From Candidatus Fervidifonticultor sextus (lineage in GTDB: Bacteria > Sysuimicrobiota > Sysuimicrobiia > Sysuimicrobiales > Humicultoraceae): 64,000 bases of DNA. The notes beneath the pieces are model-generated. The model did no database searches, was not told the DNA's origin, and was given only the letters and a program-made list of their open reading frames with translations. The DNA is taken from positions 1-64,000 of the forward strand of contig JAVKHQ010000002.1 of the NCBI GenBank assembly GCA_031459875.1, given 5' to 3'. This document shows positions 1-64,000 of this stretch, in pieces. Position numbers and translations under genes: made by a program. Position 1 is the stretch's first letter; every line of letters begins with the position of its first letter.

Positions 1-199
1 GAATCATGCCGTAGTCTTCATATGACTTGCCTTGCCACTCTCCCTTCCAACGAATCGGGCTCCCTTCGCGCCAATCTGTGACAACATGGGTACCGAACAT
101 ATATTGCTTGATGGCTTCAGGGTTCACCAGTGCTTCCCAGACTTTGGCTCGGAACGCGTTTATGGCGATGGAGGCTCTAGCGATCAGATTCTTGTCCAT
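1..199 (-). CDS. SRPBCC/AHSA1-family (START-like) protein, 3' end runs off the window
   Basis: Manual minus-strand translation from ATG at 199: MDKNLIARASIAINAFRAKVWEALVNPEAIKQYMFGTHVVTDWREGSPIRWKGEWQGKSYEDYG. AGGAG RBS at 206-210. Not in the ORF track. Confidence 0.8.
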   Translation of the reverse strand, partial: MDKNLIARASIAINAFRAKVWEALVNPEAIKQYMFGTHVVTDWREGSPIRWKGEWQGKSYEDYGMI

Positions 200-649
200 A
201 ATTCGCTCCTGTTTACAGAGTTGTCTTTCTAGGCATTGCCGCCCAACAAGAATTGGGGAGAACCGCCTAATACCCCCAACACAGCGAATCCTGCAGTCTA
301 GCGTGCGTCACTGGCTCCCTCTTGCTCCCGGCCCCTTCCATAAAGTACCCAACGACGTGAGGGCTACCCGTCCCCGTGATAGCCAGACCTGCCTAATCCG
401 CCGTGGGGCCACCCGGTTGGAACCTTCGGCACGCCGACTCTTTTGGGCCCAGTGTAACGCTCGGATGATCCCCCTGCAATCATGAGAGGGCGTCCCCCCG
501 GGGACTCGTCGGGTCAAAGCTCCCCACCCCCGGCCACGGACCCGCTGGGGACCGGTGGCCTCTTCTACAGCCGGACAACGGTCGGCCGGGCTCCGAACGG
601 CCCCGGGGCCCCGGTTCGGCACGTGGGTCAATGCGGCAGACCCGGGCCA

Positions 650-736
650 GAGCTCTGCAAACTTGCTGTAGTCGGCGACCAGGACCACCTCCCGCGCCGC
701 CCGGATGCCGAGACGTTTCACCGCGGCCTCCTCCGG
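650..736 (-). pseudogene. Fragment of a DeoR/GlpR regulator C-terminal sensor domain
   Basis: PEEAAVKRLGIRAAREVVLVADYSKF resembles the DeoR C-terminal motif; flanking sequence is unrelated and no HTH is present. Confidence 0.5.
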
Positions 737-822
737 CGCGGGCCTGCTCCCGCGCCGTTATGAAACGGCGTTGGACGGGGCGGTCCGCCCCAAAGGACGA
801 CCCGGGTGGAGGTCTGGTGACT

Positions 823-1578
823 TCACACCCGCTCCGCGATGAAGATCGCCGCCTCGGATTCCAGGCCGAACGGCTCGCCGCCCAGACTGCCGTACAGCGC
901 ATCGAGCCGCATGCCGGCCCGCTCCAGCATCGTCTTCACCTCCACCACCGTGAAGGCGCGGATGGACTGGGTCCAGGCTTCCCGCCGGCCGTCGGGGAAG
1001 ATGACCGTGTTCACCCAGGAGAGGCGGCCGGCCAGCGGGTCGAACGTCCAGTCCTCGATTTCCAGGATCCCGTCGTCGCGGCGGTCCACCACGGCGGGCT
1101 GGAAGTGGCGGATCTCCAGTTCGCGGTTCCAGAAGTCGATCAACAGGCGGCCGCCGCGCCGCAGCACGCGCGCGACGCCATCGAGCACCGCCTGGCTCTC
1201 CTGGTCGGTGTCGAAGTAGCCGAAGGAGAGGAACATGTTGATCGCCGCGTCAAACGGGCCGCGCACGGGCAATGCCCGCACGTCGCCCACGACGAAGTGG
1301 GGGGTCACGCCCGAAGCCGCCGCATGCGCCCGCGCCCGGGCCACCTGCATCGTCGAGATGTCCACGCCCACCACGTCGAACCCGCGGCGGGCGAGTTCGA
1401 CGCTGTGCCGGCCGTACCCGCTGCAGACGTCGAGGATCCTGGCCGGTGGGCGTAGGTCCAGCAGTGCGAGCACCTGATCCACCTGGGTCCTGGCCCGCTC
1501 CAGGTCGGCCCGCTCGTAGAGTTCCAGGAACGTGGGGCGGTCAAAGACGTCCCGCCACCACTCGGGCCGCCGGGTCAT
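823..1578 (-). CDS. Class I SAM-dependent methyltransferase
   Basis: ILDVCSGYGRH motif I, GVDIS, GDVR, FDAAINMFLSFGYF. Confidence 0.9.
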   Translation of the reverse strand: MTRRPEWWRDVFDRPTFLELYERADLERARTQVDQVLALLDLRPPARILDVCSGYGRHSVELARRGFDVVGVDISTMQVARARAHAAASGVTPHFVVGDVRALPVRGPFDAAINMFLSFGYFDTDQESQAVLDGVARVLRRGGRLLIDFWNRELEIRHFQPAVVDRRDDGILEIEDWTFDPLAGRLSWVNTVIFPDGRREAWTQSIRAFTVVEVKTMLERAGMRLDALYGSLGGEPFGLESEAAIFIAERV

Positions 1579-1895
1579 GGGGACGGCTCCCCTGAGTCGG
1601 AATCCCCGTCGCCGGGGCTGTGGGGGACAACCAGCGCGGCGCCCTCCGCCAGCGACGCCAGGTACTCCGCGATCACGGCCCTGGCCTCGGACGCCTGGTC
1701 CGGCCGCACCAGGAGATCTGCAACGATCCCGGCCTGGCCGCCCAGCAGCGTCGGGACCTCATAGCCCGGGACCCGGCGGGATCGCACCATGACGCGGATG
1801 CCGGCGGCGGCCAGCGCGTCGCGGATCGCGATGGCTTCGAACTCGCTGGTGGCCTCGAACACTGGCACGAGGTCTCCGGGCGGGGGCAGCAGCAT
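1575..1895 (-). CDS. DUF2007 / putative signal-transducing small protein
   Basis: From ATG 1895: VPVFEATSEFEAIAIRDALAAAGI...LLVRPDQASEARAVI; coupled to both neighbours. Confidence 0.65.
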   Translation of the reverse strand: MLLPPPGDLVPVFEATSEFEAIAIRDALAAAGIRVMVRSRRVPGYEVPTLLGGQAGIVADLLVRPDQASEARAVIAEYLASLAEGAALVVPHSPGDGDSDSGEPSP

Positions 1896-1896
1896 G

Positions 1897-2757
1897 CTAC
1901 GGCTCCCTGGCGGCGAGCCGGTAGGCCTCCTTCGGCGGGAGCCCGCAGGCCACCGCCAGCGCCCGGGCCGCATCGCGGCGCGACAGACCCTCCGCCAGCA
2001 GGCGCCGCAGGACCTCCTCCGGCGCCTGGGGTCCGACACCCTCCTTCCTGCCAGCCGCGCGGGCCCGCCGAGGCGCGGCATCCTCCGGGGCGCCCTCCAC
2101 GACCAGCGTCACCTCGCCCCTGGGCGGCCCGCGCAGGGCCGCCCTCACCTCGGCGATGGTGCCGCGGATGACCTCCTCGTGTCTCTTGGTCAGTTCGCGG
2201 GCGAGCAGCAGGCGGCGGCCGCCGAAGACGTCCTCCAGGTCGGCCAGCGCCTCGCGGACACGGTGTGGCGCCTCAAAGATCACCAGGGCCATGGGCAGGC
2301 CGACCAGCGATTCGAGCAGACGCCTTCGCTCGCCCCGCTGCCTGGGCAGGAATCCGACAAAGGCAAACTGACCGACGGCGAAATCCGCCAGCGGGACCGC
2401 GGCCGTCACCGCGCTGGGACCCGGGACGGACACGACGCGCAGCCCTTCGCGTGACGCGGCCGCCACGAGCGCGGCGCCCGGGTCTGAGATCACCGGCATG
2501 CCGGCGTCCGCGACCAGCGCCACGGTCTTCCCGGCGCGCAGCAGCCCCAGAATCTGCGGGATCCGCGTGCGCTCGTTGTGCTCGTGCAGGGAGAGCACCG
2601 CTGCCCGGATGCCCAGGTGGGCCAGCAGTCCCCGGGTGTGCCGCGTGTCCTCGCACGCGACGACGTCGGCCTCCCTGAGGACGCGAACGGCGCGCAGGGT
2701 GATGTCCTCGAGGTTGCCGATGGGCGTGGCGACGAGGTAGAGGACCCCCGGGGTCAC
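1897..2757 (-). CDS. rsmI: 16S rRNA (cytidine1402-2'-O)-methyltransferase
   Basis: LYLVATPIGNLEDIT, ACEDTR, DAGMPVISDPG, RELTKRHEE. GTG start at 2757 overlaps the upstream stop. Confidence 0.95.
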   Translation of the reverse strand: MTPGVLYLVATPIGNLEDITLRAVRVLREADVVACEDTRHTRGLLAHLGIRAAVLSLHEHNERTRIPQILGLLRAGKTVALVADAGMPVISDPGAALVAAASREGLRVVSVPGPSAVTAAVPLADFAVGQFAFVGFLPRQRGERRRLLESLVGLPMALVIFEAPHRVREALADLEDVFGGRRLLLARELTKRHEEVIRGTIAEVRAALRGPPRGEVTLVVEGAPEDAAPRRARAAGRKEGVGPQAPEEVLRRLLAEGLSRRDAARALAVACGLPPKEAYRLAAREP

Positions 2758-3248
2758 GCCCGCCCCCCCGCCACGAGCGCCAGCCGCACGGCCTCCTCGG
2801 CTGTGGCGGCCTCCACGATCTCGGCCGGCCGGCCGGCCACACTCGCCTGCCAGGTCCGCAGGCCCACGACGCGGCGGCCCAGGCGTAGCGCATGCCCGAT
2901 CTCCGAGAGCGTCCCCGCCCCGCCGCCGATGGCGATGACCGCCTGCGCGGCCAGCACGATGATGACGTTGCGCATCTGGCCCATCCCGGTGGGAATGGCG
3001 AGCACGACGAACGGGTTGGCCGCTGCGGTCTCCTCCCCCGGCAGCACGCCCACCGTGAGCCCGCCGGCGCCGCGCGCGCCGCGGCACGCCGCCTCCATCA
3101 CGCCGCCCAGCCCGCCGCAGATGAGGCCGTACCCGGCCTCGGCGATCCGGCGGCCGACCTCCTCGGCCAGCGCCGCGTGGTCGGGGTGCGAGATGACGCT
3201 CTCCCCGATCACGGCGAGGAGCGGATGCCGGACGGCCGACGGCGTCAT
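2754..3248 (-). CDS. TIGR00725 / LOG (SLOG) family protein
   Basis: CGGLGGVMEAACRGA, IPTGMGQMRN, GGGAGTLSEI. Confidence 0.85.
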   Translation of the reverse strand: MTPSAVRHPLLAVIGESVISHPDHAALAEEVGRRIAEAGYGLICGGLGGVMEAACRGARGAGGLTVGVLPGEETAAANPFVVLAIPTGMGQMRNVIIVLAAQAVIAIGGGAGTLSEIGHALRLGRRVVGLRTWQASVAGRPAEIVEAATAEEAVRLALVAGGRA

Positions 3249-5596
3249 GCCACCAGCAGCCCTCGGAGCAACACCAGCGCGGCCTCCTTGTCCAGCGGCT
3301 CGTTGAGGTTGCCGCACTTGGGCGACTGGATGCACGACGGACACCCGTCCTCGCACGGGCAGGCCTCGATGACCTCGCGCGTCGCCGCCATCAGGGACTC
3401 GATGAGCGCATAGCCCTTCTCGGTGATGCCCACCCCGCCGGGATGCCCGTCATAGATGAAGATGGCCGGGGTGTGGGTCTGAGGATGCATGGGATACGAG
3501 ACCCCGCCGATGTCCCACCGGTCGCACATGGCAAAGAGGGGCAGGACGCCGATGGCCGCGTGCTCCACCGCGTGAATGCCCCCGGCGAAGTCCAGGCCGC
3601 GGGCGCGCACCCGGGCCTCGAGCACGTCGGGGACGGCAAACCACACCGCCCTGGTCTGCAGCCGCTGGGCCGGCAGGTCGAGGGGCTCCACCCCGAGCAC
3701 CGTGTCGGTGAAGAGCTGCTTGCGCGCGAAGCCGACCACCTGCGTGGCGACCTCCACCTCGCCGAACTCGACGGCCGTGGGCCCCCATGGGCGGACCGCC
3801 TGCCTGCGCTGGATGGTCAGGTCGATCGTCGTGCGGGGTTGCGTGTAGTAGTCGGCTGCAGACGGCGTCACACGCGCGATCCGCGCCTGCAGGTCCAGTT
3901 CAGAGACCAGGTAGGTCTCCCCCTGGTGCAGGTAGATCGCGCCGGGATGCACCTGCTCGAAGGCTTGCGCCTCTTCCACCGTCCCGATTGTCCGGCGGTC
4001 GGGACCGACGATCCGGAAGGTCGCCCCCGAGGCCGAACGAATGTCCACCGCCTGCGCCGGGTAGCGCTGCCGGCCGATCCAGTACCACCGGCCGCGTCGG
4101 GCCACGAGCTCCCCGGCCTGTTCCAGCAGGGGGATCACCTGGCGCGCGCGCTCGCCAAAGAGGGCCAGGTCAGCCGCAACAAGCGCAATCTCGGCGGCCG
4201 CACAGCGCAGATGCCGGGCCAGCACGTAGGGGTTCTCGGGATCGATGACCGCGTGCTCGCATGGTCGGTCGAACAGGTAGTCCGGGTGGCGCATCAGGTA
4301 CTGGTCCAGCGCATCGTCCTGGGCGATCAGCACGGCCAGCGAGGGCGCAGTCCCGCGTCCGGCGCGGCCGGCCCGCTGCCAGGTCGAGGCGATGGTGCCG
4401 GGAAAGCCGACCAGCAGGGCCGCGTCCAGCCCGCCCACGTCGATGCCCAGTTCCAGCGCGCTCGTGGAGACGACGCCCAGAAGGTCACCGTCGAAGAGAC
4501 GGCGCTCGATCCGCCGGCGATCCTCGGGCAGGTAACCGGCGCGGTAGGGGCTGATCCGCGAGACCAGGTGCGGCGCATCGTGGCGCAGCCGGGCGGCGGC
4601 GTATCGCGCGATCAACTCGGTGACCTTCCGGGCTTTGGTGAACACGATGGTCCGGACCCCGCGGCGGACCAGGTCCACGAACAGCGCGGTGGCCTCCGAC
4701 AGCGCGCTGCGCCGCGCCGCCCCGGCCCGGTCCGCCAGCGGAGGATTCCACAACAGGAACCAGCGGGGGCCGCTCGGGGCGCCGTTGTCGGCGATCACCT
4801 CCACCGGCAGGCCCAGCAGCCTGGACGCGAACTCCTCGGGGTTGGCGATCGTCGCCGACGTGCAGATGAACTGCGGATCCGCCCCGTGGAAGCGACACGC
4901 CCGCCGCAGCCGCCGCAGGACGTTGGCCACGTTGGAGCCGAACACCCCGCGGTAGACGTGCATGTCGTCGACGACCACGAAGCGCAGCCACTGCAGGAAC
5001 GGTCTCCACCGGAAGTGCTGGGGCAGGATGCCGACGTGCAGCATGTCGGGGTTCGAGAGGAGGATTCGAGCCCGCTCCCGGATCGCGCGGCGCTCCCGCG
5101 GCGGAGTGTCGCCGTCGTAGGTGGCCACGGGCACCTCGGGGACGTCGAACGCCAGCAGTGCGTCCAGTTGGTCCTGGGCCAGCGCCTTGGTGGGGAACAG
5201 GTAGAGCGCCCGCGCCCGAGGGTCGGCCAGCAGGGCGTCCAGGACCGACACGTTGTAGCACAGCGTCTTGCCGCTGGCCGTCGGCGTCACCACCGCCACG
5301 TGCCGCCCCCGGCGGACGGCCTCGACCGCGGCCGCCTGGTGCGTGTAGAGCCGCTGGATCCCGTGATCCTGCAACCACCTGGCCAGGCGCGGGTGCAGCG
5401 GGGTGTCTGGGTCTGCGTAGCGGGCGGGTCGGGGGGGCAGGAACCGCCGGCAGACCACCTGCCCCCGGTAGCCGTCCTGCCGCTCGACATCCTCGAGAAA
5501 GGCCTCGACTCCCGGCACACTCCGGCGTGCCACGGCGACCCCAGTATAGCCCGAGCCGGCGCGTGCTGTCCTGCCCCCGGCCCACGCCCGCCACAC
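3245..5596 (-). CDS. DEAD/DEAH-box helicase with C-terminal DUF1998 (MrfA/SftH/Hrq1-like); true start probably near 5533
   Basis: TPTASGKT Walker A, FPTKALAQDQ, DDMH, SATIAN, LELGIDVG, QRAGRAGR, C-terminal CPCEDGCPSC. Confidence 0.9.
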   Translation of the reverse strand: MWRAWAGGRTARAGSGYTGVAVARRSVPGVEAFLEDVERQDGYRGQVVCRRFLPPRPARYADPDTPLHPRLARWLQDHGIQRLYTHQAAAVEAVRRGRHVAVVTPTASGKTLCYNVSVLDALLADPRARALYLFPTKALAQDQLDALLAFDVPEVPVATYDGDTPPRERRAIRERARILLSNPDMLHVGILPQHFRWRPFLQWLRFVVVDDMHVYRGVFGSNVANVLRRLRRACRFHGADPQFICTSATIANPEEFASRLLGLPVEVIADNGAPSGPRWFLLWNPPLADRAGAARRSALSEATALFVDLVRRGVRTIVFTKARKVTELIARYAAARLRHDAPHLVSRISPYRAGYLPEDRRRIERRLFDGDLLGVVSTSALELGIDVGGLDAALLVGFPGTIASTWQRAGRAGRGTAPSLAVLIAQDDALDQYLMRHPDYLFDRPCEHAVIDPENPYVLARHLRCAAAEIALVAADLALFGERARQVIPLLEQAGELVARRGRWYWIGRQRYPAQAVDIRSASGATFRIVGPDRRTIGTVEEAQAFEQVHPGAIYLHQGETYLVSELDLQARIARVTPSAADYYTQPRTTIDLTIQRRQAVRPWGPTAVEFGEVEVATQVVGFARKQLFTDTVLGVEPLDLPAQRLQTRAVWFAVPDVLEARVRARGLDFAGGIHAVEHAAIGVLPLFAMCDRWDIGGVSYPMHPQTHTPAIFIYDGHPGGVGITEKGYALIESLMAATREVIEACPCEDGCPSCIQSPKCGNLNEPLDKEAALVLLRGLLVA

Positions 5597-5628
5597 AACG
5601 ATCGCCTCCTGCGAGCCGGGCCGCTTCC

Positions 5629-5658
5629 TTGACAGGCGCGAGCGCCGTTGGCTATCCT
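5629..5658 (+). promoter_or_regulatory. Sigma70-type promoter for tRNA-Leu
   Basis: TTGACA-18 bp-TATCCT, 46 bp upstream of the tRNA. Confidence 0.55.
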
Positions 5659-5704
5659 GTGTGATGCCACTGGGAGTCGCGCTGACGCGCCCGGCTCCCG
5701 ACGC

Positions 5705-5792
5705 GCGGAAGTGGCGGAACTGGCAGACGCGCAGGCCTCAGGAGCCTGTGGGCCAACAGCCCGTGGGAGTTCAAATCTCCCCTTCCGCACCA
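5705..5792 (+). tRNA. tRNA-Leu(CAG)
   Basis: Acceptor stem GCGGAAG/CTTCCGC, D-loop TGGCAGAC, anticodon arm CAGGC-CTCAGGA-GCCTG, long variable arm, GTTCAAATC T-loop, encoded CCA. Confidence 0.97.
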
Positions 5793-5909
5793 TCGGCAGA
5801 ACGACTCACCGCGGCGTCGGACACCCCCCGCCAGCGCCCCCGCTAGCCCCACGCCGATCACCCGGCGTGGAAACCACGTCTGGCCGAAGGGAGACTGGGT
5901 ATATCCCTC

Positions 5910-6674
5910 ATGGGGATGCCCAACGCGACCAGGTCCCAGCCGGCTGCCATGCGTCTCGACGACGTCGTGGCCCAGTACCGGAGCGGCCGCGACCCCGGCC
6001 TGCGGGAGACCATCGCCGAGGCCTGCACGCCGCTGATCCGCAGCCTCGCCGCCGAGTTCACCGCGAACCGCACGCTGCAGGAAGACCTGACCCAGGTGGG
6101 CTACCTGGGGCTGCTGACCGCCATCGAGGGCTACGACCCCACCCGGGGGGTCAAGTTCGAGACCTACGCCCGGCCGCTGATCCGGGGCGAGATGCGCCAC
6201 TACCTGCGCGACTCCAACGACGTGATCCGCAGGCCGCGGTGGCTGCAGAAGGCCAACCAGCAGATCGACCTGGCCGTGGCGCGGACGCTGGCCGACCTCC
6301 GGCGGTTTCCGACGCTCGAGGAACTGGCCGCAGCGCTCAACGTGACGGAAGAGGGGCTGCGGGAAATCCTCCGGGTCCGCGAGGCGGTCCACCTCACCTC
6401 CCTCGACGCGGACACCCCCGAGGAGATGCTCGAGATCGACCGCCGGCTCATCCGCCACCGGGTCTACGAGTCGTTCCAGCTGCCCATCGAAGACCGCATC
6501 GTCCTCTGGGAGGCCTTCGAGAGACTGACGGCGATGCAGCGCCGGGTGCTGTACTACCTCTTCTTCCGGGATCTCTCGCAGCCGAAGACGGCGGCGCGGC
6601 TGGGCATCTCGCAGAAGCACGTCTCCCGGGTCCTGGCCAGCGCGCTGACCAGGCTCCGGGAGTTCCTCACGTAG
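5910..6674 (+). CDS. SigB/SigF/SigG-family RNA polymerase sigma factor
   Basis: EDLTQVGYLGLLTAIEGYDPTRGVKFETYA, IRGEMRHYLRD, region 4 LSQPKTAARLGISQKHVSR. Confidence 0.9.
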   Translation: MGMPNATRSQPAAMRLDDVVAQYRSGRDPGLRETIAEACTPLIRSLAAEFTANRTLQEDLTQVGYLGLLTAIEGYDPTRGVKFETYARPLIRGEMRHYLRDSNDVIRRPRWLQKANQQIDLAVARTLADLRRFPTLEELAAALNVTEEGLREILRVREAVHLTSLDADTPEEMLEIDRRLIRHRVYESFQLPIEDRIVLWEAFERLTAMQRRVLYYLFFRDLSQPKTAARLGISQKHVSRVLASALTRLREFLT

Positions 6675-6681
6675 CCCCCAG

Positions 6682-8364
6682 TTATTTCAGCTGATACCAG
6701 GAGGTGATGGCGATGCCGCGGCCGATGGCGCGCAGGGAAAAGGGGTCGAACCGCACCACGACCGTGGCGTTCTGGTTGGTATAGCTCCCGGCCTCCGGCG
6801 ACGACTGGTTGGCGCAGATCGTCCGCTTGCAGTGGTACATGGCGCCGATCTGATCCACAGTGCCCTGGGCACCGACGGCCATGCCGTCCATGGTAAACAT
6901 CAGTCCGTCCGTGATGAGCCGCTGGGTATTCCCGCCGCACAGGATCAGGCGCCCGGACCCGTTCGCCTGCTCTCCCGCACAGACGTTGGATGCCCGCTGG
7001 TCCGGCACGGCCTTGCCGAAGACCAGGATCCCGGGCGTCTGGCGACCTAACAGGGTCGAGAGGTCGTGGCGGTTGCTCACGCTGACCCCGGTGTTGAGGA
7101 CCAGGTCGCCCCGGACGACGAGGGTGACGTTGCCGGCGCTCCCGCCGAGGTTGACGTCCCTTGAGAAGCGATAGGTGTCGCTGAGGAACACCGTCCCCCG
7201 CAGATAGCACGGGCATCCGGCTGACAGACCCGGACACCCGGACGCGACGTAGTTGACGACCCGGTCGAACTGCGCGGGACTGTAGACCGATCCCACGGCC
7301 CCTGCCCCCGATGCCCGGTTGATCTCGTCGTTGAGGGCGTTGCCGGATGCCGCACTCAAGTGCGCCTGGGGGTCACACAGCGTCACGCTCAGCGGGCCGC
7401 TACACAGCTGGGGCAGCACCTGCCGGGTCATTTGGTTCATGTAGACATGCCCGACATTCCACGCATCCACCGCCCCGGGACAGGCGCCGGGGCTACTCGC
7501 CCGCAGTTCGCAGATGCTCTGCACATCGATCCCGCGGTTCTGGACCGTCACGCAGGCGTAGGAGGAGGGAGGAGTGCAGTTGGAGATGGGGCCGGTCGTC
7601 GGCTGCGCCTTGATGATGTCGCCGAAGGCGTACAGATTCGCGGGCAGCGGATCGTTGGCGTTGTAGGAGGGCCGCGCCGTCCAGCCGTACAACCGGAAGT
7701 CCTCGAACGTCCCTTCGCGGAGGGTCACGAACTCGGTGTTCTGCTCGCTCACCGCGTTGAGCCGAAGGCCGGTATCGGCGAAGTTGATCTCCCTGAATGA
7801 GCCCATGTGCCCGCCCGTGGGTTGACCGGGGGTGTTGCACGGGGTCGGAAATGGATTCCAACATGGGAACGGGGCGATAAAAGTTCTGGACGTCGCGCCC
7901 TGGGCCTGGACCAGCTCGACACCAAACAAGGCCATCAGGAACGGGGTCCCCGGGACACCGCAGGCACGGACCCGTGAGTTGATCCAGCGACCGAGGTAGT
8001 GCGCTTCCCCCAGCGCTTCCAGGGTCTTGAGGCCGGACGGGCAGGGGTCGACGGTCGCGGGCCCGGTGTCCACCCACCAGGTGAACCGGCCCCCCTGGCC
8101 GTAGGGCTCGACCCTCTCGCCCGCCGAGCCGCTGGGGTTCGTGTAGCTGAAGGGGTCGGCCGCCGCAAAGACCGCGGCCCTGGCCTCCGCCAGGGCCGCC
8201 TGGGCGTTGTGGAAGCTCCGCGTCAGCGCGTGCTGGATCGAAGCATGGGTGATGTCTGTGTGCATCAGCCCCACCAGGGCAATGCCGACGGCGGTCAGGA
8301 CGACCGTGATGGCCAGCACGATGATCATCGCCATACCCTGTTGGTCACGGCGCGCCACCCGCAT
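6682..8364 (-). CDS. Large PilX/ComZ-like type IV pilin-family protein (cassette 2)
   Basis: Prepilin-like RRDQQG|MAMIIVLAITVVL with no Glu5; Cys-rich C-terminus ending ITSWYQLK; GGAGG RBS before ATG 8364. Confidence 0.8.
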   Translation of the reverse strand: MRVARRDQQGMAMIIVLAITVVLTAVGIALVGLMHTDITHASIQHALTRSFHNAQAALAEARAAVFAAADPFSYTNPSGSAGERVEPYGQGGRFTWWVDTGPATVDPCPSGLKTLEALGEAHYLGRWINSRVRACGVPGTPFLMALFGVELVQAQGATSRTFIAPFPCWNPFPTPCNTPGQPTGGHMGSFREINFADTGLRLNAVSEQNTEFVTLREGTFEDFRLYGWTARPSYNANDPLPANLYAFGDIIKAQPTTGPISNCTPPSSYACVTVQNRGIDVQSICELRASSPGACPGAVDAWNVGHVYMNQMTRQVLPQLCSGPLSVTLCDPQAHLSAASGNALNDEINRASGAGAVGSVYSPAQFDRVVNYVASGCPGLSAGCPCYLRGTVFLSDTYRFSRDVNLGGSAGNVTLVVRGDLVLNTGVSVSNRHDLSTLLGRQTPGILVFGKAVPDQRASNVCAGEQANGSGRLILCGGNTQRLITDGLMFTMDGMAVGAQGTVDQIGAMYHCKRTICANQSSPEAGSYTNQNATVVVRFDPFSLRAIGRGIAITSWYQLK

Positions 8365-8393
8365 GCTGACCTCCTCCCTTCCGCAGATCGGCC

Positions 8394-8999
8394 TCATCGG
8401 TTCTGCGGGACGAATACGGTCTGATTCACGAAGTCCGTCTGGTACCGGCGCCCGGACCGGAGGGCGCCCGGGGCCCGCTCGCGCAGGAAGACCTCCACCC
8501 CGCCCGCCAGGCGAGTGAACCGCACCTCGGCCACATCCCGGGCGACCACCGTATACGGGATCAACGTTGCCGGGGGCCAGGCGCTCACCGGAAACGCCGT
8601 GGAGGCATCGCACCGTCGTCGCAATTCATTCGACGCGGTGTCGCGCCATACGTAGATCGTCGCCTGCCAGTTGGGATACCCCTCGGCGGTCATCTGGAAC
8701 TGCCCGGTGCAGTTGACCCGCGCCGTGACATACCCGATGCATCCCTGGTACGGTCCGGAGCACGCGTAGGTGACCAGGCGGAACGGAGTCATCGTGGTCT
8801 CCTGCAGTTCCCGGGCCAGGCGGTCGATGGCCAGTCGCACATCCTGCTGCCTGTCGAGGCGCTCGGTGGTGTTGCGGGAGAGGACCAGCGTCGGGATGAA
8901 CACCTGGTAGAGGCTCACGACCATCAGCGAGAACAACACGACGCCCATGACCAGGTCGACGGAGGTCCGGCCGCGCTCGGCGCGATCGCCCGTGGGCAT
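8394..8999 (-). CDS. PilW-like minor pilin (cassette 2)
   Basis: ERG|RTSVDLVMGVVLFSLMVV, QQDVRLAIDRLARELQET, C-terminal VFVPQN. Confidence 0.7.
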   Translation of the reverse strand: MPTGDRAERGRTSVDLVMGVVLFSLMVVSLYQVFIPTLVLSRNTTERLDRQQDVRLAIDRLARELQETTMTPFRLVTYACSGPYQGCIGYVTARVNCTGQFQMTAEGYPNWQATIYVWRDTASNELRRRCDASTAFPVSAWPPATLIPYTVVARDVAEVRFTRLAGGVEVFLRERAPGALRSGRRYQTDFVNQTVFVPQNR

Positions 9000-9001
9000 C
9001 C

Positions 9002-9424
9002 CTACGGCCTCCACGCCCGGGTCTCGACGATCCGGGAGTAGGTCTGGGTTGCGCCCGTGCACCGCTCGTTCCCCGCCGCATCGGTTGTGCAGGCCGATCC
9101 GATGGAGACCTGAAAGCTGACCTCGACACGGACGTTGGCGGGATTGCCCGCGGTCACAGCGGTCGCGTACGTGTACTGTCTGCCGCCCACCGTGACGGTC
9201 GCGGGGTACGTTCCTGGAACACCGCGCTGCGAGATGTCGTCGGCCAGTTGGGCCGCGCGCTGCCGGGCGAGATTCGAGGCGATCGAGAAGCCTTCGGCCG
9301 TCGCGCCCACCGAGATCGAGCTCATCAGCAGCCCGATGATGGCCACGAGCACAAACGAGAACAGGGAGAGAGCCACGACGACCTCGATGGTCCCGAAACC
9401 CTGCATCGCTCGACGCCTGCACAC
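9002..9424 (-). CDS. PilV-like minor pilin (cassette 2)
   Basis: MQG|FGTIEVVVALSLF class III signal with Glu5. Confidence 0.75.
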   Translation of the reverse strand: MCRRRAMQGFGTIEVVVALSLFSFVLVAIIGLLMSSISVGATAEGFSIASNLARQRAAQLADDISQRGVPGTYPATVTVGGRQYTYATAVTAGNPANVRVEVSFQVSIGSACTTDAAGNERCTGATQTYSRIVETRAWRP

Positions 9425-9462
9425 GGCCGTCCTCTCCCTTCCCTCCCGGCCGCTCACAAACA

Positions 9463-9491
9463 TAAAAAGGGCCCGGATTGTCGCCCTCTTC
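9463..9491 (-). terminator. Intrinsic terminator, expression platform of the c-di-GMP riboswitch
   Basis: Minus strand AAGAGGGC-GACAATCCGG-GCCCTTTTT; the stem overlaps the aptamer 3' strand. Confidence 0.65.
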
Positions 9492-9571
9492 GGCAGCTCA
9501 GCCGGCCTGGCGTCAGCCCGGCCCTGAAGCTTTGCGTCCCCCGGATTGCTCCAGAGTTGCCCTTATCGGAG
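9486..9571 (-). ncRNA. c-di-GMP-I (GEMM) riboswitch
   Basis: Minus strand CTCCGATAAGGGCAACTCTGGA-GCAA-TCCGGGGGACGCAAAGCTTCAGGGCC...GGCTGAGCTGCCGAAGAG: GNRA loop, GACGCAAAG junction, 3' GCTGCCGA. Confidence 0.85.
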
Positions 9572-9758
9572 GAGCCTGTTCGTCTCCTTCACGCGCCGGA
9601 CCCCGTCAGTCCCGTCCCCTGGCTTGAGTAGTCCTTATTCTTTCGCGCCCGGCCCCCGCGCTCCTTCTTTCCCCGGCACCGCGAGGGAGCGGACCGGGGG
9701 CCGAGCGATGCACGCTCGATGTAACTTCCCGCCGCGGGGCTCCTCACCTCGCCGCGGC

Positions 9759-11453
9759 CTAGAAGGAAAACCGCTCCTGCCAGTTCCTCACCTGCACCGG
9801 ACCGGTCGGGTTGAGGAAGATCCTCCGCGCCCATCCAGGAAGGTAGGTGGTGAGGTCCGGCATCTGCCAGAAGTCCGGCACCTGCCCCAGACACATCTCC
9901 CTGGTCATCAGGATCCCGTACCACTGGAGCTTCCGCCGGATCAGGACGTGCGCGCCGGGGCAGCCTGATGCCGGCGCCGGGCTGAGCGGCGGGGCGTTGC
10001 GGTCGCCTATGACCGCCACGACGTTCATCTCCTGCGCGCACGCGTTGGCGTTCACGTCAGTGTAGGCACTCCCGTTCACGAGAAACATGAGCAGATCAGG
10101 GCTGTTGGGATACGAGGGGTTGACCCGGGCGTACGTGGACTGCGGGTTGTCTACCCCGGGCGTCCCCTGGCACGGCGACACCCTGGCCCGGATCGTGCGC
10201 CCTGCGCTGGTGCTCCCGTTGCAGAGGCCGTTCCCGTTCAAGTCCAGCGCGCAGAGCGACTGCGGGGTCAGTTGGCTGGGGGTCGTGGCGCCAGGCTGGC
10301 TGGCGATCACCACCGTCCCCCGGCCTTCGTACCGGATGTCCCGACCGACCCGCACCTGGCCCGGCACATAAACGGGCTGGGCATCATTCCGCAGCACCAG
10401 CGGCACCAAGGGGTCCTGTGCATCCCACATGAGCATGTACTGCCCGCCGCTGCGCACCTGCGACACCGTCACCGCCGCCGGCGGACAGGGAGGGTTGGCC
10501 GTGCGCAAGGGCAGGAAGAATGTCGCCGGCTCCGTCGTGCCGGTCAGGTCCAGGTCATTCACATATTCGGTCACCCAGGCGCCGCCCTGCCTCCGGCAGC
10601 GCACCATCCGTGCCGTGCCGCCTCCCAGGTCGAGGTCCAGCAGGTTCCCCCGGTCGACAAGCGCCCGACGGGTTTCCTCGATGACGTTGGGGTAGAACGG
10701 CGGGGGCACAGTGCCGTCGAGATTGGACGGCGTGAAGTTGTTGCCCCCGCCGATGATGTTGCCAGCCACGTGCACCCAGTAGTACGGGGTGCCGATCGTC
10801 GGGTTTCCCTGCGTGAGATCCAGGTTGCCCCGCACGTACAGGTGGTTGAGGAAGTTCGGCGCATCGCTGAGGGAGACGTACCGGTCATTGAAGATCCCCG
10901 CCTGCGCACCGCCCCGGAGGATGAGGTCGCCTTCGAAGTAGGCCGAGCCGTGGATCTGCAGGCTTCCACCACCGCTGATCCTGGTGATGTCCACCGTCAG
11001 GACAGAGTAGGTCACGAAATCCGCGCCCGAGAGCCGATGGAGGACGAACTCCACCGCCCTGGTGGCACCGCGGACCGTGCCGGTCGACCGCACCATGATG
11101 TTGGCCCCCGGGTCCTGGGCCGTCGGGCGAAGGGAGACGGTGAATCGTCCGGTGGGTGCCGCACCCGACGCGGGATCGGGGAAGGGCACATCCTGGTATG
11201 TCGTGACATTGTCGCTCCAGTCGGCGTCGTTGCGCAGGAGCGCGATGGCCCATTCGGCGCCGGCCTCGGCGGCGAGGAACGCCTGTGTTGATCGGTCGAG
11301 GGCCGCCGCGGCCGAATACTCGGAGAGGGCCAGGTTCGTGAGCGCCACCGAAATCAGCGCCAGGACCATCACCACTACCAGCGCGATCATCATGGCCATG
11401 CCGGACTCGGCGCGGGACCTGGCTGCAACCGTTCGACGAAGTGCGGCACGCAC
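9759..11453 (-). CDS. Large PilX/ComZ-like type IV pilin-family protein (cassette 1)
   Basis: AESG|MAMMIALVVVMVL, QAFLAAEAGAEWA PilX motif, C-terminal VRNWQE. Confidence 0.85.
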   Translation of the reverse strand: MRAALRRTVAARSRAESGMAMMIALVVVMVLALISVALTNLALSEYSAAAALDRSTQAFLAAEAGAEWAIALLRNDADWSDNVTTYQDVPFPDPASGAAPTGRFTVSLRPTAQDPGANIMVRSTGTVRGATRAVEFVLHRLSGADFVTYSVLTVDITRISGGGSLQIHGSAYFEGDLILRGGAQAGIFNDRYVSLSDAPNFLNHLYVRGNLDLTQGNPTIGTPYYWVHVAGNIIGGGNNFTPSNLDGTVPPPFYPNVIEETRRALVDRGNLLDLDLGGGTARMVRCRRQGGAWVTEYVNDLDLTGTTEPATFFLPLRTANPPCPPAAVTVSQVRSGGQYMLMWDAQDPLVPLVLRNDAQPVYVPGQVRVGRDIRYEGRGTVVIASQPGATTPSQLTPQSLCALDLNGNGLCNGSTSAGRTIRARVSPCQGTPGVDNPQSTYARVNPSYPNSPDLLMFLVNGSAYTDVNANACAQEMNVVAVIGDRNAPPLSPAPASGCPGAHVLIRRKLQWYGILMTREMCLGQVPDFWQMPDLTTYLPGWARRIFLNPTGPVQVRNWQERFSF

Positions 11454-11464
11454 GGCATTCCTCC

Positions 11465-12109
11465 CTACTGGCCCGGGCGAATGTACACCTCAGAGCTCAT
11501 CGAGAACACGGCGGCGGACTGCTGCCCACGGGCCTGAATGGTGACCAGCACCCGGCGGATGCGGGCCCGCGTGAGGGGGTCGGTGACAGGACGGGCAAGT
11601 TCGACCCCGCCCCCCGGGCTGCCGTCAAAGTACCTCAGGTCCAGTGACACGATGGCGAGGCTCCTGGCCTCGACGTTCGCCGTGAGGGGCTGTCCGCTGC
11701 CGGTGCTGCAGTCGGGGACCGCAGGCACCTCCGTCATGTTGGCGTAGACGACCTCGTCGCTGGTGTTCCGGTAGATCCGGTAGCACTCCACCCGGCCGTC
11801 GCCGTTCGTGTCCCCGTAGAAGACAATTTCGGTCGCGCCCGCCACGGCCACGTGGGCGCCCGCGTAGCCGTTTCCGGCCGCGCGGATGCGCCTGACGGTC
11901 CAGTCGAGAACCAGTCGGGCGTTGTGCTGCTCGCCGCTGAACTGCTGTGCCGTCGTCCAGGCCGTCAGCGACCCCTTGAACCCGGCGAAGATCCCGCCGG
12001 TCGCAATCGCCAGGATGGAGAGCCCCACGACGACATCGGTGAGCACCGCGCCGCGCATCCCGGCCAGGCCTGCGCGGGGCAACACGGGGACGGTCCTTCC
12101 GCGGATCAT
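11465..12109 (-). CDS. PilW-like minor pilin (cassette 1)
   Basis: MRG|AVLTDVVVGLSIL, QHNARLVLDWTVRRIRAAG, C-terminal SEVYIRP. Confidence 0.75.
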   Translation of the reverse strand: MIRGRTVPVLPRAGLAGMRGAVLTDVVVGLSILAIATGGIFAGFKGSLTAWTTAQQFSGEQHNARLVLDWTVRRIRAAGNGYAGAHVAVAGATEIVFYGDTNGDGRVECYRIYRNTSDEVVYANMTEVPAVPDCSTGSGQPLTANVEARSLAIVSLDLRYFDGSPGGGVELARPVTDPLTRARIRRVLVTIQARGQQSAAVFSMSSEVYIRPGQ

Positions 12110-12594
12110 CGCGTGGCCACCCCGGTGTGGGCGACGGTGAACGGCGCCGCGCCGTCGAGATCGCTGCAGGCAACCCGATAGAGCTCCACGGTCAGGAGGC
12201 GGACCGCCGAGGGATCGGCGCCGCTGCCCGCTGCGTCCCAGTCCCGCAGCAGGATCCGCCCGCACGAGAAGTCGCCGGGGAGGGCCGGCGCCTGCGCGTA
12301 GGGACCGGGCGAGGCCGGGACGCGGAAATCACAGGGAACGGTGGGGCAGGCGGCGTCCAGCTGCGCAAACCCCAGCTTGCGCGTGTGCTCGGTGACCGCC
12401 TGCACCCAGACGGTGGCCTGCGTGCGCAGCCGCGCGCCCTGCTGTTCGTCGCTGTTCCCCCTGCCGATCAGGCGCAGAGTCCCGACGATGACGCGCCCCG
12501 TGAACACGACGACCATCACGATCAAGAGCGACGCGATGAGCACCTCGAGGGTGGTGAAGCCCGCATGCTGCCGTCTGCACGGTGTCCGGCCCAT
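12106..12594 (-). CDS. PilV-like minor pilin (cassette 1)
   Basis: HAG|FTTLEVLIASLLI. Confidence 0.75.
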   Translation of the reverse strand: MGRTPCRRQHAGFTTLEVLIASLLIVMVVVFTGRVIVGTLRLIGRGNSDEQQGARLRTQATVWVQAVTEHTRKLGFAQLDAACPTVPCDFRVPASPGPYAQAPALPGDFSCGRILLRDWDAAGSGADPSAVRLLTVELYRVACSDLDGAAPFTVAHTGVATR

Positions 12595-12619
12595 CGTATC
12601 GTCGACTCCTCTTGGTAGG

Positions 12620-13177
12620 TTAGCGCCCTACTGTGACCCGGCCGGTCATGGGGGCGATCGCCACGCGATAGGACCTCCCCCCCAGGGTCAACGTGACGGC
12701 CTGGGGTGCGCCTCCGCTGAGTGACTGCGGGGCTCCCGATCCGGCGAAGATGACGGCCCGCCGCGTGGCGTCGATCTGGCACGGACCCGACACAGCCGGA
12801 GGCACCGCAACGTTGATGCCGGCGGCGTACTCCTGGCCTGCGTTCGCCACCTTGATGGTGGCCCCGACCTGCACCTGGGCCGGATCCTGTTCGATCGGAT
12901 CGACGTAGTCCACGGCGTAGATGTCGTACCCGTTCTGACGAAAGCACACTTCTACGCGCGGCCCGCGTCCGGCCCTCGAGACGGCCGTCTGCTGGGCCAG
13001 GCGGAGGTCGGCCTGGATCAGGTGGGCAGCATTCTGGAGGGAGCGATCGGCGAGGTAGCCGAGGTAGAGGGGCACCGAGAGCCCGACCAGGACGGCCAGC
13101 AGGGCGACAGCCACCACGGCCTCGAGCAAAGCAAATCCGCGGGGCTTCACGCTCGACTCCACCACCGGCCGCCCCAT
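12620..13177 (-). CDS. FimT/GspH-like minor pilin (cassette 1)
   Basis: PRG|FALLEAVVAVALL, LIQADLRLAQQTAVS, C-terminal IAPMTGRVTV. Confidence 0.8.
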   Translation of the reverse strand: MGRPVVESSVKPRGFALLEAVVAVALLAVLVGLSVPLYLGYLADRSLQNAAHLIQADLRLAQQTAVSRAGRGPRVEVCFRQNGYDIYAVDYVDPIEQDPAQVQVGATIKVANAGQEYAAGINVAVPPAVSGPCQIDATRRAVIFAGSGAPQSLSGGAPQAVTLTLGGRSYRVAIAPMTGRVTVGR

Positions 13178-13194
13178 CCTCCATCCATCGCCCA

Positions 13195-13234
13195 GAAACA
13201 AGCGAAGAGGGCTCAACGTCCCTCGCCCTCTTCG
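13195..13234 (-). terminator. Intrinsic terminator, expression platform of the second riboswitch
   Basis: Minus strand CGAAGAGGGC...GCCCTCTTCG followed by CTTGTTTC. Confidence 0.65.
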
Positions 13235-13312
13235 GCAGTCCAGCCGACCAGGCGGTGCCTGGCCCTGAAACTTTGCGCCCCGCGGATCGCTCCGGGGTAG
13301 CCTTTGTCGGAG
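13228..13312 (-). ncRNA. c-di-GMP-I (GEMM) riboswitch
   Basis: Minus strand CTCCGACAAAGGCTACCCCGGA-GCGA-TCCGCGGGGCGCAAAGTTTCAGGGCC...GGCTGGACTGCCGAAGAG; a clear paralog of 9486-9571. Confidence 0.85.
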
Positions 13313-13496
13313 GCCAAACCCGTCTATCTCTCCGAGTGCCCGAATCTCCCGCACTTCAGACTACCAGAGTCGTCCGGCAGCCGGCATCGTCCGCCGGGGG
13401 GATTCTGCCCTACCCCTTCGGACAGCGCCACTGCCGCCTGCAGACCTGCCGTCCGGCACCCTCCCTGGAAGTTCGCGCCGACGACCCGACCCGGGG

Positions 13497-14951
13497 TCAC
13501 GGATCGGCCGCCGCAGCCGGAACCGCCACGGTCCCCTCCCACGACTGGCCGCTGGTCGTGCCCAGGGCGTCCCCGGAGCCGGGGCCCGCCGCGGGGTGTG
13601 CGCGCAGCACCCACAGGCGCATCAGCACCACGTACAGGATGATGGCCGTCGGAACCGACACCAGCCAGGAGTAGCGCAGGAAGATCACGCCCAGCACCGA
13701 GGCGACCGCATGGGCCACGTACGCCGCCGGGTTGATCCCGCCCCTGTAGGTGTAGGGCCCGTCGTACCGGAAGAGCCCCGGGACGTTCAGACGTCGCCGG
13801 CGGACGACATAGTAGTCGGCCAGCATGACCCCGGCGACCGGCGAGAGCGCGGCGCCCACCGACGGTAGGTAGGTCAAGAACGCGCTCACCAGCCGCCAGG
13901 GCATGACCGCGACCAGCCCGATGGTCCCGCCGATGAGCACGCCGCGGGCGAAACTGATGCGCGGCGCAAAGACGCTGCTCAACACGTAGCCCGGCGCGTA
14001 GAGGTTGGCGGCGACGTTCGTCGAGAGCTGGGCCAGCAGGATGATGACCAGACCCACCAGGACCATCAACCCGCCCAGGGCCGCGCCGATCGCCTCGACG
14101 GGGTTGCCGTACCCCGTGAAGACCTTCCCGAAGTACCCCACCGACGCAAAGAGCATCATGCCCAGCGTCAGGCCCGGGAGCTGGCCCAGCAGGCTGTGGC
14201 GGTTGCGGGCGAGGAACCCGCGCGCGCCCGGGGTGGTCCGCACGAACCGCGTGAAGTCCGGGATGTTGTCGGCGACGGTGATCCAGTAGGACAGGTTCGC
14301 CGTCACCGCGGCCCAGAACGGCAGCGGCTGGATGATGGGGAAGTGCAGCACCTCTGCCCACCCGCGCTGCGACCCGAGGAGGTAGACCACCCACCCCGAC
14401 AGCAGCAGCAGCGCCGGCGCCGCCAGGTTCTCCACCAGTTTGATGCCGTGGATGCCGCGCATGGTGATCCAGATCTGGAGGGCCCCGAACGTCCAGTACC
14501 AGAGCCACCAGTTGGAGTACCCGGTCAGCAGCCTGACCGAGAGGTCGATGGCGGTGGCCCCGAAGTAGGTCTGAATGGCGAACCAGCAGACCGCCACCCC
14601 CGCGCGCAGCAGCGACGGTAGCCAGGCGCCGCGGACGCCGTAGGCCGCGCGGAGGTAGACCGCGTAGGTCACCCCGTGCTCAATGCCGATATCGCCGTTG
14701 AGGACGGACACAACGCCCACGACGAGGTTGCCCACCGCGATGGCCAGCAGGGCGTCTGTCAGGGAGAGCCGGCCGGCGAAAGAGGCCCCCAGCAGGAACA
14801 CCCCCATCTGGGCCACCATCCCGAACCACAGCCAGATGAAGTCCAGCCAGCCGATGACCCGCTGGGCGGGCCGGGTGGGCAGGATGTCCCGGTGGACGAG
14901 GGTCCCCTCCGCCCGCACGGGGGCGGAGGGGACCGCCGCATCCAGACTCAC
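13497..14951 (-). CDS. NCS1 family nucleobase/allantoin:cation symporter
   Basis: About 12 hydrophobic segments; WFAIQT, NIPDFTRF, STNVAAN, ADYYVVRR. Confidence 0.9.
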   Translation of the reverse strand: MSLDAAVPSAPVRAEGTLVHRDILPTRPAQRVIGWLDFIWLWFGMVAQMGVFLLGASFAGRLSLTDALLAIAVGNLVVGVVSVLNGDIGIEHGVTYAVYLRAAYGVRGAWLPSLLRAGVAVCWFAIQTYFGATAIDLSVRLLTGYSNWWLWYWTFGALQIWITMRGIHGIKLVENLAAPALLLLSGWVVYLLGSQRGWAEVLHFPIIQPLPFWAAVTANLSYWITVADNIPDFTRFVRTTPGARGFLARNRHSLLGQLPGLTLGMMLFASVGYFGKVFTGYGNPVEAIGAALGGLMVLVGLVIILLAQLSTNVAANLYAPGYVLSSVFAPRISFARGVLIGGTIGLVAVMPWRLVSAFLTYLPSVGAALSPVAGVMLADYYVVRRRRLNVPGLFRYDGPYTYRGGINPAAYVAHAVASVLGVIFLRYSWLVSVPTAIILYVVLMRLWVLRAHPAAGPGSGDALGTTSGQSWEGTVAVPAAAADP

Positions 14952-14952
14952 C

Positions 14953-16491
14953 TCACCTGCCCCCGGCGACGGGGACCGGGACCGGCGCCTCGCCGCGCTC
15001 GGTCTGTGCGAACCCGACGCAGACCGCCGCCAGCAGCAGGTAGCCCAGCGCGATGACCGGCTGCTGCGCCCATCCGAGTTGCGTGCCGTGGATGAAGCCG
15101 AAGAACGAGAGGACGGCGGCCGCGACCGCGTAGCCCGCCGCCGCCAGGTACCGGCGGTCGATCAGGAACGCGCCGATGGCGCCCAGGACCATCCCGCCGA
15201 TGATGGCGCCGCCGCCGAGCAACTGCATCCCCTGGTAGAGCACGCCGTTGTTGGCCAGTTTGTCCAGCCCGACCTGGGCGGCGTTCGTGCCGGCCGCCGC
15301 CAGCGCTCCGTCGATCTGCACCTGCCCCCAGGCGGCGATGTGCGGGAGCAGGGCCAGCACCACCGCCGGCGCGTGCTGCCGGGGGGTGGCCTGGAACGCC
15401 TGCGCGCCGATCAGCGCGCCGATGTAGATCAGGATGGGCAGGATCGCCACCAGCGGGATGATCCGCAGGAGGATGGGCACGATGCCGAAGAAGCACAGCA
15501 CGGCCACCACGATGCCGGTGGCCAGCGAATAGCCGATGCGGCCGCCGATGGCCTTCCAGCCCGGGTGCCCGATGTAGACGGCGGTGGGGAAGGGGCTGCC
15601 CATAACGACGCCGGCCAGCGTCCCCACGCCGTCCACCAGGCAGACCTCGGCGGGATTGTACTCGTCCCCGGCCGCGGCGGCGCTCTCGACGTTGTCGATG
15701 GCTTCCATGAAGTTGTAGATGCCGAAGGGAATCGCCGTCACCAGCAGCGGAGCCACCTGGGCGAAGCCCTTGATGAGGGGGTCGAACTCGAAGAAGGGAA
15801 GCCTGGGGCTGAAGTTCTGCACGGCCTCCAGCAACGGGCCGGGCTTCATGATCCCGAAGACCCACCCCAGCACGGTGCCGACGACGATGGCGAAGAGGCC
15901 GGCGGGCAGGCCGCCCGGCAGCCTGGCGTTGCCGAACCAGGCCGCCAGGACGATGCCCAGCGAGATGAACCCGATCCACGGCAGGTCCCAGGTCTGGAAG
16001 GCCGGCCGCATGGAGATGAAGGCGATGGAGATCCCGGCCAGCGTGCCCAGCATCGCCGCGCGCGGCGTGTACTTGCGGATGGATCTGCCGAAGACCCCGC
16101 CCAGGGCCTCGATGATCCCCTCGATGAACGCCCAGGCCAGCCCCGCCTGCCAGGCCAGGATGGGATCGTTGGTCTTGATGTAGACGGGCAGCATGATGAC
16201 CAGGACGACGATGAACATGTGCGGGACACTGGGGCCGTAGGGCAGGGCGGTGACGTCCAGACGGTTCTCCTTCCGCGCCAGCCGCCGCGCCATGTGCGCA
16301 TAGTAGATGTTGCCGATGATGAGCGACAGCCCCACGGCCGGGACGATCCGCCCGAACACGATGCTGTCGGGCAACTTGAGCACGAACACCATCAGGCTGG
16401 TGAGCACCAGGATGTTGAGCACGCTGTTGGTGCCCAGCCCGAAGAAGGCATCCCAGTCCCCGCGGGTCCACCACGGTATGCGTTGCTGCAC
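14953..16491 (-). CDS. NCS2/AzgA-like (xanthine/uracil-type) permease
   Basis: GDWDAFFG, TALPYGPSVPHMF, GSPFPTAVYIGHPGWK; highly hydrophobic. Confidence 0.75.
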   Translation of the reverse strand: MQQRIPWWTRGDWDAFFGLGTNSVLNILVLTSLMVFVLKLPDSIVFGRIVPAVGLSLIIGNIYYAHMARRLARKENRLDVTALPYGPSVPHMFIVVLVIMLPVYIKTNDPILAWQAGLAWAFIEGIIEALGGVFGRSIRKYTPRAAMLGTLAGISIAFISMRPAFQTWDLPWIGFISLGIVLAAWFGNARLPGGLPAGLFAIVVGTVLGWVFGIMKPGPLLEAVQNFSPRLPFFEFDPLIKGFAQVAPLLVTAIPFGIYNFMEAIDNVESAAAAGDEYNPAEVCLVDGVGTLAGVVMGSPFPTAVYIGHPGWKAIGGRIGYSLATGIVVAVLCFFGIVPILLRIIPLVAILPILIYIGALIGAQAFQATPRQHAPAVVLALLPHIAAWGQVQIDGALAAAGTNAAQVGLDKLANNGVLYQGMQLLGGGAIIGGMVLGAIGAFLIDRRYLAAAGYAVAAAVLSFFGFIHGTQLGWAQQPVIALGYLLLAAVCVGFAQTERGEAPVPVPVAGGR

Positions 16492-16531
16492 GCCTGCCCA
16501 CCTCCCCTCGTGATGTGAACGTCTCGGCGGC

Positions 16532-17221
16532 CTACGCGGTCCTGGCGCGCACGCCCTCCAGCGCCCGGAGCAGAGCGGCGGAGTCGGACACCCACCCGAA
16601 GATCCCGCCCTGGGCCTTGATCATCTTGATCGCCGCGTCCTGGAACTCCGGGAAGTAGGAGGCCACGCAGTCCTCCAGCACCAGGCACTCGAAGCCTCGA
16701 TCGTTGGCCTCGCGCACCGTGGTGTGGACGCACACCTCGGTGGTCACGCCGCAGACGATCAGGCTGCGGATCCCCCGCTCCCGCAGGATCAACTCCAGAT
16801 CCGTGGCGTAGAACGAGCCCTTGCCCGGCTTGTCGATAACCGGCTCGCCGGGCCGCGGGGCCAGTTCCGGGATGATGTCGTGGCCGGGCTCGCCCCGGAT
16901 CAACACCCGGCCCATCGGGCCGGGATCCCCGATCCCCACCTTCAGCCGGCCGCGGGCCTTCTTGGTCGGCGGGAGGTCGCTGAGGTCCGGGCGGTGCCCC
17001 TCGCGCGTGTGGATCACCATCATCCCCCGGGCGCGGACGGCATCCAGGACGCGGCGGGTGGGGGCGACCGCGCGGCGCAGCGGGGTGACGTCGTTCCCCA
17101 GCATCTCGCCGAACCCGCCGGGTTCCACGAAGTCGCGCTGCATGTCGATGACCAGCAGCGCGGTGGTGGCCGGGTCGAACTCGAATGGGTAGGGCTCCGC
17201 GGGCACGCTCACATGCGGCAT
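16532..17221 (-). CDS. Isochorismatase-family cysteine hydrolase, triuret/biuret amidohydrolase-like
   Basis: [29 protein letters not shown] (Asp-Lys-Cys triad), REANDRG, QGGIFG. Confidence 0.85.
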
Positions 17222-17922
17222 CCTCCATCCCCCCTCTCGCGCAGGTACACCGCGGCCAGCAGCTCCTTGACGGCGTTGACGACGTTGGCCTTGCTCTCCA
17301 GGATGTGGGCCTGCATGGCGCCGCTCGCCCCTGCGGCATCGCCGGTGGCGATCAGCCTGACGATGCCCGCGTGCTGGGCGTAGGTCGTGCGGATGCGATC
17401 CGGATTGGTGAAGTCCTTGGCGCGGACGGCGCGGATGCGCTCGTTCACCATCCGCAGGTACTCCAGAAGCGCCCGGTTCCCGCCGGCCTCGGCCACGGCC
17501 AGATGGAATCCCTCGTCCAGTTCGAGCATGGTGTCGGGAGACGGCAGGGGATCGGGGACCCTCGCCCAGCGCCTCGCGAGGGCCTCCCAGTCGGCGCCCC
17601 GCCCCCGCTCGGTGGCCAGCGTCACCGCGAAGGCCTCCAGGGCCACCCGGACCTCGTACAGTTCCTCAACCTCCGGCAGGTTGATCTCCCGCACGTAGTA
17701 GCCCCGGCGCGGGACGGCTCGGATCAGCCCGGCCTGGACCAGCCGCTTGCACGCCTCGCGGATCGGAGTCCGGCTGGCATGCCACTGCCGCGCCAGATCT
17801 TCTTCCAGCAACCGCTCACCCGGCCGCAGGTCGAAGCGCACGATCCGTCCCTTCAGATCGTCGAAGATCCGGTCGGCGAGCAGCACCGCTGCGTGTGAGC
17901 GTGGCACGGGCCGGCTGCGCAT
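17209..17922 (-). CDS. GntR-family regulator (FCD domain)
   Basis: [13 protein letters not shown]...SRTPIREA wHTH; FCD motifs FHLAV and QHAGI. Confidence 0.9.
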
Positions 17923-17928
17923 TCAATC

Positions 17929-17950
17929 CCGTATACACCTTTGCATACGC
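17929..17950. promoter_or_regulatory. Possible GntR operator (GTATAC / GCATAC boxes)
   Basis: CCGTATACACCTTTGCATACGC immediately upstream of the GntR gene. Confidence 0.3.
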
Positions 17951-18014
17951 CACTGGGCCAGAAAATCCTCCCACCCGCGCAGGTCCCCTCCCCGGCGGGA
18001 CGGTCCGGACCGGA

Positions 18015-18845
18015 TCAGCTCCGCACGCCGCGCAGCCGCGCGTCGAGGGCGTCGCGCAGCCCGTCGCCCAGAAAGTTGAACCCCATCACCACCGTGAAGA
18101 TCGCCAGACCCGGAAACGTCCCGATCCACCACTCGAAGAACTTCAGACGGCCGGCGGCGACCATGGAGCCCCACTCGGGCGTCGGCGGCACGGCGCCCAG
18201 CCCTACGAACGACAGCGCCGCGGCGATGATGATGACGTTGCCCACATCGAGGCTGGCCTTGACCAGGGCCAGCGACACGGTGTTGGGCAGAATGTGCCGC
18301 CAGAGGATCCGCCAGTCGGTCACGCCGATGGCCCGCGCGGCCGTCACGTACTCGGTCTCGCGGATGCCCAGCACCTGGCCCCGGACGAGGCGCGCGTACT
18401 CCGGCCACAGCACCAGGACGATGGCCAGCAGGGCGTTGCGCAGGCCGGGCCCCAGCGATGTGGTGATCGCCATGGCCAGGATCAGCGCCGGAAAGGCCAG
18501 CACGGCGTCACAGACCCGCATGATCCCCTCGTCCACGAGGCCGCCGGCAAACCCGGCCACGATGCCCAGCGACGTCCCCAGCACCGCGGTGGCCGCCACC
18601 ACGCCGATCGCGGTGGGGATGGACAGCCGCGCTCCGTAGAGGACCCGGCTCAGCACGTCGCGGCCGAGTTCGTCGGTCCCGAGAGGATACCGGCCGCCGG
18701 GAGGCGACAATCGGTCCTCGAGGTGCTGATCCACCGGCGAGTGGGGGGCCAGCCAGGGGGCCAGGAGCGCGGCCGCCACCCAGCACAGGACGATGACCAG
18801 GCCGATGAGGCTCGCGCGGCTGCGGTGGACTTCCCGAAGCAGCAT
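18015..18845 (-). CDS. Peptide/nickel ABC transporter permease (DppC-like)
   Basis: PLGTDELGRDVLSR, EYVTAARAIG, GDGLRDALD. Confidence 0.92.
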   Translation of the reverse strand: MLLREVHRSRASLIGLVIVLCWVAAALLAPWLAPHSPVDQHLEDRLSPPGGRYPLGTDELGRDVLSRVLYGARLSIPTAIGVVAATAVLGTSLGIVAGFAGGLVDEGIMRVCDAVLAFPALILAMAITTSLGPGLRNALLAIVLVLWPEYARLVRGQVLGIRETEYVTAARAIGVTDWRILWRHILPNTVSLALVKASLDVGNVIIIAAALSFVGLGAVPPTPEWGSMVAAGRLKFFEWWIGTFPGLAIFTVVMGFNFLGDGLRDALDARLRGVRS

Positions 18846-18848
18846 CGC

Positions 18849-19871
18849 TCACTCCAGCCGGATGCGCGGGTCCATCCAGGCGTAGGCCAGGTCCACCAGA
18901 AAACTGAGCAGCATGTAGACCAGGGCGACGAACAGCGTGACGCCCATGATCGCCGGGAAGTCAAGTTTGCTGGCGGCGTCCACGGCGTAGCGGCCGATCC
19001 CGGGCCAGGCGAAGATCGTCTCCGTCATCACCGCGCCGGCCATCAGGTTGCCGAAGGCCAGGCCGACGACCGTGATGGTGGGGATCAGCGCGTTGCGCAG
19101 CGCGTGGCGGCCGACCACCAGGCGCTCGGCCAGCCCCTTGGCCCGGGCAGTGCGGATGAAGTCCTGGGCCAGGATCTCAAGGACGCTGGATCGCGTGACC
19201 CGGGTGATGACCCCCATCACGTAGGCGCCCAGCACCAGGGAGGGCAGCACCAGATGATGCAGCGCACTGGCCACAGCGGCCCAGTCCCGGGCCAGCAGGC
19301 CGTCGAGCACCATCAGGCCGGTGACCACCGGCGGGGGGACGAGCTGCGGGTCCAGCCGGCCGGGTCCGGGCGCCACCTGGAGACGGTAGTAGAAGGCCGA
19401 CAGCGCCAGCAGTCCCAGCCAGAAGACGGGCATGGAGACCCCGATCAGCGACCCGATGCGGGCGGCGTGATCGGGCCACCGGTCGCGGGAAACGGCGCCG
19501 ATGACCCCCAGCGGGAGCCCGACGGCCACCGCGACCGTCATGGCGGCCAGCGTGAGTTCGACGGTGGCCGGGATGAAGGTCTTGAGGTCCTCGGCCACCG
19601 GCTGCTGGGTGGCAATGGAGGTGCCGAGGTCGCCGCGGACCAGGTTGGTCACATAGCGGACGTAGCGCACCGCCGGGGGGGCGTCCAGCCCCCACCGCTC
19701 CCGGTAGGCCCTGACGATCTCGGGATTGGCCATGGCGCGTTCCGACAGCACCATGGCCAGGGGATCGGCCGGGATGAGGTAGGTGAGAACGAACCCGATC
19801 AGGGTGATCAGGAACAGCACGGGGACGGTCACGAGCGCCCGGCGCCCGACGAATCGCCAGAAGTGCGTCAA
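18849..19871 (-). CDS. Peptide/nickel ABC transporter permease (DppB-like)
   Basis: GDLGTS, DFIRTARAKGL, ETIFAWPGIG, DPRIR. Confidence 0.92.
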   Translation of the reverse strand: MTHFWRFVGRRALVTVPVLFLITLIGFVLTYLIPADPLAMVLSERAMANPEIVRAYRERWGLDAPPAVRYVRYVTNLVRGDLGTSIATQQPVAEDLKTFIPATVELTLAAMTVAVAVGLPLGVIGAVSRDRWPDHAARIGSLIGVSMPVFWLGLLALSAFYYRLQVAPGPGRLDPQLVPPPVVTGLMVLDGLLARDWAAVASALHHLVLPSLVLGAYVMGVITRVTRSSVLEILAQDFIRTARAKGLAERLVVGRHALRNALIPTITVVGLAFGNLMAGAVMTETIFAWPGIGRYAVDAASKLDFPAIMGVTLFVALVYMLLSFLVDLAYAWMDPRIRLE

Positions 19872-19953
19872 CCGCCCCCGCCCGCCTTTACCACCCCACG
19901 ACTGCCCGCCGGGCGCTCGCGGGGATCCGACTTGCCTGCTTCACCAGGCCGGT

Positions 19954-21543
19954 CTACTTCACATAGTAGTAGTCGAGGAAGTACACCGGATTGTAGACCA
20001 CGCCGCTCACGTTACCGCCCACCGCGATGTTCACCTTGGGCTGGATCAACCCGACGAACGCGGCGTCGGCGATCAGGATCCGCTGCAGTTCCAGGTACAT
20101 CTGGGCGCGCTTGGCCGGATCGGTGATCTTCCCGGCCTCGGCCGCCAGCGCGCCGGCTTTGGGGTTGTCGTAGTAGACGCGCCTGGCCGCCGACGCCCCC
20201 TTCACGGCAAAGGGGATCGCCCAGCCGTGCGGGTCGGCGAAGTCGGGCGTCCAGTCGGCGATGGTGATGGCCAGCTTGCCGCCGCGGTAGTCGGCGCGCC
20301 AGGCGACGGTCTCGCGGGGCTCGAGTTGGAGTTGCACCCCGATCTGGGCCAGATCCGCCTGCAGCTTGGTCGCCAGGGTTTCCGCGGGAAGGCCCCCCAC
20401 CAGCACGCGCGTCGGGTAGACCATCTTCACCGAGAAGCCGTTGGGATACCCCACCTCGGCGAGGAGTTGCCTGGCCCTCTGGAGGTCGCGCTTCGGCGCC
20501 AGCGCCGGGTCGGTCCCCAGCAGCCCGAGCGGGATGATCGAGGGGATCTGCAGCGCGGCCCCCCGCATCAGGCCCCGGATGATCCCCTCGTAGTCGAGGG
20601 CCGCGGCCACCGCCTGGCGGACCTTCCGCTCGGCCAGGGCGGAGGAGATCTGCACGTTCGTCGTCATCGCCAGGTAGGTCATGTCCAGGGTACTGCCCTC
20701 GACCACCCGGCCCTTGCCGGACCGCCGGAACCGGGCGGTCAGGTCGGCGTCCAGGCTCTGGGCGATGTGGACGTCGCCGCGCTCGACCTGCTCCAGCTGG
20801 GTTGAGGGATCGGGGATGTCGCGGACCACGATGCGCGCAAACGGCGGCGCCGGGCGCCAGTAGTTGGGGTTGCGTTCCAGCACGACCTCGACGCCCCGGG
20901 TCCACCGCCGCAGGATGTAGGGCCCGGTGCCGGCGGAGTTCTGGTCCAGCCAGTCGGTGGCCTTGTCCGCCTTGTCGGCGTTGGCAGCATCGGTGCCGTT
21001 GTGGGCCCGGACGGCCCTCGAGTCCACCACGGCGAAGTTCGGGGAGGTCAGGATCGAGAGGAACGCTGCATTGGGCTCGGTCAGGGTGAAGCGCACGGTG
21101 CTGGCGTCGACCGCCTCGATCTTGGCCACGTGGTCGCTGAACAGCCAGGCCGGGTTGTCCTTGAGGTTGCCCAGCCGCCTGTAGGAGAAGACCACGTCGT
21201 CGGCGGTCATCGTGCCGCCGGTGTGGAACCGCACGCCCCGACGGAGTTTGAACGTGTACACCTTGCCGTCGGGCGAGACGGTGTAGGATTCGGCCAGCAG
21301 CGGCTCCAGTTTGGTCAGGTTCCGCCCCTGATCGGCCGGCGTCACCAGGGTCTCGTAGGCCGCCCGCATGATCTGCGGCGGCGAAATCTCGTACTGCCGG
21401 TGCGGGTCCAGGGTGCGGATGTCCATCTTGGCGATGGCGGCCACCAGCACCCGCCCGGTCGGCGCGGCCTGACCGCTCGCTCCCAGGACCAGCGCGGTTG
21501 CCATGACGAGCAGGATCGTGCCGAGCAATCTCCTCACTCCCAT
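19954..21543 (-). CDS. ABC transporter solute-binding protein, family 5
   Basis: Signal peptide, TLDPH, YTFKLRRGVRFH, GTGPY. Confidence 0.9.
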   Translation of the reverse strand: MGVRRLLGTILLVMATALVLGASGQAAPTGRVLVAAIAKMDIRTLDPHRQYEISPPQIMRAAYETLVTPADQGRNLTKLEPLLAESYTVSPDGKVYTFKLRRGVRFHTGGTMTADDVVFSYRRLGNLKDNPAWLFSDHVAKIEAVDASTVRFTLTEPNAAFLSILTSPNFAVVDSRAVRAHNGTDAANADKADKATDWLDQNSAGTGPYILRRWTRGVEVVLERNPNYWRPAPPFARIVVRDIPDPSTQLEQVERGDVHIAQSLDADLTARFRRSGKGRVVEGSTLDMTYLAMTTNVQISSALAERKVRQAVAAALDYEGIIRGLMRGAALQIPSIIPLGLLGTDPALAPKRDLQRARQLLAEVGYPNGFSVKMVYPTRVLVGGLPAETLATKLQADLAQIGVQLQLEPRETVAWRADYRGGKLAITIADWTPDFADPHGWAIPFAVKGASAARRVYYDNPKAGALAAEAGKITDPAKRAQMYLELQRILIADAAFVGLIQPKVNIAVGGNVSGVVYNPVYFLDYYYVK

Positions 21544-21563
21544 CCCTCCTCCGCGTCTGTCCG

Positions 21564-22568
21564 TCACGGATGCACCACGATCTTGATCGTGCGGCGCTGG
21601 TGAATCAGGCCGAGCGCCTGAGACATTTCGGAGAGCGCCATACGGTGGCTGATCAGCGGCCGGACCTGACCCGATGCCAGCAGCCCCAGGCAGTGCTCGT
21701 ATTCGCCCCACGTATAGCAAAGCCTGCCGAGCACCCGCAATTCCCTCCGCACGATGGGACCCGGGGCGATCGCCGCGGCGCCGTGGTAGACGCCCAGCAG
21801 GATCACCCGGGCGCCGCGGCCGGCGGCCTCGCAGGCGGTGGCCACCAGCGCCGGGGCGCCGGTGGCCTCGACGACCACGCTCGCCCCGCCCCCGGTGATC
21901 CTCCACACGGCGGCGGCGGGATCTTCAGTCCTCGCATCCACCGTGAGGTCGGCGCCCACCTCGCGGGCCAGCGCCAGGGCGTCGTCCCGCCGGCCCACGG
22001 CGATCAGGCGGCGGGGGCGGCGCAGCCGGGCCGCCTGGATCGCATAGAGGCCGATGGCGCCCACCCCGAACACCGCCACCGTGTCGTCGCTCTGGATCAC
22101 CGCCGCCTCCACGCCGTGATAGGCCGACGCCAGCGGGTCGGCGGCGGTGGCCTTGTCGAACGAGAGGCCGGGCGGGATGTGGTGGAGGTTGCGGGCGGGC
22201 GCCACCATGTACTCCGCGAACCCGCCGTTGGCGTCGATGCCCAGCTCCACGAGCCGCTCGCACAGTTCTGGCTGGGCGGTCCGGCAGGGCCCGCAGAGAC
22301 CGCAGGCGACGACCAGGTCGACCGCCACGCGCTCGCCGGGACGAAACCCGAGTACCCCCTCCCCCACGCGGTCCACGTCCCCCGCGACCTCGTGGCCGGG
22401 GATGAGGGGGGTCGGCACGGGACGGATCCCGTTGAAGATGGGCAGGTCCGAACCGCAGATCCCCGCGGCCCGGACCCGCACCCGGACCCACCCGGGCGGC
22501 GGCTCGGGGACCGGGACGTCCTTGAGGACGAAGCCCGGGCCCGGCCGCTCTTTGACCACCGCCAGCAT
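21564..22568 (-). CDS. Zn-dependent alcohol dehydrogenase (MDR, Tdh/sorbitol DH-like)
   Basis: GICGSD, GHE, CGLCGPC..C, GVGAIG. Confidence 0.9.
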   Translation of the reverse strand: MLAVVKERPGPGFVLKDVPVPEPPPGWVRVRVRAAGICGSDLPIFNGIRPVPTPLIPGHEVAGDVDRVGEGVLGFRPGERVAVDLVVACGLCGPCRTAQPELCERLVELGIDANGGFAEYMVAPARNLHHIPPGLSFDKATAADPLASAYHGVEAAVIQSDDTVAVFGVGAIGLYAIQAARLRRPRRLIAVGRRDDALALAREVGADLTVDARTEDPAAAVWRITGGGASVVVEATGAPALVATACEAAGRGARVILLGVYHGAAAIAPGPIVRRELRVLGRLCYTWGEYEHCLGLLASGQVRPLISHRMALSEMSQALGLIHQRRTIKIVVHP

Positions 22569-22580
22569 GGGCCGGAGGAA

Positions 22581-23885
22581 TCAGACCGGCGCCGTTGCCC
22601 CGACCCGCGCGAGCACGCCCAGCAGCGCCTCCACCCCGTCGGAGGCCTGCTCCCGGGTGATGACCAGCGGCGGCACGATGCGGAGGGTGGCCTCCCCACA
22701 CTTGGTCAGCACGACGCCAGCGCGCGAGGCGCCTGCCAGCACGTCGCGGATGCGCGGTGCGGCCGGCCGGCGGGTATCCGGGTCCACGAGGTCTGCGCCG
22801 AGCATCAGGCCGAGCCCGCGCACCTCGCCGATCTGCGGGATGCGGTGGCGGGCCGATTCAAAGGCCTCGCGGATGAACGCGCCGACATCACGGGCGCGGT
22901 CGATCAGTCCCTCTGCCTCAACGACCTCGATCGTCGCCAGGCCGGCCGCGCAGGCGACGGGATTGCCGCCGAAGGTCGACCCGTGCGCGCCCGGTTCCCA
23001 GGCGTCGGCGACCTCGGCGCGCGCCAGCACCGCACCCAGCGGCAGTCCGCCGCCGAGGGCCTTGCCGAGGACGAGGATGTCGGGCTCCAGCCCCCAGTGC
23101 TCGACGGCGAACCACCTCCCGGTGCGGCCGAGGCCCGTCTGCACCTCGTCGGCGATCACCAGGAACCCGTGCCGGCGGGCCAGGGCCCAGAGGCCCTCCA
23201 GGAACCCCGGCGGGGGGACGAGGTAGCCCCCTTCGCCCAGGATCGGCTCGACGACGACCGCGGCGACGTCCTCGGGCGGGAGGACCGTGCGGAAGGCGTC
23301 CTCCAGCAGGGCCAGCGCCGCCTTCCCGCGCTCTTCGGGCGTGCTCCCCAACGGGAGGTGGGGCGCCGGGTAGACGGCGTGATACACGCCCGGCAGCAGC
23401 GCGGACAGGCGACGGCGGTAGGCGGCGACGCTCGCCGTCAGCGCCAGCGCGCCCATCGGCCGGCCGTGGAAGGCGTGGTGGAAGGCGATGACCACGGGCC
23501 GACGCGTGGCGTAGCGCGCCAGTTTGACCGCGGCTTCGACCGCCTCGCTGCCGCTGTTGAGCAGGATGCCCTTGCCAGAGGCCAGCTGGCCCGGCGCGAG
23601 CCGGCGCAGCCTCTCCAGCAGGCGCACATAGGGCTCCATGACGCCGATGTGCGCCGCGGCGTGCACGAGCGTCCGGGCCTGGGCGACGACCGCCTCGACG
23701 ACCCGGGGATGGCCGTGGCCGACGGCCATGGTGGCGATGCCGGCCGCGAAGTCCAGGTAGCGTCGTCCGTCGGCATCGTAGAGGTAGACACCTTCGCCCC
23801 GGACGAAGGTCAGGTCGGTGTAGCGGTAGATCGAGGGCATGGTGACTTCCTGAAACCGGCGCAGCAGGTCTCCAGACGTGGTCAT
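22581..23885 (-). CDS. Class III PLP aminotransferase (GabT/ArgD-like)
   Basis: NSGSEAVEAA, FHG, EPILGEGG, DEVQTGLGRTG, GKALGGG, STFGGNP. Confidence 0.92.
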   Translation of the reverse strand: MTTSGDLLRRFQEVTMPSIYRYTDLTFVRGEGVYLYDADGRRYLDFAAGIATMAVGHGHPRVVEAVVAQARTLVHAAAHIGVMEPYVRLLERLRRLAPGQLASGKGILLNSGSEAVEAAVKLARYATRRPVVIAFHHAFHGRPMGALALTASVAAYRRRLSALLPGVYHAVYPAPHLPLGSTPEERGKAALALLEDAFRTVLPPEDVAAVVVEPILGEGGYLVPPPGFLEGLWALARRHGFLVIADEVQTGLGRTGRWFAVEHWGLEPDILVLGKALGGGLPLGAVLARAEVADAWEPGAHGSTFGGNPVACAAGLATIEVVEAEGLIDRARDVGAFIREAFESARHRIPQIGEVRGLGLMLGADLVDPDTRRPAAPRIRDVLAGASRAGVVLTKCGEATLRIVPPLVITREQASDGVEALLGVLARVGATAPV

Positions 23886-23989
23886 GAATGGTTCCTCCCT
23901 GGCCCCTGAGGGGTACTTCGGTTCCCCCGCAGGCCCTCCTTGTCTGTCAACGCCCGACCGGCCGGCGCTATGCTGGAAGGGGATCTGCC

Positions 23990-25087
23990 GTGCAGGACAT
24001 CCTGCCATCGCCCCTCAAGGCCGGCCGCTGTGGCCTCTGCGGGGCTTCATCGTTGCTCATCTCCCGGCAGCTGCGCGTCTGCGCGGTGTGCATCCGGACC
24101 GATCCGGACCGCGCGCTGCCCCTGGCCGCAGCAGCCCACCGCCGGGCGCGGCGGCTCTTCCGGTTGCCCGAACAGCCACCCCGGTCGGCCGAGGGCATTC
24201 CGTGCTCGCTGTGCGCGCAGGAGTGCCGGATGGCCGAGGGCGAGCGCGGCTACTGCAACCTCCGGGAGAACCGCGGGGGCAGGATGGCCGTGCTGGCCGG
24301 CGGCCCGGATGCCGGCATCCTCCACTGGTACTACGATCCGCTGCCCACGAACTGCGTGGCGATGGACGTCTGCGGCGAGCGGGGGACCTCCGGCAAGGAC
24401 AACCTGGCCGTGTTCTACGGCGCATGCGCGCTCAACTGCCTGTTCTGCCAGAACTGGCACTATATGCAGAACGCCGCCGCCCTGAGCCCACGGGTGAGCG
24501 CGGTCGAACTGGCCGACGCCGCCACCGCCCGCGTCGCGTGCCTCTGCTACTTCGGGGGCGATCCCGCCCCGCAGGTCCCCCACGCGCTGGCCGTCTCGCG
24601 TCTGGTCGGGACGCGCGGTCGCGTCCGGATCTGCTGGGAGACCAGCGGCACGATGCACCCCGCCTACCTCAGGCGCGTCGTCGACGTCTCGCTGGCCAGC
24701 GGGGGCACCGTCAAGTTCGACCTGAAGGCCCACAGCGAGGCGCTCCACATCGCCCTGACCGGCTTCTCCAACCGGCGGACCCTGCAGAATTTCGCCGCCG
24801 CGGCGGCGCGCGCCGCCGAACGCCCGGATCCCCCGCTGGTCGTCGCGAGCACGCCGCTGGTCCCCGGCTACGTGGACGTGGAAGAAGTCGGCGCCATCGC
24901 GCGGTTTGTCGCGTCGCTGGATCGCGGGATCCCCTACCGGCTGCTGGCGTTCTACCCGAGCTTTCTGATGGACAACCTGCCGACGACATCCCGCGCCCAC
25001 GCGCAGCGTTGCCTGGACGCGGCCCGAAATGCGGGGCTGCAGCGCGTCGCCCTGGGCAACGTCCACCTGCTCGGCGACCTGTACTGA
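23990..25087 (+). CDS. Radical SAM protein (PFL-activase/AmmeMemo-like) with N-terminal Cys clusters
   Basis: CALNCLFCQNW motif, GGDP, N-terminal CGLC/CAVC/CSLC; GTG start inferred at 23990. Confidence 0.85.
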   Translation: MQDILPSPLKAGRCGLCGASSLLISRQLRVCAVCIRTDPDRALPLAAAAHRRARRLFRLPEQPPRSAEGIPCSLCAQECRMAEGERGYCNLRENRGGRMAVLAGGPDAGILHWYYDPLPTNCVAMDVCGERGTSGKDNLAVFYGACALNCLFCQNWHYMQNAAALSPRVSAVELADAATARVACLCYFGGDPAPQVPHALAVSRLVGTRGRVRICWETSGTMHPAYLRRVVDVSLASGGTVKFDLKAHSEALHIALTGFSNRRTLQNFAAAAARAAERPDPPLVVASTPLVPGYVDVEEVGAIARFVASLDRGIPYRLLAFYPSFLMDNLPTTSRAHAQRCLDAARNAGLQRVALGNVHLLGDLY

Positions 25088-25200
25088 GCCGCGCCGTCAC
25101 GAGGATGCCCGGCCCAACGGATCCATCCCTGCGCCGATTGGCAACAGGGTCCGCGCCACCGCTCGCCCTCAGCGGGGACGCTCAGGAGAACCCGGGCCGC

Positions 25201-27345
25201 TTACGCCGCGCGGCCCGCCCGCAGGAGGCGGCCCGAGTTGAGCAGGATGAAGACGTCGGGGACGACCTGGGCCGCCGCGGCGAAGATCGGCGGGAGCACC
25301 CCCGCGGCCGCCAGCGTGACGCCCACCACATTGTAGGCCACCGCGCCGAGCAGGTTCTGCCGGATCACCGCAAACGCCCGCCGGCCGATGCGCACGGCCT
25401 CGGGCACCAGGCGCCAGTCGTCCCGCAGCAGGGCCACATCCGCGGCCTCGATGGCCGCGCCGGTGGCCGCCCCCATGGCGATGCCCGCGTCGGATTGGGC
25501 CAGGGCCGGCGCGTCGTTGATCCCGTCGCCGACCATGGCGACGACGCGGCCTTGGCGCTGCAGGCGCCGGACCACGGCGATCTTGTCCTGGGGGAGCAGG
25601 TCGGCCTGGAAGTCGATCCCCAGCGGTTCGGCGATGGCGCGGGCGACCTGGGCGTTGTCGCCTGTGAGCATGGCGCAATGCCGGATGCCCAGACGGCGCA
25701 ACTCCTCGAGGGCCTGGGGGACCTCAGGCCGGGGCGCATCGGCGATGGCGACCAGCCCGATGACCGCCCGGTCCTCCGCCACGTAGACGACCGTCTGTCC
25801 CTGCACTTCAAGGTCGCGGGCCCGACGGTCCATCGCCCCCGCCACCTCGAACCCCTGGTCCTCGATGAACCGGCGGCTGCCGACGGCGACCTGCCGCGCG
25901 CCCTCGTGCAGGACCACGCCCTGCCCCGGGGATACCTGGACGTCGGCCGCCTCGCCGCCGCTGATGGGGCGTGCGGCGGGCCACCCAACCGTGGAGGCCG
26001 ACCGGTGCGGCGCCGCAGTCCCCGCGGCCGCGGTAATCGCGGCCGCGATGGGGTGCTCGGAGTAGCGCTCGGCGGCCGCGGCCGCGGCCAGGACCTCCCC
26101 GGCATCGCGCCCGTCTTGAGGAAACACCCCGGTCACGCGCGGCCGGCCCAGCGTCAGGGTCCCGGTCTTGTCCACCAGGATCGCGTCGACCCGGGCCAGC
26201 GCCTCCAGCGCGGCCCCGCCCTTGACCAGGATCCCGCGCCGGGCGGCCCGGCCCACCGCCGCCACGACCGCCACGGGCGTGGCCAGGGCGATCCCGCAGG
26301 AGCAGGAGACGACCAGCACCGCGACCGCCGCCGTGGCCGATCCCCCCAGCAGCCAGGTGCCCGCCGCCACCGCCGCCACGATGGGGATGTAGTAGGCCGT
26401 CACGCGGTCCGCGAACCGCTGCGCCCGGCTCTTGGAGGCCTCCGCCTCCTCGACCAGGCGGATGATGCGGCCGAACGTGGAGTCCGGACCGACATGCTCG
26501 GCCCGCACCCGCAGGACGCCGTCCAGGTTGACCGTCGCCGCCAGCACGGCCTGCCCCGGCCCGCGCTCGACCGGCACCGACTCCCCGGTGATCGGCGCCT
26601 GGTTGACCGACGCCCGACCAGAGACCACCACGCCGTCGGTGGGGATCCGCTCGCCGGGTTTGACCAGCACGATCTCGCCGGGCCGGACCTGCGCGGCCGG
26701 GACGACCGTCTCCTGGCCGTCGCGGTCCACGCGGGCCTCCAGTGGCTGCAGGGCCACCAATTCGCGGATGGCCGCCCGCGCGCGACCGGCCGCGTAGGCG
26801 TCGAGGAAATCGGCGAACCGCATGAAGAAGACGATGACCGCCGCCGCCCCGTACTCGCCGACCGCCAGGGCGCCGGCGATCCCCAGCGTCATCAGGGCAT
26901 GCGGGGTGACGGTGCGGGCCCGCAGGGCGAGGGCGACCCTGCGGAAGATGGGGAACCCGCCGACGAGGACCGCCGCCACCGCCACGGGCGCGGGGACGAG
27001 CCGCGAGGCGGCCTCGACCCAGCCCAGGCGCTCGGCGGCCAGGCCCCCCAGCACCACCGCCGCGACCGCCACCACGAAGAGCCCCGAGATGAGGTCCGGG
27101 AGCGGCGGTCGGGCGCTCACCTCCGGTCCGCCGGAGACGCGATAGCCCAGGTCCTCAATCGTGCGTGCCAGCGTGGCCAGCGACGTGCGCGCGGGGTCGA
27201 ACACCACCGTGGCGCGCTCGGCGCCCAGCGAGACCCGGGCCTGCTCGACCCCGCCGACCCGCTGCAGCGCCCGCTCGATCTTCAGCGCGCAGTCGGCGCA
27301 GTCCATCCCGGCAATGGGGATCTCGCGGCGGACGGTGGTGGTCAT
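25201..27345 (-). CDS. Heavy-metal-translocating P1B-type ATPase
   Basis: HMA GMDCADC, TGES, SCSC, DKTGT, SEHP, GDGINDAP. Confidence 0.93.
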   Translation of the reverse strand: MTTTVRREIPIAGMDCADCALKIERALQRVGGVEQARVSLGAERATVVFDPARTSLATLARTIEDLGYRVSGGPEVSARPPLPDLISGLFVVAVAAVVLGGLAAERLGWVEAASRLVPAPVAVAAVLVGGFPIFRRVALALRARTVTPHALMTLGIAGALAVGEYGAAAVIVFFMRFADFLDAYAAGRARAAIRELVALQPLEARVDRDGQETVVPAAQVRPGEIVLVKPGERIPTDGVVVSGRASVNQAPITGESVPVERGPGQAVLAATVNLDGVLRVRAEHVGPDSTFGRIIRLVEEAEASKSRAQRFADRVTAYYIPIVAAVAAGTWLLGGSATAAVAVLVVSCSCGIALATPVAVVAAVGRAARRGILVKGGAALEALARVDAILVDKTGTLTLGRPRVTGVFPQDGRDAGEVLAAAAAAERYSEHPIAAAITAAAGTAAPHRSASTVGWPAARPISGGEAADVQVSPGQGVVLHEGARQVAVGSRRFIEDQGFEVAGAMDRRARDLEVQGQTVVYVAEDRAVIGLVAIADAPRPEVPQALEELRRLGIRHCAMLTGDNAQVARAIAEPLGIDFQADLLPQDKIAVVRRLQRQGRVVAMVGDGINDAPALAQSDAGIAMGAATGAAIEAADVALLRDDWRLVPEAVRIGRRAFAVIRQNLLGAVAYNVVGVTLAAAGVLPPIFAAAAQVVPDVFILLNSGRLLRAGRAA

Positions 27346-27701
27346 GAACGGCGCCCGTTGTAGCGCGTGCAGCGGAAGATCTGCTCGCCGACCTTCTCCA
27401 GCAGCCGCTCGGCCCGGCCGAGCAGATCCAGGACCAGGGGATCGGCGATGGCGTACTCGACGTACTGGCCGCGCCGCTGCCGGGTGACGAGCCCGCAGTC
27501 CTCCAGGCAGGCGAGGTGCATCGAGGTGTTGGGCTGGCTGAGACCGGCGCGCGCCGCGATGTCCGTCACGCACCGCGGGCCGTCGCGGAGCGCCTCCAGG
27601 ATGGCCAGGCGCGACGGGTCCGAGAACCCCCTGAAGAGTTTGACCTTCAACGATCGCTCGTCCAGCGCCACGGGCACGGGCAGCCCCCGCAGACGTATCA
27701 A
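27342..27701 (-). CDS. ArsR/SmtB metalloregulator (CmtR-like)
   Basis: LFRGFSDPSRLAIL, SQPNTSMHLACLEDCGLV, C-terminal Cys. Confidence 0.9.
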   Translation of the reverse strand: MIRLRGLPVPVALDERSLKVKLFRGFSDPSRLAILEALRDGPRCVTDIAARAGLSQPNTSMHLACLEDCGLVTRQRRGQYVEYAIADPLVLDLLGRAERLLEKVGEQIFRCTRYNGRRS

Positions 27702-27712
27702 TATTCAATTAT

Positions 27713-27741
27713 ATCCTAATGGGTTCGCTGCCAGGGGTCAA
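27713..27741 (-). promoter_or_regulatory. Sigma70 promoter with AT-rich operator-like region for arsR-ATPase
   Basis: TTGACC-17 bp-TAGGAT followed by ATAATTGAATATTGAT. Confidence 0.55.
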
Positions 27742-27799
27742 CGGGCCGCGAGCGCACCACACGGGATCGAGCCGGATCGGCGCGGCAAGCCGGCCGCGC

Positions 27800-29044
27800 C
27801 TACGGCCGGGCGAAGACCGCCACGATGTTCTGGCCGCCGAAGCCGAACCCGTTGGCAATGGCCGCCCGCACCGCGGTGCGCCGGGCCACGTTGGGCACGC
27901 AGTCCACGTCGCAGGCGGGGTCCTGCCGGTCCAGGTTGATCGTCGGCGGGATGATGCCCTCATGGATGGCCTTGACCGCCACCAGCGCACTCAGCGCGCC
28001 GGCCGCACCCATGAGGTGGCCGACCATGGACTTGGGAGAACTCACCGCCACCCGTTCCGCATGAGCCCCGAACGTCTGGCGGATGGCGCGCACCTCGGCG
28101 ACGTCGCCGATTGGCGTCGAGGTGGCGTGGGCGCAGATGTAGTCGACGTCCTCCGGGGCCAGCCCCGCGGACTGCAGCGCGCGGGTCATCGCGCGGGCCG
28201 CCCCCCGCCCCTCGGGGTCCGGAGCGGTGATGTGGTAGGCGTCCGCCGTCGCCGCCCCGCCCAGCACGGTCGCGTACGGACGGGCCCCTCGCGCCTCGGC
28301 GTGCGCACGCCGCTCCAGCACCAGTGCCACCGCGCCTTCCCCAAAGACGAACCCGTCGCGGTCGGCATCGAAGGGACGGCTGGCCCGCTCGGGCTCGTGG
28401 TTGCGCCGGGACAGCGCCCGCATGTTCGCCATCCCCGAGAGCGCCAGCGCGGTCAGCGCCGCTTCGCTGCCGCCGGCGATGACGACGTCGGCCTCGCCGT
28501 CGCGGATCAACCGGAGCGCATCCACCACCGCCTGCACCCCGGAGGCACACGCGGCCGTCGAGGTGATCGCCGGGCCGCGCAGCCCCAGGCTGATGGAGAT
28601 CTGGCAGGCGCCGATGTTGGGCATCATCATGGGCACGAACAGGGGGCTGACCCGGCGCGGCCCGCGCTCGGCGAGCACGACCGTCTCGCGCTCCACCAGG
28701 CTCATGCCGCCGCCGCCGGTGTTCATCACGACGCCGACCCGGTCGGGGTCGGTGCCGTTTGGGCGCAGGCCGGCATCGGCCATGGCCTGGGTGCTGGCCG
28801 CCAGGGCGAACAGCGCAAACCGCTCCAGCCGGCCTCCACCCCGGGCTTCCACGTACGGCGCGGGATCGAAGCCTTTCACCTCGGCCGCGATCTGCACCGG
28901 GAGGGCGGATGGGTCGAAGAGGGTGATCCGGCCGACCCCGGACCGGCCGGCGCACAGAGCCTGCCAGGTCTCCACCGCGGTCAGGCCCACCGGGGTGACC
29001 GCGCCGAGACCGGTCACGACCACGTCGTCACGCGGAGCACTCAC
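27800..29044 (-). CDS. fabF: 3-oxoacyl-ACP synthase II
   Basis: VVVTGLG, AACASG, DGFVFGEG, AHATST, KSMVGH, NGFGFGGQN. Confidence 0.93.
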   Translation of the reverse strand: MSAPRDDVVVTGLGAVTPVGLTAVETWQALCAGRSGVGRITLFDPSALPVQIAAEVKGFDPAPYVEARGGGRLERFALFALAASTQAMADAGLRPNGTDPDRVGVVMNTGGGGMSLVERETVVLAERGPRRVSPLFVPMMMPNIGACQISISLGLRGPAITSTAACASGVQAVVDALRLIRDGEADVVIAGGSEAALTALALSGMANMRALSRRNHEPERASRPFDADRDGFVFGEGAVALVLERRAHAEARGARPYATVLGGAATADAYHITAPDPEGRGAARAMTRALQSAGLAPEDVDYICAHATSTPIGDVAEVRAIRQTFGAHAERVAVSSPKSMVGHLMGAAGALSALVAVKAIHEGIIPPTINLDRQDPACDVDCVPNVARRTAVRAAIANGFGFGGQNIVAVFARP

Positions 29045-29104
29045 GACAGTATCGTACCAGAGCCAGGGATGGGCGGGCACTCCAGCCCTGACGGCGGCCC
29101 ACCC

Positions 29105-29794
29105 TCAGGCCGAGGGCTGGGCCGACGCGCCGACGGCCTCCACCACCGCCCTGACGAAGTCCGCCTCGGACACCGCACCCAGGACCTCGCCGGTCTCGTT
29201 GATCACCGTCTTGGGGACCGCGTACACCGCGTACCGCTGGGCCAGGTCGGGGAACTCGCTCGCCTCCCAGATGTCGGCCCGCACGTGCGGAGAGGCGATC
29301 GCCAGGTTGGCGGCCAGCCTGGCCGCCCGGGGGCAGTGGGGTCAGGTCGGGGTGACGAAGACCTGGAGGTGCGCCTCGCCGGGCAGCGCCGCCAGCGCCT
29401 CCATCGTCTGCGCGGAGACCGGCGCGCGCCCCCGGGAGACGTCCAGGATCACGTCCACCAGGGTCGCGAACTCGTAGCCGGCCGGCATGCCGAAGTAGCG
29501 CACGCCGAAGTCCTCCGCGCCGACGATGGCCGTGGCGGGCGCGCGCGCAATCCCGTACTGCGCCGCCAGCTCGGGCTCGCCGACCAGGCTGTGTTCCTCC
29601 AGCGTGATGCGGTCGGACAGCGCGGCGACCTCCTGGAGGATCCGGCGCGTGTACTCGGCCATCTCCCAGTCCTGGCCCGGCAGCGCCAGGCCCCCGGCAC
29701 TGGGCGCGAAGAACACCAGCCGGACCTCGTGCGCCATCTCCTCGGCGAACCGCTGGCGGAGGAATGCGGCATCCTGATCGTTGAGCAACGGCAT
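29105..29794 (-). CDS. Protein disulfide oxidoreductase (PDO/AhpF-N-like, two Trx folds), probable selenoprotein with Sec at TGA 29342-29344
   Basis: FVTPT-TGA-PHCP continues in frame as ...EASEFPDLAQRYAVYAVPKTVIN to the stop at 29105; hairpin 3' of the UGA. Confidence 0.85.
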
Positions 29795-29892
29795 GAGGGC
29801 TCCCTTCTCCTCGACCCTTCGCGCCAACGAGTCCACCCGGGCCCGTATTCCCCGCGGCAGGGGTCGGCGCCCCGGCGGGGAAAACAGCAGCG

Positions 29893-30264
29893 ATGGACCA
29901 GCAGCAGCCCTTCGAGGAAGACCTGAAGGTGCTGGCGCACCTGCGCGGGTATCCCGAGGACCTGCGGCACTACAGCAACCTGATCAAGCAGGCTCATCCC
30001 CGGGGCTCCTCGGCGCTGCGCCTGGTGCTGGGCCGGCCCGCGTCGTCCGCCTCGCTGATCGCGGCGGTGTGCCGGTACGTTGCCGAGGGCGTCCCGATCG
30101 CCAGCGCGGTGGAGGCGGCGGACCTCTTCGGCCTGCCGCCGGCACGGTTTCTCGACGAGGTGGCCTCCCGGCCGGACTTCCCCGCGCCGCTGTTCGCGGT
30201 GGAGCACAGGCGGCTGTGGCGGCGGTCGGACCTGGAGGCCTACCGGGCCCAGCAGTCGGGGTGA
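29893..30264 (+). CDS. Hypothetical protein with C-terminal AlpA/excisionase-like HTH
   Basis: AVEAADLFGL...RPDFPAPL...RLWRRSDLEAY. Confidence 0.55.
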   Translation: MDQQQPFEEDLKVLAHLRGYPEDLRHYSNLIKQAHPRGSSALRLVLGRPASSASLIAAVCRYVAEGVPIASAVEAADLFGLPPARFLDEVASRPDFPAPLFAVEHRRLWRRSDLEAYRAQQSG

Positions 30265-30270
30265 GGTCCG

Positions 30271-30477
30271 ATGGCGAAGGTGGCCCTTTGGGTGGTCTGC
30301 TCTAACTGCGGCACGACGTTCGACAGCGGGCTGCGGATGGACGAGCGATCCTTCCAGCGCGGCACCCTGGCCGCCAACTATCACACGTGCCCTCGCTGCG
30401 GCGTGCGGGAAACCTACCGCAAGGGAGACTACCAGACAAGACCCGCGCCGCCCGGGAGGCCGCTGCCAGCGCGGTGA
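30271..30477 (+). CDS. Small Zn-ribbon protein
   Basis: CSNC...CPRC; GAGG RBS; tightly coupled to neighbours. Confidence 0.65.
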   Translation: MAKVALWVVCSNCGTTFDSGLRMDERSFQRGTLAANYHTCPRCGVRETYRKGDYQTRPAPPGRPLPAR

Positions 30478-30478
30478 G

Positions 30479-31630
30479 ATGACCGGTCGCGTCGCCGTCG
30501 TCGGGGTGGGGTGGACCGGCTTCCGCCCGGTCTCGCCCGAGGTGTCGTACAAGGAACTCATGTACGAGGCCGCCGCCCGCGCCTACGCCGACGCCGGCAT
30601 CGACCCCCGGCGCGACGTGGACAGTTTCGTTACCGTCGCCGAGGACTTCCACGAAGGGACCAGCATCTTCGACGAGTACGTGCCCGACCAGCTGGGCGCC
30701 GCCCAGCGTCCGGTGCACACCATCACCGGGGACGGCCTCCACGCCCTGGCCGCGGCGGTCATGCAGATCCTCACCGGTCGGTTCCGCATCGTGGTCGTCG
30801 AGGGCCACAGCAAGGCCAGCAACATCCTCACGCTGCCGGGGATCACCGCCTACGCGCTGGATCCGGTACTCAACCGGCCCCTCGGCGTGCATCCGGTCGC
30901 TGTGGCCGGGCTGGAGGCCAGCCGGTACCTGCACGAGAGCCGGACGACGCGCGAACAGTGCGCCGCGGTCGTCGCCAAGAACCGCCGCCACGCACTAGGC
31001 AATCCGTCCGCGGCTTATGGGGCGGACGTCTCCGCAGACGACGTGCTGGCCGCCGAGGTCGTCGCGAGCCCGCTCGGACGCCTGGAGGTCAGCGACAGCG
31101 CCGACGGCGCCATCGTCATGGTCCTCGCCGACGAACCGACGGCGCGGCACCTGTCGGCGCACCCCGTCTGGGTGCGCGGGGTGGGCTGGGCCACCGACAG
31201 CCCGACGCTGGAGAGCCGCGCCTGGGCCCGGGCGGTCTACGCCGAGCGCGCGGCGGCGATGGCCTACCGGATGGCGGGGATCGCCGACCCCAGGGAGGCC
31301 ATTCAGTTCGCCGAGGTGGACGACACGTACGCCTTCAAGGAACTGCAGCACCTGGAAGCGCTGGGGCTCTGCGCCTGGGGCGAGGCCGGCCGCCTGACGG
31401 CCGACGGTGCCACTGCCGCCGGAGGACGCCTGCCGGTCAACGTGTCGGGGGGGAGCCTGGGCGGCGGGCACCTGCTGGAAGCCAGCGGCCTGGCGCGCGC
31501 GCTGGAGGTCGTCCTGCAACTGCGGGGAGAAGCCGGCGCCCGTCAGCTCCACGGCGTCACCACGGGCCTGGCGCAGTCCTGGCGCGGCGTCCCGACCGCC
31601 AGCGGCGCCGTGGCGGTGATGGCGTCATGA
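30479..31630 (+). CDS. Thiolase-superfamily (SCP-x type) protein A
   Basis: VAVVGVG, KNRRHALGNP, SDSADGA, VNVSGGSLGGGH, QLRGEAG. Confidence 0.85.
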   Translation: MTGRVAVVGVGWTGFRPVSPEVSYKELMYEAAARAYADAGIDPRRDVDSFVTVAEDFHEGTSIFDEYVPDQLGAAQRPVHTITGDGLHALAAAVMQILTGRFRIVVVEGHSKASNILTLPGITAYALDPVLNRPLGVHPVAVAGLEASRYLHESRTTREQCAAVVAKNRRHALGNPSAAYGADVSADDVLAAEVVASPLGRLEVSDSADGAIVMVLADEPTARHLSAHPVWVRGVGWATDSPTLESRAWARAVYAERAAAMAYRMAGIADPREAIQFAEVDDTYAFKELQHLEALGLCAWGEAGRLTADGATAAGGRLPVNVSGGSLGGGHLLEASGLARALEVVLQLRGEAGARQLHGVTTGLAQSWRGVPTASGAVAVMAS

Positions 31631-32805
31631 GCATGCGGCGGGTGGCCGTGGTCGGGGCCGGGATGACCCGCTTCGTCCGGCGGGCCCTGGAGACGCCAAA
31701 GGAACTCGCCTGGCAGGCGGCCCGGGCGGCGCTGGAGTCCTGTGGGCTCGGCCTCGACCGGGTCGACGGCGTCTGCATCGGCAGCGCGCCCGATGCCTTC
31801 GACGGCGTGCACATGAAGGGCGAGTACCTGGCCGACGGCTCGGGGGGGTGGGGCAAGCCGACCATGCGGTCCTACGTCGGCGGGGGGACGGGCGTGTTCG
31901 TCGCGGCGCAGGCGTGGTACCACGTGGCCAGCGGCCTGTTCGATGTGGTGCTGGCGGTGGCCGAGGAGAAGATGTCGAGTTACTCCCCGCACGCCCAGGC
32001 CGCCTTCCTCACGATCTTCGACCACACGACGGAACGCCCGCTGCAGCCCAACCTCCTGTGGATCTTCGCGCTGGAGATGAACCGCTACATGCAGACCTAC
32101 GGCATCTCCAAGCGCGACATCGCGCTCGTGGCCGTGAAGAACAAGCGCAACGCCGCCGACCATCCCGCCGCGATGCTGGGCGAGGCCGACATCACCGTGG
32201 AGGACGTGCTGAACTCCGAGGTCCTGGCCTGGCCGGTCCAGCGCCTGGACGTCAGCCCGGTGAGCGACGGGGCGGTCGCCGTCGTCTTCGCCGCGGAAGA
32301 GGCCGCTGCCCGCATCACCGACCGGCCGGTCTGGGTGCAGGGCGTCGGGTGGAACCTCGACACCGCCTACTGGACGAACCGCGATCTCGCCTACCCGGAG
32401 TACGTGGAACGCGCGGCCCGGATGGCCTACGAGATGGCGGGCGTCCGCGAGCCACGCAGGGAGATCCACATCGTCGAGCCCTACGATCCCTTCGACTACA
32501 AGGAACTCCACCACCTGGAAGGGTTGCTGCTCGCCGATCGCGGGAAGGCGCCGGAACTGGTGGCCCAGGGCGTGACGCGGCGCGATGGGACGATGCCGTC
32601 GTGTCCGTCCGGGGGGCTGCTCGGCGTGGGCAACCCCATCGCCGCCGCCGGCCTGATGAAGGTCGCAGAACTGTTCTGGCAACTGCGGGGCGAGGCGGGC
32701 CGGCGGCAGGTGCCGGGGCGGCCCGAACGGGGCCTGGCGCAGGCGTGGGGCGACCTGATGCAGGTGGGGACGGTCGTGATCCTCGGCACGCGGCGGCCCG
32801 GGTGA
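31627..32805 (+). CDS. Thiolase-superfamily (SCP-x type) protein B
   Basis: VAVVGAGMT, EEKMS, VKNKRNA, SPVSDGA, PSGGLLGVGNP. Confidence 0.85.
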   Translation: MSMRRVAVVGAGMTRFVRRALETPKELAWQAARAALESCGLGLDRVDGVCIGSAPDAFDGVHMKGEYLADGSGGWGKPTMRSYVGGGTGVFVAAQAWYHVASGLFDVVLAVAEEKMSSYSPHAQAAFLTIFDHTTERPLQPNLLWIFALEMNRYMQTYGISKRDIALVAVKNKRNAADHPAAMLGEADITVEDVLNSEVLAWPVQRLDVSPVSDGAVAVVFAAEEAAARITDRPVWVQGVGWNLDTAYWTNRDLAYPEYVERAARMAYEMAGVREPRREIHIVEPYDPFDYKELHHLEGLLLADRGKAPELVAQGVTRRDGTMPSCPSGGLLGVGNPIAAAGLMKVAELFWQLRGEAGRRQVPGRPERGLAQAWGDLMQVGTVVILGTRRPG

Positions 32806-32811
32806 GGCGGA

Positions 32812-32847
32812 TGAGGAGGCTCCGGACGGTGAGGAGGCTCCGGACGG
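32812..32847 (+). repeat. Perfect 18-bp tandem duplication
   Basis: TGAGGAGGCTCCGGACGG twice. Confidence 0.9.
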
Positions 32848-32848
32848 G

Positions 32849-33364
32849 ATGAAGGAGCGCACCGCACCCCTGCCCGCCACGGCGCTGACCGAGGCGGACA
32901 TTGCCGGCGGGCGCGTGCTCTCGGTGCAGTCCCGCCTGCGGGCGGAATATGCCTGGGACGCGGGACTGGCCATCGGCCGCTACCTGGAGGGCTTGCAGGC
33001 TGGGCTGATCCTCGGCGTCCACTGCCGCCGCTGCCGGCGGACCGTGGTGCCGCCCCGGGCGTTCTGCGAGCAGTGCTTCGGCCCCATGGACGCGTTCGTG
33101 CCCCTGGCAGACACCGGGACCGTGAACACCTTCTCGCTGTGCTACGTCACCTGGGACGTCCAGCGCGTCGAGCAGCCGTTGATTCCGGCGGTGATCGACC
33201 TCGACGGCACCTCGCCCCGCTGCGGCATCCTCCATCTGCTCGGCGGGATCAGGCCCGACGCCGTGCGGGTCGGCCTGCGCGTGCGGGCGGTGTGGAAGCC
33301 CGCGGGCAGGCGTCAGGGCGCCATCACCGACATCCGCTACTTCAAGCCGGTGGGGCGAGGCTAG
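32849..33364 (+). CDS. DUF35 Zn-ribbon/OB-fold protein
   Basis: CRRC...PPRAFCEQC, GTVNTFS, GLRVRAVW. Confidence 0.88.
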   Translation: MKERTAPLPATALTEADIAGGRVLSVQSRLRAEYAWDAGLAIGRYLEGLQAGLILGVHCRRCRRTVVPPRAFCEQCFGPMDAFVPLADTGTVNTFSLCYVTWDVQRVEQPLIPAVIDLDGTSPRCGILHLLGGIRPDAVRVGLRVRAVWKPAGRRQGAITDIRYFKPVGRG

Positions 33365-33366
33365 CG

Positions 33367-33837
33367 ATGCCGCTGGAACCGACGCTGCACGTCCAGCGGC
33401 TGCGGGCCTGGCGGGGGACCCTGCCGGTCGCCAGCCGCTACACGTACGGTCCGGCCGGAGAGCGGTTCTTCCGCGCGCTCAAGGACGAGGCGCGGCTGCT
33501 GGCGACCCGCTGCGGACGCTGCGGGATCACCTACGTCCCCGGCAGGTTGTTCTGCGAGCGCTGCTTCGACGAGTTGAACGAGTGGATCGAGGTGGGACCG
33601 GCAGGCACCGTGGAGGCGGTGACCACGGTGCACTGGGGACCGGACGGCTCACGCCTGGAGCGGCCGGTCCTGCTGGCGCTGGTCCGACCGGACGGCGCCG
33701 ATACCGTGCTCGTCCACTATCTGGGGAATGTGTCGCCTGCCGACGTCAGGATCGGGTTGCGGGTCAGACCCGCCTTCAAGCCCCCGGGACAGCGGACGGG
33801 CTCAATCCTGGACATCGTGCACTTCACGCCGGCATAG
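33367..33837 (+). CDS. DUF35 Zn-ribbon/OB-fold protein
   Basis: CGRC...PGRLFCERC, GTVEAVT, IGLRVRPAF. Confidence 0.88.
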   Translation: MPLEPTLHVQRLRAWRGTLPVASRYTYGPAGERFFRALKDEARLLATRCGRCGITYVPGRLFCERCFDELNEWIEVGPAGTVEAVTTVHWGPDGSRLERPVLLALVRPDGADTVLVHYLGNVSPADVRIGLRVRPAFKPPGQRTGSILDIVHFTPA

Positions 33838-33888
33838 AGGGGTCGGTCGAGGGTCCGACCCGGAGAGCACGTTCGAGCGGAGGGGCCG

Positions 33889-34386
33889 TTACCGCCGGGA
33901 GTGGTGCCCCTCGACGATGCGGCGCATGTCTTCCAGCAGGCGGAGGGTGTCGGCCTCGAAAGTCTCCTGGATCAGGGCGAACTTCCCCAATTGCTCGGGC
34001 GTCAGGACTGCGGCGATGGCCTGCAACTCACGCTGCCGACGGATGTTCATCTCGGCGCGCAGCGCGTTCAACTCGGCCACCCGGGCCCGGATCACCTCGT
34101 CGTCCCGCGGGGTCTGCGCCGTCAACTGCCTGATCTCTCGCACCAGCGGCCGCGCCCGGCGCCCCATCTCCAGCCGGATGTTCTTCAACGCCTTGATCCG
34201 GGGCAGGATCTTGACGATCTGGCCCTCGGCCAGGTCCAGTTCGTCCACCAGGCGCCAGAGCAGGAACGCCTCGATGATCCGCTCGCCTCTGGGGGTGGGC
34301 TGGACTTCCTGACCCGCCGCGGGCAGGACGAGGGCGGCGGCCGCGATGAGCAGCCCGGCCAGCAGGCGCCCGGGTGACGCGATCAC
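33889..34386 (-). CDS. Secreted Spy/CpxP-like (LTxxQ) protein
   Basis: Signal peptide, ELDLAEGQ, VLTPEQ; third gene of the ECF module. Confidence 0.65.
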   Translation of the reverse strand: MIASPGRLLAGLLIAAAALVLPAAGQEVQPTPRGERIIEAFLLWRLVDELDLAEGQIVKILPRIKALKNIRLEMGRRARPLVREIRQLTAQTPRDDEVIRARVAELNALRAEMNIRRQRELQAIAAVLTPEQLGKFALIQETFEADTLRLLEDMRRIVEGHHSRR

Positions 34387-34898
34387 GGCGGCCTCCGGTC
34401 GGTGACGCCATCGGTCTCGAGCACGAGGCCCGCCCGCCACGTGTCGAGCACCTCTCCCAGCGACGGGAGCGTGGCGGACATCGTCTCGGTCACCAGCCCG
34501 CGGGCGCGGAGGGTGACGGGATCGGGCGCGGGAGAGCGCGGCGGGGTCAGCCGCACCGCCGCGGAGACCGCGAGCGCCAGCGCCGCGGCGGCGGCCAGCG
34601 TTCCCCAGGCATGGCGCGGTGAGGCCATCCACCGGCGCATGCGGAGGGGCCACGGCTGCCGCTCCAGGGCGATCCGCGCCTGGAGCCGGTCGGTGAACTC
34701 CGCCCAGAAGCCGGGCGGCACGGCGAACGCTCCGGCACCGCGCAGCCGCGCCACCGTGGTCTCGATGGCGGCCGCCTCACGGCGACAGCCGGCGCAGACC
34801 GCCAGGTGCTCGGCGATCCCGGTGCGGTCCTGCGGCGACAGCGTCCCGGTGGTTGCCTCGACCAGGCACTCGAGCACCTGGCGGCAGCGCGGCGTCAC
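34383..34898 (-). CDS. Anti-sigma factor with zf-HC2 (ZAS) domain
   Basis: C...HLAVCAGC followed by one TM helix; overlaps the sigma stop. Confidence 0.8.
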   Translation of the reverse strand: MTPRCRQVLECLVEATTGTLSPQDRTGIAEHLAVCAGCRREAAAIETTVARLRGAGAFAVPPGFWAEFTDRLQARIALERQPWPLRMRRWMASPRHAWGTLAAAAALALAVSAAVRLTPPRSPAPDPVTLRARGLVTETMSATLPSLGEVLDTWRAGLVLETDGVTDRRPP

Positions 34899-35461
34899 GG
34901 CGCGCGCACCCCCTGCGCCTCCAGCGTCTGGCGCAGCCTCCGCACCGCAGCGAACATCGTCGCCTTCACGGTCCCTTCCGAGCAGCCCATGATGCGGGCG
35001 ATCTCCTGATAGGGGAGGTCCTGGTACAGCCGCAGGACGGCCATGGCCCGCTGCCGCGGCGGCAGCGCCGCCACCGCACGCGCGATGAGCCAGCCGAGCT
35101 CGCGCCTCTGGGCCTCCTCGTCGAGGCCCGGTGTGGCCAGGCGGTCCAGCAGGCTCTCGTCGGCGTCGGGCAGCGAGATCCGGGCGCGCCGGTCTCGGGC
35201 GTCCAGGCACAGGTTGACGGTGATCCGGTAGAGCCAGGTGGAGAGCTGCGAACGGCCGTCGAACCGAGGGAGCGCCCGGTGGGCGCGGATGAAGACCTCC
35301 TGGGTCACGTCCGCGGCATCCTCGTGGCTGCCGAGCATGCGCCGCGCGACGCGGTAGACCCCCTCGCGGTACTTGATCACCAGCGCAGCGAACGCGCTCT
35401 CTTCGCCGCGTCTGAAGGCCTCCAGGAGGTGGCGGTCCTCGGCGTCCACGATCGCCATCAT
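34895..35461 (-). CDS. ECF RNA polymerase sigma factor
   Basis: DAADVTQEVF, STWLYRITVNLC, YQEIARIMGCSEGTVK. Confidence 0.92.
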   Translation of the reverse strand: MMAIVDAEDRHLLEAFRRGEESAFAALVIKYREGVYRVARRMLGSHEDAADVTQEVFIRAHRALPRFDGRSQLSTWLYRITVNLCLDARDRRARISLPDADESLLDRLATPGLDEEAQRRELGWLIARAVAALPPRQRAMAVLRLYQDLPYQEIARIMGCSEGTVKATMFAAVRRLRQTLEAQGVRAP

Positions 35462-35567
35462 TCATTGTAACATCGCGCAAAAGATCCGGGTTTAGTCGAT
35501 CGCTCCGGCGTGGAAAAAGGTGCTACTATTAGAACACGACACACATCCAAAGGGGGGAGAGAGCCAC

Positions 35568-36194
35568 ATGCCATTCGAACTGCCTCCGCTGCCGTACGCG
35601 TACAACGCGCTGGAACCGCACATCGACGAGCAGACCATGCGCATCCACCACGACAAACACCACGGCACGTACGTGACGAACCTGAACAAGGCGCTGGAGA
35701 GCGCGGCGAACCTGCAGGGGAAGACCATCGAGGACCTCCTGATGAACCTGGCTGCCGTGCCCGAGTCCATCCGCACGGCGGTGCGGAACAACGGGGGCGG
35801 CCACTACAACCACACGATGTTCTGGAACATCATGGGTCCCGGTGGGGGCGGCGCGCCGGGGGGCGACCTGGCGAAGGACATCGCCGCCACCTTCGGCTCG
35901 TTTGACGCCTTCAAGGAGGCGGTGAACAACGCCGGGCTGGGCCGGTTCGGTTCGGGCTGGGCCTGGCTCGTGCTCGACGGCAACGGCAAGTTGACGGTCA
36001 CCAGCACGCCCAACCAGGACAACCCCCTGATGGACGGCCAGAAACCCATCATGGGCGTGGACGTCTGGGAGCACGCCTACTACCTGAAGTATCAGAACCG
36101 GCGGGCCGACTACCTGCAGGCGTGGTGGAACACGGTCAACTGGAAGGAAGTGGAGGCGCGGTACGCGAGGGCCAGGCAGGGGACGCTCCCCTAG
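35568..36194 (+). CDS. sodA: Superoxide dismutase, Mn-type signature
   Basis: [34 protein letters not shown]. Confidence 0.95.
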
Positions 36195-36295
36195 CGCCGC
36201 CGGGCTCCGCCGTCGTGGCGGGATCGGGCAGAGCAGCAGGAGGCCGGTGGCCGAGAGCCGAAGCCGAACCATGCGCAGCGTGAAGGTGGAGGGCC

Positions 36296-36478
36296 ATGGA
36301 AGAGGTCGAGCTGTGTTGCCCCTACTGTGAAGCGGTGATGGAGCAGCGCTTTCACCTGCACATGCCGGAGTTCGTCTGGTACGAGTGCCCCATCTGCGGG
36401 CATCGCGCCGAACCGCGCGGCGGGCACTACGTGACGCCCGAGGACGAGGCCGAGACCTACCAGCCGTCGCCCTACTAG
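36296..36478 (+). CDS. Small Zn-finger (CPxC) protein
   Basis: CPYC...CPICGH; GGAGG RBS. Confidence 0.55.
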   Translation: MEEVELCCPYCEAVMEQRFHLHMPEFVWYECPICGHRAEPRGGHYVTPEDEAETYQPSPY

Positions 36479-36507
36479 CCGCGCCCGCCTGTCGGCCTCT
36501 CTGCGGG

Positions 36508-37284
36508 TCAGGCCTGCTCCGGGGCCAGCCGCTCCTTGACCGCGGCCACGATGTGGTCTGCGAGCCGGTCCAGGATGGCCTCGCCGATCTCGGGCCGCGC
36601 GCGGGTGGCATCCCCGATGATGCCGTTGGGCGTCACGGCTCGCAGCCCGCGCCGGAAGAGGTCGTCGGGATCGATCGGCCCCACCAGCCCCCGCTCCAGA
36701 CGCCCGGCGTCCACCAGATGCGGGTGGAGCCGCATCATGATCGAGGTCTCCGTGGCGTCGGCGTGGATGACCTCCACGTCCTGGGGGGCGCCGAGGCCCG
36801 AGGCGGTCTCCACCATCAGCCGGGACATCGCCATCAGGTCCCGACGTCCTGCGAACTCGACGATCCGTACCCCCCGCTGCCCGAACTCCTCGCGCAGCCG
36901 GCGGGCAGCGATCTCCAGGGCATCGAAGTTCCCGCCGTGCGACGAGAGCAGCACGAAGGTGTCGAACCCGTGCGGGACCAGCGACCGGACGTAGGCCATG
37001 ACGGTCTGGATGAGGACCTCCTGCGGCACCGACAGGCTGCCGGGAAACGCCAGGTGGTGGTCGGAGCAGCCGGGCCGGATCACCGGGGCCAGCAGCGCCC
37101 GGCCGAGCCGGCGCGCCACCCGCTCGCCGACCGCGTGGCCGATGGCCGCGTCGGTGACCATCGGGAGGTGCGGGCCGTGTTGCTCGACGGACGCGGTCAC
37201 GATCACGACGGTGCGGACGCCGGCGCCCAGGGCCTGCTCCACGTCCGGCCAGGAGAGTTCTTCCAGCAGCACGGTGTCCTTCAT
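36508..37284 (-). CDS. Creatininase/ArfB/MftE-family amidohydrolase
   Basis: SVEQHGPHLPMVTD, SDHHLAFPG, HGGN, HADATETS, NGIIGD. Confidence 0.9.
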   Translation of the reverse strand: MKDTVLLEELSWPDVEQALGAGVRTVVIVTASVEQHGPHLPMVTDAAIGHAVGERVARRLGRALLAPVIRPGCSDHHLAFPGSLSVPQEVLIQTVMAYVRSLVPHGFDTFVLLSSHGGNFDALEIAARRLREEFGQRGVRIVEFAGRRDLMAMSRLMVETASGLGAPQDVEVIHADATETSIMMRLHPHLVDAGRLERGLVGPIDPDDLFRRGLRAVTPNGIIGDATRARPEIGEAILDRLADHIVAAVKERLAPEQA

Positions 37285-37294
37285 CTCGTCCTCC

Positions 37295-38923
37295 TCACGG
37301 CACCTCGTGTTCCAGACCGGCGAGCGCGCCACGGGCCAAGACGGCGCGGCCGTCGACTACCGTGGCCAGCACCTGCACGCGGAGCAGGTCCTCGGGGGAT
37401 CCGGCATAGGGATCGCGGTCCAGCACGATGAAGTCTGCGACCTTGCCCGCCTCCAGCGAGCCCTGCCACGTCTCGGTGCCGGATGCGTGCGCCGCCCCCA
37501 CCGTGTACGCGCGCACGGCCTCCTCCAGCGTCAGGCATTCCTCCGGATACCACGACCGGCCGCCGGGCTCGCCCTCCCGGCGCCGGGTCACCGCGGCATA
37601 GAGCCCGCGCCAGGGGTCCGGGGTCTCCACCGGCGCGTCGGAGCCAAACGCCAGGACTGCGCCGCTGGCCGCCAGCGACCGCCAGGCATACGCCCACCGG
37701 GCGCGGGCCCCCCAGTAGCGCTCGGCGATCTCCCGATCGGCGGTGGCGTGGACCGGCTGCATCGAGGCGACCACGCCCAGCCGGGCCAGCCGCGGCAGGT
37801 CGTCGGGGTGAAGGAGCTGCACGTGCTCGATGCGGTGCCGCGCGCCGATTCGCCGCGACGCGGCGGCGTGCCGCTCGTACACATCGAGGGCGTCGCGGTT
37901 TGCGCGGTCGCCGATGGCGTGGATGGCGGTCCACAGGCCGGCGGCGACCGCGCGCCCGACCAGGGCGTCGAGTTCCTCGGGCGCGCGCACGCGGATGCCG
38001 GTGTTCTCCGGCTGTCCGTCGAAGGGCAGTAGCATGCTGGCGGTCTGCGATCCAAGGGTCCCGTCGGCGAAGATCTTCACCGGCCCCACACGGAGCATCG
38101 CGTCGCCCAGGCCGGTGCGGATGCCCACCGTCGCCGCGGCGTCCAGGAGCCGGTCGGGCAGGCAGGCGACGACCCGGAGGGTCAGGGCGCCCCGCGCATG
38201 CAGCCGCTGGAGGGCGGCGAAGTGGTCGGCGGCAGCCGCACCGGGGCTGGTGAAGGTGTGCACGCCGGTGATCCCAAACCGGTGCAGGTCGGCGGCGGCG
38301 GCCAGGGCCGCGCGCTCGAGCTGCTCCGGGGTCGGCGGCGGAATGACGCGGCGGACCAACGCCATGGCTTCTTCTTTCAGGAGGCCGTCGGGGAGCCCGA
38401 CGCCATCGCGCCCGATGGCGCCGCCGGGCGGGTCGGGGGTCTTGGGCGTGATCCCGGCCGCGCGCAGGGCCGCCGAGTTCACCCACAGGAGGTGGCCGTC
38501 CTTACTGGTCAACGCCGCCGGCCGGTCGCCAGTGACCGGATCCAGGTCGGCGCGCGTGGGGAACCGGTCCTCCACCCACAGGTTCTTGTCCCAGCCGTGG
38601 CCGAGGATCCAGGCCTCAGGCGGCCGACCCGCGGCGGCAGTCGCCACCGTCCGGACGGCCTCTGCGATCGAGCGGGTCTCCCGCAGGACAACCTGCAGCA
38701 GCCCGAGGCCGTAGCCGACGAGGTGGATGTGCGCGTCGACAAGACCCGGGAACACGGGACGGCCCAGCAGGTCGATGCGCCGGGCACGGGGAAAGGCCGC
38801 CAGGAGGTCGTCGGACTCACCGACCGCCAGGAGCCGCCCGCCGGCGGTGGCCAGGGCCTCCGCCTCGGGGGTCGGACCGCCGCGGGCGTGCACGCGCGCC
38901 CGATAGAACACCGCCAGGGACAT
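37295..38923 (-). CDS. Amidohydrolase family 3 (YtcJ-like)
   Basis: PGLVDAHIH, KIFADG, HAIGDRA, RIEH, GSDAPV. Confidence 0.9.
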   Translation of the reverse strand: MSLAVFYRARVHARGGPTPEAEALATAGGRLLAVGESDDLLAAFPRARRIDLLGRPVFPGLVDAHIHLVGYGLGLLQVVLRETRSIAEAVRTVATAAAGRPPEAWILGHGWDKNLWVEDRFPTRADLDPVTGDRPAALTSKDGHLLWVNSAALRAAGITPKTPDPPGGAIGRDGVGLPDGLLKEEAMALVRRVIPPPTPEQLERAALAAAADLHRFGITGVHTFTSPGAAAADHFAALQRLHARGALTLRVVACLPDRLLDAAATVGIRTGLGDAMLRVGPVKIFADGTLGSQTASMLLPFDGQPENTGIRVRAPEELDALVGRAVAAGLWTAIHAIGDRANRDALDVYERHAAASRRIGARHRIEHVQLLHPDDLPRLARLGVVASMQPVHATADREIAERYWGARARWAYAWRSLAASGAVLAFGSDAPVETPDPWRGLYAAVTRRREGEPGGRSWYPEECLTLEEAVRAYTVGAAHASGTETWQGSLEAGKVADFIVLDRDPYAGSPEDLLRVQVLATVVDGRAVLARGALAGLEHEVP

Positions 38924-38959
38924 GGGCAGGGGAAACGTTCCCCGGCGGCCGGCGATCTC

Positions 38960-39445
38960 CTACCCGGGCAGCGCCCGCAGCAGCCTCGCCATCTGGATCG
39001 CCGCCTGCGCCGCCTCCTCGCCGCGGTTCACCGTGCCGCCGGCGCGCGCGGCCGCCTGGGCGGGGTCGAAGACCGCCAGCACCTCGTTGATGAGCGGCAC
39101 GCCGGTTTCGAGGGCGACCCGCGCGATCCCTGCCGCCGCGTTCTGCGCCACCAGGTCGAAGTGCAGCGTCTCGCCCTTGATCACGCACCCCAGGCAGATG
39201 ACTGCGTCGTACCGCCGGGTCTCGGCCAGGCGGCGGGCCGCCAGGGGGATCTCAAGGGCGCCGGGCACCCAGGCCACATCCACCCGTGCGGCGCCCCGCT
39301 GCGCCAGGACCGCCTGGGCACCCTCCAGGAGCCGCTGCGTGATGGCCTCGTTGTACCGGCTGACGACGATGGCAAACGACAGGCCGGTGGCGTCGTCGCC
39401 GCCGCGGTAGACGCGGGACCCGGCCTCCATGGCGCCAGCGGTCAC
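38960..39445 (-). CDS. ribH: 6,7-dimethyl-8-ribityllumazine synthase
   Basis: VSRYN, VPGALEIP, LGCVIKGETLHFD. Confidence 0.95.
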   Translation of the reverse strand: MTAGAMEAGSRVYRGGDDATGLSFAIVVSRYNEAITQRLLEGAQAVLAQRGAARVDVAWVPGALEIPLAARRLAETRRYDAVICLGCVIKGETLHFDLVAQNAAAGIARVALETGVPLINEVLAVFDPAQAAARAGGTVNRGEEAAQAAIQMARLLRALPG

Positions 39446-39458
39446 GGAACGGTCCTCC

Positions 39459-40682
39459 CTACTCGAGGCTGAGCAGGTGCCCCAGGCGGTGGCGCTTGGC
39501 CTTCAGGTAGGCGTAGTTCTCGCGGTTCGGGGGGACCTCCAGGGGCACACGTTCGACGACCTGGAGCCCGTAACCCTCCAGCCCGGCCCGCTTCAGCGGG
39601 TTGTTGGTCAGCAGGCGCATCTGCCGCACGCCGAGGTCGGCCAGGATCTGGGCGCCGACGCCGTAGTCGCGCGGGTCCGGCGGGAACCCCAACAGTTCGT
39701 TGGCCTCCACGGTGTCGCTCCCCCGGTCCTGCAGCGCGTAGGCCCGGATCTTGTTGTCCAGCCCGATCCCGCGGCCTTCCTGGCGGATGTAGACGACGAC
39801 GCCGCGGCCCTCCTGCTGGATCATGCGCATGGCGGCCTGGAGCTGCTCGCGGCAGTCGCACCGCAACGACCCGAAGACTTCGCCCGTCAGACACTCGGAG
39901 TGCATCCGGACCAGCACCGGCGCCCCGTCGTCGACGGTGCCCTTCACCAGGGCCATGTGGTGCGAACCGTCCAGGAGGTTCTCATAGACGACGCCGGTGA
40001 ACTCGCCGACGGTGGTGGGCAGGCGGGTCTGCCCCTCCCGCCGCACGAACCGGTCGGTGCGCAGGCGGTGGCGGATCAGGTCCTTCACGGTGAGGATCTT
40101 CAGGCCGAAGCGCCTGGCCATCTGGCGCAGCTCCGGCAGGCGGGCCATGGTGCCGTCTTCGTGGACGATCTCGCAGACGACCCCCGCGGGCTGGAGCCCG
40201 GCCAGGCGCGCCAGGTCCAGCACGGCCTCGGTGTGCCCGGCGCGCCGCAGCACCCCGCCGGGCGCCGCGCGCAGGGGGAAGACGTGACCCGGCCGCACCA
40301 GGTCGTCGGGTCCGCCCTCTTTGGCCAGCAGGCGGATGGTGAGCGCGCGGTCGTGGGCCGAGGTCCCCGTGCCGCCGCGGCGGGCGTCCACCGACACGGT
40401 GAACGCCGTCCCGTACTTCGAAGTGTTCTCGGTCACCATGAGGGGCAGCCGGAGGTCGTCGCACCGCTCCGGGGTGAGCGGGACGCAGATGAGCCCGCGG
40501 CCATGGGTCATCATGAAGTTGACGGCCTCCGGCGTGGCGTGCTCGGCCGCCATGATGAGGTCGCCCTCGTTCTCACGGGCCTCGTCGTCCACGACGATGA
40601 GCATCCGCCCGGCCCGCAGGTCCTCCACCGCCTCCTCCACCGTGGCGAACTCGCTCCTGGCGACCTCGGTGCGATCCGTCAT
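39459..40682 (-). CDS. ribBA: Bifunctional DHBP synthase / GTP cyclohydrolase II
   Basis: DDEARENEGD, RRAGHTEA, RMHSECLTG, CDC, QEGRGIGL. Confidence 0.95.
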   Translation of the reverse strand: MTDRTEVARSEFATVEEAVEDLRAGRMLIVVDDEARENEGDLIMAAEHATPEAVNFMMTHGRGLICVPLTPERCDDLRLPLMVTENTSKYGTAFTVSVDARRGGTGTSAHDRALTIRLLAKEGGPDDLVRPGHVFPLRAAPGGVLRRAGHTEAVLDLARLAGLQPAGVVCEIVHEDGTMARLPELRQMARRFGLKILTVKDLIRHRLRTDRFVRREGQTRLPTTVGEFTGVVYENLLDGSHHMALVKGTVDDGAPVLVRMHSECLTGEVFGSLRCDCREQLQAAMRMIQQEGRGVVVYIRQEGRGIGLDNKIRAYALQDRGSDTVEANELLGFPPDPRDYGVGAQILADLGVRQMRLLTNNPLKRAGLEGYGLQVVERVPLEVPPNRENYAYLKAKRHRLGHLLSLE

Positions 40683-41281
40683 CTGCCCTGCGCTCCTCTG
40701 GCGAGCCGCTCCACGTACTTGGCCAGGATGTCCACCTCGAGGTTGACGCGATCGCCGCGGCCCCGCCGCCCCAGCGTCGTGACCGCCAGGGTATGGGGGA
40801 TCAGCGCCACGGCAAAGGGCCCCCCGTCGCGCGCACGCGCCACCGTGAGGCTGACCCCGTCCACGGCAATCGAGCCCTTCTCGACGATGTACGGCAGCAG
40901 GTCGGACGGCGGCTGGATCTCCATCCAGACCCCGTCGCCCTGGGGTTCGAGGGCCGTGATGGTGCCCACGCCGTCAATGTGCCCCTGGACGATGTGGCCG
41001 CCCAGCCGCTGGTCGAAGCGCAGCGGGCGCTCCAGGTTGACGGGGTCGCCGGGCCGCAGCGCTCCCAGCGTCGTCCGGCGCAGCGTCTCGACCGCCAGGT
41101 CCGCCTCGAACGCCCCGCCGTCGACCGCCACGATGGTCAGGCACACCCCGCTGACCGCGATGCTCTCGCCCACGCGGGCGCCGTCCAGCAGCGCCCCGGC
41201 GTGCACCCGCAGGCGTGCCCCGCCCGGCCCATGCTTCACACCCCGGACCTCGCCCATCGCCTCGATGATGCCGGTGAACAT
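40679..41281 (-). CDS. ribE: Riboflavin synthase (alpha chain)
   Basis: MFTGII, VNLER, GGHIVQGHIDG, KGSIAVDGVSLT. Confidence 0.95.
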   Translation of the reverse strand: MFTGIIEAMGEVRGVKHGPGGARLRVHAGALLDGARVGESIAVSGVCLTIVAVDGGAFEADLAVETLRRTTLGALRPGDPVNLERPLRFDQRLGGHIVQGHIDGVGTITALEPQGDGVWMEIQPPSDLLPYIVEKGSIAVDGVSLTVARARDGGPFAVALIPHTLAVTTLGRRGRGDRVNLEVDILAKYVERLARGAQGR

Positions 41282-42405
41282 CACCCCTCCCCCGCCGCGG
41301 CCAGGTAGCCTTCGACCACGAGGTCTTCGCCCAGCGGCCGGACCTGCACGTCGCGCAGCTGGATCGCGCCGGCGACACCGTTCAGGCCGGGACCGTCCAG
41401 CGGCGTGGGCGCCTGCGCGCCGCCGAGCAGGCGCGGGGCGATCAGCGCGATGACCTTGTCCACCACGCCCGAGGCCAGCGCCGAGGCATTCACGGTCCCG
41501 CCGCCCTCGATGAGCACGCTGAGCAGCCCGCGGCGGCCCAACGTCTGCATCAGGGCGCGGAGGTCCACCGGCCCGCCGGTATGGTCCTGCACGAGCACCT
41601 CCACGCCGGCACGGCGCAAGGCCTCCACACGGTCTGCCGGCGCGGCGGCGGTGGTGGCGACCAATGTCGGCGCGTCGGCCACGCCGGTCACCACGCGGGC
41701 ACCCGGCGGCGTCCGCAGCCGGGAATCCACGACGATGCGCAGGGGGTTGCGGGGCGCCGGCTGGGCGTCCGCCGGGAGCCGGCACGTGAGCTGCGGGTCA
41801 TCGGCCAGCACCGTCTGGACCCCCACCAGCACTGCGTCGTAGCGGTTGCGCAGTTCGTGCGCGTAGCGACGGGCGGCTTCGCCGGTGATCGCGGTGGCGC
41901 TGCCCCGGCGCGCGGCGATCTTGCCGTCCAGACTCATCGCCCATTTGAGCGCGACGAACGGCACGCCGGTCCGCCGGTGTTTGACGTAGAACTCGTTGAC
42001 CCGCCGCGCCCGGGCTTCGAGGACGCCGACCGCCACGTCCACCCCGGCCTCCCGCAGCCGCGCGAGGCCCCGGCCGTTCACCCGGGGATCGGGATCGGCC
42101 ATGGCCGCGACCACCCGGCGGACGCCGGCGTTGATCAGCGCTTCGGTGCACGGGCCGGTCCTGCCGGCGTGGCAGCAGGGCTCGAGCGTGACGTAGAGGG
42201 TGGCACCGCGCGCCCGACCGCCGGCTTCGCGCAGCGCCACGACCTCGGCGTGCGCCGCCCCGGCCCGGGCGTGGAAGCCACGCCCCACGACCTGCCCGTC
42301 GGCGACGACCAGGGCGCCGACCAGCGGGTTGGGGCTGGTCCGCCCCGCCGCGCGTTGGGCGAGCGCGAGCGCTTCTTCCATCATCCTGGTGTCGTCTCCC
42401 GTCAT
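41281..42405 (-). CDS. ribD: Riboflavin deaminase/reductase
   Basis: PNPLVG, HAE, TLEPCCH, SLDGKIA, IEGG. Confidence 0.95.
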   Translation of the reverse strand: MTGDDTRMMEEALALAQRAAGRTSPNPLVGALVVADGQVVGRGFHARAGAAHAEVVALREAGGRARGATLYVTLEPCCHAGRTGPCTEALINAGVRRVVAAMADPDPRVNGRGLARLREAGVDVAVGVLEARARRVNEFYVKHRRTGVPFVALKWAMSLDGKIAARRGSATAITGEAARRYAHELRNRYDAVLVGVQTVLADDPQLTCRLPADAQPAPRNPLRIVVDSRLRTPPGARVVTGVADAPTLVATTAAAPADRVEALRRAGVEVLVQDHTGGPVDLRALMQTLGRRGLLSVLIEGGGTVNASALASGVVDKVIALIAPRLLGGAQAPTPLDGPGLNGVAGAIQLRDVQVRPLGEDLVVEGYLAAAGEG

Positions 42406-42422
42406 CCTGACCTGCGCTCAGC

Positions 42423-42460
42423 AAAACACGAACGCCCGGGATCCACAGACCTCCGGGCGC
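42423..42460 (-). terminator. Intrinsic terminator in the FMN riboswitch expression platform
   Basis: Minus strand GCGCCCGG...CCGGGCGT then TCGTGTTTT, between the aptamer and ribD. Confidence 0.6.
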
Positions 42461-42549
42461 AACACACATCCGGAGCGGCATTCGGGCTGACCACCGCGGC
42501 ACCCATAAAGCCACCGCGGCCCGGCCACCCAAACCCGGACTCCACGTCC

Positions 42550-42691
42550 GACCTTCTCCCATCCGGACTATACCGTCGGCCCCGGAGTTCCACCGGATCA
42601 GCCCCGCCGCACGCGCGCCGAGGGTCGCGGGCTATTACCGCCGATCGGGAATTGCCGGCACATCCGGCCGGCTCACCCTGCCCCGAAGGTC
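42550..42691 (-). ncRNA. FMN (RFN) riboswitch
   Basis: GGGGCAGGGTGA...AATTCCCGATCGGCGGT..AGCCCGCGA...GATCCGGTGGAACTCCGGGGCCGACGGTATAGTCCGGATGGGAGAAG upstream of ribD. Confidence 0.95.
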
Positions 42692-42712
42692 TGCTATTCG
42701 GTTGACAGGTGT

Positions 42713-42741
42713 AGTGTAGCATCAGAGGCAAAGAGCGGCAA
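42713..42741 (-). promoter_or_regulatory. Sigma70 promoter for the rib leader
   Basis: TTGCCG-17 bp-TACACT with TG extension, about 20 bp before the aptamer. Confidence 0.6.
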
Positions 42742-42834
42742 GGCAGACGCGCCGGCCCCAACCCCGTGATCCGGAGCGGCGGCCGCCACCAGACCGGCAG
42801 GCAACCGGCCCATCCCCTGCGAATGTCTGGCTGA

Positions 42835-43515
42835 GTGAGCCGATACCAGCCGCCGCCGCGCAGCGCCTTTACACCCAGGGAACTCGCCATCATCGACGCC
42901 CACCGCACGCCCCGGCAGGTCCAGCACTTCCTCGACTACGGCCTCCGGTACAACCACCACCGCGTGGGGAAGTGCTTGCGCTCGTTCCGCCAGGTGCTGC
43001 GCGAGGGTGAGGTCATGTGCATGGAAGCCGCCCTGGTCGCGGCCGTGATCCTGGAGCAGCACGGCTATCCCCCCCTTGTCGTCAGCCTGGAGTCGCAGGA
43101 CGACCTGGATCACGTCCTCTTCGTCTTCCAGCACCGCGGCCGGTGGGGCGCGGTGGCCCGCTCGCGGGATGCAGGCCTGCACGGGCGGAAGCCCGTGTTC
43201 CGGACCATCCGGGACATGGTCTGGAGCTACTACGATCCCTACGTGGACTTCACCGGACGGCTCACCGGCTACGCGCTGGTCGACCTGCGCCAGGTGGGCG
43301 CCTACGACTGGCGGTTCAACGAGCGGAACATGTGGTGGCTCGAGCGCTACCTCATCGACTATCCCCACGTGCGCCTGCGCTCATCGGACCGGCGATACCG
43401 ACGGCTCCGGCAGCGATACGTCGAATTCCGGCGGCAGCATCCGGACGCGCCGGTGGTCTACTACCCCGGTCGGGAACGCTGGATGTCGGCCGGACCCACT
43501 CCGACCCGCGCCTAG
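42835..43515 (+). CDS. Vasohibin-like / transglutaminase-fold putative cysteine protease
   Basis: MCMEAALVA, DHVLFVF, GRWGAVARSR, KPVFRTIRDMV. Confidence 0.6.
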   Translation: MSRYQPPPRSAFTPRELAIIDAHRTPRQVQHFLDYGLRYNHHRVGKCLRSFRQVLREGEVMCMEAALVAAVILEQHGYPPLVVSLESQDDLDHVLFVFQHRGRWGAVARSRDAGLHGRKPVFRTIRDMVWSYYDPYVDFTGRLTGYALVDLRQVGAYDWRFNERNMWWLERYLIDYPHVRLRSSDRRYRRLRQRYVEFRRQHPDAPVVYYPGRERWMSAGPTPTRA

Positions 43516-43541
43516 GCAGGGCCGAGCCGAGCCGCCCGCCG

Positions 43542-44816
43542 CTAGCCGTGGACCGGTGCCCGAAGCGGCCGGGCCGAGCGCACCTGCGAGAGTTCCTGGA
43601 CGAGACCAACGACCAGCCTGGCCGCTTCCTCCAGATGGGCCGGCGTCACGTTGGCGGGCACGTCGGTCGGCTGATGGTAGTGGGGATCCACTCCCCGATG
43701 CAGGAAGACCGTACGGATGCCGTAGGACTCGAAACTCACGTGGTCGCTTCCGGCGGCCCGGAACCGGGACACGGGGATCCCCAGACGCTGGGCGACCCGC
43801 TCGGCGGCGCTGACGATCGCGTCGTCGCGACCCGGGGAGGTGCCGACCATGAGCCGCTGGCCCCACCCGACCATGTCGAGGTTGATCATGGCCACCACAC
43901 CCTGCCGGCGCTCCTCGGCGAACGCCCGCGAGCCGTAGAGGCCCAATTCCTCGGCGGCGAACAGGACGAACTGGACCGTGCGCGCGGTCGGCACGCCGGC
44001 CAGGACCCGGGCAGCCTCCAGCGTGGCGGCGACGCCGGACGCGTTGTCGTTGGCGCCGGGGGCGGCGGGGACCGAATCGTAGTGGCCGCCGACGACGATG
44101 GTCTCGTCGGGCCGCACCTCTCCGCGCTTGGTGGCGACGACATTGACCGTGGAACGGCTCTCGAAGACGGTGTCGGCGACCACGCGCAGGCGCACGCGCC
44201 CCTGCTGCGCGGCCTCTGCCAGGCGCCAGCCCTCGTCTTGCGAGATGGAGACCGCCGGGATCTCCGACCGCTGTCCCAGAGTCCCGGAGAGGATCCCGGG
44301 CTGATTGTTGTAGATGACGACGGCGAGCGCCCCGCGCGCGGCGGCATTGGCCGCCTTCTCGCGGAAGGTGATGCTCCCGCGCTCAACGAGCGCCACCACG
44401 CCGCGCACCGGTTTTCCCTCGAAGTCGGCGGGCCGGCCCAGGCCGGCCACCACCACATCGGCTTCGATCCCGCCCGGCGGCGTTGATGCCGAGAAGAAGA
44501 GCGCCTGCGCGGCGATCGTCCGGGCCGAGGGGCCCAGCTGCACCACCTCGACGCGTCGGGCCTCGAAGAACGGGAACTGGAAGGTGTGGAACTCAACGGG
44601 ATACCCGTATTGACGGAGTTGCGTGGCCAGATAGTCGGCGGCCTGCCGCTCCGATGGCGTCCCGGCCGCGCGCGGCCCGATGACGCCGGCCAGGTGCTGG
44701 ACGTGCGCGAAGGCCGCATCGCCAGATGGCGCAGGCTGCGCCACCACCGCCGGCCCGAGCAGGGCCAGCGCGGCCATCACTGCCAGTGGAATTGACCCTG
44801 CCCGGCGCATTCGCAT
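43542..44816 (-). CDS. Secreted M28 aminopeptidase with PA domain
   Basis: GHYDSV, GANDNASG, AEELGL, NLDM, SDH, YHQPTD; signal peptide. Confidence 0.92.
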   Translation of the reverse strand: MRMRRAGSIPLAVMAALALLGPAVVAQPAPSGDAAFAHVQHLAGVIGPRAAGTPSERQAADYLATQLRQYGYPVEFHTFQFPFFEARRVEVVQLGPSARTIAAQALFFSASTPPGGIEADVVVAGLGRPADFEGKPVRGVVALVERGSITFREKAANAAARGALAVVIYNNQPGILSGTLGQRSEIPAVSISQDEGWRLAEAAQQGRVRLRVVADTVFESRSTVNVVATKRGEVRPDETIVVGGHYDSVPAAPGANDNASGVAATLEAARVLAGVPTARTVQFVLFAAEELGLYGSRAFAEERRQGVVAMINLDMVGWGQRLMVGTSPGRDDAIVSAAERVAQRLGIPVSRFRAAGSDHVSFESYGIRTVFLHRGVDPHYHQPTDVPANVTPAHLEEAARLVVGLVQELSQVRSARPLRAPVHG

Positions 44817-44879
44817 GCCGCCACCCCCCGGAACGTGTACAGGATAACGACGCACCCGGCGCGTTTGTTTCCTGCCTGC

Positions 44880-45353
44880 CTACTGCGGCCGGGCCAGGTC
44901 GGCGCTTTGGCCTCCGGTCGCGCGGACCAGATCCTCCGGCGCAACGGCGAAGATCGCGGTCGGCGTGCCCGCCGCGGCGTAGACGACCTCGTACTGCAGG
45001 AGATCCTCGTCGATGAGCGTCTCCATCGGTGTCGCATGTCCCACCGGCGGGACCCCGCCGATGGCGAACCCGGTGGCCTCGCGCACGTAGTCGGCATCGG
45101 CGCGCTGGACGTGGACGGCCCCGAGGGCACGCGCCAGTTTCGTCGGATCGACCTGGTTCTTCCCCGAGGCCAGCACCAGGACCGGCCGGCCGTCGGCGAT
45201 GAACACCAGCGACTTCACGATCTGCCCCAGGGTGGTTCCGATGGCCCTGGCCGCATCCTGCGCCGTGCGCGTCCCCTGGGGGAACTCGAGGATCTCGACG
45301 GACACCCCCGCGGCCTCCAGCGCCTGGCGCACGCGGTCGGTGGCCGACGGCAC
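44880..45353 (-). CDS. YbaK/EbsC aminoacyl-tRNA editing family protein
   Basis: IVKSLVF, TGFAIGGVPP, AAAGT. Confidence 0.9.
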   Translation of the reverse strand: MPSATDRVRQALEAAGVSVEILEFPQGTRTAQDAARAIGTTLGQIVKSLVFIADGRPVLVLASGKNQVDPTKLARALGAVHVQRADADYVREATGFAIGGVPPVGHATPMETLIDEDLLQYEVVYAAAGTPTAIFAVAPEDLVRATGGQSADLARPQ

Positions 45354-45359
45354 GGGCGC

Positions 45360-46154
45360 CTACGGCCGCCGGGCGGGAAACCGGCCGGCCAGCGCGGCCT
45401 GGACGATGGCCTTGACCTCTGGGTGGAAATCCTTCCGGAGGACCCACTGCAGGAAGCCGCGATCTCGCTCCGCGACCTCGCGCAGCCGCCGGCCGCGGAT
45501 GCCCTCCGGTCCGAAGGCAAAGACGGCTTCTCCACCCTCCCAGAGGAACTTGCCTGTGGCATCCACGGCGTCGGGATCGCGCGGCTTCGGGGTGAAAAAC
45601 TCGGCCAGTTCCTGCGGGGTCCGCGGGAGGTCGGGGTAGGTGGCCAGCTGCGCGTCCAGGACCTCCAATGACGCCTCCACGTCGGCCCTGGCACTGTGGG
45701 GCTCGGCCAGATCCTTCCCGCAGTAATACCTGTAGGCGGCCGTCAGGTCACGGGGCACCTTGCGGTGGTAGATCACCTGGGCGTCTACGACCGCGCGGCC
45801 GGTCATGTCCAGGCGCAGCCCCGCCAGCGCCAGTTCGCGGTGGAGGATCGGCAGGTCGAACCGATGGATGTTGAATCCGGCCAGGTCCGCATCGCCGATG
45901 AAGGCCAGCAGGTCGCGCGCGATCTCCGGAAACCGCGGCGCGTCCGCCACGTCGGCGTCGGTGATCCCGTGGAAACGCGTGGATTCCGGCGGGATCGGCA
46001 CCCCGGGGTGGACCCGGCGCGTCAGCGTGTCGCGGCGGCCGTCGGGATGGACCTTGATGAGCGAGATCTCCACCACGCGGTCACTCGCGGGGTTGACGCC
46101 GGTGGTCTCCACGTCGAGGAAGACGATGGGGCGCTGGAGCCGCAGGGTGCGCAC
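45360..46154 (-). CDS. DnaQ-like DEDDh 3'-5' exonuclease
   Basis: DVETTG, GFNIHRFD, HSARAD. Confidence 0.9.
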   Translation of the reverse strand: MRTLRLQRPIVFLDVETTGVNPASDRVVEISLIKVHPDGRRDTLTRRVHPGVPIPPESTRFHGITDADVADAPRFPEIARDLLAFIGDADLAGFNIHRFDLPILHRELALAGLRLDMTGRAVVDAQVIYHRKVPRDLTAAYRYYCGKDLAEPHSARADVEASLEVLDAQLATYPDLPRTPQELAEFFTPKPRDPDAVDATGKFLWEGGEAVFAFGPEGIRGRRLREVAERDRGFLQWVLRKDFHPEVKAIVQAALAGRFPARRP

Positions 46155-46191
46155 AGCATGTGGGGTTCGCGTGGCGGAGGCCGGGCTCCTA

Positions 46192-47271
46192 CTAGAAGTG
46201 CGCGATGAGCCGGTGGAGGTAGCCCAACCCCGCGCTCTGGAGCAGCACGACGGCGCCGGCGACGGCGGCCAGCCGGAGCAGGCGCCGCGCGCGGATCGAC
46301 TCCGCCCTCGCCTGCGATCCGGATCCAGCCCCTCCTGCGATGGCCGGGAGCCGGCGCGCCGCCACCGTCAGACCGGTCAGGCACGTCAGCAACGCCAGGA
46401 CGACCCCGTGCTTGGCAAACAGCAGCATGCCGTAGCCCGCCCCGAACGGGACGCGTCCGAACTGCGCCAGGCGGCGCTGCAGGCTGCCGGATCGCCAGTC
46501 CACCTCGACGGGCATGTTGTAGAGCGAGTTGTACACCCCCGTGGCCGCCAGTAGCGCCACCGCGATCCAGGAGACGGCGACGAGCCGGCGCAGTGCGGAG
46601 GCGGCGGGAGGCTGTCCCGCGCCCCCCGTCGCGCGCAGCGCGGGCCACACGAACCCTGCGATCAGGAGCCCGCTCACCCACACCGCGCCGACCATCAGGT
46701 GCACCGTCAGCACCCCCAGGTTGACCCACTCGCGGCCGCCCAGGCGCACCCCGGCGGCCGTCGCGATGACCTGGAGCGTCTCGCGCCGGCCTGCGCCGGC
46801 CTGCCCGGTCACGTGCACCTCGAGGGTCTTGCGCACCGGGACGACGGGGCCGCTGACTTCAACGTCCAGCGTCCAGCGCGCCGGATGCAGGAATGTTACC
46901 GCGCCGGCATACAGTCCTGGGACGTACGGCGATTCCTCGAACGTCAGCGTGGGCAGGATCATCCGGTGGGGTTCGGCCATGCTCGGCGTCACCCGCACCG
47001 TGGCGTGGCGGATGGGCTCGCGGCTGTCCTGATCCAGGAGGCGCACGGACACCAACCAGGTGATCTGTTCTGTCGGCTGCGTCAGGACGCGGACCTCAGG
47101 GACCGGCCGGCCGAAGCGGTGCGCCAGCGCGGGAGCGCCGGCGAGGAGGCCGCCTGCCAGCGCGACCGCCAGGCCACCGGCCAGAGCCGCCAGCAGCCTT
47201 CCGGTCAGCCAGCGGTCGCGGCGGACGCCTACGGACTCCAGATGCGAGTCCCGGGCCGGTAGGACGCCCAC
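46192..47271 (-). CDS. YtkA/FixH-like plus CopD-like membrane protein
   Basis: MAEPHRM, GLYAG..F...W Ig-like part; HLMVGAVWVSGL, TGVYN and YG.LLFAKH CopD-like helices. Start uncertain. Confidence 0.6.
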   Translation of the reverse strand: MGVLPARDSHLESVGVRRDRWLTGRLLAALAGGLAVALAGGLLAGAPALAHRFGRPVPEVRVLTQPTEQITWLVSVRLLDQDSREPIRHATVRVTPSMAEPHRMILPTLTFEESPYVPGLYAGAVTFLHPARWTLDVEVSGPVVPVRKTLEVHVTGQAGAGRRETLQVIATAAGVRLGGREWVNLGVLTVHLMVGAVWVSGLLIAGFVWPALRATGGAGQPPAASALRRLVAVSWIAVALLAATGVYNSLYNMPVEVDWRSGSLQRRLAQFGRVPFGAGYGMLLFAKHGVVLALLTCLTGLTVAARRLPAIAGGAGSGSQARAESIRARRLLRLAAVAGAVVLLQSAGLGYLHRLIAHF

Positions 47272-48365
47272 GAGAACCAGAAGTGGGTGCCGTGCACGAT
47301 GGGTTGGAGCCGGCGGCCCGACAGCCGTCCGGCGGTCGCCTGACCCAGGATGTTCCAGGTGCTCTTCGTCTGGTCATCGGCGAACTGCACGCCGCGCGCT
47401 GTGAAGGTCAACGTCCTCCCCTCGATCACCGGCGAGAAGACGCCGGCGGCCCCGACGTCCCGTCCGGAGGCCAGGTCGGACGTGTCGAGGGCCGAGGCCG
47501 TCCCCTTCTGGAAGAAGACGACGATGGGCACCCCGCCGACGGTGTCGTGGACGATGCCCACCCGTTCCAGCCGGCTGAACGGATAGGCCACATCCTCACC
47601 CTTGATGGACACCGTCACCACGCGCTCCATCGGCCGCAGCCGGGGATCGCGCTCCCCGGTGTAGAGGAACGGTGACGAGTTGATGTTGTCGTACCCCACG
47701 TACGGGTTGCGGCCGTAGGGGCGGTTGTGCCCGGTCTCCCGTGAGAGCACCTTGCCGCCGGGCCGGGCCCCGCGAAACGCCGCCCACGAGACGATCTGCG
47801 AGGGGAGGAAGGTGAGGCGCTTCCCGGTCAGGTCCCCGACGATGGCCTCCCCCGAGACCTGCCACCACCATGACTCCGTCTGCCGGTCGTACATCACCAG
47901 CGCGCTCCTGTAGAGCCGCCCGGTCGTGCCGAAGTCGTACTCCTGCCCCTCGAGCCGCCGGGCGAAGGTGATCGAGGTGTTGCACAGCGGGCAGAAGGTC
48001 ACCGCAGCCGGCACCCCGCCGACGGTGTCGTTGACGATCTCGTGCCAGATGAGGATCTGGAGCGGGTACGCCCGGGCGTCGGTTCCCTGCTCGAAGAAGA
48101 CGACCGGCTCAGCCGGTTTCAACCACCTGTCGCCCTCGGCCACGGTCTGGAACTTCGGCCGGTCGATGGCGGGGATGCCGTCCTTGGGCGGGCCGCCGGA
48201 GCGGATCTCGCCCGGGGGGACGCTGAACTTCTTGAAATTGGTCTTCCATTCGGTGGGATCGAAGACCCCCTGCGCCCGTGCGATCCCGCCGGGCCCGGGC
48301 ACGACGAGTCCGGCACCCAGCGCGATCACGCCGACAAGCACGACCCCCGATACGCGACCCCGCAT
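47229..48365 (-). CDS. DUF3179 family secreted protein (Cys form)
   Basis: GGPPKDGIPAID, WHEIVND, TFCPLC, MYDRQTES, FWFSW. Confidence 0.85.
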   Translation of the reverse strand: MRGRVSGVVLVGVIALGAGLVVPGPGGIARAQGVFDPTEWKTNFKKFSVPPGEIRSGGPPKDGIPAIDRPKFQTVAEGDRWLKPAEPVVFFEQGTDARAYPLQILIWHEIVNDTVGGVPAAVTFCPLCNTSITFARRLEGQEYDFGTTGRLYRSALVMYDRQTESWWWQVSGEAIVGDLTGKRLTFLPSQIVSWAAFRGARPGGKVLSRETGHNRPYGRNPYVGYDNINSSPFLYTGERDPRLRPMERVVTVSIKGEDVAYPFSRLERVGIVHDTVGGVPIVVFFQKGTASALDTSDLASGRDVGAAGVFSPVIEGRTLTFTARGVQFADDQTKSTWNILGQATAGRLSGRRLQPIVHGTHFWFSWASYRPGTRIWSP

Positions 48366-48462
48366 GGCGTCGCCTCCCGCTGCGCAGATCATCCACCCGC
48401 AGGCCCTTTCGACTAGTGTCGGCGCCCGTCCCCCGGCCTTCTGTAGTCCCGCTCACATCTCC

Positions 48463-48480
48463 CTGTAAGCGGCATTACAG
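48463..48480. promoter_or_regulatory. Palindrome CTGTAA-N6-TTACAG (Crp/Fnr-type spacing)
   Basis: CTGTAAGCGGCATTACAG in a divergent intergenic region. Confidence 0.45.
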
Positions 48481-48545
48481 CACGGAGCGGCCGGGCGTCT
48501 ATCGTTAGGTCTTGTAGCCACTCACCTCAAAAGGAGGGTCAGCCC

Positions 48546-49082
48546 ATGCACATGTCGCGCAGGACTCTCGAGGGCCTCGCGGGAGTCGTCGTCCTGACCG
48601 TGCTTGCGTTTGCCGGGGGGTATCACGTCGCGGCTCAGGGTCGGCTGTCGGACACCTTTGCCGCCTCGTTTGGGCGTCAACTCGCCCAGCAGATGTCCTA
48701 CAAGAGCCCGTTCGAAACCGATGCGCCCGACCACGTCTGGGCCCTGGGAGACGACCAGAGCGTCACGTTCATCCACTTCGACAGGCCCTTCGCCGACGCC
48801 ACCCGGGTCATCTACGTGGGGTTCGGGGTGAAGGGCCGCTGGTGTGCCGAAGACCAGGCGGCGCTTGAGAAGATCGCCGGCAAGGGGTTCACACACTTCC
48901 ACCGGACCGCCAAAGTGGCGACCTGGGACGCCGGCCACGGCGGCGCCAGGGCCGGCGAGCCCGGCTACTGGCTGAAGCACATGGCCGTGGGTCCGGGGTT
49001 CAAGATGCCGTGGGGCGAGGTCAGGCCCGGCGCGACCGACACGGCGTTCATGCCCACGACGGCGCCCAGGTGCGGGTCGTAG
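48546..49082 (+). CDS. Secreted hypothetical protein with His motifs
   Basis: Signal peptide; DHVW, FIHFD, FTHFH, GHGG, WLKH; AGGAGG RBS. Confidence 0.7.
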   Translation: MHMSRRTLEGLAGVVVLTVLAFAGGYHVAAQGRLSDTFAASFGRQLAQQMSYKSPFETDAPDHVWALGDDQSVTFIHFDRPFADATRVIYVGFGVKGRWCAEDQAALEKIAGKGFTHFHRTAKVATWDAGHGGARAGEPGYWLKHMAVGPGFKMPWGEVRPGATDTAFMPTTAPRCGS

Positions 49083-49087
49083 GGAGT

Positions 49088-49540
49088 TTGCCGTACCAGC
49101 GCGCGCGGGGGGCGGCGGAGCGGGCTGCCCCCCTGGTGGCCCTGGTGCTGGCCGTCCTCCTGGCCGCCGTCGGCTGCAGCCGCGGGTCCGGCCCGGGCCC
49201 GCAGGCTGGCACCCCCCAGGTGCGCGGCGACCCAGAGCGCGGCGAGCAGTTGTTTGGCGAGAAGGGGTGTATCGGCTGTCATACCGTCGGTGGCGTCGGA
49301 GGCCAGGTCGGCCCCAACCTGACCGAGGTCGGGCGCCGCGACCTGGCGCGCGAGCGGCCCGGCCGGACCTGGCCGGACGTCTCCGCCTACATCCGGGAGT
49401 CCATCAAAGATCCCCAGGCCTACATCGTGCCGGGGTTTCCCAACCCCTCGCCGATGCCGAGCGCCGAGGTGTTCTTCCTCTCGGAGCGAGACATTGACGA
49501 CCTCGTCGCCTATCTGGTCAGCGTCTCGAGGACGAAGTAG
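49088..49540 (+). CDS. c-type cytochrome (lipoprotein)
   Basis: AVGC lipobox, CIGCH, GPNL, PMP axial Met; start uncertain. Confidence 0.85.
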   Translation: MPYQRARGAAERAAPLVALVLAVLLAAVGCSRGSGPGPQAGTPQVRGDPERGEQLFGEKGCIGCHTVGGVGGQVGPNLTEVGRRDLARERPGRTWPDVSAYIRESIKDPQAYIVPGFPNPSPMPSAEVFFLSERDIDDLVAYLVSVSRTK

Positions 49541-49605
49541 CCGTCTGGGGGCTCGACAGGGCGCAGCACGGGGGATGGCGGCGCCCCGCACGGTCGGTGC
49601 GTTGG

Positions 49606-50310
49606 CTACTCCGCCCGGACCCGCAGCCGATCCAGGTCCAAGACGACGATGTGCCGGTCTTCGACCGCAATCAGCCCCTCGTCACGGAACCGGGCGAGGA
49701 CATTGGTCACGGTCTCGCGCGTCGCCCCGATCATGCTGGCCAGGTCCTGATGGGTCACGCGCAGCGCCAGCCGGCGGCCCTGCCCGTGGGATTCGCCGTA
49801 GGCCTCCGCGAGTCGGACCAGCAGTGTCGCCAGGCGCTCGGGCACATCGCGGAAGGACAGGTTCTCGATCGCCTCCTCGGCCCTGCGCAGCCGTTCGGCC
49901 AGCACCTTCATCACCCGCAACGCCAGCTCGGGCTTGGAGCGGACCAGGTCTTCGAAGTCCTGCCGGCGCAGGACGCAGAGCAGCGTGTCCTCGAAGGCCT
50001 CGCAGTGGACCTCGGCCTGCGCGCCCACCAGCGCCCGCTCGCCAAAGATGTCACCCCGCTCGGGAGGGTCATCCGGGCGGGCGATGACCTTGCCGCGCTC
50101 GTAGCGGCGCATCTGCGTGCGCTGGGCGAGCCGGCGCATGTCCGCCTCGGTCAAATCGGCGAAGATGTTGATGTGCTGCAGGTACCAGAGTTTCTCGTTC
50201 TCGGTGGGAAGCGCGCGGGCGGCTTCGGCCGAACCGCCGGCACGAGGACCAGTCCGGCGGCGCCAGCGTTCCCCCAGCCAGGAAGCAGGCATCGAGGGCA
50301 CCTCTTGCAC
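49606..50310 (-). pseudogene. Crp/Fnr regulator with in-frame deletion in the cNMP domain
   Basis: DDPPER joins directly to GDIFGE; HTH THQDLASMIGATRETVT is intact. Confidence 0.7.
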
Positions 50311-50371
50311 CAGCGGGTCTGCCCGAAGCATACCACACCGGCAGGGAGGGGCAACACAATCACGCATGGCC

Positions 50372-50823
50372 TCAGCGGAAATCTTTTCCTGGGAGGATCC
50401 GTTCTTCGGTCTCCATAATGGCTTCATTGGTCAAGAATCCGGCTTCCTTGAGCCCGGGAATACTGGGAATCACAGGGGCGACGCCGGAAGCCACGATCAC
50501 CTTGTTTGCTTCGACTTCACGGCCTCCCACTTCCAGCCGATTTGGCCCAAGAAAGCGCGCCCGGCCTCTGATCAGGTCGATTCGGGGATTCCGCTGCAAA
50601 CTCCGCTCAACGCCTGAGAAGACAGTGGAGATGACCGCATCCTTGCGGGCCCGAATGCGGGGCCAGTCCACCGCGATCCCCAACGCGCGGAACCCGAACT
50701 CCCCGCCCCGAAGCGCGGTGTGGATCGCCTTACCTGGGCGCCCGTGTCGGCGGCCCGGTTCGCGGCGCCGAGCCCGCCCATGCCTGCCCCGATAACGGCA
50801 AGGGCCGACTGCGCCAGGCGCAT
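50372..50823 (-). pseudogene. Fragmented pyridine nucleotide-disulfide oxidoreductase (Lpd/MerA-like)
   Basis: VIGAGMGG in one frame; VDWPRIRARK...IVASG..P.IPGL...FLTNE in another; redox CxxxxC and C-terminal half missing. Confidence 0.75.
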
Positions 50824-50857
50824 CCCTCCACATTCTCGCCAGCGTTCGAAAGCCTCT

Positions 50858-52270
50858 TTAGTTTACGCAGCAGCTCATCCGTGAAATATCGCGGCGGAAG
50901 GCCTGCGCGGCGAGCTTGATCCCCTCGCTCAGCGTGGGAAAGACATGCACCGTGTCGATGAGATCATCAACTGTCAGCCCAAACTTGACAGCCAGCGTCG
51001 CTTCGTGGATGAGGTCGGCCGCCATGGGCGCGACGACGTGGACCCCCAGGACCTGTGCAGTCTCCGGGTGGATCACCATCTTGATGAGCCCACGGATCTC
51101 CTTGATGACCTTGGCCTTTGAGATCTGGTCGATGCGCACCGTCCGACAGGCGCAGGCGTTGAAGCGCTTCATCGCTTGCTCCTCGGTGAGGCCGACGCCG
51201 GCGACCTGCGGGTTGGTGAACACCGCGTGGGGCACATGTTCGTAGTTAATGGATTTCTGAGATCCGGTGAGGGCGTTCTCGGCAGCCAGATAGCCTTCCT
51301 TGGCGGCTACGGTCTCGAGCTGCATCTTCCCCACGACGTCGCCGGCCGCGTAGATGGTCGGTACCGTGGTCTGCAGCCAGTCGGTGACCTTAATGAAGCC
51401 GCCCCGGGTGACCGCAATGCCCGCCTTGTCGAGGCCGAGCCCGTCGGTATTGGGCGCCACGCCAGCCGCAAGCAGCAGGTGGGTTCCCCTGAACGTGCGG
51501 CGGCCCTGCTCCAACTTCACCTCGGCCACCTTGGTCCCATCGGCCTCCTGATGCACCCGCTCGATCACCGCGGAGGTGTAAATCGCGATGCCCTCCTCCT
51601 CGAGCGATCGCTGCAGTTCTGCGGCGACCTCGGGCTCCTCGCGCGGCAGGACCTGCGGCATCAGCTCCAACACCGTCACCTCGGTGCCGAAGTGGGCGAA
51701 GAGTTGGGCGAATTCGAGACCAAGCGGCCCGGCCCCGACGACGATCAACGACCGGGGCAGTTCCAGCATGGTGAGCGCCGTCTGGTTGTCCAGCCACTCC
51801 ACGCTGTCCAGACCCGGGATCGGCAGGCGCTTCGTCTGGGAACCGGTCGCCAGCACAATGCGGTTGCCCTGCAGGACTTCGCCGTTGACCTCCACCTCAG
51901 TGGGAGACCGCAGGCTGGCACGGCCTTCGATGTACTGGACTCCACTGAGCCCCTCGAGGACGTTGACGTAGTTGCTCTGGCGGTGGGCCGCAACCAGTTT
52001 GTCCTTCTCAAGGACCGCCGTCCGGAAGTCCACGCGTGGTCGGTGTGCGCCCGCGAGGGCCTCAAAGCGCGGGAACTGGGGATAGTAGTACTCGTCCCCG
52101 ACTGTCAGGAGGAACTTGCTCGGCACGCAGCCGACGTTGACGCAGGTTCCTCCTATAGGAAGGCCCGCGTTGATCATCACCGCTGGGGCGCCGAGTTCGG
52201 ACGCGCGCGTCGCCGCTGAGAAGGCTGCCGCCCCGCCGCCAACGATAATCAGATCGAAGCGCTCCATCAT
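50858..52270 (-). CDS. merA: Mercuric reductase (no NmerA domain)
   Basis: [31 protein letters not shown]-terminal SCC. Confidence 0.9.
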
Positions 52271-52668
52271 GACCTCCTCCGTCGCCTGAGAGGCCTCCGT
52301 GCGAGCCGCCCTCGGTCAATAATCGTGCAGCTCTGGATCCGCTCGCAGTTATCTGCGACCAGCTCTTTGGCGATGGCCAGCAGCTTTCCCACCCGGCGGT
52401 CGCCGACACGGTAGAAGACCTGGCGCCCCTCCTGCCGCGTGGCCACATACCCGCACCACCGCAGGCAGGCCAGATGGCTGGACACACGACCCTGAGGAGC
52501 GCCGGTCAGCTCGACAAGGGCCGTGACGTTCTTCTCACTGTCCATGACGGCTTCCAGAATCCGAAGCCGGGTCGGATCTCCCAACGCCCGGAAGAACTTC
52601 GCGAGCAGCAGGTCTTCCGACAGCGCAGGGAGCACAAACGGGGCGGTCATCTGCTCACTCACTGCCAT
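52267..52668 (-). CDS. ArsR/SmtB metalloregulator
   Basis: [23 protein letters not shown]-terminal Cys residues. Confidence 0.9.
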
Positions 52669-52692
52669 GGTGACACCCTCCTTCGTTGCGGC

Positions 52693-53418
52693 CTAAGAGC
52701 CGAGTCCCGGCAGAATGCGGCTCGTTGTGAACTGGTAGTAGATGAGATAAGCCCCGGCGGCGACCATGCCGAAGCCCCCTGCCCATCGGACGCAGGGCAC
52801 CAGAGCGCGCAGGGACTGTGCCAGCAGCCCGCGTCCAATTCCTGCGGCAGTCGATAACGCCAGGAGCACCAGGCCCATCCCCAGCCCGTAGGTCAGGAAC
52901 ACGACCAGACCCGGCACGAATCCCCCGGCTGCCAGCGCCTGCGTCGTCACGATGAGGAAGACCGGCAACGTGCATCCTAGGGACGCTAGGCCGTAGCCAG
53001 CCCCGAACAGATAGAACGCTCGGTACCCTCTTGCGCGCATGACCGAGGACCGGCGCTCGGCGGGATTCGGCACGGCCAGGCCGATTTGCCACCGCGGCCG
53101 GACCAGCATGGCAGCACCGGCGCCCACCACGACCGCTCCAATGACCAGCCCCAGCCAGGGGATGTAGCGCGTCATCGCCACGCCGGCTGCAGAGATCAGC
53201 GCGCCGGTCAGCAGAAAGACCGTCAGCACACCCGTGGTCATCCCGAGACCGACCCCCACCCCGCGGAGAACATCGCCCGGCACGTTGGAGTCATTGCCCG
53301 TCCGGCCCACGAAGTACGTGAGGTAGGCAGGCAACATGGCGAATCCACACGGGTTGAGCGTGGCCACCATCCCCGCTGAGAACGCCCATGGAACCAGCGA
53401 GAAGAGATTCTCCATCAC
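52693..53418 (-). CDS. CcdA/DsbD-TM family protein
   Basis: NPCGFAMLPAY and SLGCTLP; about 6 TM helices. Confidence 0.88.
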   Translation of the reverse strand: MMENLFSLVPWAFSAGMVATLNPCGFAMLPAYLTYFVGRTGNDSNVPGDVLRGVGVGLGMTTGVLTVFLLTGALISAAGVAMTRYIPWLGLVIGAVVVGAGAAMLVRPRWQIGLAVPNPAERRSSVMRARGYRAFYLFGAGYGLASLGCTLPVFLIVTTQALAAGGFVPGLVVFLTYGLGMGLVLLALSTAAGIGRGLLAQSLRALVPCVRWAGGFGMVAAGAYLIYYQFTTSRILPGLGS

Positions 53419-54002
53419 AGGATCTGCGCGATCAGGCGCCGCAGGGTCTCCTGGTCCAGGAACCCCTGCCAGCGCGCGCGCACGACGCCCTGCCGATCGA
53501 CGAAGAGGGTCGTCGGCATACTGCGGAGGTGCAGGATCTTCACCACAGTGTGGCCGCTGGGATCGTAGACCGTGGGATACGTGATGCGCAGCTTGTCCAC
53601 CATCCAGCGCAGCGAGTCCTCAGAATCCAGGACGCCGATCCCGAGGACTTGAAGCCCCTGCGCCTTATGGTCCTGAAAGGCGCGCTGTATGCGCGGGATC
53701 TCCGCCCAGCAAGACGCGCACCACGACGCAAAGAAGTTGACCACCGCGGGTTTCCCCTTCAGATCGGCGGCAGAGAACGTCCCGCCCCCCAGGGCGGGAA
53801 GGCTGAAGGCGGGCAGCAGATCGGCCGTTGCCGCGGCGGACCCCGTTGCAGCAATGGGAAGGGGTGATTGCGCGATCGATTGTGGGCGCCCTGCCGACCG
53901 GGTAAAGAGGACAACCCCAACGGCCGCCACGATACCCGCAGCCACCAGGATCCCGAGCGCCTTCGTCATCCGTAAACCCACTTGACGACCCCGGTCCTTC
54001 AT
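53415..54002 (-). CDS. TlpA-family thiol-disulfide oxidoreductase
   Basis: N-terminal anchor, VNFFASWCASC, MPTTLFVD. Confidence 0.88.
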   Translation of the reverse strand: MKDRGRQVGLRMTKALGILVAAGIVAAVGVVLFTRSAGRPQSIAQSPLPIAATGSAAATADLLPAFSLPALGGGTFSAADLKGKPAVVNFFASWCASCWAEIPRIQRAFQDHKAQGLQVLGIGVLDSEDSLRWMVDKLRITYPTVYDPSGHTVVKILHLRSMPTTLFVDRQGVVRARWQGFLDQETLRRLIAQIL

Positions 54003-54046
54003 GGCACCCCTCCTGACCGTAGCACTGCTATGCGCTGATCGTCTGT

Positions 54047-54235
54047 CTACAGCATGCGCTTGCGCCGGGCGACCCTGTAGGCGGCATAGGCAATACCTCC
54101 GAGGCCGACTGCGATCAGCGCGATCTCTCCAAGGAGAAGCCCGGCCCCGATGCTGACGCCCGAAATGAGGAGGATGGGCAGCGCGCAGCAAAACCCCAGA
54201 AATGCGGCAGTGAGCATCGCTTCTCTGGCATTCAC
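54047..54235 (-). CDS. Small two-TM membrane protein with CC motif (MerF/MerT-like)
   Basis: FCCALPILL followed by a second TM and basic tail. Confidence 0.55.
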   Translation of the reverse strand: MNAREAMLTAAFLGFCCALPILLISGVSIGAGLLLGEIALIAVGLGGIAYAAYRVARRKRML

Positions 54236-55170
54236 CGCGGATTCCCCCCTCCAGGCAGTGCGGCTGACCGATCCGTTCGAGCGAACCAGATGCGATCGGG
54301 CGTGCTGGAGTTCCGGTCAGCCGTCCCGACAGCGGCGAGCCACGGGCCGTCCAGTTGAAGCCCGAGCACGGTGCCGGGCATCGTGCCTCGCCAGCGAGCC
54401 CTGTCGGAGGGCGTACGGACAACCACATTCGGACCAATGGCGACCGCGATCTCCCCACGGGGCGACCCGGCGACAAAGACCGGACCCTGAGCATCCGTCC
54501 AGCGTCCCTGCAGGGCGCCTGACAGGCTGACCACGGCCCCCACGCGGCCGCGGAAGTCGCTGACAACGATCGATCCACCGGCGGCTTGCAAAATCGGCAC
54601 CGCCGTCGGACCAAGCGATAGGGACCATCGGCGGCGTCCGGTGCGCGCGTCGATGCCCGTCAATTGGAGGTCGCCGGCGGTGGTTTTCTGGGCTATCGCC
54701 AGCAGGCCCCCAGGGAAGAAGGCCAGATCCGCGTAGCGGGTTCCGGCGAGTGGTACCTGGCGAAGCAGCCGGCCGGTCCTGGCGTCGAAAATAGCCACCG
54801 CCTGAGAGCTCGCAGCGGCAGCGAGCCCGTCGGCGGAAAGGGCGACGGCCGTGACGTTGCGATGGGGCGCCCGCCACTGGACGCCATCGGCCTGCACCGC
54901 CACGACCTCGTGCTCTAACGAACCAGGGCGGACCCGCACCACGCCCGCGAGGAACTGCTCCCCGGCCGCCACCGCATCAAGGGTGACCCCATCGAGCTCC
55001 ACGCGCTTCGACGTGCCTCCGCTCAGCGAGATCAGCAGCAGTTCGTCGCCGCTGGCAAAGACCTGGCGGCCCCTGAGGAGAAAGCCGACCGCCGGAGTCC
55101 CACAGCAGTTGCTGTTGCGATACTCTGCGGACCAGATCTCCCGTGCCGATCGTACATGGAAGCGGTCTCC
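54232..55170 (-). pseudogene. 5'-truncated PQQ/WD40-like beta-propeller protein
   Basis: Repeats FDARTGRLL and IDARTGRRRW; the frame extends upstream (NSNCCGTP) to a TAG at 55171 near IS debris. Confidence 0.5.
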
Positions 55171-55248
55171 CTACCACAGTCGCGCGTGCTCTTCCGACCG
55201 GAAGAAGTTGTTCTAACCTCAGCCTCCGTCCCGGTAGAGATCCGGGAT

Positions 55249-55500
55249 TTACCTGTGCCAAAGGAGCTCTTCGAGCGTCCAGGGGTGATCGGTGAGGCGC
55301 GCGGCCATGGTCGGGGTGCGGTGACGCCACCGGCGCTGCGATGCGCCGTCAGGCATCGCGATCCGGAGGGCCCCGTGGGGTCAGGCGAAGTTGTCGTAGG
55401 CATCGATGAAGTCCAGAGCTTGCTGCAAGGGCCGACGTTTCTTGGAAAAGCCGAGCGTCTTGCGGGCGATCCGGCGGACTTCCTGCCGCAGGGTCAAGTC
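55249..55500 (-). mobile_element. IS1-family transposase C-terminal remnant
   Basis: TLRQEVRRIARKTLGFSKK...YDNFA*PH..LR...RTPTMAARLTDHPWTLEELL. Confidence 0.75.
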
Positions 55501-55746
55501 TCCAGCAGCACCTCGGCATACGGCCGGAAGGCACCTAGGGTGAACAGGGGCAGGGTACCGTCCAGACAGCGACGGATCCGCTGGAACAGGCGCCGTGCGC
55601 TGTAGAGGTTGCGATTGCCGACGATCGACGCCAACCGCAGGCGGTAGTGGGGGGCCACAGCCCGCCGGATCCAAGTACTGCCTACGCTGCGCCCGCGGCC
55701 AGAGGAGACGGGTAACGGCGCTGCGGGCTTATCGCTCCAGGGGAAT

Positions 55747-56426
55747 TTTGGCCTCACCACCACGCGGCCGGGGAGTCTGCTCAAGCCGCACATCCCCATC
55801 CGCTCCTTCGCCCAGTGGGATGAGCACCGCCCCGGTTTTATCGAAATGGATCTCGTGGGTCTTCACCGCACTCACCACGATCCGCGACCAGCTCCCCTTC
55901 CCCCTGCTGGGCCTCGACGCCGACAACGACAACGCCTTCATCAACGCCCACCTGATCGCCTATTGCCGTGCCGAGCACCTCACCTTCACCCGAGCCCGTG
56001 AGTACCGGAAGAATGACCAGGCCTACGTCGAGGAACGGAACGGCGCGGTCATCCGCCGCGTCATCGGCTATGATCGCTATGAGGGCGAGCCGGCGACCGC
56101 GGCCCTCAATGCCGTCTACGAGGTCCTCCGCCTCTGGATCAACTTCTTCCAACCGTCCATGCGACTCATCGCCAGGCAGCGCGTCGGCACGAAAGTCCAC
56201 AAGCGCTACGATCAGGCCAGGACCCCTTACCAGCGAGTCCTCGACTCGCCCACCGTCTTGGCAGCAGACAAGCAGGCGCTCCGAGACCTCTACCTCACCC
56301 TCAATCCCATCAGCATCCGGGACGAGCTCGACCACCGGCTGCAGAGGCTCTGGGCCCTCCGCTCAGAGTAAGATCTACGATGAGTCAACAGGTCCACGGA
56401 GAGTAAGGTTTTCAGATGAGTCAACA
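55747..56426 (+). mobile_element. DDE (rve, ISNCY-like) transposase remnant with right end
   Basis: TRPGSLLKPHIPIR...PGFIEMDLV, then deletion/frameshift, then LDADND..FIN, FTRAREYRKNDQAYVEERN, TPYQR. Confidence 0.8.
56366..56426 (+). repeat. Two direct repeats at the IS end
   Basis: GAGTAAGATCTACGATGAGTCAACA and GAGTAAGGTTTTCAGATGAGTCAACA. Confidence 0.8.
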
Positions 56427-56497
56427 CCAATCACCGCCTGACCTGCCTCAGCGGCGTGAGTGGGGTGGGCCGGGCTGACTGTGCGCCTGCAGACCCG

Positions 56498-57940
56498 TCA
56501 ATACGCCCGGGCGTAGTAAACCGTCGCCGTCGCCGCCTGCCCGCAGGCCGGGCAGGACCCTACCGGCACATCATCCAGCGGGATGACCCGGGGCGAGGCG
56601 CCGGTGCGGTCGCGGACGGCATCTTCGCAGGCCTGCGCGCCGCACCAGCCGGTCCGTATGAACCCCCGCCGGTCCCGGATCGCGTCCTCAATCTGGTCCA
56701 GCGTCTCCGCCGCCACGATGTGCGCGTCGAGGAAGGCCCTGGCCCGCGCGAAGTAGGTGCGCTGCACGTCGTCCAGCGCCGCGGCCACGGCCCGCTCGAT
56801 ACCGTCTGCCGCCACCGTCTCTTTCCGGCCGTCGGGGCGTCGGACCAGCACGACCTGGCCTGCCGCCACATCCCGCGGCCCAACTTCCAGGCGGAGCGGG
56901 ACCCCTCGCATCTCCCAGTCGTTGAACTTCCAGCCCGGCGTGTACTCGTCGCGGTCGTCCAGGCGCACGCGCGCCACGGACTTCAGCCGGCCGGCGAGAT
57001 CGCGGGCGGCGGCCAGCACCCGCTCCGTGTCCTTCCCCAGGATCGGCACGATGACCACCTGGATCGGCGCGATACGCGGCGGCAGGCTCAGGCCCCGGTC
57101 GTCGCCGTGGGCCATCACCAGCGAGCCGATCAGGCGGGTGGTCACGGCCCAGGAGGTGGTCCAGACATACTTCTCGGTGTTGTCACGGTCGAGGAACTTC
57201 ACCCCGAAGGCCCTGGCGAAGTTCTGCCCGAGGAAGTGGCTCGTGCCCGCCTGGATGGCCTGCCGGTCCGGCATGAGGGCTTCCAGGGTGTACGTCCAGT
57301 CGGCTCCGGCGAACTTCTCCGACGGCGGCTTGCGCCCCACTAGCACCGGGATCGCCAGGACTTCCTCCAGCAGCTCCCGGTAGATTTCCAGGATCAGCCG
57401 GCACTCCCGGTCGGCCTCTTCCAGGGTGGCGTGCGCGGTGTGACCCTCGTGCCAGAGGAACTCCGCAGTCCGCAGGAACAGTCGCGTCGCCTTCTCCCAC
57501 CGCACCACGTTGTTCCACTGCAGCAGCAGGATGGGCAGGTCCCGGTAGGACTGGATCCACCTGGCGTACATGGGCATGATGATGGCTTCCGACGTCGGCC
57601 GCACCGCCAGCCGCTCGGCCAGTGCCTCCGCGCCGCCGTGGGTCACCCAGGCCACCTGCGGGGCGAAGCCCTCGACGTGCTCGGCCTCTTTCTTGAGCAG
57701 CGACTCGGGGACGAACAGCGGGAAGTAGGCGGTGACGTGGCCGGTGGCCTTGAAGCGCTCGTCCAGCCAGCGCTGGATGCCCTCCCACAGCGCGTATCCG
57801 TAGGGCCGGATGACCATGCACCCGCGCACCGGCGAGTAGTCGGCCAGTTCGGCCTTGAGGACGACGGCGGTGTACCAATCCGAGAACTGCTCGGATTTGC
57901 TGGGGATCTCCCTGACGAACGCCTGGGTCTCAGAGGACAT
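56498..57940 (-). CDS. proS: Proline--tRNA ligase (archaeal/eukaryote-like type)
   Basis: HVEGFAPQ, RPTSE, FLRTAEFLWHEGHT, QAGTSHFLGQNF, C-terminal ARAY. Confidence 0.96.
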   Translation of the reverse strand: MSSETQAFVREIPSKSEQFSDWYTAVVLKAELADYSPVRGCMVIRPYGYALWEGIQRWLDERFKATGHVTAYFPLFVPESLLKKEAEHVEGFAPQVAWVTHGGAEALAERLAVRPTSEAIIMPMYARWIQSYRDLPILLLQWNNVVRWEKATRLFLRTAEFLWHEGHTAHATLEEADRECRLILEIYRELLEEVLAIPVLVGRKPPSEKFAGADWTYTLEALMPDRQAIQAGTSHFLGQNFARAFGVKFLDRDNTEKYVWTTSWAVTTRLIGSLVMAHGDDRGLSLPPRIAPIQVVIVPILGKDTERVLAAARDLAGRLKSVARVRLDDRDEYTPGWKFNDWEMRGVPLRLEVGPRDVAAGQVVLVRRPDGRKETVAADGIERAVAAALDDVQRTYFARARAFLDAHIVAAETLDQIEDAIRDRRGFIRTGWCGAQACEDAVRDRTGASPRVIPLDDVPVGSCPACGQAATATVYYARAY

Positions 57941-58079
57941 GATCCGCTCCCGCCTGAGGGTTCGGGGATTATCCTAGCATACTCCCGCCGGACTTCACGG
58001 ACGCGCGCGGTGGGCCGCTGAGGCCCCGGTGGGAGTGCTGCGCGAGAGGCGGGACCCACCCCGCGGAGAACCGTTCCCG

Positions 58080-59636
58080 CTATCGTCCCTCCAGCCATGT
58101 GTTCCAGAAGGCGTGACCCGGCTGGCCGGTGTAGCCCTTGAGCTCCTTCCGATGGAGGTGCAGCAGGAAGTAGTCGCCGTACTTGATGGCCGGGACCTCC
58201 TCCCAGAACAGTCGCTGGGCGCGCTGCCAGATCTCCATGCGCACCTTCGGGTCGGTGTGCCGCTGGAGCAGGGTCATCATGCCCTGCATGTCGCGGCTCT
58301 CGTACCAGCCCGGCCAGGTGGGGTTGAGGACGAGGACCTGCGTGGGATCGGGAAAGGTGAGTTGCGCGGTGTTGAGGGCATCCCACAGCTCAGGGCGCGT
58401 CCGGCGCGAGATGAGCGTCGCCCAATCCACGACCTGGAAGTCGAAGACGAACCCGGCGCGTTCCAGCATCGGCTTGGCGATCTGCGCGGAGATCCCGTAG
58501 GCCTGGTACTCCATGGTGGTCATCCACTTGATGGGCTCCCCGCGGTAGCCGGCCTCCGCCAGCAACTGCCGCGCCCGCTCGGGGTTGCGCTGGTGGTAGT
58601 GCTCGCGGCCCACGTCGGTCCACATGTAGTGCGGCTTCGGCAGCAGGGCCGGGTCGAGGCGCCAGAACCGCGGGTGGCCGAAGGTGCCCCGCATGATCGC
58701 CTCCATGTCGAGGGCGGCCAGCCAGGCCTGCCGCATCTTGGGGTTGACAAAGGGACCCGTCCGCTTGTTGAAGACCGTCGTCAGCCACAGCGGCACGGGC
58801 GGGACGAACGGCACCAGGTTCGGGTCGGCCTGGAGGCGCGGGAACTCGTCCTGGGGCACGCTGTCGGCGAAGTGGTAGTCACCCCGAATCACCCCCGCGA
58901 TGCGGACGGCGACGTCGGGCACCGGCACGAAGATGAGCGTGTCGAGGTAGGCCACCTTCCGTCCGGTGAACCCGTCGGGCGCCTCGCTGCGCGCGCTGTA
59001 GCCGTCGAAGCGGTCCAGCCGGACGTGCCGGTCGGGGAGGTGTTCCACAAACCTGTACGGTCCGGTGCCGATATACCGGCGGATGGGGCCGGCTCCCGCT
59101 TCCTCGATCACCTCCTTCGGGTAGATGACCGCCCCCTGGAGGGAGAACCCCAGGTCGACCAGGATCGGACCATAGGGTTCCTTGAGGGTGAGAACCACAG
59201 TGTGCGGATCCGGCGCGCCGAGCGAGCGGACCACCGAGAACAGGGCGCGGCCGCGCGTTGCGAGCCGTCCCCAGCGGGTCAGCGAGGCCACCACATCGTC
59301 ACTGGTCAGGTCGCGGCCGTGGTGGAAGCGGACGCCGCGGCGCAAGGTGAAGGTGTAGGTCAGTCGATCCGGGCTCGCTTTCCAGGTATCGACCAGCATG
59401 GGACGGGGTTCGAACGTGCTGGTGAGCGCGAACAGGCCTTCATAGACGTGGAGCATGATGTCCCCGACGATCACGGCGGTCGTCAGGTGCAGGTCAAGGG
59501 TCGGGGGTTCCCCGATGTGGGCCATGCGGAAGACCCCGCCGCGTCGGGGCTGGGCCTCCCCTGAGGTCATCGGAACCGCCGCCAGGATCATGGCGAGCAG
59601 GCCCGCGCAAAGGTAGCGCGCTGCGCGTCCCATCAC
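58080..59636 (-). CDS. ABC transporter solute-binding protein, family 5 (orphan)
   Basis: EPPTLD, YTFTLRRGVRFH, IGTGPY. Confidence 0.9.
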   Translation of the reverse strand: MMGRAARYLCAGLLAMILAAVPMTSGEAQPRRGGVFRMAHIGEPPTLDLHLTTAVIVGDIMLHVYEGLFALTSTFEPRPMLVDTWKASPDRLTYTFTLRRGVRFHHGRDLTSDDVVASLTRWGRLATRGRALFSVVRSLGAPDPHTVVLTLKEPYGPILVDLGFSLQGAVIYPKEVIEEAGAGPIRRYIGTGPYRFVEHLPDRHVRLDRFDGYSARSEAPDGFTGRKVAYLDTLIFVPVPDVAVRIAGVIRGDYHFADSVPQDEFPRLQADPNLVPFVPPVPLWLTTVFNKRTGPFVNPKMRQAWLAALDMEAIMRGTFGHPRFWRLDPALLPKPHYMWTDVGREHYHQRNPERARQLLAEAGYRGEPIKWMTTMEYQAYGISAQIAKPMLERAGFVFDFQVVDWATLISRRTRPELWDALNTAQLTFPDPTQVLVLNPTWPGWYESRDMQGMMTLLQRHTDPKVRMEIWQRAQRLFWEEVPAIKYGDYFLLHLHRKELKGYTGQPGHAFWNTWLEGR

Positions 59637-59668
59637 GATCTCCTTTCAGTCCCTCTGGATTCGCCCCG

Positions 59669-60106
59669 TCACGCCGGCATGCGGTCGAAGGCGGGCCCCT
59701 GCCCGTTCAGGCCGGCCTGGGCCGCCAGGCGCTCCGCCGTGGCCGTTCCGTGGTTGATGGCGCGGACCCGGCCGTCGGGGCCGATCACCACCGTGCTGGG
59801 CACGGTCAGGATCCCGAAGCGCTCGACGAGGGCCTCGTACTCCAGCGCATCCACGTCCCGCACCACGACGCGCCCGGGGTACTGCCGGGCCAGGGCGTCG
59901 AGGGCGGGGCGCTGGATCATCTTGCAGGGCGCACAGTCGGGAGCCGAGAAGGACAGGACCAGCGCGCCGGCCTGCGCCGCGCCGAAGGTCTCCACCACGT
60001 CGTGGGCGCGGGCGCCCATGACCCGCCGCCGCCGCCACGCAAGCCACAGCCACACCGCCCCCACCGCGGCCAGCACGATCACGAGGGCTGCAACCGGCGC
60101 GCTCAT
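59669..60106 (-). CDS. Membrane-anchored thioredoxin (ThiX-like)
   Basis: N-terminal TM, FSAPDCAPC, ILTVPST. Confidence 0.85.
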   Translation of the reverse strand: MSAPVAALVIVLAAVGAVWLWLAWRRRRVMGARAHDVVETFGAAQAGALVLSFSAPDCAPCKMIQRPALDALARQYPGRVVVRDVDALEYEALVERFGILTVPSTVVIGPDGRVRAINHGTATAERLAAQAGLNGQGPAFDRMPA

Positions 60107-60115
60107 GGCGGTCCC

Positions 60116-60562
60116 CTACGCGCCCTCGGGACGGCGGGGCAGCCACCCGCGCCGGGAGAGCTGGTAGTACACGAAGCACCCCGCGCAGAACCCGACCGTG
60201 ACGTTGAGAAGCGCGAGGGCCGCCACCAGGCCGGCCAGCACCCAGCCCAGCGTGGACACGCCGGCGAAGAGCGCCAGGGTGGATGCCGCCAGGACCGCCG
60301 CGCCGACCCCCTGCGCGAAGCGGTGGGGCGCCGGGTCGTCGGGGATGATGCGTGGCCGGGCCAGGCGCAACGGCACCGCCACGCGATGATAGAGTAGCCG
60401 AAACAGGCTCCTCGTCGGCGACGCCGCACTGGTGGCCAGCGCCGCGGTCAGGAACGCGATCAGCCAGGGCGCCTGCAGCGCGCCGGCGACCACGACCCAG
60501 ACCGCGATGACGAGCTGGGCGAACTTGATGGCTGTCTGATCGACCGTCAATCCCTGCGCCAT
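60116..60562 (-). CDS. DUF4395 membrane protein
   Basis: DDPAPHRFAQGVG, LNVTVGFCAGCFVY. Confidence 0.85.
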   Translation of the reverse strand: MAQGLTVDQTAIKFAQLVIAVWVVVAGALQAPWLIAFLTAALATSAASPTRSLFRLLYHRVAVPLRLARPRIIPDDPAPHRFAQGVGAAVLAASTLALFAGVSTLGWVLAGLVAALALLNVTVGFCAGCFVYYQLSRRGWLPRRPEGA

Positions 60563-60680
60563 GATGCACTCTCCTCCGTCCTCTCGGCCAGACTGCGCAG
60601 AGCCGGTGCGGAGGCTCGTGCCGGGCGCCTGCGATCAGGGTGCGATGTAGGGCGGAGCTACCAGCGGGCGGGGTGGACGA

Positions 60681-60776
60681 TCAGGCGAAGGCGCCAGGCT
60701 GCCTCCGCCGTGGACAGATGCACTGTCGCGGGGTGTAGGGGCTGTGGGCCCGTCGAGTCCACAGGATGATCTTCAT
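60681..60776 (-). CDS. Putative Cys-containing leader peptide (31 aa)
   Basis: GAGG RBS, then MKIILWTRRAHSPYTPRQCICPRRRQPGAFA*, between the promoter and DUF4395. Confidence 0.55.
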   Translation of the reverse strand: MKIILWTRRAHSPYTPRQCICPRRRQPGAFA

Positions 60777-60790
60777 CGTCCTCGTCAAGA

Positions 60791-60819
60791 ACTATGGCAG
60801 ACCGCCCCGGAGGTGTCAA
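60791..60819 (-). promoter_or_regulatory. Sigma70 promoter for leader-DUF4395-trx
   Basis: TTGACA-17 bp-CATAGT. Confidence 0.65.
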
Positions 60820-60987
60820 GGCGTCCTGCCCGATCCCGCCGATCCGCAGAGGCCCTCGAGGGCGCACGGCTGCGTGCGTTGACGGCCGTTGCCGAGTCCT
60901 GTAGTCTGACAGCGTGCCAGCGTACGGTCGCACCGCTACCCCGCCGGTCGGTCGTCCCGCGCCCTCCGGGATCACGCCGCTTCGGTC

Positions 60988-62241
60988 ATGAGTCTCACGC
61001 AACTCCTGACGCTGGGCATCTTCGTCGTCACCTATGCGCTTGCCGTCAGCCGGGTCGTCAAGATTGCGTACGTCTCGCTGGCCGCCGCGGCGCTGCTGGT
61101 GGTCACCCGTATCCTGACCCCCCACGAGATCGTCACCCAGGCCCTCAAGTGGGACGTGCTGGGCATCTACTGGGGGTTCATGATGGTGTCCATCGCCTTC
61201 ATGGACAGCGGGGTCCCCAAGCTGCTGGCCGAGCGCATCCTCTACCATGCCCACACCGAAAAGCATGCCGTCCTCTACCTGGCGACCGCCACGGCCGGCC
61301 TCTCCATCTGGATGGAAAATGTGGGGGTCGTGTTGATGATGGCGCCCATCGCGCTGGAGATCAGCCGGCGGCTGAACTCTTCCCTCTTCCCCTACATGGT
61401 CACCGTGGGCATCGCTTCCAACGTCGTGACGACCGTGACCATGGTCGCAGACCCGCCAACGATCATCCTGGCCATCGAGACCGGCATGAAGTTCAAAGAC
61501 TTCTACTGGTTCCTGGGGCGTCCGGGACTGGGGACCCTGACGGTCGTCGCCGTCATCGCCGCGCTGCTGACCCTGCTCCTCCAGTTCAGAGGGATGTCCC
61601 AGCGCATTGATCTGCCCGAGGACCGTGCGCCGGTGACCTGGGGCGCGACGGTCCTCTTCGTGGTGGCGGTGACGGCGCTCGCCTTCGGCCACGAGCGGGG
61701 GCTGCCGCCGGGGATCGTGGGGGTGGCGGCCGGCGCCATCGCCCTGTGGCTGAACCGGGGGCGGTTCCGCGCCATGTTCGTGGAGTTCGATTGGAATTCG
61801 TTTGCCTTCATCATCGGGATCTTCGTCGTGGTGCACTCGCTGCGTTCGACGGGGTTGCTGACGGAGTTCGCCCGCCTGCTCCACGGCATCGGCCTCCAGA
61901 GCCCGGCAGTAGCCATGGCCGGCCTGATCTGGATCGCCGTGGCGGCGTCGTCGTTTGTCGACAACGTCCCGTTCACCGTCCTGATGATCCCGGTCGCCCA
62001 GGACCTGGCCCGGCTCCTGGGGATCAGCCCCTGGCCCTTGCTCTACGGCATGCTGGTCGGCACCGGCAGCGGCGGCAACATCACCCCCGTGGGGGCCACC
62101 GCCAACGTCTTCGCCTGCGGCTTCCTGGAGAAGCACGGCTACAGGATCCACCTGGGCCAGTACATGAAGATCAGCGTGCCCTTCACGGTGGTGGCGGTCG
62201 GCGTCGCGCACATCCTGCTGGCCGTCTTCTGGCTGCGGTAG
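60988..62241 (+). CDS. ArsB/NhaD (SLC13/CitM-like) permease
   Basis: MENV, TMVADPP, SFVDNVP, GGNITPVGATAN. Confidence 0.85.
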   Translation: MSLTQLLTLGIFVVTYALAVSRVVKIAYVSLAAAALLVVTRILTPHEIVTQALKWDVLGIYWGFMMVSIAFMDSGVPKLLAERILYHAHTEKHAVLYLATATAGLSIWMENVGVVLMMAPIALEISRRLNSSLFPYMVTVGIASNVVTTVTMVADPPTIILAIETGMKFKDFYWFLGRPGLGTLTVVAVIAALLTLLLQFRGMSQRIDLPEDRAPVTWGATVLFVVAVTALAFGHERGLPPGIVGVAAGAIALWLNRGRFRAMFVEFDWNSFAFIIGIFVVVHSLRSTGLLTEFARLLHGIGLQSPAVAMAGLIWIAVAASSFVDNVPFTVLMIPVAQDLARLLGISPWPLLYGMLVGTGSGGNITPVGATANVFACGFLEKHGYRIHLGQYMKISVPFTVVAVGVAHILLAVFWLR

Positions 62242-62269
62242 CCCACCCTCCCCACGGGCCCGCCGGGTC

Positions 62270-62315
62270 TTGACAGCGGGACTCGAGCATGTCCATTATT
62301 TAGGAGTCCTAAGTA
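62270..62315 (+). promoter_or_regulatory. Promoter with palindromic operator TTAGGA-G-TCCTAA
   Basis: TTGACA at 62270; TATTTAGGAGTCCTAAGTA at 62297-62315 overlaps the RBS and ATG. Confidence 0.7.
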
Positions 62316-62968
62316 TGAAGTACCTGGGTTCCGATCCCTTTGACACCGCCGCGGACCCGCCCACGCAGCGCATCGCCGCCGGTCTGGCCAAGGTGGGACT
62401 GGTCCTCAAGCACCAGGCCTGGCGCCGAGCCGGTGGGAGGGGGCTCTCGCCCACCCAGGCCCAGGTCCTGACAACCTTGCGGCACGCGCCGCGGGGGATG
62501 CGCCTCGGTGCAGTGGCCGACCGGCTGGCCGTCACCTCGGCCACCGCCAGCGAGGCGGTGGGCGCACTGGCGCGGAAGGGGCTGGTCCGCAAGGCGCGGG
62601 ACGTCGCTGACTCCCGGGCAATCTCGATCCGGCTCACGCCGGCAGGCCGCCGGGCGGCCGGCCACCTCGCCGGCTGGCCCGATGTCCTGCTCGACGCCGT
62701 GGACGCCCTCGGGCCGGACGAACAGGCTGTCTTCCTGCGAGGGCTGATCAAGATGATCGCCCTCCTGCAGGAACGGGGGCAGATCCCCGTCTCGCAGATG
62801 TGCGTCACATGTCGCTTCTTCCGGCCGCACGTGTACCGCAATCCAGACCGACCGCACCACTGCGCGTTTGTCGGCGCCCCCTTCGGCGACCGGCACCTGC
62901 GGCTGGACTGTCCGGATCACCAGCCAGCCGTCCCACAACACCTCGATGGGAGGAGGTCGGACGCATGA
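62315..62968 (+). CDS. MarR-family regulator with C-terminal Cys/His metal-binding motif
   Basis: LSPTQAQVL, DSRAISIRLT, MCVTCRFF...HHC...CPDH. Confidence 0.85.
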   Translation: MKYLGSDPFDTAADPPTQRIAAGLAKVGLVLKHQAWRRAGGRGLSPTQAQVLTTLRHAPRGMRLGAVADRLAVTSATASEAVGALARKGLVRKARDVADSRAISIRLTPAGRRAAGHLAGWPDVLLDAVDALGPDEQAVFLRGLIKMIALLQERGQIPVSQMCVTCRFFRPHVYRNPDRPHHCAFVGAPFGDRHLRLDCPDHQPAVPQHLDGRRSDA

Positions 62969-63555
62969 ACGAGCAGACCATCCCGGGCTACTGGTACGGC
63001 ACCACCCAGGTGGCCCGTTCTCCGGTGACGCCAGACGATCTGGCACGCCTCAAACAGAGCGTCCTGTTTACCGACGACGACGAGCGCTACCTGCGTATGG
63101 CAGGAAAGGTGCTGGCCGACCAGGTGGAGGAGATCCTGGATGTGTGGTACGGGTTTGTCGGATCGCACCCTCACCTGGTCTACTACTTCACCGGCCCCGA
63201 TGGTCACCCCGATGCCAGCTATCTCGCCGCGGTCCGCCGGCGCTTCGGCCAGTGGATTCTCGACACATGTCGGCGAACCTACGATCAGGACTGGCTGAAC
63301 TATCAGCATGAGATCGGCCTGCGCCACCACCGGACCAAGAAGAACCAGACCGACGGCGTGCGCTCGGTACCCCATATCCACCTGCGATACCTGGTCGCTT
63401 TCGTCTACCCCATCACGGCCACCATCAAACCGTTCCTGGCCAAGGGAGGCCACAGCCCCGATGAGGTGGAGAAGATGCACCAGGCGTGGTTCAAGTCCGT
63501 GGTGCTCCAGGTCGCGCTGTGGAGCCGCGCCTACGTCGGCGGGGACGACTGGTAG
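62965..63555 (+). CDS. Protoglobin
   Basis: IPGY.YG, ILDVWY, RFGQWILDT, EIGLRHHRTKKNQTD, AWFKSV. Confidence 0.9.
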   Translation: MNEQTIPGYWYGTTQVARSPVTPDDLARLKQSVLFTDDDERYLRMAGKVLADQVEEILDVWYGFVGSHPHLVYYFTGPDGHPDASYLAAVRRRFGQWILDTCRRTYDQDWLNYQHEIGLRHHRTKKNQTDGVRSVPHIHLRYLVAFVYPITATIKPFLAKGGHSPDEVEKMHQAWFKSVVLQVALWSRAYVGGDDW

Positions 63556-64000
63556 GCGTCCAGCCGGACTCGCCCGGCTCGGCGCCCTGCGCCCGGATCC
63601 AGGCCATGGCCTCGGCGATGGCGGCCTCCTGTGCGCCCCGGGACTCGGCCGGAGGGGGCAGCGCCGGGCCGATCCGCACGGCCACCCGGCCCGGTCGGGG
63701 CAGACGGGCGCCCAGCGGGAAGACCCGGCCGGTCCCGATCAGGGCGACCGGGGTGATCGGGACGCCGGCGCGGGCAGCCAGGAGGGCCGCCCCGCGGCGG
63801 GGCGCACGAGGCTGCGGGCTCACCCCGCCTTCGGGGAAGACCCCGACCTTGCGGCCGGCGGTCAACGCCAGCAGCGCCTCGCGGACGGCATCGGTGTCCA
63901 CCTCGCCCCGGCGCACCGGAATGCAGCCGTAGGTCCGCATCGCCCAGCCCACGGCCGGCAGGGCCAGGAACTCGCCGGCCGCCACGAACAGCACCCGGTC
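63491..64000 (-). CDS. 1-acyl-sn-glycerol-3-phosphate acyltransferase (PlsC-like), 5' end outside the window
   Basis: IPVRRG, VFPEG, GAALLA, VPITPV. Confidence 0.8.
   Translation of the reverse strand, partial: DRVLFVAAGEFLALPAVGWAMRTYGCIPVRRGEVDTDAVREALLALTAGRKVGVFPEGGVSPQPRAPRRGAALLAARAGVPITPVALIGTGRVFPLGARLPRPGRVAVRIGPALPPPAESRGAQEAAIAEAMAWIRAQGAEPGESGWTPTSRPRRRRRGSTARPGAPRT

Follow-up and report, generated by a model that had tools for sequence, protein, structure and literature searches.

In the trpL, hisL, and pheL leaders, a short leader ORF carries regulatory codons, the RNA can form mutually exclusive helices, and the position of the ribosome decides between them; trpL contains two such codons. 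In the ermC and cat leaders, a ribosome stalled in the leader causes RNA segments to re-pair and exposes a masked Shine-Dalgarno (SD) sequence, the signal being an antibiotic combined with a specific nascent peptide. The mgtL and tnaC leaders work through Rho-dependent termination, with tnaC stalling at its stop codon, and conserved residues are typical of regulatory arrest peptides such as TnaC and SecM. A mycobacterial sulfur operon governed by a Cys-containing small ORF (sORF) is said to begin with a DUF4395 gene. In mycobacteria, polycysteine sORFs control the cysA2 sulfurtransferase operon, and the same report also discusses the translational attenuation of ermC and cat (10.1101/834739). 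For actinobacterial Cys leader peptides, a role of Rho has been proposed (Seliverstov et al. 2005, PMC1262725), and in CutF a nascent protein senses copper through a Cys motif and unmasks a downstream ribosome-binding site (RBS) (PMC9973294).

We analyzed an sORF that precedes a DUF4395-thioredoxin operon in a 64-kb window (the whole stretch of DNA under analysis). We put about even odds (roughly 0.5) on its being, as judged from sequence, a conserved ribosome-dependent leader, or attenuator, of this operon that would read the supply of Cys-tRNA. The locus resembles the Ms5788A/Rv0815A "Cys ribulon" (Canestrari et al., 10.1101/834739) in that a sulfur-related operon opens with an unannotated sORF as its first cistron, the presumed sensor is the Cys codons, an intrinsic terminator is lacking, and the proposed output is SD availability set by RNA pairing. 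A rhodanese-type sulfurtransferase lies downstream in both, as cysA2 in mycobacteria (10.1101/834739) and here as a two-domain rhodanese (sulfur transfer) further along the operon in 4 of 15 sORF-bearing relatives. The run of at least two consecutive Cys codons, typically C-terminal, by which the Ms5788A type is recognized is absent, and the best reading is that the leader would work like the mycobacterial polycysteine sORFs while standing outside that family.

Layout of the locus and start of the transcript

The locus is made up of the following features:

60819-60791 (-): promoter-like site, with TTGACA at 60819-60814, a 17-nt spacer, CATAGT at 60796-60791, and TG before the -10
60776-60681 (-): leader sORF of 31 codons plus stop, with ATG at 60776 and TGA at 60683-60681
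60563-60680 (-): spacer of 118 nt between the sORF and DUF4395, up to the DUF4395 ATG at 60562
60116-60562 (-): DUF4395 membrane protein, 148 aa (PF14340, E 9.5e-32; 110.5 bits versus a gathering cut-off of 24.5)
59669-60106 (-): thioredoxin with an N-terminal membrane anchor, 145 aa (PF00085, E 1.3e-11; 44.8 bits versus a cut-off of 23.5)

Every element of the layout given in the original prediction (promoter, RBS, 31-codon ORF, 118 nt, DUF4395) was found on the minus strand as placed, and the encoded peptide is exactly the one quoted there. The promoter-like site scores 10 of 12 matches and is the only such site in a promoter scan of 59500-61100, a region in which 50 shuffled controls gave a mean of 0.0 sites. 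By a filtered scan, a TTGAC[A/G] hexamer occupies the corresponding place 5' of the sORF in 12 of 15 loci; in L004-L006 the hexamer was spotted by eye, with a TACAAG -10, and L075 has no upstream sequence for this comparison. The ORF list gives the same sORF frame from a TTG at 60788.

The GAGG core of the window sORF's RBS ends only 3 nt before the ATG, which itself lies 14 nt past the -10. Transcription usually starts about 7 nt past the -10, which would leave a 5' UTR of about 7 nt, and the window mRNA probably has a short leader of this length. In L024, L026, and L031 the ATG lies 7 nt past the -10, suggesting leaderless mRNAs there, and in others the distance is 22-32 nt, with a GGAG. The earlier description of the element as leadered is thus marginal for the window, and three relatives look leaderless. 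Comparison among the loci shows a predicted position of the sORF at the extreme 5' end of the mRNA.

The thioredoxin gene starts 9 nt after DUF4395 and is the next gene in 7 of the 15 sORF-bearing loci. Both proteins bear CxxC motifs, and the operon content in carriers consists of thiol/sulfur genes. DUF4395 contains the conserved motifs DDPAPHRF and FCAGCF (invariant columns), and its AF2 model has a pLDDT of 92, with no matches of the fold to the PDB at E <= 0.001.

Conservation of the sORF and its cysteine core

DUF4395 relatives numbered 2163, and 80 related loci were fetched for the survey, with 345 further DUF4395 loci outside this count. In 15 of these loci a homologous sORF precedes DUF4395; the carriers are Ca. 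Sysuimicrobiota and MAGs labelled Armatimonadota, and the DUF4395 proteins of distant carriers are only 50-57% identical. These sORFs are 25-36 codons long, or 48 in L064. The sORF and its Cys codons, whose conservation the original prediction had put forward for checking, are both kept in 16 of 16 DNA copies (the window plus the 15 loci), and both Cys codons also in 6 of 6 further called peptides. The suspicion that the sORF escapes standard ORF calling was well founded, as an exhaustive search of 1.84 billion protein representatives with a profile of 14 sORFs found 7 real called members, so that gene callers almost never call it.

Two aspects of the distribution count against the attenuator model. 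In L003 the leader is absent, yet DUF4395 is 79% identical, and no regulon is seen, as there is no second copy in the 64-kb window or the locus flanks. A covariance model (R1) run over 516,620 bases matched only the 16 known copies, the next-best match being 32573-32675 of the window at E 0.34. Among 63 leader-lacking loci with enough upstream sequence, mostly Chloroflexota, Cys-rich sORFs before DUF4395 numbered 11 in sense and 4 in antisense when a start codon was required, and 17 and 16 when the same loci were read stop to stop, which is not significant.

Within the sORF, conservation is centered on one segment:

60714-60737 (-): peptide-constrained core Y-T-P-R-Q-C-I-C, with Cys codons TGC at 60722-60720 and TGT at 60716-60714

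The consensus of this core among the copies is Y-x-P-R-[Q/K/R]-C-I-C. Over its seven conserved codons, variable columns of the aligned DNA rows fall at codon positions 1, 2, and 3 in the numbers 1, 1, and 5, and variation mainly at third positions indicates that constraint acts on the peptide. All 15 aligned DNA rows share Y, P, R, C, I, and C without change, CIC is retained in all 22 family members seen (16 DNA copies and 6 called peptides), and the two Cys codons are separated by Ile and mid-ORF in all copies; an extra CC near the N-terminus occurs in L024 only. Around the core, the N-terminus varies freely and the C-terminus switches frame between clades, and only about 8 residues are conserved. 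On this comparison the sORF is a genuine conserved ORF, not a chance frame. The ORF and its start codon stand beside a promoter-like site in 16 of 16 copies with a coding-type substitution pattern, and codons of the relevant amino acid are present as the two invariant Cys codons in 22 of 22 members, as in leader-peptide attenuators.

Conservation at the residue level invites a different account, in which nascent Y-x-P-R-Q-C-I-C is an arrest peptide: lodged in the exit tunnel, it would set the stall in response to something besides tRNA charging (for instance free cysteine, some other thiol, redox state, or a thiol-binding metal), and the stall would then operate the RNA switch described below. 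We regard this as unlikely. The amino acids Y, P, R, and Q/K are preserved through synonymous changes, and a pure codon counter needs no peptide-level conservation of Y, P, R, and Q, which weighs against the attenuator model in its simplest form. Pro also follows directly after CIC in 10 of 15 rows. Like the regulatory arrest peptides of the TnaC, SecM, and CutF type, the sORF has a conserved peptide segment by its putative stall site, which is a resemblance only, and CutF provides a precedent (PMC9973294). Against arrest, the sORF peptide had no match in Pfam or NCBIfam and so shows no sequence likeness to known arrest peptides there, and conserved non-Cys residues are also found in mycobacterial sORFs that respond to cysteine (10.1101/834739). 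A reading in which the leader is more than a plain codon counter, the invariant peptide being a thiol-bearing arrest sensor of a small molecule or of redox or metal state within the ribosome that flips a three-part RNA switch, is likewise unlikely.

The coding constraint on the core would also fit a small protein acting together with DUF4395 and thioredoxin, perhaps as a redox partner of the CxC type, with the helices serving stability or processing instead of sensing; public protein sets do include some of the copies, and the would-be partners carry CxxC. We consider this very improbable, as only about 8 residues of such a protein would be conserved, behind a free N-terminus and ahead of a C-terminal frame that differs between clades. 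Moreover, the helices described below connect the sORF, by way of S3, with the RBS, a switch layout that argues against a small protein.

Alternative pairings of the leader RNA

Downstream of the core, conservation takes the form of RNA segments:

60701-60710 (-): S1, CGGCGGAGGC, SD-like, GGAGG-containing arm within the sORF (RRR codons)
60700-60693 (-): L, loop or linker
60692-60684 (-): S2, GCCTTCGCC, 3' arm of a local hairpin with S1
60651-60659 (-): AGCTCCGCC, extra anti-SD-like copy, window-specific
60608-60630 (-): S3, AGGCGCC...CCTCCGC, distal partner of S1, L, and the start of S2
60569-60585 (-): GAGAGGACGGAGGAGAG, DUF4395 ribosome-binding region

S1 shows the opposite codon-position pattern to the core: its variable columns number 3, 2, and 0 at positions 1, 2, and 3, and variation at positions 1 and 2 but never 3 argues for constraint at the RNA level. 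S1 starts five nt beyond the second Cys codon, and the distance from that codon to the GGAGG is fixed at 7 nt in 15 of 16 copies; L064 alone carries an insertion between the Cys codons and S1, and its S2 and S3 are decayed. The segments after the core are conserved as RNA across different reading frames, with GCCTTCGC invariant in 15 of 15 rows despite differing frames (G-A-F-A versus G-V-P-S-L). In all 16 copies the sORF stop comes 1-14 nt past S2, with the end of S3 a further 22-70 nt downstream. The fixed spacing, the stop always between S2 and S3, and the decay in L064 each speak for the attenuator model.

S1 has two mutually exclusive partners, forming a local hairpin with S2 or a long helix with S3, and these structures overlap the ORF, as is characteristic of attenuators. 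The Cys codons sit just upstream of these conserved helices and outside them, a geometry unlike the mycobacterial case. For the S1:S2 hairpin, 14 of the 16 copies have predicted energies between -17 and -24.5 kcal/mol (-18.8 in the window). The long helix spans about 20 bp; in the window the S1-L:S3 duplex reaches -39.6 kcal/mol versus -24.5 +/- 3.9 for shuffled sequences, none of 200 shuffles attaining it, and across 15 aligned rows it ranges from -25 to -50.6 kcal/mol, with shuffle means of -16.5 to -28.9. An RNAalifold consensus recovers this helix separately in the 9-sequence and the 6-sequence clade. Compensatory pair changes on both sides are seen at alignment columns 37, 38, 40, 41, 42, and 45 of S1-L:S3, in a covariation table built from per-sequence duplex predictions with few independent lineages, a limit that counts against the model; within the clades, none of 19 pairs in the one and a single pair of 22 in the other show a double change. 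In favor of the attenuator model are the conservation of the sORF, the opposed codon-position patterns of core and S1, the retention of GCCTTCGC in two frames, the energy of the long helix relative to shuffles, its presence in both clades, and the pair switches at the six columns.

All of the pairing partners quoted in the original prediction are present, with GCGGAGGC at 60708-60701, GCCTCCGC at 60615-60608, and CGGAGG at 60578-60573. The predicted pairing of GCGGAGGC with GCCTCCGC turned out to be part of the long-range helix, which has RNAalifold support in both clades and compensatory changes. A second proposed pairing, of TCTGTCC over the Cys codons (60718-60712) with GGACGGA at the RBS (60581-60575), has both of its sequences in place but is not conserved, being no better than controls in 12 of 16 copies and marginal in the window, L001, L005, and L006 only. 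The broader proposal of an analogous CxC attenuator in an unrelated lineage is partly supported, keeping its conserved sORF, Cys codons, and long helix and losing its Cys:RBS pairing. The AGCTCCGCC copy, which is degenerate in L001, is aligned by the covariance model as the 3' arm, and the unconstrained fold of the window pairs it with the DUF4395 SD.

As a whole, the 241-nt leader is not more stable than chance (-94.5 kcal/mol versus -96.5 +/- 4.4 for shuffles, z +0.46), so that what sets the feature above chance is its conservation in relatives, not its stability. Rfam gave no relevant match at E <= 10 in 59000-62000, no match at E <= 0.01 in 56000-64000, and none across the leaders of five relatives. 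The conservation of S1, S2, and S3 as nucleotides could be taken to indicate a riboswitch or protein-binding leader whose open frame is incidental in GC-rich DNA, and long ORFs do arise easily at about 70% G+C (69 ORFs are listed in 7 kb). We find such an RNA-only element very improbable given the third-position variation in the core (1, 1, 5), the open frame with start codon and promoter alongside in 16 of 16 copies, with either an SD before the start or a start 7 nt past the -10, the stop always between S2 and S3, and the lack of a match to any Rfam family in the regions searched.

Output step, polarity, and relation to known leaders

S3 is complementary to the DUF4395 RBS in the window at -24.9 kcal/mol; among 65 heterologous RBS regions 5 reach this value, and among 200 shuffles 22 do. 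Heterologous regions equalling the locus's own number 0 of 65 in L026, 1 of 65 in L031, L032, L045, and L010, 3 in L064, and 4 in L024. In these loci S3 fits its own RBS better than almost every heterologous one, which speaks for the attenuator model. Overall, 5 loci show strong complementarity and 3, the window among them, a moderate one, and none is seen in L002, L004, L009, L011, and L075. An intrinsic terminator was not found in 59500-61100, nor by eye in relatives. The spacer just past the sORF stop is C-rich and G-poor (C 0.49 and G 0.23 from stop-10 to stop+60 in the window); C exceeds G past the stop in 16 of 16 copies, with C about equal to G in the gene body.

In the attenuator model we infer that cysteine is the signal, and likewise infer the polarity and whether the output runs through RBS masking or Rho. 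When Cys-tRNA is plentiful, ribosomes would traverse S1, L, and S2 to the stop, and the S1:S2 hairpin would close behind them; S3 would then be free to mask the RBS, or the C-rich spacer would be left bare for Rho, and expression would be low. When Cys-tRNA is scarce, the leading ribosome would halt at UGC/UGU, just before S1, which would remain ribosome-free and pair, together with L, with S3. This would free the RBS or hide the C-rich tract, and DUF4395 and thioredoxin would be made.

Folding calculations bear on this polarity. When each structure is imposed in turn, the long-helix state leaves the RBS more accessible in only 11 of 15 loci (mean 0.34 versus 0.28), and the window goes in the opposite direction (0.29 in the long-helix state versus 0.51). 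With a ribosome parked at the first Cys codon, relative to the whole sORF masked, SD accessibility is higher in 7 and lower in 1 of 16 loci; at the second Cys codon it is higher in 8 and lower in 1, or 9 and 2, depending on the footprint. In the window it goes from 0.00 with the whole sORF masked to 0.21 with a ribosome at the Cys codons. Greater SD accessibility with a ribosome at the Cys codons than with a masked sORF, in most of the loci that change, supports the attenuator model.

The polarity could also be reversed, such that a ribosome stalled on the second Cys codon would occupy the 5' portion of S1 and deprive S3 of its partner, S3 would close on the RBS, and the operon would be on only when the Cys-containing leader is read through to its end under sufficient cysteine, although we think this improbable. 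A 28-nt footprint at the second Cys codon, which extends 12 nt beyond the A-site codon, lowers SD accessibility in L031 (0.40 to 0.04), L032 (0.61 to 0.00), L075 (0.51 to 0.00), and L064 (0.15 to 0.02), and in the classical kinetic view a ribosome parked upstream lets S1:S2 form first and leaves S3 free for the RBS. The same calculation, however, rises in L026 and L009 and is flat in six loci (the window, L001, L002, L005, L006, and L024), and the stalled state is more accessible than the fully occupied sORF in 7-9 of 16 loci and less so in 1-2. The sulfurtransferase genes of four relatives would also be expected to go up on cysteine shortage, as in mycobacteria. Constrained folding did not yield one uniform polarity prediction across loci, and this non-uniformity, the missing S3:RBS match in five loci, and the lack of a terminator in the regions scanned all stand against the attenuator model.

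A comparison with the classical leaders shows both shared and differing features. As in trpL, hisL, and pheL, a short leader ORF with the relevant codons is combined with mutually exclusive helices between which the ribosome's position would decide, and trpL also has only two such codons; here, in contrast, a U-tract terminator hairpin is lacking, the regulatory codons precede the first helix instead of lying within it, and S1 is a hub that pairs with two downstream partners, whereas theirs are neighbors in a chain. As in ermC and cat, a stall in the leader ORF would expose an SD, with control at translation initiation, but here the supply of Cys-tRNA is presumed to be the signal, and the ribosome would stall ahead of the first arm instead of covering it. 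The locus shares with mgtL and tnaC a leader ORF lacking an intrinsic terminator and followed directly past the stop by a C-rich, G-poor tract, which RNA structure or a ribosome could hide or expose, the role of Rho here being putative; unlike tnaC, which stalls at its stop, the distance from core to stop varies.

Relative to the Ms5788A type, the locus has two non-adjacent mid-ORF Cys codons in place of a C-terminal run of 2-8, and a three-part switch (S1:S2, S1:S3, S3:RBS) in place of one long duplex (10.1101/834739). The Cys codons here do not pair with the SD, the phylum is Ca. Sysuimicrobiota, and the window mRNA is probably short-leadered, unlike the leaderless mycobacterial ones. That there are just two Cys codons, non-adjacent and outside the helices, unlike trp, his, and Ms5788A leaders, counts against the attenuator model; the thiol- and sulfur-related operon genes and the precedent of the mycobacterial polycysteine sORFs count for it.

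Taken together, the leader probably tunes a sulfur/thiol operon to cysteine supply. If true, cysteine-sensing leader ORFs would extend beyond Actinobacteria to an uncultured hot-spring phylum, with a different architecture in which a dual-coded segment is constrained first as peptide and then as RNA and feeds a three-way switch. Should the arrest-peptide reading instead prove true, the leader would represent a new class of nascent-chain sensor, one shared throughout a candidate phylum and placed before an uncharacterized membrane CxxC protein and its thioredoxin. The leader is also an example of a conserved regulatory gene that escapes annotation, and it would offer a first way into the regulation of DUF4395, a widespread membrane protein of uncharacterized function that is scarcely named in the literature.

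The leader ORF, its locus and its relatives

The original prediction placed a 31-codon small ORF (sORF), one that would escape ORF calling, upstream of the DUF4395-thioredoxin pair, and an ORF of this length was found there on the minus strand.

60819-60814 and 60796-60791, minus: promoter-like site, TTGACA, 17 nt, CATAGT; 10/12 matches
60776 (ATG) to 60683-60681 (TGA), minus: leader sORF, 31 codons
60709-60701, minus: S1, GGCGGAGGC, SD-like arm inside the sORF, pairs with S2
60692-60684, minus: S2, GCCTTCGCC, 3' arm of the local hairpin
60630-60608, minus: S3, distal partner of S1, the linker (L) and the first bases of S2
60562-60116, minus: DUF4395 protein, 148 aa; PF14340, E 9.5e-32
60106-59669, minus: thioredoxin with N-terminal hydrophobic anchor, 145 aa; PF00085, E 1.3e-11

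The promoter-like site is the single one within 59500-61100 (shuffles mean 0.0), and the start site expected from it gives a leader of about 7 nt, with an SD-like GAGG ending just 3 nt 5' of the ATG. The sORF is separated from DUF4395 by 118 nt, and the thioredoxin gene follows 9 nt downstream. By itself, as a single sequence, the leader region is unremarkable: its folding shows no extra stability over shuffles (z +0.46), no terminator-like site occurs within 59500-61100, and Rfam families do not match it.

Of 2905 candidates scored against the DUF4395 protein, 2163 are relatives at E <= 0.001. In species-representative genomes 425 loci encode a relative, and the best 80 of these 425 were examined. 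The closest among them (L001, DUF4395 97% identical) is from Ca. Fervidifonticultor octavus, assigned by NCBI to phylum Ca. Sysuimicrobiota. Upstream regions were inspected and scanned for the motif in six frames, which identified a homologous sORF at 15 of the 80 loci (L001, L002, L004-L006, L009-L011, L024, L026, L031, L032, L045, L064, L075), labeled Fervidifonticultor, Armatimonadota, "bacterium" or "Bacillati bacterium ANGP1", with DUF4395 identity to the window's falling to 50-57%. These sORFs, located 54-146 nt upstream of DUF4395, span 25-36 codons (48 in L064), and the spacer to DUF4395 measures 63-146 nt. The other 65 loci, mainly Chloroflexota, are without the sORF, including L003 (DUF4395 79% identical), in which a similar promoter directly adjoins DUF4395. 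Every copy with upstream sequence has a TTGAC[A/G] hexamer 5' of the sORF. From -10 to ATG the distance is 7 nt in L024, L026, and L031, whose mRNAs are probably leaderless on this spacing; the window, L001, and L002 have 12-14 nt, and the remaining copies 22-32 nt together with a GGAG.

A profile built from 14 sORFs matched seven called proteins in a word-indexed search of 5.8 billion proteins, and eight in an exhaustive search of 1.84 billion representatives, seven of them real members; P0128 was rejected as an unrelated repetitive protein. So few called copies agree with the predicted escape from ORF calling. All real called members contain P-R-[Q/K/R]-C-I-C, and none is named or has a Pfam or NCBIfam model. 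Different Cys-containing sORFs were also seen upstream of DUF4395: a common one ending RHLLLGPPTSTRCxC about 200 nt 5' in the Ktedonobacteria-type loci L017 (~2800) and L057 (~2761), and polycysteine sORFs (CICIC, CCMACLCC, CCC, CYCACSCC) in L018, L066, L067, and L076 (Chloroflexota). Sense versus antisense strand enrichment of such sORFs was not significant overall.

Constraint on the peptide and on the RNA

The DNA comparison rests on 16 copies (the window and 15 carriers) from a handful of lineages. Within the core Y-x-P-R-Q-C-I-C (seven codons, x excluded), variable columns number 1, 1, and 5 at codon positions 1, 2, and 3, indicating that the core is constrained as peptide. Synonymous variants include TAC/TAT, CCG/CCT/CCC, and CGA/CGG/CGT; neither the Ile codon ATC nor TGT, which encodes the second Cys (Cys-2), ever varies, and directly after C-I-C comes an unconstrained codon (P, R, F, or S). 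The sORF and its Cys codons, when tested for conservation, proved to be kept, both codons being invariant in 22 of 22 family members. As Y, P, R, and Q are also conserved as peptide, which codon counting leaves unexplained, the core could act as an arrest peptide, with CutF (PMC9973294) offered as a comparison, a reading we consider unlikely. In the CGG-CGG-AGG-CAG stretch that comes next, the pattern is inverted (3, 2, and 0), and GCCTTCGC, still further 3', shows no variation in 15/15 aligned rows even though the two clades read it differently, one as G-A-F-A and the other as G-V-P-S-L; its retention across two frames argues that the RNA is constrained.

Spacing is also retained. The distance from Cys-2 to the start of GGAGG is exactly 7 nt in 15/16 copies, and in all 16 the sORF stop follows S2 by 1-14 nt and precedes the end of S3 by 22-70 nt. 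L064 (2780-2830) carries an in-frame palindromic insertion of ~45 nt between the Cys codons and S1, and it alone has substitutions in S2 and S3, which are invariant elsewhere, as if its switch were decaying. This is expected if the elements are functionally linked, in one case.

Two exclusive structures and the ribosome-binding site

All pairing partners named in the original prediction were located in the window sequence. The local S1:S2 hairpin is predicted at -17 to -24.5 kcal/mol in 14/16 copies, the remainder being L011 (not scored) and L064 (decayed). The S1-L:S3 helix ranges from -25.0 to -50.6 kcal/mol over 15 aligned rows; in the window it reaches -39.6 kcal/mol against -24.5 +/- 3.9 for shuffles, none of 200 being as good. 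RNAalifold recovered the long helix as consensus separately in a 9-sequence distant clade and the 6-sequence window clade. Double changes are rare within clades (0/19 and 1/22 pairs); across clades, partners co-vary at columns 37 (C:G / U:A), 38 (A:U / C:G), 40 (G:C / C:G), 42 (U:A / G:C), and 41 (six pair types), and column 45 is U:A in nine rows and C:G in six. This table derives from per-sequence duplex predictions in few independent lineages; the evidence is good but falls short of formal.

When the distant clade was used to build a covariance model, the model recovered 16/16 copies (E 1e-21 to 8e-4) and no other credible match over 516,620 bases; a weak match at 32573-32675 of the window (minus; 16.1 bits, E 0.34) is probably noise. 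In the window the model aligns not S3 but a second anti-SD-like copy, AGCTCCGCC, at 60651-60659 (minus) between the stop and S3; this copy pairs with the DUF4395 SD in the unconstrained window fold and is degenerate in L001. T-box leaders were seen at L026:1545-1690, L031:3860-4005, and L045:5389-5540 (E 3e-7 to 3e-11, below the Rfam gathering score), those of L026 and L031 directly 5' of a prolyl-tRNA synthetase gene; none was detected upstream of window proS (57941-58079).

S3 ends in an anti-SD-like YUCCGC. Its complementarity to its own DUF4395 ribosome-binding site (RBS) was set against two controls, 65 RBS regions from heterologous DUF4395 genes and 200 shuffles.

Controls pairing with S3 as well as the own RBS (heterologous; shuffles)
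L026: 0/65; 0/200
L031: 1/65; 2/200
L032: 1/65; 3/200
L045: 1/65; 2/200
L010: 1/65; 2/200
L064: 3/65; 17/200
L024: 4/65; 27/200
Window: 5/65; 22/200
L006: 7/65; 93/200
L001: 8/65; 56/200
L005: 10/65; 113/200

L002, L004, L009, L011, and L075 show no excess over controls. At several loci the RBS repeats S1 past the SD core, as GCGGAGGC in L024 and as YGGAGG in the window, L075, L026, L031, and L032. Together, the complementarity and the RBS copies of S1 suggest a chain of competing pairings, S2 with S1, S1 with S3, and S3 with the RBS.

Proposed attenuation and its putative cysteine signal

We propose, at roughly even odds, a ribosome-dependent attenuator of the DUF4395-thioredoxin operon. A ribosome with the first or second Cys codon (Cys-1, Cys-2) in its A site would extend as far as the foot of S1 and scarcely enter it. 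With ample Cys-tRNA, ribosomes would cross S1 to S2, the S1:S2 hairpin would close after they pass, and S3 would mask the RBS. Under Cys-tRNA shortage, the first ribosome would stop 5' of S1, S1-L:S3 would form, and the RBS would be exposed. Constrained folding against a fully occupied sORF gives modest support to this polarity: SD accessibility was higher in 7/16 and lower in 1/16 loci with a ribosome at Cys-1, and higher/lower in 8/1 or 9/2 of 16 loci, depending on footprint, at Cys-2; in the window it rose from 0.00 (sORF occupied) to 0.21 (ribosome parked at Cys). Placing one 28-nt footprint at Cys-2 closes the SD in L031, L032, L075, and L064, opens it in L026 and L009, and leaves it unchanged in the window; with each structure forced, the RBS is more accessible with the long helix in 11/15 loci, the window not among them. 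As these framings disagree, we infer the polarity. The output may be Rho instead of RBS masking: the 70-nt stretch that spans the sORF stop and the sequence following it is C-rich and G-poor in 16/16 copies, unlike the gene body (window stop region, C 0.49, G 0.23).

Among leader-peptide attenuators, which the window leader would resemble in operation, the closest likeness is to mycobacterial Cys sORFs. Unlike those, this leader lacks consecutive Cys codons and shows no conserved pairing between its Cys tract and the SD, contrary to the originally predicted pairing of Cys codons with the RBS; mycobacterial sORFs are leaderless, a status doubtful here. In the mycobacterial Ms5788-cysA2 operon, the polycysteine sORF Ms5788A is described as exerting control by SD masking (10.1101/834739). 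A 2005 study predicted terminator-less Cys leader peptides in Actinobacteria and suggested Rho (PMC1262725), and M. tuberculosis annotation now includes Cys attenuator sORFs (PMC13096801; PMC4633059). Literature searches on DUF4395, which matched two papers of no relevance here, and on cysteine leader peptides yielded no Cys leader outside Actinobacteria.

The DDPAPHRF and FCAGCF motifs of DUF4395 do not vary across 34 aligned relatives. Its AlphaFold model is confident (pLDDT 92) and predominantly helical, and it matches no fold in the PDB at E <= 0.001; the protein may be an uncharacterized membrane thiol-redox fold. The thioredoxin has a hydrophobic N-terminal helix followed by RRRR, and the positive-inside rule would place its redox domain on the cytoplasmic side, membrane-tethered. 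Divergent from the leader, three genes (60988-63555, plus) encode a CitMHS/ArsB-type transporter (best NCBIfam match MamN-like, below cut-off at E 2e-29), a regulator of the MarR family that has a C-terminal tail rich in Cys and His, and a protoglobin, the start of which overlaps the stop of the regulator gene.

Thioredoxin follows DUF4395 in 7/15 carriers and the window, a two-domain rhodanese (best NCBIfam match 3-mercaptopyruvate sulfurtransferase, E 2.6e-38, below the model cut-off) in L009, L010, L011, and L064, and a cupin in L009, L011, and L045. The thioredoxin and rhodanese neighbors parallel the Ms5788-cysA2 sulfur operon and, together with the invariant Cys codons (22/22), point to cysteine as the signal to which this operon would respond.
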